NCBI GenBank assembly: GCA_965644295.1 | Contig: CBFFRP010000108.1 | Location: 1 to 64,000 of the forward strand | Reading direction: 5' to 3' | Origin: Paraphysomonas bandaiensis | Lineage: Eukaryota > Protista > Chrysophyceae | Length of the DNA: 64,000 nucleotides | Shown here: positions 1-64,000 of the stretch, one piece after another | Layout of the letters: the number at the start of each line of letters is the position of its first letter | How positions within the stretch are numbered: the first letter of the stretch is position 1 | The notes under the pieces: model-generated | The model's database searches: none | Seen by the model: the letters and a program-made list of their open reading frames with translations, nothing else | Told to the model about the DNA's origin: nothing | Translations under genes and position numbers: made by a program

Positions 1-53
1 ATGTAGGCATACTACGCTAATAGAGGTTAGTAATTCATAGGATTGCGGTGGGT

Positions 54-3000
54 CTACAAATGTCTGCGAGATGGAAAATCGTCCATCTCGTCAAAAACAC
101 TACTGTCCATGGCACTGCTGGTCCTGAAGGGAATCGGCGACATGTCAATATCTTCATCAGCAGCTGAAAAATCTTCAATGTGAAGTCCCATTACTGGTCC
201 ACGGGACCTATTTTTACCTGGGGAGGCTCTCACAGCACTTGTCCTAGCTTTCCGTTCTTCGCTGTGTTTTTCTGACGAATCTTGGCGCATGGACGGGCTA
301 TGTTTCCCACGTTTACGAGATCCATTCGCTTCTTCGTCTTTTAATATCGGCCTCCATTTTTCATCAGGTGTTCCGGAGTCACGTTTGCGTGACTGTAATA
401 GATTACTCCGGGGACGGAAATCGGCACTGTCTTGTGTAAGCGCACTTATGCTTGACTGAGAACTCAGCCGTCCACGCCTGGAGGAGGGACGGGCAATTTC
501 TTCTGGTTCAGAGTCCTCGTCCTCGGTTTCTTCTTCTTTGTATGATATGCGACTGGCAGCTGTCCTTGATGCGGTTCCAACACGTCTCCGCTTCGACGAT
601 GCTGGCGACGACTTGACTGATTCCTTAGTGCGTCCAGGGACAGGACGACTACACACAGCTGACAAAAGATAAGACACATACAATACCTCTCAAAACATAT
701 ACACTGTACCTCCAACATGAGCACTGAAATCTCTAAATGCCTGGGCTAGAAAGTCATCATTTGCACCTTCCTCTTGGGCACGGTACTGTACATCATTTGA
801 CGACTCCTCCAATGCCTCCTCCAAATGCTGTGCTACTAATTCCAGGTCCCCTCGAGGAAGAAGTTTTATAAATGGTTGTAGTAGTGCCAAAAAGCCCATG
901 TTATGCACTGACTCAAGCGCATACTTGATGCCGACCTGGAAGAAGAGTCCCAGTAGTTCCCGCATATGGCTTTTGACCTTACCCACCCCTAAAGTCTGCA
1001 TCATTCGCTGAGCGAACTCCACAGATTCGCTCTTTGACACATCTAAATCATACATTAAATCCTCGTCACTGTCAAAACGTGACTCGTCCATGTCATCAAT
1101 TTTAAGCAAAATTGGAACCACATGGTCCTCGTAGCATTTCTTGAGAGCAACTAGCACAGATTCAAGATATTTTCCCGCGTTACTGTCTTTTAGTTTCTTT
1201 GCCCACGCCTTGACCAGACGCTGAACTTCTTGGCTAGGGTTGGAAATATACCCCAATACTGCGGCAGCCTGTCGCCTATTCATATTGTCTACATCATACA
1301 CAATGCCACTGAGTGGACAGAGCAAGTTCTCAACCAACTGGCGCGATAACTTGCGGGCAGCATCCCCGTCTTCATCTTCACCAGATTCTCTGAGATCGCT
1401 AAGAGAATTCCTGATACGGGACTCTTCCGTGGTAAACACACGTTCCATACGCTCCACAAGCTCCTGGTGAGTGGAATTAAAGTGGTGCAAACACAGAAGT
1501 GTATGACTTACTCTGGAAGGAGTCCATGCCAGTGAAGCCACATACTTATAATCCTTCTCTTTAAGCGGAAACAGTAGACGCATATCACCCAGCATTCTGA
1601 ATGCTTCGCATTGTAGCTGTCGACAATGCTCACTACTGTCTGCCGAATTCTCCGTGAGATCCATCCATACGCTCAGGATGTCTACGATTTTCTCCCGAAC
1701 AGACAACACCCCATCAATACTCTCTTTGGCTGCTGCGTCGCCCGTAATATCGTCTTCAGAATCTAGATTTTCCTTCGCACGGGTGTAAACATCTCGCGTT
1801 TGCCAAAGTAATAAACTCAGCATCGTACGCCCGGAACTTATAGCAGCAGATACAATATCCGCCCCCTTTATATTTCCTGTGGATCCCAATGAAAGCAAGC
1901 TCGTTGCCACAGTAGAGACTTCGGTTAGAGTGTCACATATGTCTTCTATTCCCTGTAAATTCTTGTCACATTCCATACAAAAGCTATGCAATACAAACAG
2001 CGTACAAATGATTTTGCAGTACCTCAGTCCCAATGTTTCTACAGTCCATGCACTGCCACAAAGTCATGTACTTTCTGCATGACGATGACAGTGAAAACAA
2101 TGCATCTGTGGCCTACATAACGAGGTATCAAAAGAAATTATTGCAACACATCCGCTTACCGCTCTTGTGGACGCCGTATCAGGGCCTTTCTTCGCGAGTG
2201 ACTTCCTCCTGCGCTTGTTTAGATATTCAGTTAAGACACCGACTGCAGCTGCTATCTTGTCCCAGCATCCCTTCATCACACCTCGTAAGACGCCAACCAC
2301 AGCCTTATGCTGACGCCCCTTTGCAAACCAACCTTTCATTGCACCCCCAATCTTGACAAGAACAGCTTCCGATGAGGCAGCGTCCATGATTTCCACGCAT
2401 GATCGAAGTAAAAGCTGTAGGCGTTTCCCATCAGCAGCAGACGTGTCATAACACTCAAGCAGGTCCACCAGTGTTTCTAATTCACTATCTTCACCGCGAA
2501 ACCTCGTTAGAAGGCTCGGTAAAGATGCCGAAAGAACTCCTTGAAGAGAATTCCAGTCTGAATCCAAAAGATTCTGATCTCTTCTTTTATGGAGGTCTTC
2601 CTCTTTCATTTTCTCTCTCTTAAGGGAAAGGGCGCTGGCCACAAATAGACGTAAAAGCATCGAGACATGAGCTGACGGCAGTGCAGATTCGATGAGGTCT
2701 TCAGAGTCCTTCAGAAGGAGATGAACCATGATATCCCAGCTGCGCACAATATCTGACAAATACATATTATTGACATGCAGTCAAATACTATCAGTAGCTA
2801 AGTTACCAGCTCTACCAGGCAGTCCCAGACAAGCGTCCGCCAAGAGGACAACTAAACTGGCATCATCAGCATCTCCCCCTTCATCCAAATTCAGGTGATG
2901 ACAAGCAAATTCCGCAAATGTCTCCAGTTGCATAGCCACTCGTTTACGCTTGGCTAGCTCAACCAATTCACTCTTCCTACTCCGCTTTTTTCCGCCTGTT

Positions 3001-4890
3001 TTCTTCTTATCATACTTAGTGTCCGAAGTAGTACTCCCGTTGGTTTCCAAAGTATGATCATCGTCATCACTTCCCTCCTCTTCGAAACCCACAGTGTGCT
3101 CCATAACAAACGCCAGGGCAGCAGATCTCACTCTCCCACTGGTGCTGGCATCAAACACTACGCGGTCCACATCATCCAAAGTGCTCTGCTCCACAGTATC
3201 CAGCATACCGTACCTGACAACCACAGTTGCATTAATGTTACCATACAACAAAGTGTAGCCACAAAAAATACGTACATCTGGAAGCTACGGAGAAGCTCAA
3301 TTGTGTCCAAAGACACCTGTTCATTGACATCTCCGACGGCCATTTCTACAAACCTCGACATAAATCGTTCAGCAAAGTTAGTTAACCGTGTAATGTGCTG
3401 CTTTTTCTACAAACACGAGACCAATTCAATGAGCCTGCCTCTTTCACATGAGAAAAAAATACTTACAGTCATGAGTTTATTTATGGCTACAACAGATTCT
3501 GCCCGCACGTAGTGCGACCTGTCTGAGCACATCCACCCAATGTACTTAAGATATTGATCATCATACAGCCTAATTCAATTCAAACAAATGCAGTCATATG
3601 AATACGTAATTCATGTGAAAAAGACCCACCTTTCAGGATCTGCAACCAACCACTCCCCGAGATACCATGCACATCTTGCCCTCACAATGTCACTGGTATC
3701 CCTGTATCGGTGCACAAATACAGAATTGAAAATTCCCATTACCGCGTCCTCATAAGCCTTTAAAGACCGCCGAGTGTCTGTCTGCATGGCCTGAATGGCG
3801 CGTGATTTATTTCCTCCTGCTCCCCCTCTGGCCCTTACTCCATCTGCAGAAGACAGCTGGCGACCTGATCCGGCGCTCTTTCGTCGGAGATCCAAGCATG
3901 CACACACCAGCACTCGGCCAACACAAAGAGCACCCTCAGTGACTGCGTCACGTAGACTAGATAGTGGAAGGCCAGATAGAGACACAAGAATTTCTGTTAC
4001 GCAGCCAAATATTCGATCCGAAGATGACGCTACCAGAGCCCTACTGGCAAGGGTGTCCCATATTTTGCAAAAGTTGGAGCGCACCGCCATCTGTCCAAAA
4101 ACGAAATCTTACTCCATCGTACAACAACAAAATTAATATAATACATACTTTCTGTCCATGACCACCCAGGGGATATGACTTCGACTTTTTGTCATGAACA
4201 TAGTCGATAGCATCAGTCAACTGTGATTCATAAGCACAATCTACATGAGTTCATAACACAAACCAGTTCACGTAATTCGTCTGTATCTAGGCCATCGACA
4301 TCAATGTTTAGCGGAACCCAGTTCTTATCTCCCCCTGCTGCCTGAATGCAATATTATTGCAATAATCACAGCAAACTTTCAGTGTAACCATACCAACATA
4401 ATGAAATTCACGAGAACAGCCATGGCTTGAACCCGATCCCGCTGCATATAGTATTAGTTCCGCAGTACCAAAACCACGACAACTTACTCCAAATATATCT
4501 AACCACTTATCTACACATGTATTAATATTCTTCGCTGCTTTTAAAGCATCTGTGAGTTCGTTACAAAGTAAGATCGGTAATAATATGAGAGTATACCGAA
4601 CAGAAAGCAGCCGGATCCTGTAGATTTCGGTTGATTAGCCGGGGCCTTACGACGAGGCTAAAAACAAATATGAGCACATTTTTACATAATAGAGACGTAC
4701 CTCGACGAGTTGCTTTTGCGGTACATCTTCCTCCGATGAGGCATCACTGTCTTCATCCGCCTTCTCGCTATTATGTGCCCTGAAAGAGATTATCACACGC
4801 ACCACAACACCAACTCAACTACCGGCGATTTACTTCAACCGAAGGTTGATAGTAATCCACTGCGGTTCTAACACGAGAAGATCTTCTCAT
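54..4890 (-). CDS. SCC3: Cohesin subunit SCC3/stromal antigen (STAG), multi-exon
   Basis: Exon ORFs contain the STAG/SCD signature 'IFNSVFVHRYRDTSDIVRARCAWYLGEWLVADPE' and 'RFVEMAVGDVNEQV', followed by helical exons and an R/S/D-rich tail. ATG at 4890 (MRRSSRVRTAVDY), stop at 54-56. Internal exon boundaries are approximate. Confidence 0.85.
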
Positions 4891-5380
4891 TTAATCCAAT
4901 AGAAGGTGCGTTATAATTAAAGAGATGTGAATTAATATCAATTCAATGAATGAAATCCCTCCCGCTTATGATCTGATTCAAATTTAAATATTCGCTTCGT
5001 TTAATTACAACTCAAACTACACGAGAATCAGCTCCGATCCAATCAACGCCTATTTACTTATGAAGTGAAGTCAGACTGTGGACTTTGCACACTCTTTAAT
5101 ACTGTTTATGATTTTCAACTTTTGAACTTTTTTGAAGGTCATGAAGAGAGTCAAAAAGTCCGGAAGTCAGATAACATCGTCTCTATTCCAGAGGTTTCTG
5201 CATAAAGCAGGGTTTTACCACTACATTACATTTTTTGTACGGACTGAAAATCAATCACTCCATATGTACGGTACTTAAACACACAGGGAGGTTATTTGCT
5301 TATGCTACAGTCTTCAGCTCTATTAGATACATAGTTTTCTATATCTTGATCATTGACGCATAGCTGTCTTTGGCAAATAA

Positions 5381-7078
5381 ATGAAGTCCAGCTCTATGTT
5401 ATCTGAACGAATGGGGAACAGTATTGTGATAGAAATCGGAAGGTAGTTTAAGAGCATAGTGTCTATTGTTTAAAGTGGCGTGCACAGTTCTTATATACGA
5501 GGAGGTTTTGCGGGAGAACATTCACCCCGATTTACTATACCGACGGTACTAAGACTGTTATTATGTAGTTATGAGTGTGTAATGTTGACCCTGCAGCTCT
5601 TTGTCGGACTGGAGAATGCAAGCACAGAAGCCATAAGAAATCAATGCACGGAGGCTTTAAAGATACTCTTCTTGGAGTATTTTCAATTGCGATCAAAGGT
5701 AAGTCTATTACATTGTGGAATCTATCGTAATTGGAGCTCCAGGACTGTCAAGTGTTAGTAGTTGAAAACTTGTTCGCGTGCAGTGTCCTTAGGGAACAAT
5801 TGTTTCACGTTTTACTGCAAGATATGCAGGTACGAGTACTAAATATATATGTATTCATATCTAATGTTGATAAGGTCCAAATGGTTTCATTTCAGCCAGA
5901 TATGATGATGTCGATGCTCTCTACGGGATGCAGGTGCGACATGATTTAACCTGCTCTGTATTTTCATGGTGGATTAATATTATTGGTATCAGTTCGGGGA
6001 TAGTACTAGATATTAGTAGTTCCGAATGTCGAGCACTTGCCATTGCTCACGGGCGACCTTTATTATCAACATTCACTCTGGTGAGTTTTTTACTTGTCTC
6101 CTCAATACGACATAGTGACTTAATGGTACTTGGCAGCCACGGCATCTGGTGTGAATGATGCGTGCAGAAGGTTTCGCACGCTTTTGTCACAGTGCTGGGG
6201 AGAAGAGGTCGGGGAGAATTTGGAAGAGGCATATGTACGGGATCTTTTTGAACGAGTTGCTGTGGCATTACCGGAGGGAGAGCAGGCTAGTGATGTGCTG
6301 TTAGAGAGTCATCAGCATCGCCCAGGTTGTAGCGACGGGGCAGTCCCTGGTTGGGTGAGACACCAGTGTTTGGACACACTCATCAGAGGATGTGATTCAC
6401 AAGATGGAGGTATGTTTGTTATCAGCAGGTATGCCTCAAAACATAATTCTGTCTTTGTAGAGTCTCGCGACGAAGCTGGGGGAGCAGTTGGAGTTGTGCT
6501 GGCCTGTCTACTCAAATGCGGAGTGGATCTTCGCAGAGCACTACTGCGCAATTTGGTCATATGTGGAGGTGGAGCGGGAATTCCAGGTTTATTTTTGCAT
6601 GTTTTCGTACACTTTATTGATTTGATGACGATTTACAGGTGTCGCCGATGCAGTATGGGCGGGGGTGGTTACCTCGATAAGCTGTAGTTCCGAAGACCAA
6701 CCAAGTCCGTCACGTTACAGTGAGCTTCGTCATTTGATTGTCACCTCCTCTTCCCCAAATCTTCCGGCTAGTCCATTCGACAGAACATCCCTTGCCTGGA
6801 TTGGTGGCTCTCTTTTCGCCTCCATTAAAATACCGAATGTTACAACACTGGTCTCTCAAACATCTAGTCGTCAGCTATGTAACCGGAGTCGATATATCTC
6901 AAGGGATGAGTATATTCAGCGGGCCGCGAATGCGCGGGTACCTGACTGGACTTGCACCGATAACTCGGAGTGGAACTGGAGATTTTTTGGTGCGACAGCA
7001 TCATATCAAGCACCAGTACAGTCAAGTACCCCCAGTTCTGGAGCTGGTTCGAGTGGAGCTCTAAGAACACGAAACTAG
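5381..7078 (+). CDS. Actin-related protein (ARP10/Arp11-like), multi-exon
   Basis: Actin-fold motifs 'IVIEIG', 'GGFAGEHSPRF', 'SGIVLDISSSECRALAIAHG', 'DLRRALLRNLVICGGGAGIPG', 'AWIGGSLFAS', 'YISRDEY'. The subfamily is an inference. Confidence 0.8.
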
Positions 7079-7410
7079 CAAATTTGTACATAGCTATAGA
7101 CGTTCATGGGGTATTGTGTTGCTTATTGTGTATTAAACACTTTCCAATTGTGGGAGTATTGCATTCTTTTAACTTATAAATGGAATGAGAGTATACTCAA
7201 AGCTAAATCTTTCAAACTAAAAGCTTTCGACAGCTCAAGAGAAAATATGGCAGCATTCTTATTTTCACTACTAGTATATCTGCATATCTGATTGTACACT
7301 TAGAACAACATTATATCCTAAAAATACAATTTAAGACGTGTACATGTATCAAGTCGTTAGCAGTTTTCTATGTAAGCTGTGTCATATGACGTAATTCATT
7401 CGTAAAATGA

Positions 7411-7882
7411 TCATCCGACTCTGGGTGCCCTTGTTATTTTGTTATTCTTGTCGAAGAAAAGGCGAACTCTATTCATCCTAATCTCTTTCGTCATACGAGT
7501 AGATCCCTGTGACACCGTATGAAACATCATACTACATGAAATAATGAAATAAAGATATACCTCATGAACAGGAATAATTTTAAGATCCGGTCTTTCCTGA
7601 GCAATAATTTCTTTTGCCTCTTCTAAATCGTACCCTGTGTTGGGAGTCATTACGCGTAACTATTTACCTAGAAGTTTAAAGAAACCTTTCAAACCCGGCC
7701 AGTGACTCGTTTTTGATATCTCATGCCCAGTGGCTTGAGACCCATCTCCAGTCTCTGCGATACATGTTATATTTATTTAGTTGTAGATAGGACCGACCTT
7801 CTATATCAATCCCTGTTGACATACTTGACAACGCCGTAGCAAATATGGAAAGTACGATGATAATCACGGGTGAGAGTTTCAT
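7411..7882 (-). CDS. Secreted potato inhibitor I (I13) family serine protease inhibitor, multi-exon
   Basis: Signal peptide MKLSPVIIIVLSIFATALS from ATG 7882. Splicing out 7635-7685 gives WPGLKGYDLEEAK. C-terminus 'RMTKEIRMNRVRLFFDKNNKITRAPRVG' matches the CI2/eglin-c consensus. Confidence 0.85.
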
Positions 7883-8219
7883 GTATATTGCATACTATCC
7901 TCTTTTGTGGTGAGATATTTGTGTAATTGTCGTATTGACAGTCCTATCTGTGAATATATGACAGTGCTGCAATCTATCTGGAGAACATTCTGCCCGCGGG
8001 GGAGATCAACAATAACAATAATGAAACGGGCTACGGGCTACGGGCTACGACGGTATACAGATATATATGTACCCTACAGGAATTCGAATTGGCTTCAATC
8101 AACACCTCGGCTCTCCGCTTGTGAAGTACAGCAATTGAATTCACTTCTTCTTCTAGATATACTAACTGTAAGCTCGCCCCTCATAGAGTGCCGGATATAT
8201 CCGCATATTGATGCCAAAA

Positions 8220-9897
8220 ATGATGAGCATAAACTATGAGCGAATTCCAGAGAGTGATTTAGCTGAAAACGAGAGCAGTCATGTATCTGTAAGCGACAGG
8301 CCTTACTTCTTTAATAAAAACATCAGAAAGATAGTAGCAGGTGTATTCATAAGTGTTTATATAAGAGATGTGTGCTGATGTGTGAGTGAGTGTAGTGTTC
8401 ATATGCCTCTTCATTGCCTCTGGAGTGCTGTTCTCCTGGTACATGCACGAGAGGGATCATAATGCTCAGCTGGAGAGTGGCGTATCGATATACCAAACGT
8501 CGAAGGGACATGGAGATCGGCTTCAACTCATGCATGCATCAGATTTTAAGGAGCGTGGGCTATATCTTGATGAGTTTCATTTCCGTCCTGGATCGAATAG
8601 GGTAAGGGTATCGTCGAACGCAAATGGTATTCCTGCCGGAAAAGTTTCAGTCGATACCAAAACAACTTTTCAGGTGAAATCTTAGCTGGAAGTATAGCTG
8701 CCTTGTAATTATTATACGTAGTACATTATTGGGTTCGGCGGGGCATTTACAGAAGCCGCTGCACATAACTTTTTCAAGCTGCCCAGTGATGTCCGAGACG
8801 AATTCCTTGAGCTATACTTCGGTGAGAGCGGTATTGGTTTCAGTATGGGAAGGCTACATATCAATTCCTGTGATTTCTCTCTTGCATCGTATTCATTTGA
8901 CGATGTAGACGGGGACTATAAGGTGAGTGGGTGATATGGCCCGTGTAATTCTGTAAATACGTGTATTCAGCTCAAGCATTTTGATCACGAAGTGTCCCAC
9001 GATAAGGTGGAAATTATTCCTCTAATACTCGCTGCTATGGAGAAGTCCAGACACAAAATAAACCTTGTTGCATCACCGTGGTCCCCGCCTGCCTGGATGA
9101 AGGTCCCTCGCAGTGTTTCATCCTCTGTTAGCAAGGTGCATTGTATATTTGGTTGTTACCACATCCTCATATTGGACGCGCAGATAACACATCATAGCGA
9201 TGATTCTGGCAAGATTGTTGATGATCTGGAACAGTCGAGTAAGGTGGAAGAAGTGTCCCTTATGGTTGGCAGCAGTACACCGAACGGTCTACGGGATGAT
9301 CCAAAAACGATGCAGGCATGGGCGCTGTATATATCCCTGTTTTTATCTGCCTATGAAGCAGCAGGGGTTGATGTTTGGGCAATCACGCCACAAAATGAGC
9401 CAGAATTTGCAGCTCCATGGGAGGCTTGTACATACAATGCAAGTTTTGAAAGTAAATTCGTGGAGGGATTCCTGGGCCCACAGTTGCGCGCGGATCACCC
9501 AGAGATAAAGATCCTTGCTTTTGACCACAACAAAGATCACTTACTAGACTGGGCACAAGAGATGCTATTCCCGGAGGATATTGATACACTGAGCGAGTAT
9601 GTAGATGGGATGGCGTTTCATTGGTACGGTGGCACCGGGGATAGGCTGTTAGATGGGACTTATGGTTATGACACCGTAAATGCGACACATTTCCTCTCTC
9701 CAGACAAAATTCTCCTAGCAACGGAGGGCTGTAGTTGCCCTGGGGTAAAAATGGGCGATTGGCTAAGAGCGGAACGCATAGGCCATGATATACTGTATGA
9801 TCTTAATAGCTACGCTCAAGGCTGGGTGGACTGGAATTTGCTTGTCGACCATCAGGGCGGACCCAACCACTTAAACAACCTTTGTGAATATTCTTGA
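8220..9897 (+). CDS. GH30 glucosylceramidase-like hydrolase with N-terminal membrane anchor; appears 3'-truncated
   Basis: Motifs 'IIGFGGAFTEAA', 'GRLHINSCDFS', 'ASPWSPPAWMK', acid/base 'QNEP', 'MAFHWY', nucleophile 'ATEGC', 'WVDWNLLVDHQGGPNH'. N-terminus MMSINYERI followed by a hydrophobic segment. The usual C-terminal beta domain is missing. Confidence 0.85.
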
Positions 9898-11245
9898 GAT
9901 GCTCTACTCTTCCTTGGTCTAATATACGCTTTATCATCTTCCCGATTTCACTCATCTCAGAATAGCTAATATCCGGGCGTGGGATTGACCTACCCTCAGT
10001 AACATTTGTCGAGTGCTCCACTTCGTGTTCACCATCAGGCTCATCACTAGATTCTTGCTGCTTTGCGTCCTTAAGCTGCGGGAGCCGAAGACCTGCCTTA
10101 ATCGTGTGCGCCCACCCTGACCAGTGGCGCATTAAGTCGAAGTCATCAGAAGTGAATCCCTGGTCTTTGAGCCAGTCTACTGCAACATAGTCCTCCCAAG
10201 AGCAAGCGTGGTGGCAGCATGTTGCGAGAGCGACCCCTTGCACATCCTCGGGAAGAGATCCGTCATCAGCCACTGGGAAGCATGACAGGCTCCGTAATGT
10301 GATGTCTGTGGCGAGCCCGCATAGATGTTTTGCAATTAGCACTACCCGCCCCTCTTTCTCCCCTGGAGCATCTAAAGTAGAAACACCCGGAAGACGGGAG
10401 AGCAAGCAATCACGAATATCCATCCGCACCCTAACGAACGAGTTATCGTTCTTCTCTCGTAGGGTTTTATCAGCTTTCCTGTGAACTCCCATACGCTCCA
10501 CCATCACCAGCCTTGATCCCGACACACCAGCAGCAGTCTTGACAGCCAGTCCTAACATGCCTTTTCCAGCCCCCAACTCAACGTATGCAGTCGGTCGACG
10601 CTCGCTTGGGTGAGGATCAGTTGATATTAATCCCTCAGCGGTCATCTCTCGGACAATGCACACGTTTTGTCGGGCATGGCGAATCTTTGCAAACGCTGTT
10701 GATGTGCCCCCAACCGCTTCCATTATATCAGCTTCAGGTACTGAAACAGTACCCTGTGAAGTTGGCTCCTGCATTTCTGGTTGAACCTTGGTATGATAGC
10801 AGTTTCGAACTTTCCTGACGAGATCATCGACATTAACAGGGCTAGGAGATGCACACTTTACATTGTAGCCAGTGTTGCAATCTTTGCAAAAGTAAGGTTG
10901 TTTTTCCATTAAAGCATTTCTCGCTCCTGTATTGCAAACCTTAATATGTGCATTGACATTATGACTGAATATTGTGTGAGAAGGGTCGATTGGACACGGT
11001 ATTCTGGTTATTTCAGTAGAGCCCACGGCCTTGGCATCGTTAAGTACCCTTGCTGGAATATCATCACTGGTTAGCCTGTGGTTTCCGCAATACATGGAAC
11101 CAGGTGATCTCCCGATATTACATAAGCGCCTCTTGTTCTTCATGTAAAAGCAGCACTGCGTCCATCCATCCAGCAGATCATCGATAGTCATGCCTTCCAG
11201 CAACCGCTGCTTCCGTTTTAGTGTTTTCGGCTTCTTTTCTGCCAT
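9803..11245 (-). CDS. TRM13: tRNA:m4X 2'-O-methyltransferase TRM13; C-terminus appears truncated
   Basis: CCCH finger 'CCFYMKNKRRLC...YCGNH', CHHC finger 'RIPCPIDPSHTI...HIKVC', 'YVELGAGKGML', 'AKHLCGLATD', 'ATCCHH', 'KRILDQGR'. Confidence 0.9.
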   Translation of the reverse strand: MAEKKPKTLKRKQRLLEGMTIDDLLDGWTQCCFYMKNKRRLCNIGRSPGSMYCGNHRLTSDDIPARVLNDAKAVGSTEITRIPCPIDPSHTIFSHNVNAHIKVCNTGARNALMEKQPYFCKDCNTGYNVKCASPSPVNVDDLVRKVRNCYHTKVQPEMQEPTSQGTVSVPEADIMEAVGGTSTAFAKIRHARQNVCIVREMTAEGLISTDPHPSERRPTAYVELGAGKGMLGLAVKTAAGVSGSRLVMVERMGVHRKADKTLREKNDNSFVRVRMDIRDCLLSRLPGVSTLDAPGEKEGRVVLIAKHLCGLATDITLRSLSCFPVADDGSLPEDVQGVALATCCHHACSWEDYVAVDWLKDQGFTSDDFDLMRHWSGWAHTIKAGLRLPQLKDAKQQESSDEPDGEHEVEHSTNVTEGRSIPRPDISYSEMSEIGKMIKRILDQGRVEHLKNIHKGCLSGWVRPDGRQANSSPPSLERSY

Positions 11246-11685
11246 AGTAAATGCCTGTATATGCTACACGTGGTTATCTTCTATCGTCTTATAGATCTGA
11301 CAAGTATGTGGACGCACAGGTCCATGTGAACAGTTGGTGTTGCGGTCCCAAGAGATGCTCCGGTACTTTGCATGTGGATACAGTGGTGTGCCCTCCCACT
11401 CAACTACAGCTCACATACATTGTATTATCGGCTATCCAAGAAACTAATGGTAACCACATCACCGTACGTAACACCGGATGGCTGTCCGTTAAAGATATGT
11501 AACCCGTATCCAAGAAAGAAGAGCCACCGCAAAAGGAGGCAGACACAGTTATAGTGCATGCGGCTCATCATATTCCGGCCCCACTGCTTTCATTTAATAG
11601 CTTAAGATAAGGTGTAAAAGGTTGCCACGTAGAGCTGTCTCCCTATTAGACTTGGTAGAGGAAGTTCACTTATATCGCTATAACG

Positions 11686-12952
11686 ATGGCGATGAAAAAA
11701 GAAACAAGACTTACCCTCGCGATTGCACTCTCTCTCACCTTTATGGTGTTCGAAATTGCTGGTGGAATTTGGGCGAATTCATTGGCGATTTTATCTGATG
11801 CCGCACATCTATTAACTGATGTTGCTGGTTTTGGTATTGCATTGCTAGCTACTTTGATGGCTGCTGCTCCTGCATCCAAGCATTACTCATTCGGCCTTGC
11901 ACGCGCAGAAGTCATGGGAGCACTGGCATCTATTTTAACGCTTTGGGTTATGACTGCATGTTTAATAGTAGAGGCATATAATCGAACTGTTTCGTGGTTT
12001 AATGGTACAGGAGATAACGTGGACGGCAGGCTCATGTTTGTAATCGCTTGTATTGGCGTCGTAGTGAATATATGTCTATCGTGTGTCTTCATGGAGGACC
12101 ACGGCGGGGCTTTTCACTCCCATGACCATGGACATGGTTCAGCTCATTCCCATGGTAGCTCCCATCATAACCATTCTGATCTAGAGATGAGCACTAGTGG
12201 CGAGGATCATGGCCATGACCACGGTCACAGCCATTCCCATCAATCTCACGGGCATGACCATGGGCATAGTACTCATGACCAATCTGAGCGGGATGCCCTT
12301 CTACGTTCTCCTCCAGGATATGGTACTACTGTAGCGGATCAGTCACAGTACAATCACCACGGCAACCACCCAAGTGCAGCCGAACCAACCGACGTGAATA
12401 TCCAGGCTGCATATCTTCACGTGATTACGGACCTCATCCAGAGTGTAGGTGTCGCTATTGCCGGACTTCTGATATGGATGTATCCCGAATATCAAATACT
12501 GGACCCGATTTGTACATTCCTTTTCTCAGCATTGGTCTTGTATTCGACTTTCTCCCTTTTGGGCCGCGTGATGACAATTCTATTCGAAGGGGTCCCTGCT
12601 CATGTAAGAGTAGCTTTTTATGCATATGAGTTTGATATCTTTGGTAGGTTGATTATATGGCTGTTCTTGAGGCTCTTCAGGCTATCCCAGGGGTAGAAGA
12701 TGTACACGATCTCCACATATGGTCCATCTCTTCCCAGGCTACTTCCCTAACTTGTCACATTATGGTATGTAGTGATGTCGTTCTTCTCGCCTCTGTTGCT
12801 GATATACTACACAGGCGCAGGATCCTCAGAAAGCACTCGCAGAGGCACATTCAATTTGTACCCGCATGGGTATTCATCACTCCACTATTCAAGTACAGGA
12901 CTCTTCTAACCCCTCAATTTGCTGTCAGAACCCTCAGAGTCAGTGCATGTAG
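11686..12952 (+). CDS. Cation diffusion facilitator zinc transporter (MTP1/ZnT2-like) with His-rich loop, 3 exons
   Basis: 'SLAILSDAAHLLTD', His-rich loop, 'NIQAAYLHVITD', 'DPICTFLFS', 'VHDLHIWSIS'. Introns at about 12604-12648 and 12764-12813; stop after QSQCM. Confidence 0.92.
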
Positions 12953-13687
12953 TCTTCTTTTGCTTGATTCAATACTATAGTATCTTGCTAGCTCAGTTAT
13001 AAAATTAAGATACGCCTAAAGATTTTGTGTGAAGAATTTAGCCGATAACACTTAACATTAAATATATAAATGACATGCTGTCAATGCTGAGTGTAGCAAT
13101 CGAACTGTTACTGAACAATTTGTTAATATATGTACTTCTTACAATTCTAGATCGTATCTACAATATAATCTACTCCAATATGTAACGTAAATGTTGCACG
13201 ACTTGCCCTGTATGATCTGAGCAACATTCTCATATAAGTTCTTGTAAGTAGACATTGAATTTTTCTGATAGGGTTCTATTATTATTGTGGGTTGCTTTAT
13301 TGAAAGTACTGAAAACTGAATAATCCTTGTCGTTCTGTGCATGGTATATTTAGCTATGAAATTGTGTTTTGTCTTTTGACACCGAATAAGCTAATAGCTA
13401 CGGGATCACTTACAGTTTAGTTAACACACAAGGGCATTGACATCTACTACCTTTAGTAGTTGTAACTCGGGGTCAGAGTTATTACTGCCGAAGGTAGTTA
13501 TGTTACAGAATAAGCAACTTCACCTACTGGGGTTTTGCGTGTAATAACCTCCCACGAGTAAAAACATTCAAAGAGTACTGCCTAGAGTATTGTTCGTACT
13601 ATTTGGAAATATCACCACATTGAACAAAACATGGGTTCTCAGAAAATTCTGATTACCCAGAGCATTTCTTGAAGGTATTCCACTAAA

Positions 13688-13706
13688 GGTGGTGTTTAAA
13701 AACACC
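13688..13706 (-). promoter_or_regulatory. Histone mRNA 3' stem-loop of H4
   Basis: Minus strand reads GGTGTT-TTTA-AACACC-ACC (6-bp stem, 4-nt loop) 31 nt after the H4 stop. Identical to the element after H3. Confidence 0.85.
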
Positions 13707-13737
13707 TATTTCATTTTCAATGACATGCGTGGAATGT

Positions 13738-14067
<330 letters not shown>

Positions 14068-14320
14068 TTAAATTTTTAAAGCTCGTTTGTGTGTGTAGCT
14101 GAAATCTGAATCTAATCTCCGTTTTAGTTGACAATCTGGCTTGGCGAATCTTGAACCGTCATACGCAAAATGAAAATAGAATAAAAGTTGCATCTGAAGA
14201 ACTGAAAATATGCAAGTTCAATTGCTGCCGAGATGCGCATGATCTTGAAGAGTCACGAGGTGGATATGTATAGATGTGTATATTTGGTCTTTTAATCTTA
14301 TCACTTTTATTAACTGATAA

Positions 14321-14749
<429 letters not shown>

Positions 14750-14777
14750 ACGATTCGCTTCTTGAAACTTTTCAATC

Positions 14778-14796
14778 GGTGTTTTTAAACACCACC
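14778..14796 (+). promoter_or_regulatory. Histone mRNA 3' stem-loop of H3
   Basis: GGTGTT-TTTA-AACACC-ACC 28 nt after the H3 stop. Confidence 0.85.
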
Positions 14797-15084
14797 TATG
14801 ATGGAATGAAAAACGTCTCTGGTATACTTACTGTAATCTAGTTGTATTGCTTGTCTACATGGAATTGATTTACGATTCTTTTCAGGATAAGATATCGTGC
14901 TCCCGATCGATACGATAAGTGTACGTCGTAACCGTAGAGTTGTAATAAAAGTAGTGTTGACTAAATAGATTATTAACTGTACATTCACTTGAACAAAGTA
15001 ATTTTGTGAATTATTAATAATTGCCAAATTAATCAGAGACAGACACTCTGAAATTCTATTTTTATATCACTGAGGCGATCGTGA

Positions 15085-17206
15085 TTAACTGTATCTGGCA
15101 TTGGGTTGTTCAAACCAATCAAAGGGGCTTGGGTCGGTGCGTACAACAACGGATTTGGTCTGAGTGTATTCGTGTAATGATGACAGACCGTTTTCGCGGC
15201 CTACACCAGAGTCTTTCATGCCGCCCCAAGGCGACGAAGGGTCGTTTCTGTGGTGGTCGTTGACCCACACAATACCCACCTAAAAGTCATCAAAAGAATA
15301 AGCCACGGTATTGAGCTTGATAACTACTCACGTCCAATCTATTCGCCACCCGGTGTGCTCTCATCACGTCAGAAGTCCATATTGCAGCAGCGAGACCGTA
15401 GGGAGAATCATTAGCCAGCTCAATGGCTTCTTCTTCTGTTGAAAATGGAACAGCAACCACCACTGGTCCGAACACCTAATACGAGTGTATATTGTTACCG
15501 CATATTATTTACTACATGATGAGCCACCATAGGCTCACAGTATAGTATATATGAAATATATGCTCGCATTTTTCCAGATCACAAACACTACATGTAGGAC
15601 TTTACGTATCCATACAAATATGCATTACAAACTATCGTTTCATACCTCCTCTCTCCATATATCCATAGAAGTATCCACTTCGATCACAGTAGGCTGGTAG
15701 TAGTGTCCTTTATCGAATGGAGGTGGCATGTCTGGGAAACCTCCACCCGCCAATACGCGCGCTCCCTGTGCTCTGGCTGCATCCACCATATTCGCTATTC
15801 GCACTTTAGAGTCATGAGAAATCACAGTTCCCATCTGTGTGTCCATCGAAAAGGGGTCTCCCAGTCTAATGCGAGAGGCCTAAAGTGAACAGAGCATTCA
15901 TCAAAACTATCACCACATTATATATACACTTTATGTATGTACCTTCTCGACTAATGCGTTCATATATTTGTCGTAGACGTCTTTATGCACCAGTACTCTA
16001 GCCCCCATAATACAAGTCTGTCCAGACGCAACGAATGTCGCGAATGCTGCACCGTTTACAGCCTGCTGGATATCTGCGTCATTGAAAACAAGCATTGGAG
16101 CTTTCCCTCCAAGCTCCGTTAGCACACCCGCCAGATTAGCCCCTGCAGCGGCTCCGACATGCCTTCCAGTGGATGTGCCGCCCGTCAAATCTACTTTTCG
16201 TACCATGGGATGGGAGCATAGTGCTTGTCCTGCCTCTGGACCAAGACCTGGAACCACATTAAAAACACCAGGTGGGAGACCGCAGTCTGCGAATAACTGG
16301 CCGAGCTGTAAAACATTGCACACCATTAGTGGAGATATATAGAATCAGCAGAACACACAGGGTCACCTCAAGTACGCTGACAGGAGCCAATTCAGAGGGT
16401 TTCAATACGATTGAATTCCCTGTCGCGAGGGCTGGGGCGATCTTCTTGATGGCAATGAGCATTGGGTGATTCCAGGCCGTAAGTTGCGCCACAACACCCA
16501 GTGGTACGCGATTAACTGCGATCACAAGGCTATAACAAGAATAGAGCTAGAGAGAATAGTAATTCGAGATACCGTAGTTGACATAAGATCCAAGGAACGG
16601 GGGTACAGTGCCTTCGTGTGTACGGATGAGGGCAGCAAAGTACTCAAACCACTGTACGAAACATAACCGACATACTCACATGTTAACAGCACGCCTTACC
16701 TCTGGTAAACGCGCAAGTTGGGCATTCATTTCTCTATTATTAATCAGATAGTCATATAAATGCAGAGTACGAAGAGCGAAACTCTTACCTGATAGCCCGA
16801 CCAGTTTGAGATACTTCCATAGCTGCAAGTCGAGGAATATTTTTCCTCAGCTCTACTGCAATCCGATTTAAAATCTCAGCTCGGTATCTAACATCGCTCC
16901 GAGACCACTTTCCTGACAGGAAGGTTTCATGAGCGATGGATACTGCGTGGTCAACGTAGGCACTATCAGCAGATGCTACACTACACAAATGCTGCTGGGT
17001 TGCAGGCGACTTCACAGCAAACGATTTCAAATTCTCTGGAAAGTGATACTGGCCATTAACATACGGTCCGTACAATTCACGAAAGGAGGATGACAACGAC
17101 CTCTGCTGAGTGAATGAGCTGCATGCATGTATAGTTAGTATTACAAATACTACCAAAGAACAACTCACATCGCTTTCAAACGCTTGCCGACGAAAGCTTT
17201 AATCAT
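15085..17206 (-). CDS. Aldehyde dehydrogenase, multi-exon, probable mitochondrial presequence
   Basis: '[14 protein letters not shown]', 'LKPSELAP', 'DLTGGTSTG', 'ELGGKAP', catalytic 'SGQTCIMG', 'EEVFGPV', 'NDSPYGL', '[15 protein letters not shown]'. ATG 17206 gives [12 protein letters not shown]. Confidence 0.93.
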
Positions 17207-18409
17207 TATACTCACGGTAGCAAACACAGAATGACACTCTCACTGCACCTCTGGAGGGCTGCTTATCTATGCATGCTCTGCGCTGTGTGTTGGGTTCAAC
17301 TCTACCGTTGCTCGTTGCTGGAGGGATAGGAATGGAATACAGAAATACAGAGTAAAGTACGAATGCTGTGGTATAAAGTCATGGACAGAAAAACCACAGT
17401 TTTAGGGTTTTCTTGGAGCTAAATTAGGGATTTTCATATCAGGATATGGATACAGAGCTGAGTGTCTTCGGCCGTGATTGATATGCGGCTAGAACTACCA
17501 CTAAAGAGACAGAATAAAAGGAAGCAAGAAGGGGAGAAAGCTTTGCTTATATCTCTGCTATTCACCTCGAGTGCTATGGAGGAATTAGATCATCTGACTC
17601 CTCCGCTATCTCATGGTGCTTATGCTGAACAGCGAGGCATCGAATCTTCTCCAGTCATGACGAAAGAAAGCAACAAAGAACATATTTTAAGAAGTTTTAA
17701 GAGCATATAATATTATCAGCTGCTGCATTCACTTCCTATTACTGTTACTTATTCGTGGTGGCCTCATATTGCGCTGATCGTCTGCGGGTGGTTCTTCCTC
17801 CGGGTGTTACTAGAGAGAAGAACACACTCCAATCCGCCTCCGTTTCAGATAGGTCCGCCTGAAAGCGATGACTCAAGGTATCAACCACTACGTTCATTCG
17901 TTCTGGCGAATGCTTGATCGCAATGAACTTCTGAATTGTACCTGTTGGATAAATCCGAAGTGTTGCTTTAACTTTAGCGCATTGTTATTGCTCGCTCAAA
18001 CCTTAAATCTCTTTTCTCTTGAAAAGTATTTCCTCTTGTTGACGGCGAAAATATAGCAATGCCTTCATGTTCGTACGTACACCATTTAGATCAAACGCTT
18101 TGCTTTACTTTCTAAATACCGTTTTTAAGTATTAAGCAACCGATTAGATATTAAGTAATAAACAAAAAAGGATTAGGGTAAAACGGGTGGTTCTAAACTA
18201 TTTGATTAGGGTTATAATTAGCTAGCACATGCTCTAAGTTAATTCAATTTATGATAAATAAGAAATAAGCTGTAGCTACAGTAGACTAAATTTTAGAACC
18301 CTACAATAGTGACACATCGGCTCCACTCATAACGTAACCTACTAGTGTGATATTATATATTATCGCCAAAGGATCGCCCGCCCAGCCAGCATCAGGCATC
18401 AGTGAACAT

Positions 18410-18920
18410 ATTTCCTGCTGCTATATTAAATGCATTTTTCTGTATTACCTCCCCGTACATACTGAATTAAATACATCATGAATAAAATAATAATTAATTC
18501 ATCTTATCAGTAGTAAAACAACACGACAGTGATTAGTAGTAGAACGTAAGTGATAAACACAGTAAAGTGAGAAGTATGAATAACAACATAAAACATAACT
18601 ATCATGCACAACGGAATAGTTAGAAGTGTAACTGAAAATGACGATCATTATGGTGAAGATCATGTATCTTCAACAGATACTCTCTCTAATTCAGTTGATA
18701 ATATATATCATTACACATTATAACTCACAGATACTGTCTTGTATTAAGCTGAATCGCAATACGCCCCCTCAATGAAAAATTCAGTAAACCGTAGATAATA
18801 GAGAGGATATTATGACAATTATATACACTGAGTATTGAACTACAACCAACTCCTACGTGCGTACTTGAAGTTTGGTAAAGCCAATCGCTAGTAGTTATCC
18901 TGTATTCTATGTAGCAATGA
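18410..18920 (-). mobile_element. Highly decayed Ty1/copia 3' end (RNase H relic, polypurine tract, possible LTR)
   Basis: Minus strand has 'NTG*LLAIGFTK', resembling the ADxFTK motif, and the copia-like PPT TTGAGGGGGCGT at 18761-18772. Boundaries are uncertain. Confidence 0.35.
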
Positions 18921-19138
18921 AATACAGAATATACATGACTACAGTATAGGAGTAGCTATTACAAGTATACAAAGAAACTGAAAATATAGTAGCTGTTAAA
19001 GATATGATTTGTAGAACAGAATGTTGATGTTGGTGAATGACGTGGTTCCTAACTCACAGGGCTACAACATCATAAACTTACTATATCTCCTATAATATCA
19101 ATCAGTCAATATTGCACTAAGTAAAAGCGTAAATTAAT

Positions 19139-22100
19139 ATGGCAGCGGATGGAAATTTCACGAATGTCGCCTCAGGCTCAAAGGTACCTCCCTTCGAGGA
19201 ACTGAACTTCAAGAAATTCAAGAAGTTCTTCACCTCATTCCTCATGAGACACAATCGAGCTCATCTTGTCCTCTCAAAGGATAAACCAAGGCACATTCAT
19301 GATCTAGACTCTACAGTCTCAGCGGGAGCTCATATGACTGATGCACAGAAGAAGCGACTACGCAAAGCGAAGAAACTCTGGAACACCCGGAACGAGACCG
19401 CGTACTCCTTCCTGATGGAAGTGTGCAATGCTCACCCAAAAGCAGGCACAACAGCGGCTCTCTACGAAGGAAGTACAGCAAAAGGGTTACTACAGGCACT
19501 GGAAGAGAGATTTCTCAATGTTGAAAAGAATACAGTACAGGCAGAGGTCACAAAGTTCAATTCAATGAAGATTACCTCAAGTCAGTCAGGAGCAGAGTTC
19601 GTCGACAGCGTTGAAGCCCAGGCCAAGATTCTCGAGAATCTAGGTCGTGAAGTCACGGAAGACGACAAGCTCACTCGACTAAAGGAAGGTCTCACAGACA
19701 AGAGATATTCCCAACTAGCACACAGCCTGTATACAGCAAACGATGTGACATACGCAAGAGCAAGCAGCCTAATCAAAGGGTATGAAAACACATCATTCGG
19801 CAAGCATGCGTTGCAAAATTCAGGGGAAGACAGTGTCAATCAAGCAGTGGATGACAGTAAATGGAAAGAGCACAAGAGAAAGGGCAGATGCAATAAGTGC
19901 AAGAAACTTGGCCACTTTGCTAGGGAGTGCAAGACTCCAGAACATGTCATAAAGAGGATGAAGGGGACAAGATCACAGAGAAAAGATAGAGATCACAGAA
20001 ACAGGGGTGATAACAAAACAAAGCTACCTGTGTGTGAGATATGTGACATCCCAGGCCATCAGACTAAAGACTGCTTCCACTTGAAGACTGCTAAAGCTGC
20101 AGTGGTCAGTTCTAAACGGGGGCGAGACTCTAGAAGGGAAACGGCACCCTACAAGAACAAGAAGAAACCGCGAGTGTCTGTACATGATTCAGAAGATGAA
20201 GCGGGATACGAATCGATGATATGTGTGGAAGAAGAGGTGAATCTAGCACAGAGCATGTCAGATGTTATTTATTTGGACAGCGGGTGCAACAAGATGATCC
20301 TTACCTCCAAAAACCACATGACCAACCTTCAGCGCGCTGATAGGCAGATGTCCACAGCGAACAAAGGTAAACTGTCAATACACAGTGTGTTGGCGATGTA
20401 GGAAGCTTTAAAAAGGTGTACTACGCACCTGAAGCAAGTAAGAACCTCGTAGATATGAAGAGCATCACAGATAGGGGCTGTGTTGTGACGTTCGATAATG
20501 ATGAAGTCGTCATTCGAAATAAGACTACGAACAAGACACTCATTAGACAGAGAAGTGTTAATGGATTATATCCAGTTCGACTCGAAGACTTACTTCAGCT
20601 TGGAGAAGAATCCTCAGCAGCACTTGAGGAGCAGGGGTTTGATGACCAGCGAATTCTATGGCACAAAAGACTTGGCCATGTCAACTATGATAAACTGACT
20701 GAGTCCGACCGCCGAGGCCTAGTTGATGGAATAAATCTGGACAAGAAATATTTCAGAAAAAAGCACAAAAAAACGATATGCAAATGTAATACCTGCATGC
20801 GATCGAAACTCACGAGAAAGAACTTCTGGACTCCACGCCAGTTGATGAACTTAGACAACAACCCAAAGGAGAGAGGGGTGCTCAGTGCAGATACGATGGA
20901 AGTCCTAAACACGCCATCGATGGAAGGCTACAAACATGTGTTACTATTCAAGCACAGTGATGCAAAACATGTATGGGCTTATGGGTTGAAAAACAAGACT
21001 GGGAGTGAAGTGTTAAAGTGTATGAAGGACATGGTAGAGACCCAACTTGTCAAAGAAGGATTGCAACTACGACGATATCATGCAGATGGCGCAGGAGAAT
21101 TAGTAGGGCAACATGTCAGGCAGTACTTACGTGAAACCACCAGCACAAGGACTGTACAGGTTACTTGGACTCCACGTGACACACCCGAAATGAATTCGCT
21201 ATCGGAACGCACTAATCGTACAGTGAAGGAGATGGCCCTTGTTGCTATATTGCTCGATAGTGGCATGCCATCAGTATTTTGGTTCAAAGCAGTCTTGCAT
21301 GCTGTATATCTGATCAACAGGTTACCTACGAAGACAACGAAAGGATACATCTCACCTTTTGAGTATATTACTGGAACCGCACCAGCAGATGTGAGTGACT
21401 TGAAGATCTGGGGCTGCAAGGCATGGGCTATTGTGCCGAAGGAGCAGCGCCGCAAAGAGTGGAAAGAAAAGGGAAAACCTGGATACTATATGGGACAATG
21501 TCAACAACCTGTTGGACACCAAATATATATTCCAGACCTGAATGCTATTATTGTTGCAGTCAATGCACAGTTTGATGAGTCAATTCCAGAGCGTTCACAG
21601 GAGTATTTCGACGAAATAGATAATCTACAAATCGACACCTCAGAAACAGCAGAGAGTGTAAATGACTATCAGTACCTGGTGGGCCTCAGACATCTTGATG
21701 GACACCTGTGTTATGTTACCACCAGAGTGATAGAGAGAAGAGGAGTCATTGTTGCATATAGGAGATTAGATACGAAAGGAAATACTACCGAGGAGCAAAC
21801 TCCAATCCATATCAAAGATGTAGTAAAGATGACTCACTCTACAAAGTGTCAGACCGACAAGTTTAACAGTTTGCGAAATGAGTTGGATCAGTCTTGTAAT
21901 GACAGTGACAATGAGCAGAGGACTCCTGACCGCTCAAATCGGGGCGCATCTTCAACAGGTGGGGCAGATCGAAATCCCAGAACTGAAAAACGACCTCGAA
22001 AAAAACGGCACATTGTTAACGTTGGTGTCCTCGGCGATGTCTCATTGCTTCTTGATTCTTTCAACAGCACAATTAAAGAGCCACAGACGCTGGCAGAAGC

Positions 22101-23550
22101 AAAGAAGACTCCACAGAGAACATACTGGATTGAAGCTACCAGGAAGGAGGTGCACAAGCTTGAACGAAGGACATGCTGGAAGATTGTCCGAAGGCCGAAA
22201 CACCGAAAAAAATCATAAAATCTAAATTGGTCTTTAAAGTAAAGCGCGACCATCTTGGAAAAATTAAGAAGTTCAAAGTTCGACTTGTGGCGAAAGGGTT
22301 TACTCAAGAACAAGGAGTCGACTATAATGAGACATTCTCCCCAGTAGCTAAAGGTGTATCATTTAGGCTAGCACTGGCACTGGCTCTGCGATACAATTTG
22401 CAACTCCGTCAACTCGATGTAGAAACGGCATTTCCGTATGCAGATCTGGACGAAGACGTGTTTATGTCTCCACCTGCAGGAATAGATATTCCACAAGGCT
22501 GTTGTTTGAAGATTCTGAAGAGTTTGTATGGCCTAAAACAAGCGCCTCGAAATTGGCATTCAATGCTGAAGGACAGTATAAAGGCGATGGGGTATAAACA
22601 ATGTGTTCTTGACCCATGTTTATTTGTCCTCAAGGGCACTGATACTAACCTACATATGATACTTGTGTATGTAGATGATATCATTGTGCTCAGCTCTGAC
22701 AGCCGTCATATTGAAGAAGTCATCAGCGCTTTTAAGACTCAATATGCCATGCAAGATATGGGGGATCTTAAGCATTATTTAGGTCTTACCATTGAGCGTC
22801 ATAATGGCCAGATTAAGTTACATCAGTCTGCATATGCTAAAGATGTTGTGGCCAGATTCAATCACTTGTTGTCAGAAAAGAAGAGACGGTGCAAGGCAAC
22901 CACACCTCTACCACCTGGTCTAAAGTTGTCCAAGGATGCAAAAGAGGAAGAAACTCGAAAACAGAGAGAATACGTTGATGCATTTCCCTATCAATCTGTT
23001 ATTGGTGCCTTAATGTATTTGGCAGTGCATACTAGACCAGACATGGCATATACAGTAAATCTTCTCTCCCGGTTCACCACAAGACCCACGTACGCTGCAT
23101 GTCAAGCTGCTCTGCATACTTTATTGTATTTAGAAAATACAGTTGATCAAGGTATCATATTTCCTAATTTCACAGATGAAGACCCTCTATGTGTGTACTC
23201 TGATGCAGATTGGGCCGGAGATCTGGATACATGCAGATCCACTACAGGGTATATCGTATATCTGTGGGGTGCTCCAATCGCATGGCAGTCCAGACTGCAG
23301 CCAACAGTGGCTACGTCGACTATGGAAGCTGAATATATGGCTGCATATGCTGCAATTCAGGAGATTGTATGGATACGAGGGGTGATGACAGAGCTCGGAA
23401 TTCGTGGATTTGAGCTCAGTAAGAATGCGTCTCCAACAATCTTGAATATGGACAGCAAGAGTGCGATTGATCTAGCTCAGAACCCGGTAAATCATAAACG
23501 TTCCAAGCATATTCGGATCAAGTATCATTGGATTCGAGAGCAAGTGGGAG
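19139..23550 (+). mobile_element. Ty1/copia LTR retrotransposon gag-pol; two frameshifts, 3'-truncated, no LTRs seen
   Basis: Copia domain order: gag with two CX2CX4HX4C knuckles, protease YLDSGC, 'LWHKRLGH..CNTC', DDE integrase (SADT/HADGAGE/SERTNR), RT ('RLVAKGFTQ', 'LYGLKQAPRNW', YVDD), RNase H ('YSDADWAGD', 'STMEAEY', 'KHIRIKYHWIREQV'). Frameshifts near 20385 and 22210. Confidence 0.95.
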
Positions 23551-23552
23551 GC

Positions 23553-25470
23553 TGTATCGTCAGGCAGTCACTAGTTAATAATAAGCAAACTGCAGAGATG
23601 CCATATTGTGTTTTGAAGAAAAGTTTTTAAAAAATGGTAAAAACTCCGTGTAACTCAAACTAGCCACCTAGGTCGCTTGTGGCTTGGTAATTGTGATTTG
23701 GGTGTCTCTGAGGTTGTTGATCGCTTTCTGCTGGATGGGATGTTGAACCCAGCTCCCCCCATCAATGTAGTTTGCAATGTGATGAAGTCTGTTGCTCCGA
23801 GTGGTTTTGTAAAAGAAGATTGGCTAATATTGACTTGGTGGGTATATGATAAACAGTCAATAAATTCTCGGTAATATGTTCTCGAATGAAGTGATATCGT
23901 ATCGCGATATGTTTAGTACGGCGATGATGGGTAGGATTGTAACACATTTTAGTATCACACCAAATAGTTGTTGAGAATGGAAGTTTGAAACTAATCTCTC
24001 ATAATAAAGAGCGTAGCTATATAATACTTTCTGAGCTGCTGACGATAAAGCCGTATATTCAGCTTCAGTAGATCGCAATGCCTCGCTGTTGTCTGTAATC
24101 GAGATTGCTATTAGTATGAAAGTCTGATTATTACATGAGTACGGTTGCGTACAGAAACTAGTTTATGTCTATAGACTAGCTAATAACTAGATTTGCTATA
24201 TACTACTAGTGGCGGGCAACCGTCTCGGGACTGCTTGTGCATCGCTGCGAGCACCATGGTGCAACCGTCCCTTGTAGTGAGGTTAGACGGGGGGTCTACC
24301 TTTGGGCAATGTGTCTGGCGGGCCTGTGCCATGGATTATGTGGGGGGCGGGTGAGGCGAGATGTATATGAGAGTGCAAGTCGGTGGTGGAGATGGTGCTG
24401 GTTGTTGAGGTGGGGTTTCGGCTACAAGTAAGAAGAAGTTGTTTCCGGAGTGGTTGCGCTTGCCTCTGTCGGGTCTGGGCTCTTGCAGAGAGTGTAGTTC
24501 GTGGGGTGGATGTCGCCTGGAGTAGCTGGAGTACTTTTGGTGTCGGGTGGGTATCCTGGGGCTGGCGTTGCTTTGCGTGTGTCGGGACCGGTGTCGCCGG
24601 TGCCGTGTCTACGTTGTGGTGTCTGTGTCCCCTATTGTGAAGCATGCGGAGCCCTCCATCATATAGGGGGAGTAGGATAGAGGCGATGGATTTTTCTAAG
24701 GTGTGGAATTGATGTTCGAACAGTGAGCTGGATATGTGGCGTCCGAATGCGTCGGCCATTTGTGTGGCAGTAATGTGGCCGGTCCAGAAGCGCTCAACCT
24801 GGGGGGTGGTTGGGTTCCATGCGGCTTTGATAAAGCCATATATTCAGCTTCAGTAGATCACAATGCCTCGCTGTTGTCTGTAATCGAGATTGCTATGATA
24901 TAAGACATTACCTCTGAAGAATGTAAAAGCTGTAGTGGGCCGTCGAGTGGGGTGACATCGCGCCCAGTTGCTATCGCAGTATTCTGACAGTGTTATGTGG
25001 GATCCAGAATATATCAATCCTTTTGCTTAGCAGTGCGTTTTTGAGGTCTTGCTCTACACGCTAAACTTCACGACATAATATATATTTATGTAATATCTGG
25101 TGAACATCTGTACACAGAATCATCTGTTTATTTATATATGTTCACCAGTCAATATATTATGGTATCTTGTCCAAGACTTTCATTAATGTTGATCTCGAAA
25201 TATATTATATACCTCCACCTGGTGTTCTGTCGTGTCAATGAGTTTTTCCACGAAAGTAATATCACCCACTCCAATCAGTGATACGCATTCCACATACTTT
25301 ACTCTCGACATATTTCTCCATCGCACCACCACCTCGCTGGGCAGCCAAAACTTTATCTGTCCATATCCCTCGTGATTGATAGCATGTTGCGACATGTTGC
25401 TCCTCCCAAAAAGCCTTGTTTTCGTTTCAGAACACTTTGTCTTACAAGGCAATTCCGGAATAGCCAAGCC
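23553..25470 (-). mobile_element. Second, decayed copia RT/RNase H fragment with PPT and possible ~200-bp 3' LTR, interrupted by an insertion
   Basis: Minus strand 'YCDSNWARCHPTRRPTT' (~24990-24935), 'RSTEAEYTALSSAAQ', 'NPTHHRRTKHIAIRYHFIREH'. PPT GATGGGGGGAG near 23753-23763, followed by a TG...CA segment ending near 23553. Confidence 0.75.
24112..24828 (-). mobile_element. 717-bp GC-rich insertion, probable 5'-truncated non-LTR retroelement (ORF end plus 3' UTR), with 68-bp target-site duplication
   Basis: Direct repeats at 24044-24111 and 24829-24896 (2 mismatches). Frame is open from the 5' boundary to a stop at 24283. The 3' UTR motif and the 'agactttcatactaa' tail are shared with the dispersed repeat family. 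Confidence 0.7.
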
Positions 25471-26336
25471 TCTAGTGCAACCTCTTCGTTATTATGTTAT
25501 TATCATTTATTCTATCAAAGAATACTCGTGCAATGACTTCTGGTGCCTGTTTATCGCGGCAATTAATTAAGTCAATTATTATGTATCATAGTCCTATGGA
25601 TATTATAATAGTCTTTCGATTATTCTCGTAAAAGTTAGATTTGAAAAATAGAACATGCCGTTTATATAAACAACATTCAGTGCAAACATTTGGTATTTTT
25701 TATCAATTAATTGAAGCTAGCTGGAGTCGATAATTATAATTGCAATTATGAATTGATGTCCAAATTTCAAATTTCAATTATTGCAATTTCAAAAGTTGGT
25801 AATTAATTGATACGCAGCCCTGCTGGTCATTAATGAGTAACGAGTAACTAAATTTACTTCCTTCGTAACTATGTTTAGCCGTTACAACTACGAGTTGATT
25901 TCACCTCGTGTATACTATATTAACTCACTTCAATTGCAATATAATATCGTATCATACAGCAGAACTCAACTGCAAATTAATTATTACATATTGTTACGAA
26001 AGGGTGTTATATAGTTATTAACGCATTCAACTACGTTCAGTAAGTATCTAGTTTTCATATTTCCTACCAGGAGCATCTGAACATTTACCATGAACGTCCG
26101 TTACCGGTAGTGACATTGCAGTCATATCAACTCATCTAAAATGACTTCTAGATACTTCTCATCCCTTATTACTATCCACTTTACTTTCTCGTTATCCTTA
26201 TATATATTTCAAGAACTCCATAAGCAACCTACTATTGATAATCTTGAATTATACAAGAGCGAAAATCAAACACTTCTTTAAAAATTCAATCCATACCATC
26301 CAAGAAGCGAATACTATCTAACTATATATTCCATGG

Positions 26337-28899
26337 CTACGCCGTTTTTTTACGACGTGGTGTGGACTTCACAACTCGTACAGTACTACCAAGTTCTTCA
26401 CAACAAATTCCACCACTCAGATGTGTTCCTGTGCCCCTCAGTATCGCAGCTGAAACATCTACATGATTCACTGTTTTTGGTATCGACCCACTCCTCGAGT
26501 CTATATAACACAATGACACGAGTTGCAATTGAAATGCGGATACATTCACCTTTCTCAATATCTAGGAGTGGACAACCTTTGCTGGTTCGTGTCGAATTGA
26601 CCAAGGGATCTTTCTGGTCGTATTCACCACCAAGTGTAGAAGCAGGTGTGGAAGAGTCCGCTTCAGTTACTGTTACTTAGACATGCTTTTGCATCACTAT
26701 ATGAATACCTGCAGACATCTGCGCTCCACCTCCATCAATTTTCTGTGTGCGACTCTTCTTCCGCGACTGATGCGGACCAAGTTCGTATTTCTCCGCGACA
26801 GCATTCTTTTTTGACAGCGTAGCAAGATCTTCCCATGACAGCATGCCGCATTCCCTCTCTTTCTCCTGAAACGCATTTACAAATGAGGAGTGCATAACTC
26901 GCCCTCTCCTTTACTCACTTCGCGTTTCCACCAGGGTTCCTTCGTCTCTGATGATGTTCCTGAACTGCCCCTTTTCCGTTGACCTGCTCTGCGCTCTTCA
27001 TCCTGCGCCTCTATTTCAGCTTTAAGTCCTTCCTCCTCGACTAAATACCGTCGTTTCAACTCTTCGGATCGACTAGCGATCTCTCCGTCCAGCTTACAGC
27101 GGAAGTCAGGGCCCCATGCAATGTGCAAAGCACGTCTTCTCTTAAACTCATCCTCTGTAGTTTCGCTAATTCTCTTCTCCAATTCTTTAAAGTGCTCACA
27201 GATGAAATGGTTAGTTCGTTTACGTCGAATCCCCCCGGCAGCATCCACAATACTGGTTATGTGCATTTGAAGACCATCATAAAGCAGCTTCATAGCCTTC
27301 GGGGTAGCGGAAAAGTTACGTGACTTTAAAACATCATTTGCAACATTGTATATGGTGTCCCGCAGATTGTCCGCATTCGTTGTATTCGATGGAGCCGTTC
27401 TCGACAACCCTTGTGTAACATTGGCCGCTACGCCAGGGACAGTCTGGTTGCTAAGGGAGCTTCGTATGCACCCGTCGGCCTCATCCTTCAGATCTGACTC
27501 TCTCACCACCTCAATACTAAGATCATTTCCACCCCCATCACCACCATTTGAAAATACAGTCATATCCACCTTCTCCGTGTCATCGTCCACAGTCGCATTA
27601 GTTCCATCCACAGACTTTGCCGTTCCCACCTTTTTGTTTGTCTGAAAAAGCCATCAGACTTAACAACAAAAGCAGCCATGACATACCTTTTGACCGCGCT
27701 TGCTGGTAGCGGATACATCTTTAGCAACCTGACACAGCAATATAATAACCAAACGATACGTTACCACAATTGCAGGTGATCCCGTCATCTACCTCAGTGT
27801 TCTGTTGAGCACTATACTCAGTTGGCTCTGGTTTCGGTTGTTCGTCACTTTTCTGTGCTCCACGCATCTAATCGGCACAGTTCAGTTTGACCCATGCAAC
27901 ACTTGCAAATCTACTGTTCCCAACAAAACCAGTGATTTCCCACACCTACCTTCATATTTTGTGGAGTAATATGCTGACTGGGTGGTGCTGGATATGGTTG
28001 GCCACGTTGACTTTCGTGCATCTAATCGACACAGTTCAGTTTGACCCATGCAACATGCAAATCTACTGTTCCCAACGAAACCAGTGATTTCCCCCACCTA
28101 CCTGCATAGTCTGGGGAGTAATATGCGAGTTGAGTACTGCTGTATATGGTTGACCTCGTTGACTTTCCTGCATCTAATCGACACAGTTCAGTACACTAGT
28201 AAACAACATGCAAATCTATTGTTCCCAACGAAACCAGTGATTCCCCACCTACCTGCACATTCTGAGGAGTAATATGCTGATTGGGTACTGCTGGATATGG
28301 TTGGCCCCTTTGCATTTCCTGCATCTAATCGACACAGCTCAGTTTGACCCATGCAACACTTGCAAATCTACTGTTCACAGCGAAACCAGTGATTTCCCAC
28401 ACCTACCTGCATATTCTGGGGAGTAATATGCTGACTGGGTGGTGCTGTGTATGGTTGGCCTCTTTGACTTTCCTGCATCTAATCGACACAGTTCAGTTTG
28501 ACCCATGCAACAAGCAAATCTACTGTTCCCAACAAAACCAGTGATTTCCCACACCTACCTGCATATTTTGGGGAGTAATATGCTGACTGGGCACTGCTGG
28601 ATATGGTTGGCCTCTTTGCATTTTCGGCATCTAATCGACACAGTTCAGTTTGACCCATGCAACACTTGCAAATCTACTGTTCCCAACAAAACCAGTGATT
28701 TCCCCCACCTACCTGCATATTCTGGGGAGTAATATGCTGACTGGGTGGTGCTGGATATGGTTGGCCTCGTTGACTTTCCTGCATCTAATCGACACAGTTC
28801 AGTACATTAATAAACAACATGCAAATCTACTGTTTGAACAAGACCAGTAGTTTCCCCACCTACCTGCACATTCTGGGGAGCTCTCTGCTGAGCTTCCAT
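26337..28899 (-). CDS. TAF4: TFIID subunit TAF4-like protein; N-terminus encoded by tandemly repeated exons
   Basis: ATG 28899 and phase-0 exons splice in frame into ORF 26877-27629. Histone-fold-like 'DTIYNVANDVLKSRNFSATPKAMKLLYDGLQMHITSIVDAAGGIRRKRT' and C-terminal 'PKTVNHVDVSAAIL', which resembles the TAF4 CCTD. Stop at 26337. Confidence 0.6.
27868..28879 (-). repeat. Tandem array of ~151-154-bp exon+intron units (7 introns, 6 full exons)
   Basis: 72-nt exons at 28713-28784, 28559-28630, 28407-28478, 28253-28324, 28102-28173 and 27950-28021. Introns of 79-82 nt all begin GTAGGTG and end GATTAG. Confidence 0.95.
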
Positions 28900-29768
28900 T
28901 TTGGCGGCCCTCGTCTTTTCCAAAACCTACTCAACACTGTTCAGAATGGTCATCCGCTATTTACAAACATACAGCTCTGATTAATTCTTTCCCTCTTTCT
29001 TTTCCATATTTTTTAATCGTCTCAGTATAAAAGTAGCTACGTGTATCACTTATCAATCCGCGCTCAAGCAGTTTCTAAATCATCATCATCAGGCATGTGG
29101 CGGGAACAAGATACAACGAACAAACCCGTGCATTGCGCATTATTTCATACACTTCCCTGATCTGTATATCATTTCCAACTGCAGAAATACATAACTACAG
29201 TGCAGTGTTATAAGCTATCGATTCAACGCACCGGGAGGTGTACTTTTGACCGCGCCAGGAGCGTCACCGGCATTCATCGTCTATATAGACGGGATTAATC
29301 CACAAGAGTATAACACTAGCAGCTGTATGATACCTGAAATAGATAGATGGATACCTGGGTTGCAGACGGTAGATGTGCGTTCCCCACTGGTTGCTATATG
29401 ACTCGTTAGTCCTCCTGCTGTTGGTTGTGTTTGCTATTCGGCTAGTTACTGTGCTACACTGCGGCGCGATACTCTGATGCTGTAGTTCCAGTTGGTACCC
29501 ATTTCTTCATACAGGTACAGTGCATAAGTACAGTACACAAGTACAGTGTATTACAGCAAGAAGTAGACGGTATACTCCTGTATACAGCAGTGTGTGTCCA
29601 TCCAGCACTGTTGCAAATATTCAGCTCATGGAAGAAGGTAGCATTCAAGCAAGTGGCGCCTGTGATTGTGGGCCTGAGCAATGCCCATGCGTACAATAAT
29701 TCAGCATCAATAGCCCTTGTTTGTGCGTTGACTGGAATCAGGAGCAAGGCCAGTTAGAAACGTGTCAG

Positions 29769-31081
29769 ATGTCAGGCCTGTGCTCGCGTCCACGCAGTAT
29801 AAGGGTATGCTTGTCAGTGCTTTTGTTTTATATTGCTCTGGTCTTATTGGTCAGCGCACTCATGTCGTACACGTTTGTGCTGCCGGCGTCCTCCAATGAA
29901 ATCAACTACAGGAATACGTCCACGGACTTTGTCACTTCCTTGAAGAGAAGCCATACAAACGTACATAGTGTTAATAACTCTACTGTAAAGAGCATAGATC
30001 ATTCTAACCGTACATCTTATACATATAACAATACCCCTAAAACCAATTCTCCATCTGAAAGAACTGGGCTGCGGAAGAGGTTGCGGCAATCGATACACTC
30101 TAAAAAAAGAAGTGCACGTCAGAAGCGGAAAGGTCCGGACTTATTGGAAAATACAAATTCTAGTCGTATTCCTAAAGGTATAGTAGTAATATACTCATGT
30201 TGGTTTTACTTCTAAAAGTGTACCAGTTGCCAGAAACTTTAAGCCTGATTGGTTTATGAAAATGCAAACAGCTCCGCCTGATTGCGGGACAGATTTCGCG
30301 GGTTTGATGAATGCTATGGTGAACTTTGATAGAGGAAGTGTGGTAATTATTGGAGCCAATGTGGGAGCGACTCGCCTGGATCCGACGTGGAGAGGACTCG
30401 CTTCTCCTGAAAATGGAGCACTTCAAAAAGTATTTGTTGAACCGATTCCGTGGCTTTTCGAGTCACTATCAGCTAATGTCCACGCACTGGGGATGCAGAA
30501 TGCAGTTTTAGTTAATGCCGCCATAACTAACATAACATCTCCTTTCACTATGTATTGTTTGAGCCAAACAGCAGCTGATCGTCTGCCGTCTCTGAGTGGA
30601 AAAAAGCTGAGACCCCTTCCTTCGTTCACTTCAGAGTTGTGTTCTCTGGACAGAGAAAGGTTTTTTTCTCCGTATGGTGTGCTGATGAAACAGTTTAAAC
30701 GGGAGGAGATTGAAGCCCGTGTAGTAGATGTAAGAGTTACTGGTCTCACTGTCCGTGACCTGCTATCAAAATATCACATAGCGCAACGTGATGTAAGATC
30801 GGTGCAGATAGATGTTGAGGGTTTCGATGACGAAGTGAGTACTCACTGATATTTTTGTAATCTGCTATTAGTTACCTTTACTACAGGTTGTTTTTCAACT
30901 CCCATTTGCTGACGATTCCTTTCGGCCGTCTTCCCTTGCTTTCGAATATGTATTGTTGAATGTCACTCGCCTTGAAGCGGTATTAGAATATTTAAGACGT
31001 TACGATTATATGAGCTGTGCCTATCTGCAGAACATATACTCTTTTCATAAAGATCGCAGGCTGAACATATCATCAGTCTGA
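29769..31081 (+). CDS. FkbM-family SAM methyltransferase with N-terminal membrane anchor, 3 exons
   Basis: TM segment 'VCLSVLLFYIALVLLVSALMSYTFV', 'VVIIGANVG', 'KVFVEP', 'VLVNAAI', 'QIDVEGFDDEV'. Last exon 30887-31081 contains 'RPSSLAFEY'. Confidence 0.8.
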
Positions 31082-31664
31082 CTATCGTTGATATGTACTT
31101 ACAACGTATAGTTAAACACGTGCGAAACGTAGCTCAGTTTGGGTGTTGTACATTGAGTTACCGTTGCCTAATGTTTCTGGTTACGTTTTTCATGTTTCAC
31201 TGTAATGTTTCTACCATAGGTACATCTATTTGGACAAAAAAGTGTAAAAGTTAGAATATGGATGAGTTGCGATAATACTTTCTAGCAGTGGTATGTTGTA
31301 TAATAATGGGGTTAACCTTTGCCTGCTGATTATTTCACTTATATTGTTGGAGAAGAACAATTGAGCATGTATATATAATATATATAATTATAAGCAATGA
31401 AGTAGGTTTGCGTAACAAGTGGATTTCCAATTAAACTACTTCGTTTAACAATGATTATTGCTATTTTTATTGGTTAATGTTGCCAAGTGGTAAATAATTG
31501 CTATTAATTCATAATTATTATATTATAGCATCTTAAGCTACATAGAACATAGCAGCTACTGATCATAATATATATGTTGTAGGTGGGGCTGCGTAACAAC
31601 TATTGTAATTGAAATTTTAGATATATTTCAGAGGCGAGGATTCATAAGTAGTACTAAATCCCAT

Positions 31665-32450
31665 CCTTCAACAAAGTCGGACTTGCACCTTTAAGTGGGG
31701 ATAAGTACAGGAAACTAACGTGAGGTGCATATATAGTCAGCAGATAATTTTCAATTGTTCTGCCCACTCATAGCCAAATGCTTGTGCGATACAAAGGGGA
31801 CACAAATAAGTGTCACTTTTTTGCAGACGTCTTTGGGCCTTGGCGAATAAACACACATCAAGGGCATCCGGGGTGTTAAGCTGACTGCTGAATGTTGAGT
31901 TTTGCTGTTTAAGCAATTAAAAGCTGTAATTATAAGGTGTTGGAATTATGACCGTTAGTCGAAGAATACAGTAGTGATGAGCTGTATTATATAGATATCA
32001 TGACGATGTAAGATCGTACTAGAAATGAGTGGTAGTAGAGATAACGTGATATATCGCTTATTATATTTATTATAATCTTCTCTCATCTTAACTTGATTAA
32101 TGAGTGAATAAACATCCAGTTAACTTAGTAAATCATCCAATTGTGTCATATCTTGACACTGAAGTCAAGCATTCGGGCTGATCACCTCAAGGACTCAAAA
32201 ATCCTGAAGCCAGCGGATGTCAGGTATATCAACATTCTACTTGCTCGCGGCGTTTTTGATTTGAGTGATAGAGCGAAAGCGATTGATACCCTTTGGTGCT
32301 TGTGGAGACGCAGAAGCAGATTTGTAGCGCTAAATAGGAGGATATCAGAGTTAAGCACTTAAGTACTAGTTAGTTAAATTGCAATGCTACATCAGTTCTT
32401 ACTCTTACACACCTATTGCTAGTAGTAAGACATTCACTATTCACTACTAA
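31665..32450 (+). mobile_element. Dispersed non-LTR-derived (SINE-like) repeat, copy 1, with an internal AT-rich insertion
   Basis: Colinear similarity to 37958-38463 and 55063-55530. Relic frame 'LPTHSQMLVRYKGDTNKCH'. Confidence 0.7.
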
Positions 32451-33097
32451 ATACCACATGGGGGCATTTCAGTTATCACAAAATTAGATCACAGGCATAA
32501 CCTTTCAATCTGGTTGGTTATGGCATACAAGTGCTTCAGATTGCGGTATTGAGCTTGCTTCTTAACACATTCTCGCTTCCGCTGCCTCTTATCATCAATC
32601 TAACGCTGCTCTGTCTTGAGAACTAGATCTTCAATCTTCACTGTCATCATCTTCCTTCAGTGGGCATTATTCATTATTCAGAAGCAGCAGATTCGATACA
32701 CTACAAAATTAGTATCTCTCATATATGTACTTTGAGAAGAATTAGACTCCATTATAAGCCACAAATTTTGTAATATGAAAAGAGTTTGATGATTTGTTAT
32801 GAACATTTCTGAAGAGACAGACTATCATGCATTATTGCTGGAACGCATTCTACATTCATTCATCACTACATTTAATGACCTAACGGAATCACCACAACAT
32901 TCTCAATTCACACCAGCGACAAAGATTACTACTACAAGCAGAACACCCCACTTGGCATAATATAACGTTACATAATGCCGGCAAAGGAAGACGTACCAAC
33001 AGAGAGAATTACCATGCAAAAGAAGAAATTGCTGAGCGCAGGCTGACACTTTTCAAACTCTTTAAAATGCAGATGCGCGCACAGAGAGGTCTTATAT

Positions 33098-35436
33098 CTA
33101 TGGATCACTAAGTCGCAGTGACTGCTCGAAGGACTGGGCAATTGTATATGAGTCATCTGGCATGCTATTGAGAGTAGGAGCATCGAGAAGCTGTGCATGT
33201 TGCTCAGAAGGCGACCCACGTTCGCTACCGCCAGATTGCTGGACAGCGTTGTCATGCAGGACACGCGCAGCGGATCGGTCCCCTGCGGCCCCCGCATCTC
33301 GGCGGTCCATAGGCAAACCAGATAACATTCTCGGGTTTTGCTGCTGATAGTAAAGGAGGTGCTGCGGATCGTACTGAGTCGTTGGGACCGGTTCCTGTGA
33401 ATGATAGGCCGCGTGACCACCTGTATTGGAGTGCAAACCTGTAGCCATGGATGGGTATGCGCCCAGGTCGCTTCCCCCGTGATATGGTGCCCCCATAGGC
33501 TGATGTTGCGCGGAGTAGTGCTGCAGAGGAAGAGCAACAGGGTTATGCTGCTGGTGATGTCCTGCAGGACCAGGTCCCATAGATGACATTGTCGAGTGAG
33601 AAGTAGGCATATGGTGCCCCCCATACCCTCCACCCCCACCGCCCCCACCGGTGCGCTTGTGCTGAACCTTTAGGCGTTTGGATCCAATCTGCAGGATGGT
33701 CACATATGCAGATGGACGATTTTTATTGTCACCTGAAAGCCATTCATGGCATCAATTGCGGCTTCCGCTGCATCAACGCCATCGTACGAAACAAAACCTG
33801 CTCAGTGCAGTTTACATTAGACTAAGTCACACAACTATATTGAATCCTACCGAATCCCTTCGACTCCGAGGTCTTCTTGTCGACATAAACTTTTGCACTT
33901 ATGACATTACCAAAGGGCGCAAACAAAGTCGCGAGGTCTGCGTCAGTGAGATCACGAGGTAAATGGTATATGAAGAGGTTCGCTCCAGCGGGGCCTAAGG
34001 TAAACAAGGTAAGTACAAGGACGAGTACAACAGGCCAAATTATCTATCCCACCTTCTAGTGGACGACCACCACCCCTATCCCCGCCACCTCCACGTGGCG
34101 GTGCTGCGGGAAGGTCCTGAGCTCCATGATAGAGCCCGCCCCCCCCTGCGCCGCCAGGCTCTCTATGTGCCCTGCTGCCATTCCCTCCCATTCCTGGTTG
34201 CGCTGCCGGAAGTTGGTATAGCATAGAGCCACCTGGAGGTGACATGGCCAAAGAGCCCATTGGTGAGCCCGGACCACTGCCACTTCCAGAGTAGAACGCG
34301 GCAGAAGACGGATAGTACATATATTGATGCGGAGGAACGTGGGGATTAGGGGCGTGGGGATTTCCAGATCCATATGACATATAGGAAACCGGCATCATGG
34401 GGTGGTGGGAAGTAGAAGGGGACATGGGGTAGTTAAATTGCTGTCCCCCCTGCTGTTGTTGCTGATGCTGGGATTGGTAATAATCCGTCGAGTTAGCATC
34501 AACACTATCAGAATCGCCACCATCCCGCGAAAGTTTCTTGTTATCCGCAAACTTAATTACAAGAGGGCGCGACGATCCCTATACATATATGTTAGCCACG
34601 GGCAAACCTCACCGGTTCACTGACCTCTGGTAGAGTGTCATTCATTTCATGAATTGCAAGCATTGCAGCATCTCTATCCACAAACTTCACAAACGCACAC
34701 CCTTTGGAATGACCTTCGGGGCCGCGAATAATGTGAATCTGTGAGAACCGCTGTTAGATTTTACACATCTCAGAAGGGCAATACACCTCTTTTAGCTGGC
34801 CATAGCGGGAAAACATATTGTGCAAATCTAGCTCACTAACGGTCTTTGGTAGCATTCCCACAAATATTTTGTTCTCTCTCTCGGCCTGGCTTTCTGCTGG
34901 TCGTATTTGAAGTGGATTGAGGGCCTAGACAGTAGAAATAAATAACACAAAGCAGACAGGATGAAATGGAATACATTGGGAAGCTTCACTTTGTCGTGCA
35001 ATGACTGGATTGCACGGGTTGCAGACTGCTTCCTCGCATAGGTCAAGAAAGCACAACCTATTCATACACAAGTTAAGGTGCAAGACTGCGCAGAGCAAAT
35101 GCGCACAATACCTCGATGTAGTTTCGTAGCTTTATCTCGAATAACAGTGAGCTCCAATATCGGTCCAAACTCATCAAAGAATGGTCTGAGAGCATCCTCA
35201 TCTAAATGTTTAGGAATCTATAATACAATCATGAGATGCAATCAAGGGATAGTGCATAGACCACAGCCACCCACCTGGCCAATGAAGAGCTTTACGCTCT
35301 CATCGTCTTCAGAAGGTGATGGCGTAGCATCCACTGGACCGAAACCATAGCCACTTCCATCCATAGGATAATTCATATTATACTCGTGGCTGTCATGGCC
35401 GTCATTATTTTTTTGATCGTGCCCTAGCGGCATCAT
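33098..35436 (-). CDS. CELF: CELF/Bruno-like RNA-binding protein (3 RRMs), multi-exon
   Basis: RRM1 'VKLFIGQ', RRM2 '[17 protein letters not shown]', RRM3 '[47 protein letters not shown]'. Confidence 0.9.
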
Positions 35437-36079
35437 GATGGCAGTACTCTAGTCTAAAGGATGTAATAGATGCAACACAAATTCACTGGTCCTAACTATG
35501 GACCAATACTTTCAACACTGCAAACAAATTATCTCCTTGCAGTGGATGTGATCAGCATGACGATATACTTATAATGCTATAGGAAATTCTTATGGTTGAT
35601 TTCTTCATGTTGCATGTAGTGTGTTGTACAGTAGTGCAGGACTGAAGGGGGAGGAATACCAATGGAAGGAAGGAAATATGTGGTGAATGTATCGTACCGG
35701 TCCGTACACACCACTTTCAGTGTTGTATATAGAGTATCTATTGTACACATAGAGTGTTGTTCAAGTACCAAAATATGGACATAACAAGCAGCAGCAATCA
35801 TACATGCCTTCATGCTATGTGCCATCCACAAGTTCAGACTGATACCCTATTTGGGATTTTTTTTATTGATATACGGTACTGTATACAATACACGTATGAT
35901 GTGTGGTGTGGTGTGAAGTGAGGTGTGTTCCTCTATATGCATACATACAAGATGGTGTTGTGTGTAGTTAGTATAGAAGGATAGTTGTTTCTTTTCAATG
36001 GCTGGATATAAACATATCATCCACAGTATACTTGTAGAGACCATTATCTTTGAGGATTAAAAAGTGTTCTGCTTGTAAA

Positions 36080-37375
36080 ATGATTCGATCAGTTAGATAC
36101 TTAAGACGTGTAGGCATCAGATTGGAGCACACAGCAGCGAAGACGGCAGGCCTGAGCCCTGTCAGTGATGTGCCCGTTACGTCTCATCTCGATATTGTAG
36201 ACACAACTCAGGCGTCGAAATGGCCCATGTTTCAGGTTATAGATTTAGATGGGGCAAAGCTCTCTGACTCCCCTGAAATTGGATTGGACAAAGATAAAAT
36301 TTTACGGATGTATAGAGTCATGTCTCGGCTGCAAAGTCTTGACGATGTGTTTTACAATGCCCAGGTAATGGGAGAATGATTTGCAGATATGATCGTGATT
36401 TACGTTATGCAGCGTCAAGGTCGTATTTCTTTCTATATGCAGAGTGCGGGGGAAGAAGCAGCCACTGTTGGCAGTGCTGCAGCATTGGAGTCCCAAGATA
36501 TAATATTTTCGCAGTATCGCGAGGCTGGTGCGCTGTTGTGGCGTGGATTCACAGTCCAGCAAGCAGCTGATCAATGTTTTTCTAATGAAATGGATCTCGG
36601 TAAGGGACGACAAATGCCGGTTCACTACGGCAGTGCAGAGTTGAACTTTCAAACCATATCATCCCCGCTGGCCACTCAACTACCCCAGGCTTCCGGAGCA
36701 GCGTACGCGCTAAAGATGAACCCTGACAACAATGCCGTAGCATTGTGTTATTTTGGTGAAGGTGCGGCTAGCGAAGGAGATTTTCACGCAGCTCTCAACT
36801 TTGCTGCTACCACCGAGTCCCCCTGCATCTTCTTCTGTCGCAATAATGGATACGCAATATCAACCCCAGTAAAGGATCAGTACCGTGGGGATGGCATCAT
36901 ATCTCGGGCGGCTGGCTATGGCATGCGAGCAATACGTGTGGATGGAAATGACATATTCGCAGTATATATGGCGACACAGGAGGCCCGGCGCCTGGCCCTT
37001 GAGGAGGGCCGCCCGGTATTTATTGAGGCGATGTCATACAGAAGAGGTCACCACTCCACTTCGGATGACTCTACAAGGTATCGCAGTCTCAAAGAAATAA
37101 ATGAATGGGCTACTTTGTGCCCTGTCCGTCGGTTGAGGGCATACATGGAACACCATAACTGGTGGGATGATGCCAAGGAAGCAGAACTCAGGGATGCTGA
37201 GAGGGTAGGAGTGCTCAGCGCTCTCGAGACTGCAGAGCGTCGCCCTCTTCCTCCTGTCTCAGAATTATTTGCAGATGTGTACGCAGAGATGCCTTCCCAT
37301 CTTGTGAAGCAAGAACAGCAACTCCATGAGCACATTGCTAAGTACCCTGATGTCTATGCCCCAGCCAAGCACTAG
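36080..37375 (+). CDS. BCKDHA: Branched-chain alpha-keto acid dehydrogenase E1 alpha, 2 exons
   Basis: 'QRQGRISFYM', 'GKGRQMPVHYGS', 'ISSPLATQLPQA', TPP motif 'FGEGAASEGDFHAALNFA', 'HHSTSDDS'. Confidence 0.96.
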
Positions 37376-37957
37376 ATCGGTTGCACGTGATCGGGTAGTC
37401 TTTAGTTCTACTGAATAGAGCTACGATGATGTGTTGCTCATTGCTTCCGTAGATGGAGGTAATATATATTAGAATAGTTGAGTTGTGATCGTGCATTGAT
37501 GAGGAACGATGATCTGAAAAGAGTAAATTGTATTAATGAATTATTTTCCTACGCTAAAGCACCTATCAAGTTTCATACTGTATTCGAACAATTCTTCTGA
37601 TTAGTATACTAATACGTATAGTATATCCACTAAATCACATTTCTATCAATATAGACTGTCGAAGAAAATTTGTGAAAATTCTTATCTTCCTTTGTCTATT
37701 GACTTCTGGTCACCCGTATACACACTATATATATACTATATTCTATATTCGTATTACAGTTTTTCATATTGTATTTAACGAATAATACAGTTCTATCTTA
37801 GAAGAACATATATATTCCAGCATTCTCATTCAATGTAGAATTGAGTGATCATCATTACACTGCATCTATACATTTCAATCTAATCATAGTAAATAGCTGG
37901 ATAGTGTCACACTTTCCTTGAAAACTCCATTTAATTGGAGGACATTCGGATATTCAT

Positions 37958-38463
37958 ACCTCAACAAAGCCGGTCTCGCACCTTTTCGTGGTGTTCTGGG
38001 GGATAAGTACCGGAGAGATTCTCTCTGGGATACTTACGTGAGCCGCAAACATAGTCGGCAGATATTCTTTGCCCACTCATAGCCGAATGCTTGTGTGGTA
38101 CAAGTAAAAGCGACACAACTAAGTGTCACTAGTGTAGACATCATTTTGGGCCCTGACGAATAAACAGGCATCCGGGACAGGGCCCACCTGAAGGGTAGCT
38201 GGGGTATTGGGCTGCCTGCTGAAGTCAAGCATCCGAGATGTTCACCTTAAGAGCTCAGAGCGGAAGTGGTCGCACCTTGGTGCTTGCGGCGACGCACAAG
38301 CAGCTTCCGTAGCGTTAAATAGTAGGATAAAAAAAGTGTGTACTGATTAGTTACAGGTAGAGGTCTAACTAGTTTGTCTAGCATTCATCTAACTACTAAG
38401 TTCGTGCAGATTTTTAACGCCTATTGCTAATAGTAAGACTTTCAATATATACATACCCACTAA
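37958..38463 (+). mobile_element. Dispersed non-LTR-derived (SINE-like) repeat, copy 2
   Basis: Starts 'cctcaacaaagccgg', carries the best-preserved RNA motif (38260-38310), ends 'cctattgctaatagtaagactttca...actaa'. Confidence 0.75.
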
Positions 38464-39019
38464 AACACAACATCCTAACAACTCCTTGAGCACTTCTTTA
38501 GATTGTCATTCATTTCATTCGAATCACCTCTCTTCCCTCTTGTACGCGTTCTTTCATGATGAGGAAGATAGCGCTTTCGTAAATATTGCAGCAGCCATGT
38601 GTTTCGTTGATACGTGTATCAGTCTTACTGCTGGAAATCTGCCGTTTACATACTCACGTACCCAGTAATACTTAATCTGAATATGATTTGATCATTTGTG
38701 ATATACTGAGTTTTTTGACAAATCTTTTGCACGTTTGTTGTGCATAAAGAATAGAGTTGGCACATATTGTAAAGATTGAATACTTTTGTTGCATGTATAT
38801 TACCACAATAAGCACAATAACAATTAACAGGGTTGTCTTGAATGACATCTACTTTTTTCCAATTATAGTAGTATAATAGTTCTTGGACCGCCCGACGAAG
38901 ATTGGCACGAGCTCGTTGATATCAACTCCAAACCGTTTGTAATATTAACACTTGGCAGTTTGTTAAATAATATGTATTATAGTAATATTTTAACCACGAA
39001 TACCTATTGCTACTCTTCA

Positions 39020-39198
39020 GCTCACTCATAACCAAATGCTTGTGTGGTACATGTAAAAGGGACACTAATAAGTGTCACTTTTGTAGTGTGTAGACGTCTT
39101 TGACACTTGTCGGTACATGAAATAGTAACTAGTAGATTAGAGCCATGATATGCTTAGTGTCGCACGAGTTGTTAGGTTGGTTGCGGCAACGCACAAGC
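39020..39198 (+). mobile_element. Partial copy 3 of the same repeat
   Basis: 'cactcataaccaaatgcttgtgtggtac...aagtgtcactttt' and 'ttgcggcaacgcacaagc'. Confidence 0.6.
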
Positions 39199-39924
39199 TT
39201 GAGCTTCAATAATCAACAATATGTATATAGAATGTAGAGGAATACTTTGCATACAAATAATCCGTTTTAATTCTTTGTCTCTCAATATGTGCGACTACTA
39301 GTAGCCTGGGATTTCCAACGTGGTTTTTTGGTCCTTAAGCTCACCATTACACAAACAGCTACTTGATCCTGGGGAGTTGATCCTGTATGGACTATTGGTC
39401 ATTTTCACAATTAAGATCGTTAAGAGAAGTTTATTGTAATCAAACTAGATAGACTCTTTATTATAATTGCAAACACGACAATTGTGTGTGTTGTCATGTA
39501 AAACATGTCAACAACACGATAATCTATTTTGTTCATATCAACCACTGCTCAACTTCAGTATCTTCAATCGTCATGATACAATACTTCAGTTTCAGAGTTA
39601 TAGTATACTATAATAAGCAGTATTACTGTTTTTCACATTGTATTTAACGTATTTTACAGTACTATCTTAGAGAACCATACGTATTCTATCATCCTGGGGA
39701 GTTATACATACTATAATAATATATCTATTGACTTAATATTTACGGGGCATTAATCGTGCTGAGACTTAATATCAAAAACTCAACTCCAAATCAGAATTTT
39801 AGTTACAACCGACCACCAACAAGGTCACGAACGTTGCCTCTCTTTCGACTACCGAAATTAATACATATGCGCAGTACTTTAATATTTTCTTAAAATTAGC
39901 AATCAATACGTTATATACAATTCG

Positions 39925-41738
39925 TTACATATCATCAGGGTCCACCACAGACCAATCACGATCTTCACAGTCATCACCAGAGCCAACGGTATCGGCACTA
40001 CTTGCATATTTCATTTCGAGCACCGGAACCACATCATAATATCCATCTGTGTCACACTCTTCCATCCCATGCAAGAGATGTGAGTTGGCAAAGCGCTTGC
40101 CATACCTCATCAATAGTACTCTGTCAACACTCCGCTCATCGATCGCGGGCACAAATTCGTCACTGCTATCGCGTGCTGCTGCAAAACCCAGCCACGTAAC
40201 ACGACTAGACCGCTCACCATGTATTTGGGTGACTATGCGGACACAAAGCGCGTACAGCTCGTGTAAATTTAGTAGAAGACATTGAGGTGGCCACAGTGAG
40301 TCAGGAGCGATACCGGCCTTCACACATAGTGCAACCACGTCGGCTTGCAGAAGTGTTAGACCCAGTGCGAATTCTGGATTAACGGCTCGATCATCTTCCG
40401 GTGTATCTTGGGTCTGAGGGCTAGGCCGCATGGTGGGGTAGGGGCTGGGATTTGTTTTCTCTGGTGGGGTAGAGGCAGGGGTGAAGAGATATTCTCTTGT
40501 GTTAGGCTCTGATACGTGATATAGAGCTGTAGATGTAAGATTCTCAGATGCGCCTACATGTTTGTTGTCACACGAAGGAGGAAGTGGCTGGAAAGAAGGC
40601 GCAAGGGCTATGTGCCGCCTGTGCGATATTATAAGTGAAAAGGGTCAGGTTTGCAATCACTCACGATTTGTTCCCATGAGGTGACACCATGGCACACTCC
40701 TGAGCGTCGAAAGGATACAGGGGATGCGGAATAGGAATACAAAGCAAGGCGGATAACGAATCTACCAGATGAGCCACATGCGCCAGAGCCGACACCACAA
40801 CTTCAGCCGGAGCACCTACATATACAGATGGGTAACAGAATTATGAGTTCAATCAACATTAGTAGAAAATTAGAGTTTTCACCTGAAAAATCCCCTGAGT
40901 TGGGAAGTGGTAGGCTTAATATCGTGGAGCATCCAGCCAACTTAATTTTTCTTCCATCAGCTCTACGCTGAGGAATCTGGCAGTCTATCTGGAACCGCAA
41001 AAACACATCAAGTGCGGCCCTCCAGCGACAGGCGCAGAGCATCTGCAGAGAGATGACACAAATCACAATCCGCACACGCATCATACCTGATACAGTACGT
41101 TTTTATTGTTTTCAGAGACGCTTTCCAGAGCCACCCTTTGATCTGCCACGGCCTTTCTCTTTTCACGGGCCATCACTGCAAGTTCTTGACGCCGGGACGC
41201 ATTCTGTCGCACTGATATTGCCTTCTCAGCAAGCTTCAGCTTCTCTGCATGAACTTGTAAATACGTGTGCAGCTATAAAAACACATACTCACTTTTCTCA
41301 ATTCCCTGCATTAGCGCCATCAATTTTAATCTCTGTCGTTGTGCTTTCGTGGAGAGATAGCTCACTTTGCTGTAACTTAAGTATTTATCATCTCCATATC
41401 TCTCCTATCAAAGAATATTACTGAGATGTACAGTCCATATATATATATATATCTTTATGAGCAAGTGCCATGTAATGTAAGTTATGTTTAGAGTACGTTA
41501 ATACAGTACAGTAATACAGCTCAGAGAACTCTGTGCCGTTCATGAACTCAGGTGCAGTATATCCTCATACACAGTGCGCTCAGCACCTCCAGCTCACCTC
41601 TATAATACGGCTGAGGAGAGTGTTAAGGGCCCTACACCTGCTCTCACTCTTTCTTACTCTATTCACCATATCCTCCACCCTCGACACCCCAGACGATGAG
41701 AGGGACACTGACTCTCCGCATGCCTTACACGACTTCAT
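39925..41738 (-). CDS. ATG14/VPS38(UVRAG)-family PI3K complex subunit, multi-exon
   Basis: Reconstructed: MKSCKACG start (41738), coiled-coil exons, 'TILSLPLPNSGDF', 'VVSALAHVAHLVDSLSALLCIPIPHP', 'EFALGLTLLQADVVALCVKAG..LLLNLHEL'. Confidence 0.75.
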
Positions 41739-42798
41739 ACACACAGAGTCAGAGCTATAACATACAGATCGACTCTCCTCCGAGTGCGTATCTTCCTATC
41801 ACACCATCACGTTCAGGTCATCCGCCTTCTTGTTTGAGCTGTATTTCGTAAATGGTACAGTGACTGTAGTTCTAGAGTTACAGGTACGAATACAGCAGCA
41901 GCACACATCATACGGTGGAATACGGAATACTGGAATACTGACTGCCAAAAATACGACAAATTCCAGTAAAATTCCAGTTTCTTGTACAATTGCCTAAACT
42001 GCCTCCAAACAATGGAATGGAATGCTTGCACTCTAAGATCAGTCATACAATAGCAACCAAGACGACAGTAAGACTGCACATTTTCATGGTATTCTGGTGG
42101 ATAAGTAGCTACCGGAGATATTTTCTTTGGAAAAATTGACGTGAGCATCTCCAATTAGAAGAAACAACATGTACTTCTTTGTGATTATCACTAGAATATC
42201 AGGGACACAAATTTACAAATGAAATAATATTAATAAATAGTAATGACAATAGTACTGAGTAGTGGCGCTGCACACTCGATGGATTAAAGGAATCAGTAAA
42301 TAATTTTTCCTATCAGTACTCTATTAATAAAGCAAATAATATGAAATTGTGGGAAACTGCAAGACATACGGCTTTCTACCAACCGAATAAATAAAGTCTG
42401 GGGGAAATTCAAGACTACAGAACAGATTCTTACTGGTATCAAGGTAAAAAGAGGTCGTCGTAAGTAGTTTTATAGAAACGTATGATGTAACACACACGTT
42501 GCGTGTATGTAAACGTGCTATGGCGGAGTCACACATCCACTTGTGTCACATGTGGCTCGGTGATTCCATGTCCTATAGCAGTATTCTTCATTCAAACCAT
42601 TTCAGTTAAATTCATCATTTGATTGAGAGGTAGTGTAGAGTGTATTAGATTAATAATTAAAATTTGCTTAGAAATAGTACATTGTGTGTTATGTAGTTAA
42701 GGCCAACTTAAGTGGGCTGACATGTCCAACTCCAACAAATTCTTAAACTCTGTTATTAGTACACAGCAATACACAGTTCTAAATGGCTCAAAGACTCA

Positions 42799-45102
42799 CT
42801 ACTGCGAAACCAGTACTGAAAACATAGTGCCGCCTAAGACAATAATATCCCCGCTGCTAAACGAGTACCACCTGGCATATACAGTCAATATGAGGCAAAC
42901 ATACAAGAGAGTAATACCGGTTCGGCAACAAGACATTATCATTTATTCTCGAATCATTTAGACACTGTAGACCTTTTATATCAAATGTACAATGGCGCCT
43001 CCTCATCTTGCACCGCAAAACTGCATGCCTGAATTCCAGTCATATCACGGATAAAGGAAAAAAATTGCTGGTTACCTCCCGGACAAATAAATATCATTCG
43101 GCAATGCAATGTCGCAGTCATCTGAAGCACCAATCGTAAATTCACTACCGTCAGTAACTTCTCCCAAATCTAAAAGCAATGGGAATTGGCGTCCAACATA
43201 GTCTGGACACCCCTCGCAAGATCTGACTACAAATTTGACTGTAGTATTGCAATATCTGTTATTTTCCGAAGATTTGCTCGCTACAATATAACTCGATTAG
43301 AGAACATCAAAAGTGAATCTACTGTTCACTAGGCACACATACATTCTTGACCATTGTTTTCTGACAAATCAACCACATCGGGAATCGGAGGGACTTGTGA
43401 GTTAGAATCAGTCCTCCTTCTCTTGTTCATACTAGCCTTACGCATTGTGCTGTCTGGTAGTAATTGTGGGGTAGCAAAACCAGGACAAACCTCATGCTCA
43501 GTTGTGACTTTCGATTGGCTCGCTGCAATGAATTTCGATTAGAAAATATCAAGCGTGTATCTACTATCACTTGGTACACTTACAATTTTGGACGTCGTTT
43601 TCTGACAAATCAACCACTTGCGCAGCCCTGACTGTCGTTTGGCTCGCTGCAATATATTTCGATTAGCGAGCACCATACATGTATTTACTGTTCACTAGAC
43701 ACACGTACATTTTTGAACATCGGGAACTGAAGAAGGTTCTGAATCAATATTATTTATCTTCCTCTTTTTCGTGCTAGCCTTACACCTCGTGATGTCTGGC
43801 GGCAAGTGTGAGGTCGTACCACCAGGATAATCCTCATGCTCAGTCGCGGCTGTCGAAGAACGTTTTTTAGTGTTTTTCTTTCGAGATGAAGGCGCAGTAG
43901 TCTCTGGATTACGTTTTCTATTCCCATCTCTACACTTCATGTTAGCCAACAGCTCGTCGAATTTGTCATAGTCCGGTATTGACTCGTAAGGAATATCTCT
44001 GGCAGCAGTAATGAAAGCACCCAACTATAATATAATTAGCACAACATCAAATCAGTTATGTATACTGACCTCAGGACAACCGGCACTCGCTGCAAGAATA
44101 TTGATATCTGTTGTGCGCTTTATTCTGCGCACCTCGTCAAGGCTGGTAGCGGAATCCCAGGGTAGCCTGCCGCCAAGACGTAGCGAGAGCAAAACATAAC
44201 CCTGAGTCCAAAATTTAAAAAAACGAAGATAGTAACTACGATTCTATTATACCAGAGCCTCAATGTCATCCTTCGGAGCTGCACAGTATCCATCTATTGC
44301 ATCAAGGCTGGCGTACGTAGCGGTCCCTGCAAGGCCTGGCCGTTGGACCCTCTCTCGCGACGCACCGCCCAACATATACTGCGTGTACTTTTCGCACAAA
44401 CCGAAGTCCACAAAATACAACTTGTCCTCTGTCGTGAACTCACTGGATTTATAATTTTTGACTTTATTTTTCACAATCATGAAGTTATCTGGTTTGGTGT
44501 CGACAAAAACATAACCCTTACGGTGCAAAGCCTTCAGACCATCTAACAATTTCTCCCCAACAAGACCAACGCTACGCAATGACGGCTGTTCTGCTGATGA
44601 GGCCATATACTTCAAGTCATAGTCTAACCGCTGCATCACCAAATATCGATAGCCATTTTCTTCTCCGTAACAATTAAACAAAGGTAGCTGAGGAGCGTAC
44701 TCAAAGTCTGAAACAAATAGTAAAATCACGTCAAATAGAGAGATACGATAAACGTTTACCAGTTAAAATCCCACGATACAACATTCGTTCTGTATCAGTG
44801 TAATAAATTAGGCACGAATCGTACTACAGCCACGGTGTGTTACCATAGTTCAATGTGTTCGCCACTTGAGTCTGTTCTTTGGCCTTTTTCCCCTTCCCGG
44901 TGGGCAACTTCACACATTTAACAACCAGGTTCCCCGCGCGAGGGTCCACTTCCTGTACATTTAACGTGAGAGCAGTGAGCAGTGAGAGGGGGGGCTTCAC
45001 CTTCAGAGAAAACACCTCTCCACAGGCTCCAATCCCGATCCGCTGGTCCACTGTCCACTTATTGTTGGAAATCTTTGTTCCAGGCTGAAGCATTGCTGTC
45101 AT
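42799..45102 (-). CDS. CK1/VRK-like Ser/Thr kinase with basic linker and C-terminal FHA-like domain, multi-exon
   Basis: 'IGIGACGEV', 'LVVK', 'YLVMQRL', 'YVFVDTKPDNFMI', 'VDFGL', 'GTATYAS', 'DDIEAL', 'GRLPW', 'PDY'. C-terminal 'FTIGASDDCDIALPNDIYLSGRHA...IND...SGDIIVLG'. Confidence 0.85.
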
Positions 45103-45544
45103 TATCGAGTCGTATAAGTTAATGAACAGTTTCAATGGGCACACATGTGCACTGCTCTGCAGGAGTCCAGTGTGAGAAGAAACTACACTTCTCTCATCTG
45201 ATGGTATATTTTTGGACATTTTCAACGATTATAAGTGTTCCGCTTTGTACGTACAGCAGATTGTATAGGATTTTTCCTGGAACTCGTCTTTTCATATGCA
45301 AACTGTTTTTATAGACAACAATATCTAGATATCATGAAAATAGGAGGTTTCCAACAGCGAATACGTTGGTGTAGAATTGGCGCAGGTCTCTCCATGAGCC
45401 ATTCAGCAGTAGAGTAACACTATCCTCTTCTTACACCAAGTACAAGAGCCTCCACTCACTACTTTAGCTCCTGATAGATCCGTAGTGGGTAAAATAGGTG
45501 ATGAGCTATTGTTTCGTGTGAAATAGTGAGGACGTATCCATCAG

Positions 45545-46498
45545 ATGAACAAGGGTAGCACCGCACGCAGAAACACCACGTGTAGTGCGGCTAGAGGGCC
45601 CTCAGATGAATCTCCGAAAGCAAAGCGACGACGACTAACTGAGAATAAAAGTAGTCCACTTTCGGTAGAATTTACTCCAACAAAGACATCTTGTACAACA
45701 TCGTCTGTGTGCCTTGATGGCACACCGAACAACGACCATACGATAGGTCAGAGTGATACCAATGTCGACGTAACGACTATTTTGTTTTGCAACGCTCTCA
45801 GTGGTGTACTGTTTCGAATTTTTCACGAGAGTAGTGGAACTAACCAGCAATACTCTTACCAGTTTTGCCAATCACAGTCCTCGATACCTCCTCTCCCCAG
45901 TTTACAAGAAATCAGAAATTTTGTTTTCAGAGTAGTTGTTGAGAGCCAGATGGATTTTTCGTGTGCTATTGTGGCTTTGATTTATATTGTGCGAGCTATT
46001 AGTTGCCACTCGCGACACCAAGGAAGTTGCCATCTCATTACCGGTGCTAATTGGCGCTCAGTACTGTTGGCCAGTTTTGTTGTGGGTGGAAAGTTATTGG
46101 ATGATTTTTGCATGCCCAATCAAGACTTCGTGGATATATTTCAACGAGATTTAATAATGGACTCTAACACGTGCGTAATAGAGCCTCTAACCGTTCAACA
46201 TCTAAATGCGATGGAAATTCAACTGTTGAAGGCTGTTGGTTTTGCGGCTTTTATATCGAATGAAGAGTACCAATTATTCTCATCCATTGTGGACTCGGAA
46301 ATTGAAATTATCAAATGTTTGGAGAAGCCACTCGCGAACTCCATAGATACCGAAGTTATTCGATCATATAGCTCTCCTGATTGTAACACTGAGAGTGGTC
46401 TGAAGAGTGATCATAAGAGGGAAAGCATTCCGATTCGTGGACCTGGGAGACTTGTGGAAGTGATATGTGAAACACATGCTGGCATTTACAGCAGTTAA
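45545..46498 (+). CDS. Cyclin (cyclin Y/PHO80-like), intronless
   Basis: Cyclin box 'CAIVALIYIVR...NWRSVLLASFVVGGKLLDDFCMPNQDF...LNAMEIQLLKAVGF'. Confidence 0.8.
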   Translation: MNKGSTARRNTTCSAARGPSDESPKAKRRRLTENKSSPLSVEFTPTKTSCTTSSVCLDGTPNNDHTIGQSDTNVDVTTILFCNALSGVLFRIFHESSGTNQQYSYQFCQSQSSIPPLPSLQEIRNFVFRVVVESQMDFSCAIVALIYIVRAISCHSRHQGSCHLITGANWRSVLLASFVVGGKLLDDFCMPNQDFVDIFQRDLIMDSNTCVIEPLTVQHLNAMEIQLLKAVGFAAFISNEEYQLFSSIVDSEIEIIKCLEKPLANSIDTEVIRSYSSPDCNTESGLKSDHKRESIPIRGPGRLVEVICETHAGIYSS

Positions 46499-47180
46499 AA
46501 GCATTACATAAGGAAAAATACTCACTTCGAAGTTTCTTTTCGTATAGTTATGTGAATTATAGATTGATTTGACCACTCGACGTATAATGTGGTGAGAGAA
46601 CTAGTTTGTTGATAAATATTGTTCGACTGTACCGCCTAATGAATTTTCAATTTGCAATATGTAACTGAACATGCGTTTGCATTGTTATATTAATAATTTT
46701 ATGTATTTCTGATTTGGTAGTCCTCCGTCCGTAGCAAAGTAGACTTCCTGTTATATATGAAAACGGAATACAATATTTTCGTCCTCAATTCTAGTGATAG
46801 TGAGGGGTCGTCAAGAGTGAAGTGAAGTTTCAATTAACTTAGAATTATTCCTTGCAGCGAGAGGCTTCATTGAAAATAATTCTGCTTTAATTATTGATAG
46901 GAACACACCCCAGGATAATATGCATGATGTGGAACGAGCTCACATATATATAATATTTACTAAGCGCTAACAGAACCCGTCTATTTTGGTTTTTGAGGTT
47001 TGAGGTACACACGTACACACTATGCACCAGATGTTAATTTCCTCTGTATACTGCATTATTACGCTTCTACTAAACTAACACGGAAATATTACTTTTCTGC
47101 TCCAATACACAAGCTACTTGACATACGTGTAATACAAAGGGTGCGCTGTCAAAGATATAAGACCTCAACTAACAGCTAAA

Positions 47181-47649
47181 TCATCGTTTGGCAGTTCCCA
47201 ATACTGACACTTTGAATACGGATACATAATCAGCCCAACCAGATAAAATCTACAGAATATATCAGACAAAAGATATACTATCAATACAACATTTGTACCT
47301 TAACTCTCAAGTACTGTGCTGTTACTCTTGGGGGAGCCTGGAGTTGTATTCTCTGAACTTCACTATCTGATTCTGCAGATTCTGCAGTGCAAATTGCGTC
47401 CCACATATTTGCTTGTGGACCTTCGCATTTACCCAACTCTACACTACGTATTCCACAGGAGACCACTTCTACACCCTTAATTAAGCTGGGCTCTCCAAGT
47501 TGTATAATTATTTCTTGAGGGAAAGATCCAGTCGTTAACCAAAAAGTGCTGTATTCTCCGTCTATTATAGAAGAAGGCGGAAACTTGAAGTCATAAGATG
47601 ACGAGCTCAATATAGACGCCCCAGAAAATTCGTTTGCTAGCTCAGTCAT
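47181..47649 (-). CDS. IFT25: Intraflagellar transport protein 25 (HSPB11), 2 exons
   Basis: 'GASILSSSSYDFKFPPSSIIDG..TFWLTTGSFPQEIII'; last exon 'ILSGWADYVSVFKVSVLG'. Confidence 0.9.
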
Positions 47650-48527
47650 ACTCCAGCTTAATGTCGATAGATATTGACGCAGTTTAAGTTGATCTGCCGA
47701 CATAACTGTAACGAATATACTACCCAGACTTGGACTACTGCTGTATACAGAGTATACGGTACTGCTGCACAACTGTCAATCTGCTGGTACGATATCTCGA
47801 TATCTAGATATCTATGGAGATATACGACACAGAGGATCAGCTGGAGTGCCATTATCTAAGACCAGCGCTCTTTATTCAGAGAGGAATTGATTAAAATCTC
47901 ACCACATCTAATTTTGGTCTTTGTATTGATAACTTGAAAGTCAATGTTGCCATGTAGAGTTATCTGGATAGCATGATAGCATACAGCAAGCACACAGGCT
48001 TGCATAGGAGTTGATGCATATCATTGTTTCATGTGTACCTATGTTCGTGAGTGCTCGCTTTTATCATTGTTTTAAGCTAACTTCTATGACCATATTGTTC
48101 TGAAATGTGTGGCTAAATTGCTAACAAGAAATGACAAGTGGGAGTTTGAATCATTCTTTTTTTGACTTGGCCAATACCACACTTTATATTGACGAAATAA
48201 CTGAATCGTATTGAATAGTTTAAATGTCAAAAATATAGAGTTGCTAGAAAAATCTTTGCGGAAAAGTGAACGTAACCATAAAACTATGCTGAACCTTCTT
48301 TATTATTTTAGAATGTACACGAATACAAAGCAGGAAAACAGTAATTCTTTTTGCTTACTTTGAAATAAGCACGGTAATCAAAACACTAAATCGTTGAACA
48401 TGCAACCCCGTCTAGCATAACCAACTCGAATTGAATTCAATACGTTCGCTCTGACCCCCATGACACTCAATAATATATACTAGCAGCTATTGATATACAC
48501 TTTTATATGAGGTATAGAGCATTACGC

Positions 48528-50309
48528 CTATCTGTTGAAGTGACCAAACACATACTTATTCCAGTCCCTTGATGTATCAATTCCACAATATTTACGTGGC
48601 GTGCGCTTCGTTCCTCTGCCACACCCTCCTACTTTATCGCAATCAAAAGGGAACAGGGGACGAGTGAAGTCTGTAATAACTGTTCGTAGTGAAGAGTGAG
48701 TGTACACTGATTAGGTATTGATAGTGAACCTACTTGTTTTCTCGGGAAATGCTTGTAGCAGAGGGCCAGTGGATTGCTCGTCAGCCACCCGTCGGATAAG
48801 ATTTCTCCAAAAAGAAATAGTCAGGCGCTCATATTCCCACTCATCCGCTCGGTATACAGCCTCAACGTATGCAGAGCGGATGACCTCTGGAGTTACTTCC
48901 GCGAAGTCATCTACAATAAGTGCCTAGTGTACAGCAGTCACTTACATCATCATCACAATAGCAAGACATACCGGCAACTTATAAAGGGTCCTATCCAATC
49001 CTAACCCTCGTTCTATCACTGGTATTGCTCTGTCCACACATAAATATGTAGAACACCGGTTAGCAGGTTTATGAACGCCATTGTACTAGCACATACCCCA
49101 TAACGAGAGTTTCCCAGAGACGGTACGTGTCGTAGCCTAGTCCGGGCATACACAACACAGCCACGGAGCGTCCCATCTTTGCAAAGAACATTGGCTCAGG
49201 CATACGTGAAGTTAGAATTTCCATCTTTCCCTCTGCGAAACAAGTAAAACAGTGTGGGCGCGTCTGAAAACAGAACGCACTCATATTCTTATCCACACAG
49301 TCTCGTATGGCGGGTCGTGCTCCATAGTTCGAACCCCCAGTCATTAGCAATGTCAGCTTCCTATTGAAAGAAGTTATTCATATGAAGTAAGCTTGTTGAC
49401 ACCAAGAGTACTAACCGTGAGGGCGGTGCAGTGGAATCCCCGCCACTAAGGAGTCTCCTTGCAGCAGCGGCCAATGGCTTAGGGGAGGCTACTCCTAACG
49501 GCATGCTGATGACCTTTGGATGAGATACCTGATTTTAAAAAAGTATGAGAAAATGAAATTCAACAAGAAGCATTACGTTATTGTGCTGGTTAACTACTAG
49601 CATCAGTAAGTTCGGATCATCCAAAAAATTCTGCATGACATCTTGAGGGAACTTGTTATTCTGCTTTGTTAGCCGCAGTCCCCAGCTGACAGTCCTGAGC
49701 AAAGCACATATGACTGTTATCTACACACGCGACTAGATCTGGTCCTTTCAAATACCGATTTAGAAAATTCGTGCTGAGCCACCCCCAGTTTTCATCCATA
49801 GCTCCGATGGCAACAATCTTTCTTGGCAAACGACCACTGAAGTCGGCGACATTGTGTGGGGAAAAGGCATTCCATGATTTTAGGGGTCCTTTATAGTTTT
49901 CCCTTTCAAACGTTCTCTTCCCGAAGTGAACTATTGGAGCACGAGATTTATTCGTAAATTGGTTTACAGCATCGAAGTCCATCCCATTGATCAGAAATAC
50001 GTCAGCAAGATGATGGTTCCATCTGAAGGCTCGATCAGGGCTATATAGATCCTGTATGCGCTTCACAGCTGTAAACACTTTATGAAGAAGAACTAGCTTC
50101 CCTTCGCACACTGTCCGCTGAGCCTCCATCCATTTCGTGGCATCAGAAGGCGCACTAAAGCCTAGAAAATGGCTAGATGATGGCATATCAACAGGCTGGC
50201 ATATATAAGAAGTAGTGTCTGTGGTGTCGCTAGCTATCGCCTGTGTTCCAACCACATGCAATAAAACGATGATACTCAGAGGTGCTTGAAATAGTCGCTG
50301 AGGAATCAT
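48528..50309 (-). CDS. Secreted/Golgi exostosin (GT47)-like glycosyltransferase, multi-exon
   Basis: Signal peptide at the N-terminus; 'HPKVISMPLG'; 'VLCMPGLGYDTYRLWETLVMG..PVIER'; 'LIVDDFAEVT'. Confidence 0.65.
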
Positions 50310-50777
50310 CTCCTCACTGATATGAGACGAAAGGGAATGAAATAATTAATAAAGAGTACGTTAAATGATATTAAATCTATCAGTCAGCACATAATACACC
50401 TTAGCTCTACCTGAAAGATTAATATATGGATAATAGCATTGGTTTGCCCACCCCACAATTACTCTTAAGCAGTGTGAAGTATCATATAGTAGATCAGCTG
50501 CTGTACGACAGCTGGAATGTATACCGTATACCGTATACCACCGTATATCAGACACTATGGATAGGGCATGGGACATGGAATACCAAGAATACGTCAAATA
50601 GGAATACTGTGGAGTTGTGAATAGGTTTTGAAGAATAAAATAAAATGAAGTGAAAGACAAAACAAGCAGTAAGCGAATTACAGCAAGAAGCACTCGGTCA
50701 TATTTATATGAACTGAACCAATCAGATCTGATATGATATAGCCGTGATCTCAGTTATTAGATACAGAGGTAATAGAG

Positions 50778-53700
50778 ATGAAGAGCCGAGTCCATAGCGC
50801 CTGGGCTTTGTGCGACCCACTCAGTAAAATATTTCTAGCTCCATGGATGTTTTGGCACCTTCAGCTCTATGCTAACCTCTCTCTCAGCCGCGCAATAACG
50901 ATCTATGGATTCATTCTATCTTTTATTGCTATTGGACACATATGTGGTGGCGGCATGTATTCCAGCTTGAAGCGTTTTCCGCCCACGAAGATAGCGGAGT
51001 GGTTTTGCTCTATATTGTCAATAACTTTTCTACTTCTCGGTATATCCTCCAATATATCCATGATTTTGCTATGCAGTTTATCTATTGGAATCTGTGCTGC
51101 TGTTCTGCGGAGTGCATCTAAGTCTGCAAGTGGAGATGCCGGTTCCCGTGTTGTCAATGCTGCAGGTCCTGTCAGTGATGATTACACTAGACTTGCTGGT
51201 GGAACCTATATATTTTGTCCATTGCTTTGCGGTTTAATGTACGACCCGACTATGACGCGTCAATGTCCAGCCATGATGCTCTGTGTGTCTGTTGCCCTTT
51301 TTTTTGCCGTCCTGGCTGCCCTATCATCAGGCAACACATTCTGTTGTAGAAAACGTAATTCTGGAAAGTTATTATCATCTATGGGGGGCGGTACAAGTCA
51401 AACACAGTTCACTCCGCAAACTGAACGGAAAAGTACTGTTGCAGTACCCGCGGCAGAGAACCTGGTGCCACCTCAGACCTTCATAGATATGTGTAGGGGT
51501 GACAAGGGGGCTGCTCAACGCAAATATTGGGAAACTCTGAAGTGGCGAGCTGATCACTCGGTAGATGATATTCTAGACATCCCCCAGGTAAATGGCATCT
51601 AGTTTGATAACAATTTCGTGTCCTAACTGATCTGTACAGGAATCTTTCCATGATATTATGCGCTACTATCCACATGCGTTGCAAGGTCGAACTCGCAGCG
51701 GTGCTGTTGTCTGCTATGAGGTTTTCTAAATTTCGTGTACATTCACCCTTGTGACGTAAATCTGTAGCAACTTGGGAAAGGAAACGCCAAGGAGCTTAAA
51801 GCTAGAGGTTCTAAGATCTGTTCGTAGCCGCTGCGTCACACTATTATATGCAGGAATTTCCCCTGAATCACTGCTTTGGCACTTCGTTTTACGAAACGAA
51901 TTCATTTTTAAGCGTTGTCGTAAGAATTTTCGGGACGGTGACCCTGTGGCGGAGCGTAGTGCAGAAGAAAATGGACAGGAAGGTGAACCAGCGACTCGGA
52001 TTATGACTGTATTAGATGTGAAGGGGATAAGCTTCTCTGATATGTCAACGGATGTGGTGAAGTATGATAATGAGTGTGTCGAGGTCATTAGTTATATGCG
52101 CTTTTTGGGTAGGTTTATCCAGATGTCTGCAGAGGTGATGGACTCCCACTTTCCTGGATGTGTGGAACGTCTTGTTTTATGCAACACGCCTGGTTGGTTC
52201 TTCTCGGTTTGGAATGTTGTGGCCAGGTACTGTGGTTGCGACAATATATCTAAAAGCGATAAACGTTTCAACTACTCAGAGTATTACCTGAATCTGTCAA
52301 GAAAAAAATAGTCACAATTAACTCCCTCAGCAAGCTTGACGAATACATTGACCCGGCCATGGTACTTTCTATGCTGTAATTATATCACGTTTTTGAAATA
52401 TGTCGTGGTTCAGCGTCCCTCTGAATACGCTGGCACTGGGTGTGATTTGAGAGAGAGTCATGATCATAAAGCATTACTGGCTGTCGCAGAGCAGTGGAAA
52501 GAGCAGAATATAGTTGGGCGTCAACTAGCGGGGCCGGGTGATGGTGAGAACCCTGATTGCGGGGAGAAACTACAACACTCAAGCAAATCCGATGAATCAA
52601 AGGGATGGATGTGGGGATGGTGGAATGGTAGTTCGAAGTCAAATTCTAAACCACAGGCATATTTAGGAGAATCTAACAGGTATGTGTCATTAGTATCCAT
52701 GGTGTGTACGAGTGGTTAATGGTGAGATATTTACTGTTGGTCGTCGATAGTGTGGTTCATCGATCAGCTTAATTCTCTACAGGTACCGCTATGATGCCGA
52801 GACAGGAGAATGGATTCTGGATAATGCTGATGATGGTTGCGACGAATGTGTCACATTTTCGAGCAATAGCTCCCGCTCAGGCGATTCTGACGAGGATACA
52901 GAGACAGGAAATGATTCAGACAGTGACAATCAAGAGTTCTTATCACGGTGGTTATTATGCTTATTGATTCGGCAGTGGTAATCATTTCGTTTGTTAACAG
53001 TTCTGGGAGAATGACGGTAGATCAAATTGAGGAGCATGGCCTCGTACTTGCCATACAAGCTGCGCATCATGCAGCCATGATACGGCAGCAACAATTACTT
53101 GGAAAAGCAATCGATACAAGGTCGGCTTCGACAATGAGTAGTAATATAAATTCCTCTTCCAAGGACAGCTCCTTACCATTGACTGGTGGAAGCAGCAATT
53201 ACTTTAAGGTCAGATATTTTATTTTGTTTCTGTTTAGTTTATTATTGCCGTAGGATGGTAGAGGGAAAAGGCTCATGAGTCGTGAAAGACATTCGAGGGA
53301 GAGTGCAGGAAATTTGTCCATGGGTACCGGAAACTCTCTTATGGGGGAGCCTGATGATGAAGTGGACGTCCCCACACAGCCTCTTGAGAAACCTTCTGCT
53401 GAGTTATTTTTAATGGGTGATGTTGTCTATTTTTATATAAAAGATGTTGCTGACATTCGTTTCAGCGATTGGTATGCATCTGGTATGTTGCATGCTCTTC
53501 GGAACTATATCAACTCTTCTTCCCATGTGGATGATTATACCCTCATCTAAAGGTAACTTTTTCTGTCAATATGATATTGTGTCGTCCTGATGCTCGTTGT
53601 GATTTGCCAAATATAGGAGGCTTGGGGTATGAGATAAAGGACTCCGCTGTCGTGCTGTCTATGGCTGGTGTGGTTGGTATGATTCTAAGTGCTAGTGAGG

Positions 53701-54605
53701 GACACAGAGCCAAGCTATCTCTCCGTGCTTTTCCTGTCAGAACACTAAGGTGAAAACCACCGTACCAGCAACTAAACTTTTGTTCTGACATTATGCCACA
53801 GGGTAGCGGTTGGTGCACTCGCTTTTTTTTGTTACTGTTTAGTTTTCTACGCCCACATTGATCGTTCCTCAGCATTTAATGTCAGCACACGAAACCACTT
53901 CTCTGATTTGGTTATGTGGTGTTGGTATTCTCTTATTGGGTCTCATGGCAGCTCTGATGAAAAGCATTCAAATTTCTTTCCGACACCATCTAGCAATCCA
54001 CTCACGGTATTGGTACCTGGTTTTCTCGTAGGAGTGATTTGTAAGTAGACTATTGTATGCGTTGTACGAATGACGTTGCTTGTGTGTAGTGTGTACTAGC
54101 TATATGAGTTGTCAGGCTTCTGCGCTGATTCTAAAGCACTCACTTGCCTCTGTTCTCACGTCTCCTGCGAAAGTAGAGCGATGTTTATGGGCCATAGCTG
54201 CTGTTCTGGTAAGTGTTATAGTTTTATTGTTCTACCATTGTGAAGACTAATGTCATATCGATGTAGACACCTTTTGGTGCAAGCTCCTTCTTTTTATGGA
54301 CTCATCGATTACGTCAAGAAAATGTGACCGACGATGCACTTTTTCTCTCGGTTGTTGCATGTGCAGCCCTTTTTGTCTACATATGTTCGTTGATGATATC
54401 CGTGAGGTTTCGGGGGGAGTTTGGAATCTTGAACGAATCTGTCACTGCAGAACAAAGTCAAGATGGCCTAGACTTCGCTGACGTAGTTAGTATTCCTCTG
54501 CAGGATATAAAACACATACGTGCACTGTATCCGACCGTGCATGGGAAAGATGACGCTCTCTCCACAAGACTTTTAAACCTAAAGCTAGATATGAAAGATG
54601 CATAG
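50778..54605 (+). CDS. MFS-like membrane protein with an embedded CRAL-TRIO (Sec14) domain, multi-exon
   Basis: N-terminal TM helices; CRAL-TRIO motifs 'AQRKYWETLKWR', 'RYYPHALQGR', 'MTVLDVKGIS', 'HFPGCVERLVLCNTPGWFFSVWNV', 'PSEYAGT'; then 'GGLGYEIKDSAVVLSMAG' and further TM exons. Confidence 0.7.
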
Positions 54606-55062
54606 TTCACATTCATTTTAATAAATACTATAATCAATGGAATTTTCACATTACCATTTTATCTTTTTAAATTACAGTTGCAGGAATATAGTTATTTTAC
54701 TCTTTCTATATTGAAGTCAAGTTTTCATATTTGTTGACTAGGGACGATTGTGATGTTGAGAGCTTATCTAGTATCCTCGTGATGTTGAGAGCTATTATCT
54801 CGTACGTATTACGTATAGCATGTAACATAGCAATAGCTACAACAATTGTGTCCCTATTCCAATATTGAGAGAATGACAACTGCGGGGAAATGAAATATAT
54901 CCATGACCATGCAAAATCGCAGTTACACGCGGCTTCTTTAGTTACTTGCACATCATCACATTTATGAACAGCTCGCTTAATTAACCCCTGCCAGTGAAGG
55001 TGACTTGGACGCTACCATCTATATCGGGAATGCAAAAGCAATAGAACCTGCTGTCTGCTGTA

Positions 55063-55530
55063 CCCTCAACAAAGTCGGACGCGCACATTTTTGTAGTGTT
55101 CTAGAGGATAAGTACCGGATATATTTCTCCGGGAAACTAACAAATGCTATATAAATAGTCAGCATATAATTTTCTGCCCACTCAAAACCAAATGCTTGTG
55201 CGGTACAAAAGGGACGCCAAGAAGTGTCACTTGTGTATACGTCTTTGGGATTTGACGAATAAACAGACATCCAGGAATGGGCCCACCTCAAGGGCATCCG
55301 GGGTATTGGGCTGCCTCCTGAAATCAAGCATTTGGGCTAGTAGTTCACCTCAAGAACAGGGAGCGAAAGTGATTGCACCTCAGTGCTTGCGGTGCTCACA
55401 AGCAGTTGTCGTAGCGTTAAATAGTAGGATGTAGGATATCAGAGTTAAGCACTAGTTAGTTAAATTGTTTTGGTACATTAGTTCTGACTCTTACACGCCT
55501 ATTGCTAAAAACCAGGCATTTACTACTAAC
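55063..55530 (+). mobile_element. Dispersed non-LTR-derived (SINE-like) repeat, copy 4
   Basis: Same 5' start 'ccctcaacaaagtcggac', relic frame 'LPTQNQMLVRYKRDAKKCHLC', tail 'cctattgcta...tactactaac'. Confidence 0.75.
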
Positions 55531-55909
55531 CCTCTGTATAGTTCTGTCACTCTTATGCCTATATACATATTCCATTTCAGTTAAAAGTGTAGTCTGCATT
55601 AACAATCATTGCGAATGTGTTGTCGACTACACAATGCCCTGTATAGATTTGTGGTGTCGGAAGTCCCCGGTAATTATATGAGGCATGCCATAAAAGGACT
55701 TGTAGATGATGCAATCCCGATAAGAACGAAGTGACCCAAATCCTGAGATTGTCACTGTTCCAAATTGCTTTGGTTATGTATTGTGCGAATGAAGTGAGTT
55801 ATTAGTGTGCAATAGGTGAAATCAATTCATAAGTGTAACAGTGGAAAATAGTTACAAAGGAATTAAACTCAGTTACATATGTAATACGTATGACTATATA
55901 AGTATGAGG

Positions 55910-56300
55910 TGATTGGTGAACAGTGAACATATTATTATAAACAGATGTTGCTGAAATCTGATGTTCATCAGATGTTATATAAATATGCTGTAAAGTGTAT
56001 AGATTACTGATTATAATTTCTTACTTGAAAGTGAAAGCAAGGTTAGGGTTTAATCGTAGAGCAAAGTCAATTACAGCGAAATGTCCATTTTATCATTCAT
56101 CACTATTCCATAAGTCTATTAGGAACTGTATCATTTGTGACGAGATCAGAGGTAGTGATCGTAGCATCAAAAGCGCTAATCCGGAAATACACCAAATCAC
56201 AACGACAAACGAAATCATCATTTCTGGCAAGGACATCGTGTCAGTAATTTAGTGGTAATATTCGATTTCACTACACTTTTCTTACACAGAAACTGAATTT
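55910..56300 (+). pseudogene. Very decayed copia RT/RNase H relic
   Basis: 55912-55986 is reverse-complement-similar to 25081-25150 of the second copia; 'ANPEIHQIT' resembles the NPxxHxRTK motif. Confidence 0.35.
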
Positions 56301-56483
56301 TGTAGTATGATATCATTATCGAGTTAACTGCTGCCAGCATAAAAGGTACTAATAGCTAGAATACGCCAACCACTATGCAGTTTGAAAAAATAACCAACAC
56401 GTGCCAAAAGATTTAATAGAAATATACATCATGACAAAGCAACTAATACTATACAACTTCGACCAATCGATGCTATTGGTGGA

Positions 56484-58107
56484 CTAAATCGTTTGAACAG
56501 CAGGCTTTAGATCAATTGTAACACCCTCTGATGAAATAGAATCTAAGTGAGCGTTGGATTCTGAAGTGTTTAGTTCTATAGTCACTTGAGAGTCGTCCAT
56601 GCTCGAGACACATGGAACATATTCACTCCACCATAGCGGTCTCACACCACTCTTAACTTTAAAAACAAGAATTACTAGACCAGTGAGAGCCACAACACTG
56701 ACGCACACAGCTATTACAGCCACCATATCGTTTCCAAGTCCTTTCGATTGGTGTACTGATTTCTTCGAAGATCCATACTCGTATACGCTGTACTCCGCTG
56801 CCATACCTCTCATTCTCAGAGACTCTTCCGTTGGGGCGACCAACCAAGAGCCTGGAGCATCAGTCATCATGTCCGCTATAGAATATCCTGTAGAGCTGAT
56901 CGAAAAAGAGCTACTCTCCGTGCCATCTGCATTCACAACAGTATGACCGTCCCACTTTACAGCCTCCGTGGCAGTGTTGACGGTGCTGCTAACAACTAAC
57001 CATCGCACCTTGCTATTGCCAGGGATATTGAGCCCATATTTGGAGTTCAGATTGCCGTATGTGTACCCATTTATACTGCGTCGAACTAGTGCATCCACAA
57101 CCGCTTGGTCTTTTCTCAGGTCAGAGGGATCGGTGCTCACATTATGTTGGGTGAGCATATTCCAACCCAAATAACTACGGACAGATGAGACAGCTCCAGG
57201 TTATCAGCAAAAAATACTCACTAGCTATCCGATTCCATAGTCTCAGCCAACAGCAATAACACCTCCTCGTCCACATCGCACGGAAAGGCCATACGCCGCT
57301 GTTCCTCAGAGGTAATATAGGCCGGGTCCGTCACTACTATAGCACCTAGCAAACCAGTCGCTACATCAGCCCCGTCCGCTATGTTACTGTGATATATCCA
57401 CAAGTTAGAAGAGAACTGGACTCCATCTCCAGGACCTTTACACGAGAGATGTATATGAGATTACGCAGAGTGGATACGGAAAACGTTCATCTACTGACCT
57501 GATGACTCGTGTGCCTCCCACTGATACACAGCTTCCTCACCGAAGCTTACACTTGCACCCTCCTGCATTCACATGTCACAATTTAACACAAAAACGAAGT
57601 GTTTAATTCTACCATATCATAGTGCAACCCATGCGGGTGTAAATTAAACACTGGTGCAGAATAGTTGACGTTGTTGCTGACACTAATTCCATCATAGAGT
57701 GTATTCGCATTGTTGAAAAAGTGCACGAATATAGTATCGCCAACGACAGCCCTTATAGTAGGACCCATAATACCATCCCGTATATCCTCAGTTTCTGCGC
57801 TGTTCCAATCACAAAACCCGCGAGATCTATCATAGGCAAACTCTCGCAGCAGCCCTTTACGAAAGATCTTGCCGATATTGGGATAGCTGCCATTTATTTC
57901 AGCCCGCGCATTGTCTTCTGACATGTTCAACAGGTCCGCATGACTATAGTTAGATGCCACTGCATAGTCCCAGTCCACATCCAGCAGAGCTATACAATAG
58001 TGACGGATGAGAGGCTCATAGTTCTGCATGCTACCGCACTTGGAGCCATAGCTCACAGACAGGACCACCAGCACACTCAATATAAAACAATGAACTGATT
58101 CGTGCAT
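56484..58107 (-). CDS. Type I membrane two-cupredoxin-domain protein (ceruloplasmin/hephaestin-like) with degenerate Cu sites
   Basis: Signal peptide, 'RHYCIALLDVDWDYA', 'GIMGPTIRAVVGDTIFVHFFN', 'LHPHG', 'WIYHSN..D..TGLLGAIVV', 'SINGYTYGNL', 'PGSWLV..GM', and a C-terminal TM helix. Confidence 0.8.
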
Positions 58108-58489
58108 TGAATGAACGGAGTAAACGTTTAACGGAGGAGTGTGCGAGACAGAGACGCTAATCACAATACACAGCAGCAGCAACCATCTCAGTGTGGAACA
58201 ATACACACATACATACATGCTGCCTCACTGTATGCATACATACAGATGTACTGTTTGATGGGTATGCATGTACATGTATGTATGTATGTACAGCAGTACG
58301 GAGTATGTTCAGGTACGCACAAACATACACGTATTCCGTATTCTAGGTACAGTACTCGTAGATATGGTGTGCGTATTTCGTATTGAGTATTCTATGGACT
58401 GATGGTTGGGTTGTATTGTATATGAAGTCGTGGTGTTGTCTGCTCTGAGGACACTCCCTCCTCATTAATACACTAATCCTCATATTAAT

Positions 58490-60127
58490 ATGAGTGGTAA
58501 TAATAGCGACTCTAATGCAGGTGTGGGGTGTACTAATAAGCCTCTATGGCGCTGGGTGATACCGTTCTTAACGAGCTCTCTGATATTCGTCAATCACTAC
58601 TGCAGAGACTCTGTGGGGGCTCTAGAGAAGCAGCTCGAGTCTGAGGTAGGGATCACTCCATCCCAGTATGGCACTCTGAACTCGCTCTACTTCTTGCCGA
58701 ATGTGATAACTCCACTGTTAGTTGGGACAGCAGCAGAGTCACTTGGAGGAGCACCCATGTGCTTGATGTGTGCTGTCCTTGTTGCTTCTTTGGGGCATGT
58801 CATATTCGCTTTTGCCGTTGAGATTAGCAGTGTGAATCTACTATTTGTGGGCCGTATTTTGGCGGGGTCTGTTTACGAAGTTATTGACTTTTTACCGATT
58901 GTATGCACTGGGGCCCTCTTCAAGGACGAATGGGGAACAATAGTTGGGGTAATGATATAAGTGAATGTTGTTATTCTTATCTAATTACTGGTTGCTATGA
59001 AGGCGACCAATGCATTTTTGCGATCGGGATCCGTTGCGACGTTTGTTATTTGCCCTCTCGTATACCACACTATGGGTCTCAAGCCTGCAATGTGGTTTTC
59101 AGCAGCGCTGGCTGCACTCTCCATTACGTTTTCGATGGGAGCGTATGTGTTAATTCGTAAATTGTCGGAGCTCTACGCTGCGTCTCCTCCGTGCTCAGAA
59201 GATAGCCCTAAACCTGTTGCCTCTCCGGAAAAGTCTGCAGCTGGGTTCATGTCCTCACCCGTTTCCGCTTACGCTCGGCGAAGGACGGCTTCCGAATTGT
59301 CAGCTGCCTCTGACGGAAGTCTGCATACGGAGGGTGAGAGCAGCTCCCTGCTTTCGCTAGAGCCATTTCGTCGCCTTTCGTACACTTACTACCTGTATAT
59401 GGGTGCTGGACTCTTCCTCTATGGCTCAATGGTACCTTTTTGGTTTACTGGAAGCAAGTACTTGCAGGAGTACTATGGCATGTCTGTGCAGGCGGCTGAC
59501 GGGCTGCTGCTAATACCAGAAGGATCCATAATCGTTCTCAGCTTCCCGCTAGGATATTTGCTAGACAATCACCTTTCCTCTGCCCCTTTGAGACTTGCCT
59601 CCCTCGGTCTCTCCACACTACTTCTGCCTGTGGGGTACTGTATGCTAATGTTAGGGGGGGTGTATGCGGAACCTGTGGAGGGTGGGGAAGAGGCAATACC
59701 TCGGGCGTACCCCCTTCTCGCTATGCTTTTCTTAGGGCTTGGATACGGCATATCGAATTGCATGTACTGGACCTCCTTGATGCAGATTGTTCCAGAGGAG
59801 CTTATAGGTCCAGCGAGCGGACTGATCGCGAGCTCTCTGAATGTGATGCCAGCTGTGGTACCTGTAGTATCTTCTCTCCAGGTATCCTTTACTTCTAGTG
59901 GAAACTGGAACCTAATTGTACTGACGGTACTTGGCGTCGCCTCTACATCCTGCGCAATGATGGCATCAAATAGGATCGCCGCCTCTCCATTTGAAGGAGG
60001 TGGCAATGATGATACAATGATCACGGAGCTGTCTGAGAGGGAACGTTTGGTCCCTAGAAACAGTGATATAGAGTCGAGTAAACCTAACTACGAAGCTACT
60101 TCAAACTACCCCCAGGACAACAAATAA
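58490..60127 (+). CDS. MFS transporter, MFSD1-like, 2 exons
   Basis: About 12 hydrophobic segments; 'HYCRDSVGALEKQL..QYGTLNSLYFLPNVITPLLVG'; 'LFVGRILAG'; acidic-dileucine-like 'ERERLV' in the tail. Confidence 0.8.
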
Positions 60128-62174
60128 ATATTAATAGGTTTCGAATAGATGTTACTATCTCCCTGTTTTTTGCAATATGGTTGCATTGGAAAGTTTGTAT
60201 ATCTTTGCTACTAAATGTGTTTCATGCTTTAAGTTTTAATGATGCGGTAAGCTTCTAAAAATTTATTAGTTTGGTATCGCCGCTAAGCTTCTGCAATATG
60301 TGTGTAGTTTTTCTTGGCGAAGCACTGCCCTATAGTAGCTGTGCCGTAAGCACATACCTTTTGCAAAGATGATACGCGGGTATAATTTTTAGGTACAGCG
60401 AACTTCAGACAATGCATTTAGTCTTTAGCAAGTAGTTTAATCTGTCTCCATATCCTCACCTTCATTTAAGATCTTATCCCCATTTCGTCTCAAAAAAGCT
60501 TTTTTTGGCCTGATTTGGGCTCAGCAGTGCGCTCATATCAGCACCGGGCCAATATTCAACTTCAATATTCGGTTCAACAGAAGCTCTCTCTTCTATATCT
60601 ATCTTATAATATTGAGAGTCATTTGTACGTGATTTCATTAATTACAAAATTGTAGAGAAACCACAATCATGAGCTAGCTATCCAAAGCTGATCGTCACTC
60701 CAAGAGCCAAGAGTTGTATTCCATCCCTCGTCTCAGCTCCTGTAGAAGTTCATAATGTCGTCAGTACAAGCGTGCAAATGATGTATCTTCATAACCAGAA
60801 CTTTGAAACAACTTCAAGATTATTTCAGGAGAGTTTAAGTGTAATATCTGATGCTGTATAGGTGGTAAAGGGCAGTGGCATCATTCAGTACTTTCAGGGT
60901 TTTGGTTACATTGTGCTTATCATGATATTGTGTGCCTCATATCGTACATACAGCATTCAATTAGGTGCACTTGAAGATAGGTTAAGCGTATTGTATATAT
61001 AAATGTGATGATGATGTTAATTAAGGAAATAAGAAGCCTTTATTGCGACTACAACTGTTCACATTTTCATCATCACACTTATGTACGAATATCAACACCT
61101 CACTGTAGCTTTTCACTCAGTACTCTTCTGTGGTAAGAGTGCATTTGTTGTAGCTATTATATATAGAAATTTGGGGGTTTATTAATTGAGTTGTTGATCT
61201 ATAGTGCATACACACTATATATACCATTGATTTGTTTCCTTAGTGTTAATCACAGGAAACACCTATTTCTTCTTACAACAAGCAAGCTACTAATAGAATC
61301 TAATATGGAAACATCATGAGGGCTTTTCGCCGTCCTCTCAAAATTTTGAGCGTGGGACGATATAGCCCCCTTATTTTTGCCCGTGGTTAAATATAACTGA
61401 AGGGAACGACATTAGTATACTCCTTATTCCTGACATTTTTTGTATGGTATATATGACAAGAAACTGGAATGTAATCATTAATCATGCGGTACACTTTAGA
61501 TTAATGCTTCTTAGGGTCTTAGGTCTTAGGGATGATGTGTAAATTGATTGTAAGCATGATCTCTAAAACCACAAATTTTAATTAAGACAGTCACTTTGAA
61601 CTTCTTTAGTAGAAATATAATAATTAGATAATTAGAGTATTTTATTCATTACTCAATCGAGATCGATTTTTCTTCTTAATTTTGACTTGCACATGATCAG
61701 ATATCTACTATAATACTATAATATTTGGAGGGTGATTACGAAACTCACTCTCGTCTCTCCCCTACTAGTCATTTAGAGTAGCGTTCTGAGCCTGCTATGT
61801 TGCAGCATCGCTCTGCAAGTTAGGAATATTGTTTAAATCTGTCTTGGAATGCATCTAAACCTTCAAACGTTACTGTCAATAGAGTGATTGTATAGTTTCG
61901 CTTGTTTGAAATACATCAATTCGTTTGGGGGATGAAAAACGCCCTCCTCTACTCCTCTCTTTACTTTTTATCAAATCAAAATACATGTAAAACGATGTAA
62001 ACGAACTATTTATATTAATTGGTTTACCAAAGTAACACTACCGATTCCAGTCATCACACTAATCGTATAGTTATCTTGCAACACAACTCCCCACATTTGT
62101 ATGAAATCAAGTAAGCAGTTGTGTTCATCGCGGTGTGCAATATATATGATGGTTGGAAGTGATAAAGCTATTCT

Positions 62175-64000
62175 TTATAAATGAAGAAATTGAACAATCA
62201 CAACAGTAACGTTATCACTGCTGCCGAGTCGAATAGCTAATTCACATAGCTCCTCGCAAATGATATCGGCACATTTTCCTTCGCAGAAACCATCCCTAAC
62301 AAATATTATTACACTACACACACATGGGGGCAAACACACACCTCACTCGTCTTACAGCATCTGGGCGTTTCACTACGTCCCACAACCCATCAGACGCAAG
62401 AATAATAAACTCAATGTCTTTTTGAATCTCCACAGTAATGCACTCTGGGTCTGGAATCACAAGGTCGGCGAGAAAGGTCTGGAGCGAGAAGTGCATCAGA
62501 CCAAGTCAACACCATAATTAACCGTAAACATACCCGTGAATGGCCTTCCGGCCAATTAAAAAGTTCAGTAACCTCAACCCCTGGAACGAAACCTTTGTAC
62601 GGCATATCTCCTATAACACAGTCAAAGCTTATGAAGATAAAAATCCGAAGAACAGCAACTAACCTATGGACCTAGATACCGATATTTCACCACAAACGCG
62701 ATATATTTCTGTCCAATCGATGCCACTTGCCTACACCAGTTGTAAATCAACGAAAAAACATGAATCATATCACTGTACTTACCGCATCGACGACATCAGG
62801 ATCATTAAGATCCATACGATGTAAGCGCCCATAATATAACTCTCTATAACAAATACGCGTTATACACTTAACTATCAACAGAAAACACCGTACCTCTCCT
62901 CTGTGACCCATCCATGTGCCGCTTCGATACGAGCCTGCTCGTCCTCACGGTTGGGAGTGTGGCTATTGCTCATACTGACCTAAATCACTTATCACGACAA
63001 GGCTCACACACACTACCAGAGGGCTTACCGCTTCTCCGCCACGACACATTACAGCTTGGGAATCGCCAATGTTGAATACAGTCAATCGTCTGCCACTTTT
63101 GTTAATCACAGCACCTACTGCAGTTGTACCACTGTAGTTTTCATCCTGTCTCGCCCGCATCTGAAATTCAGTCGCCTTAGAAGCAGGAATATTGTACACA
63201 AAGACTCACCAGAAAATGCTTATCCAAGTTGATGCAGGTATCAAATATAGCGGCATCTAGGTTATTCTCGAACTGCGGGTGTCTGTGCAAAGTAAAAACA
63301 TTATGAACACAAATAAATCTCGTAGATACGAACGTGTAGAGGGAGTGGTGCAACGAAGATTGCAAAAACGTGGAGGCCTGTGCGCCAGAGTGTCCATCGT
63401 ATACCGCAAAGAATGCATCATCAACAGAGCAGGGTCGGCCGCAGGTGCGTGGGGGGTCAGAAAGCTCTCTCCATCTAACACCCCTATTCGATCCGTAGAA
63501 AGGAGTATAGCTACCTTCCCTCGCAGCAATTTCCTGCATTTCAACAGACACTGCACCAAAGAGGTCCGGTATCGTAACGTAGCGATCTTCATTACTGGAC
63601 CTGGGTCCCATGCGCGAGCACGACCCGTACAGCCACCTCACACTTCCCTGGAAAGGAGAAGAGAGGGAGCGAGACCGTCGCGTGTCAGACCCTGAGTCAT
63701 CCTCGGGAGAGTCCATGGCGAATATACCACTCCTGCAGTCCAGTCAAAAACATAAATGTACACTCTGTCGAAAGACTCACATCTCATCTGAAGTGGTTCT
63801 ACTTCGTCTCGGTGGGCTTTCAGGGGATGACGAACTGGCCGGCACATCCTCCGCACTGCCTAAGGGAGGAAGATCGTCCACGGAGTGCCACGTGGCTCGA
63901 ACGCCCACGCTTTCATAAGACAACCCCATAGGATTACTTTCGGGACTACCAGCACTCCCACCCTCTACTTCGTCAAGAAGGCCATGACTGCTTACGCTAC
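62175..64000 (-). CDS. Protein phosphatase 2C (PPM), 5' end outside the window, multi-exon
   Basis: 'GPRSSNEDR', 'FFAVYDGHSG', 'SGTTAVG', 'NIGDSQAV', 'FIILASDGLWDV', 'GSSDNVTVVIV'. Confidence 0.92.

Follow-up and report, generated by a model that had tools for sequence, protein, structure and literature searches.

A tandem exon-intron array, transcribed and spliced, encodes the Q/P-rich segment of a probable TAF4-family protein in a marine alga

Whether a regular tandem repeat is satellite DNA or coding sequence is the question raised by a locus in the 64,000-nucleotide window (the whole stretch of DNA analyzed here) of the marine stramenopile alga Paraphysomonas bandaiensis. The repeat occupies positions 27864-28880, where TRF reports a period of 152, 6.7 copies, 86% matches and a score of 1445. 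A sequence-only reading had proposed that this apparent satellite is, on the minus strand, a series of short exons and introns that builds the N-terminus of TAF4, a core subunit of TFIID. The anatomy of the repeat agrees closely with the first part of this proposal. The minus strand from 28784 to 27950 comprises six exons of exactly 72 nt each, which are separated and flanked by seven introns of 79, 82, 80, 82, 79, 80 and 82 nt. All seven introns are phase 0 and carry the GTAGGTG...GATTAG ends that had been described, and the exons encode exactly the six 24-residue peptides that had been listed, with the consensus MxxxQRGQPYxAxxxxHITPQxxx. The array-encoded segment is rich in glutamine and proline (22% Q, 17% P).

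Length differences in the array are, as claimed, confined to the introns, exon length being invariant. The exon-plus-intron units measure 151-154 nt and none of them is divisible by 3, indicating that the frame is kept by splicing alone; in-frame stops are present in each array intron. The 72-nt exons are open in almost all three frames, and the lack of stop codons in them, to which the sequence-only reading had pointed, is consequently a weak argument when taken alone. Both edges of the array can be discerned by alignment. The last 28 nt of coding exon 4 align with the cassette 3' end at a score that 0 of 500 shuffles reach, consistent with this exon being the worn left edge. Exon 11 (75 nt, 27867-27793) gives a gapped alignment to cassette 1 at a score reached by 0 of 2000 shuffles, which supports its earlier assignment as a diverged cassette and marks it as the probable right edge.

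The decisive evidence that the array consists of spliced exons is provided by RNA junctions. The data are assembled Logan contigs of X1, X3 (polyA RNA-seq) and X4, representing three studies, together with the JGI transcript contig L001, and in these contigs the exons are kept and the introns dropped. Four of the seven array junctions have unambiguous joints in X1, X3 and X4 (27867/27950, 28021/28102, 28478/28559 and 28630/28713), and for the other three (28784/28864, 28173/28253 and 28324/28407) the support comes from L001, from short loose ends or from a joint whose placement is ambiguous. In L001 the exons meet at the borders that had been predicted, and the X1, X3 and X4 contigs also lack all other introns of the gene; the DNA run X15 follows the genome collinearly, without any splice joint. 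Transcripts thus use the array junctions, and they begin upstream of the array. In the data available, splicing of the array looks constitutive; these are assembled contigs and not raw reads, and neither expression levels nor the proportions of isoforms nor a rare skipping of exons can be seen in them.

From this evidence a gene model follows that runs on the minus strand from a start codon at 29277 to a stop at 26337, with 16 coding exons and 655 codons that remain in a single frame by exon-by-exon phase arithmetic. The features are as follows.

29334..29425, minus strand: 5'UTR exon without ATG; L001 1-82 maps here, the X1 contig extends to 29425, and X1, X3 and X4 share the joint 29280/29334
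29232..29280, minus strand: coding exon 1, start codon 29277-29275 (MNAGDAP...); RNA contigs, L001 and model
29126..29178, minus strand: coding exon 2, N-terminal helical domain; RNA joints 29178/29232 and 29074/29126
28973..29074, minus strand: coding exon 3, part of the N-terminal helical domain, whose ...KKYGKERGKEL... motif recurs in homologs; RNA contigs and model
28864..28926, minus strand: coding exon 4, 63 nt; joint 28924/28971, L001 and cassette alignment
28785..28863, minus strand: array intron 1, 79 nt; removed in L001 at 349/350, loose ends at 28786 in X1, X3 and X4
28713..28784, minus strand: cassette exon 1, 72 nt; L001 and RNA contigs
28631..28712, minus strand: array intron 2, 82 nt; joint 28630/28713 in X1, X3 and X4, absent from the DNA run X15
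28559..28630, minus strand: cassette exon 2, 72 nt; RNA contigs
28479..28558, minus strand: array intron 3, 80 nt; joint 28478/28559 in X1, X3 and X4
28407..28478, minus strand: cassette exon 3, 72 nt; RNA contigs
28325..28406, minus strand: array intron 4, 82 nt; junction sequence in X1 and X3, placed ambiguously at 28324/28713
28253..28324, minus strand: cassette exon 4, 72 nt; L001 625-698 100% identical, contigs in X3 and X4
28174..28252, minus strand: array intron 5, 79 nt; removed in L001 at 698/699, loose end at 28175 in X1
28102..28173, minus strand: cassette exon 5, 72 nt; L001 and RNA contigs
28022..28101, minus strand: array intron 6, 80 nt; joint 28021/28102 in X1, X3 and X4
27950..28021, minus strand: cassette exon 6, 72 nt; L001 and RNA contigs
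27868..27949, minus strand: array intron 7, 82 nt; joint 27867/27950 in X1, X3 and X4
27793..27867, minus strand: coding exon 11, 75 nt, apparent diverged cassette; alignment and RNA contigs
27729..27792, minus strand: 64-nt phase-0 intron linking the array to the remainder of the gene; spliced in X1, X3 and X4 (joint 27726/27791), retained in L001
27687..27728, minus strand: coding exon 12, 42 nt; L001, RNA contigs and model
26919..27641, minus strand: coding exon 13, 723 nt; acidic linker, predicted histone-fold helices alpha1-alpha2, charged helical region and WW motif
26709..26865, minus strand: coding exon 14; RNA joints and protein P0001
26550..26660, minus strand: coding exon 15; RNA contigs and model
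26337..26500, minus strand: coding exon 16, distal helix predicted to complete the histone fold, stop codon 26339-26337; RNA contigs, P0001 and model

The 3'UTR runs on to about 26104, and the genome contains one copy of the gene. The start codon at 29277 is the first ATG of the transcript, with none upstream, and this changes the 5' end as it had been drawn. The supposed ATG exon 1 (28864-28899) is the last 36 nt of a longer exon, 28926-28864, which has three coding exons and the 5'UTR exon ahead of it, and the ATG at 28899 encodes an internal methionine. Nor is the array the N-terminus of the protein: the three further exons encode a conserved helical domain, some 75 residues long, that comes before it, and the array sits mid-protein, between this domain and the histone fold. 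At its other end the chain does continue in frame into the large ORF with the histone fold, as had been proposed, once the 64-nt intron and a 45-nt intron are removed. For this alga, the corrected annotation of what is likely a central transcription factor is a protein of 655 amino acids, encoded in 16 coding exons and comprising three domains.

What this protein is can be approached through its relatives. The explanation that best fits the locus, and in which we have considerable confidence, is a minus-strand gene of the TAF4 family, with an N-terminal helical domain, a disordered Q/P segment from the duplicated exon-intron array, and a C-terminal split histone fold. The protein itself is elusive in profile searches. 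The Pfam TAF4 check that had been suggested for it yields no match to its parts at E up to 10, and no meaningful match to any family, even at E 10, was obtained with the large ORF, with the ORFs downstream of it, with P0001 or with the N-terminal part, the transcript contig L001 and the protein P0001 representing the spliced form in these analyses. Sequence searches of the PDB with the ORF, a family profile (A1) and an N-terminal profile (A2) likewise returned nothing usable. Its homologs, of which 43 were found, those with names being chrysophytes, are more informative, as they share a layout of N-terminal motif, Q/P/N-rich middle and C-terminal domain. PF05236, the TAF4 family, is matched by 11 of 31 homologs at E up to 0.01, with no other family matched, and two of these matches cover profile positions 39-245. 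The scores are modest, the best checked homolog reaching 30.1 bits compared to a gathering score of 33 and all four that were individually checked falling below threshold. Moreover, a TAF10 protein of the same genome scores 26.4 bits on PF05236, indicating that sub-threshold matches partly reflect the generic histone fold. The best PF05236 match in the genome, on C285, which was considered as a second TAF4, is a TAF10 gene, and no other TAF4 candidate was found in the genome.

Comparisons that do not depend on Pfam point in the same direction. In an Atlas search of language-model features the top match is a TAF4 cluster (0.93, 208 shared features), and 21 of the 30 matches are TAF4 clusters. 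An AlphaFold (AF2) model of the C-terminal region has a pLDDT of 71 and places helices at residues 22-42, 49-77 and 278-311, so that the third helix of the predicted histone fold comes from about 200 residues downstream (a split histone fold). Its structural neighbors are almost all histone-fold proteins, with Z scores of 6-8.1 over model residues ~20-295, although such Z scores are common for helical models; Foldseek gives weak rows only (E above 2), again nearly all histone folds. The N-terminal domain is modeled with confidence as a three-helix unit (pLDDT 77) whose fold matches are generic helices and do not support its identity as an RST or TAFH domain, which had been suspected.

The resemblance to TAF4 is one of layout: a Q-rich low-complexity region is followed by a predicted C-terminal histone fold whose third helix would be contributed by a distant conserved C-terminal segment. 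Unlike TAF4, the protein does not register on the Pfam model, has no detectable TAFH or RST domain, and has a Q/P part that is a regular 24-residue repeat instead of an irregular Q-rich tract. The gene product is likely a TAF4-family protein, judging by these models and profiles. A histone-fold protein of the TAF4 kind, as first proposed, is supported. That it is the core TFIID subunit TAF4 stands as a well-supported inference, the protein itself having no Pfam match and its homologs matching PF05236 at sub-threshold scores only.

The genome also encodes a candidate for the partner of TAF4, a TAF12 protein identified by a PF03847 match of 31 bits. The predicted complex of the C-terminal region with this candidate scores 0.61, compared to 0.00 for the best control; 51 of 78 solved complexes attain this mark, as do 2 of 108 mismatched pairs. 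Agreement between the runs extends to at least 57% of contacts, the partner pLDDT is at least 66, and the interface involves residues 27-74 and the distant residues 274-285. The C-terminal split histone fold is thus predicted to pair with TAF12. This pass may, however, stem from solved TAF4-TAF12 or ADA1-TAF12 pairs that the predictor has memorized. ADA1, too, is known to pair with TAF12, and the complex prediction does not separate the two.

This raises the possibility that the gene encodes a different TAF12-pairing histone-fold protein, either the SAGA subunit ADA1/TADA1 or a lineage-specific protein, in which case the array would still be real. We consider this unlikely. Besides the missing PF05236 match of the query and the sub-threshold scores that also arise from TAF10, it could draw on HFI1/ADA1 being the sole transcription-related row in the PDB profile search (E 0.33) and on a SAGA-Tad1 cluster among the Atlas matches (rank 26, score 0.76). 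However, the SAGA-Tad1 family, PF12767, is matched by no member of the family compared to the 11 of 31 for PF05236, some of which reach the C-terminal part of the model. The predominance of TAF4 clusters in the feature search, the predicted distant third helix, which is as described for TAF4, the Q-rich region ahead of a C-terminal histone fold, and the lack of an alternative TAF4 candidate in the genome also argue against ADA1. A scan of the alga's own genome for PF12767 gave no match, but control genomes gave none either, which makes the scan uninformative.

With a TAF4-family gene as the preferred reading, the origin of its middle segment can be considered. The array grew as a unit of about 152 bp, which brings its own donor, branch region and acceptor, was duplicated in tandem. 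As the exon has 24 codons and is flanked by phase 0 introns on both sides, each added unit contributes one 24-residue repeat and leaves the frame intact. Growth may have proceeded through unequal recombination or replication slippage, with the inner units homogenized later. The sequence-only reading had called the array a case of intron multiplication by tandem duplication, and this description is apt, since the seven near-identical introns are copies that arose as exon-plus-intron units were duplicated in tandem. The array thereby shows that growth of a low-complexity domain in 24-residue steps is possible. A 378-nt query (2.5 units) finds the array unit at its own locus only in the 62.6-Mb genome, indicating an independent local expansion; dispersed copies, as expected for introner-like (transposon-borne) introns, were not found with it. 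The closest genomic homolog carries an ordinary polyQ tract, indicating that the array is lineage-specific.

Five of the introns have diverged less than the exons they accompany, with 7 substitutions compared to 22 in their exons, and the array is a case of introns staying more alike than the exons copied alongside. By alignment, array intron 5 is a variant type that is shared with intron 1, and cassettes 1 and 3 are identical in their last 30 nt. An Rfam search of 27600-29100 gave no family, so that nothing points to a snoRNA or any further known RNA in the conserved introns. Pooled pN/pS among the cassettes is about 0.45, a value derived from non-independent pairs, and suggests only moderate selection on the repeat peptide. 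Animal TAF4 has Q-rich regions that serve as interaction regions, and by analogy the Q/P-rich segment may act as a flexible interaction region.

One-repeat-per-exon arrays are already known, so that the novelty first claimed for this one was overstated; what it adds is a new and clear-cut instance of an established route to repeat proteins, that of tandem exon duplication in which every repeat has an exon to itself. Iterated exon-intron pairs within one gene, with symmetric, frame-neutral exons, also make up Flag, the flagelliform silk gene of spiders, and Argiope MaSp2. In spider Flag the introns are almost the same in sequence and vary less among themselves than the exons do, as is the case here for five introns. 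Unlike Flag and MaSp2, the present array is short, with tiny exons (24 codons) and 6-8 units, its host is a unicellular stramenopile, and its gene is that of a general transcription factor and not of a structural protein. In Rogers' model introns are gained by tandem genomic duplication, with cases in Drosophila (PMC2891723) and in the potato RdRp (PMC4974935) in which a duplicated exonic AGGT turns former exon sequence into intron (PMC2891723, PMC4974935). The new introns in the alga are also a by-product of tandem duplication within a gene; in contrast to the Rogers-type cases, an existing intron was copied whole together with its exon. An origin of the intron from exon sequence was considered and rejected, as no intron-exon similarity was found.

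A more dynamic role has been envisaged for the array, in which repeat number varies by frame-neutral skipping of cassettes or by unequal crossover between strains and so modulates coactivator function. All cassettes being 72 nt and phase 0-0, a skip or a change in copy number would indeed keep the frame. A joint at 28324/28713 (388 nt) in X1 and X3 would skip cassettes 2 and 3, and in L001, a contig derived from another strain, the cassettes are ordered differently and include variants. Several non-synonymous strain differences lie in the array, compared to only three differences in the 1.5 kb downstream (27350 A>G, 26469 C>G and a 1-nt deletion at 26280). The joint is the sole one that suggests skipping, however, and its short side of 26 letters fits equally well the ordinary junction of cassettes 3 and 4, which is otherwise missing from the joints; the identical ends of cassettes 1 and 3 make its placement ambiguous, and it is a mapping ambiguity. 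L001 contains a 100-N scaffold gap, and its odd cassette combines the head of cassette 6 with the tail of cassette 1 or 3 across a long shared stretch, so that the difference in copy number read from it is rejected as a probable short-read assembly loop across the gap and not a real allele. The contigs cannot reveal rare isoforms, for or against. Neither exon skipping nor copy-number variation is evident, and we regard tuning by skipping or unequal crossover, as first proposed, as improbable. It is likewise improbable that the array is a length-variable module that alters activator contacts or condensate behavior, with introns kept more alike than the exons because the tiny exons need them to be defined accurately. 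The array offers a small natural system in which to study how short exons that have identical splice sites come to be defined in order.

That the repeat is a non-coding satellite within an intron or UTR, with exons that are a chance reading, has next to no probability left and is already refuted: the openness of the 72-nt segments in nearly all three frames proves little, gene callers assigned other frames to the array, and the array peptide (L001:471-917) has no match in the 82-260-aa band searched of a 5.8-billion-sequence protein set, but the RNA contigs of three studies and L001 retain the 72-nt segments and remove the 79-82-nt segments, which the DNA run does not, the retained segments form a single frame that leads from the upstream ATG into the downstream domain, and exon length is fixed while intron length varies. 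A search of JGI metagenome contigs for the cassette DNA pattern gave 0 matches, which says little since records close to this genome may have been withheld from the set. What is plainly observed at this locus is the anatomy of the array, its transcription, the use of its splice junctions and a single open frame, and an apparent satellite can be coding sequence that is missed by every ORF- or frame-based caller. The transcript L001 is itself an instance: it keeps the 64-nt intron at 27729-27792, resulting in a stop codon that would truncate the protein after the array, and its public gene call begins inside this retained intron, with the array called in the wrong frames.

Inspection of the minus strand over 27400-29300 reveals a tandem repeat at 27864-28880 (period 152, 6.7 copies, 86% matches, score 1445) that is organized as an array of exons and introns. 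A walk from the ATG at 28899, with GTAGGTG taken as the donor and GATTAG as the acceptor, reproduces exactly the segments listed in an earlier sequence-only reading: 36 nt, six cassettes of 72 nt, and 75 nt at 27867-27793, and the six 24-residue peptides quoted there are the translations of the six exact 72-nt segments. The intervening segments measure 79, 82, 80, 82, 79, 80 and 82 nt in order (n = 7), and as all length variation lies within them, indels are indeed confined to the introns. The exon-plus-intron unit is 151-154 nt and in no case a multiple of three, and every array intron contains in-frame stops. The 72-nt segments are open, as had been said, but this holds for nearly every one of the three frames, so that the absence of exon stops alone singles out no frame. 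The array product comprises 144 residues, of which 22% are Q and 17% P. Each cassette intron also carries GTAGAT at position 36.

The array undergoes transcription and splicing, and its exons keep a single frame with the rest of the gene. Among 5.8 billion proteins, the large downstream ORF (26877-27629) has only one relative at 100% identity, the public protein P0001, which is encoded on L001, a JGI contig of 2352 nt. L001 is a transcript contig, in which the introns are absent and the exons are joined at exactly the borders predicted (as in ...cagaatgtgcag/atgcaggaaag...). Logan contigs of four public runs were mapped onto 26100-29450, three of them RNA-derived and from separate studies (X1, X3, a polyA RNA-seq metatranscriptome, and X4) and one a DNA run (X15). 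The joints 27867/27950, 28021/28102, 28478/28559 and 28630/28713 are present in each of X1, X3 and X4, as are joints for every non-array intron of the gene; the X15 contigs contain no joint in this interval and are collinear with the genome. The other three array junctions are based on L001, on loose ends of 8-10 letters at 28786 and 28175, and on a joint placed at 28324/28713. All of this splicing evidence consists of assembled contigs, which show that the spliced form exists and in which proportions and rare isoforms are invisible. The array is a real and well-documented feature.

The chief practical value of these data is a corrected gene model, in which each joint was refined to GT..AG and the phase counted exon by exon. 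The model has 16 coding exons (1968 nt, 655 codons), with the transcript start near 29415-29425, no ATG in the 5'UTR, the first ATG at 29277 and the first stop at 26337. The 36 nt previously read as exon 1 prove to be the 3' end of coding exon 4 (28926-28864), and the ATG there codes for an internal methionine. Three further exons upstream encode ~75 residues, predicted with confidence to form a three-helix unit with a motif that recurs at the N-termini of homologous proteins; the array therefore occupies the middle of the protein instead of forming the proposed N-terminus. The other introns of the gene are 45-64 nt long, compared with 79-82 nt in the array. The 64-nt intron that links the array to the downstream gene (27792-27729, minus strand; L001:918-981) is spliced in X1, X3 and X4 and retained in L001, where retention places a stop just after the array, which would give a product with the N-terminal domain and the Q/P repeats that lacks the histone fold. 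The start ATG of the public P0001 call lies inside this retained intron. In the 3'UTR, a 54-nt GT..AG joint (26243-26296, minus strand) occurs in X1 only and is possibly an alternative intron.

The suggestion that repeat number tunes protein length finds no support in the assembled contigs, although a regulated or polymorphic repeat number is possible. The joint 28324/28713 nominally skips 388 nt, corresponding to cassettes 2 and 3, but its short side has only 26 letters and the last 30 nt of cassettes 1 and 3 are identical, so that it is equally the ordinary junction of cassettes 3 and 4; with its placement ambiguous, it is not counted as exon skipping. In L001 the cassette order after a 100-N scaffold gap within the array (L001:371-470) differs from the genome, and this altered order, adjoining the gap, looks like an assembly loop via a long stretch common to cassettes 1 and 6. 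The gap also separates the two JGI gene calls made in this region of L001 (86-394 and 464-865), of which the second uses another frame.

The identity of the protein as TAF4, proposed in the sequence-only reading, fails direct tests but is consistent with indirect evidence. Pfam searches with P0001, with the large ORF and those downstream of it, and with the N-terminal part yielded no match, even at E 10, and the large ORF gave none in a PDB sequence search; L001 and P0001 served in place of the spliced form. An exhaustive HMMER search gave 43 homologues, the two named ones being from the chrysophytes Epipyxis and Chlorochromonas. PF05236 is matched by 11 of 31 homologues and no other family is matched; the four checked individually all score below the cut-off of 33 bits, the highest at 30.1 bits (E 5e-7), and two alignments cover profile positions 39-245 of 262. 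Caution is warranted, as sub-threshold PF05236 matches can come from any histone fold: a TAF10 gene of the same genome (L006:1414-1764, G000:C285; 116 aa, PF03540 E 8e-21) scores 26 bits on PF05236, indicating that the signal is partly generic. Language-model features place TAF4 clusters at the top (0.93, 208 shared features, 21 of 30 matches). An AlphaFold model from the family alignment (pLDDT 71) has almost exclusively histone-fold chains as structural neighbours, with middling Z scores up to 8.1; the alignments extend over model residues ~20-295 and would join two N-terminal helices to a helix ~200 residues downstream. TAF4 is described with such a split histone fold.

A complex is predicted with the genome's TAF12 candidate, its sole PF03847 match above cut-off (31 bits; exon L009:1507-1695, minus strand, within G000:C200:49999-53178). 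The complex scores 0.61 versus 0.00 for the best control, passing a mark that 51 of 78 solved complexes attain, as do 2 of 108 mismatched pairs, with run agreement of at least 57% of contacts and partner pLDDT of at least 66. The predicted interface involves residues 27-74 and 274-285, and the predictor may have passed the pair because it had been trained on solved complexes. The pass does not tell TAF4 and ADA1 apart. SAGA-Tad1 appears at rank 26 in the language-model features, where TAF4 clusters come first. The TAF4-like gene is single-copy, and the assembly contains no better TAF4 candidate. The protein probably belongs to the TAF4 family; an ADA1-like protein is improbable. The TAF12 candidate is itself interrupted by a short intron with a GTAGGT start, an ACTGAG branch-like site and a TAG end, signals similar to the ones in the array introns.

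Q-rich regions of animal TAF4 contact activators, and the Q/P segment may similarly serve as a disordered linker or interaction region. With every duplication the gene would gain one phase-0 exon of 24 codons together with all the signals needed to splice it, suggesting that length grew in steps of 24 residues. The unit is found nowhere else in the 62.6-Mb genome, indicating local expansion, and a dispersed introner is rejected on account of this confinement to one locus. Exon 4 ends in 28 nt with homology to the tail of the cassette, and exon 11 aligns with gaps to a cassette, with a score reached by 0 of 2000 shuffles. The two flanking short introns show only a weak similarity to the 3' half of the cassette intron (p = 0.01 and 0.03), the last 47 nt of which align with the entire 46-nt intron upstream of exon 4 (p = 0.01). 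The copies are worn at the two ends of the array and better preserved within it, as is usual for arrays that grow and homogenize by unequal exchange, and a variant 3' half common to introns 1 and 5 points to a higher-order duplication.

Introns 2, 3, 4, 6 and 7 show a minimum of 7 substitutions in 82 columns, versus 22 in 72 for the exons copied alongside (Fisher p = 7e-4). Between cassettes, which form non-independent pairs, pooled synonymous divergence is 0.25 and pN/pS ~0.45. The uniformity of the introns relative to the exons could stem from conversion, from constraint on the splice signals of short introns, or from peptide diversification. Introns are likewise more uniform than exons in the spider Flag and MaSp2 silk genes, according to a passage of PMC3563967 that cites Hayashi and Lewis 2000. 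One repeat per exon through tandem duplication of exon-plus-intron units is an already known kind of arrangement. It differs from strict intron gain by tandem duplication, in which exon sequence turns into intron (PMC2891723, PMC4974935), as the cassette intron already existed and was duplicated intact together with its exon; no similarity was found between cassette intron and exon. A non-exhaustive literature search turned up no earlier description of a TAF4-family protein assembled by cassette duplication.

Comparison with homologues reveals the same three-part architecture, with middles that are irregular and Q/P/N-rich. The closest homologue with genomic DNA (contig L017, 36% identity) shares this architecture but encodes polyglutamine with a (CAA)18 tract and lacks a cassette array, indicating that the Q-rich region is ancestral in kind and that its encoding by cassettes is lineage-specific. 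Upstream of the TAF4-like ORF, at L017:5735-5790 and 5047-5367, lie the (CAA)18 tract and a Q/P/H/G-rich ORF, together with a short ORF carrying the family N-terminal motif.

Retroelement sequences are also present in the window:
22173-23630, plus strand, ORF of 485 aa with a strong match to a Ty1/copia reverse transcriptase domain (PF07727, E 1.5e-55)
23762-24078, minus strand, broken retroelement-like ORFs adjoining the Ty1/copia ORF
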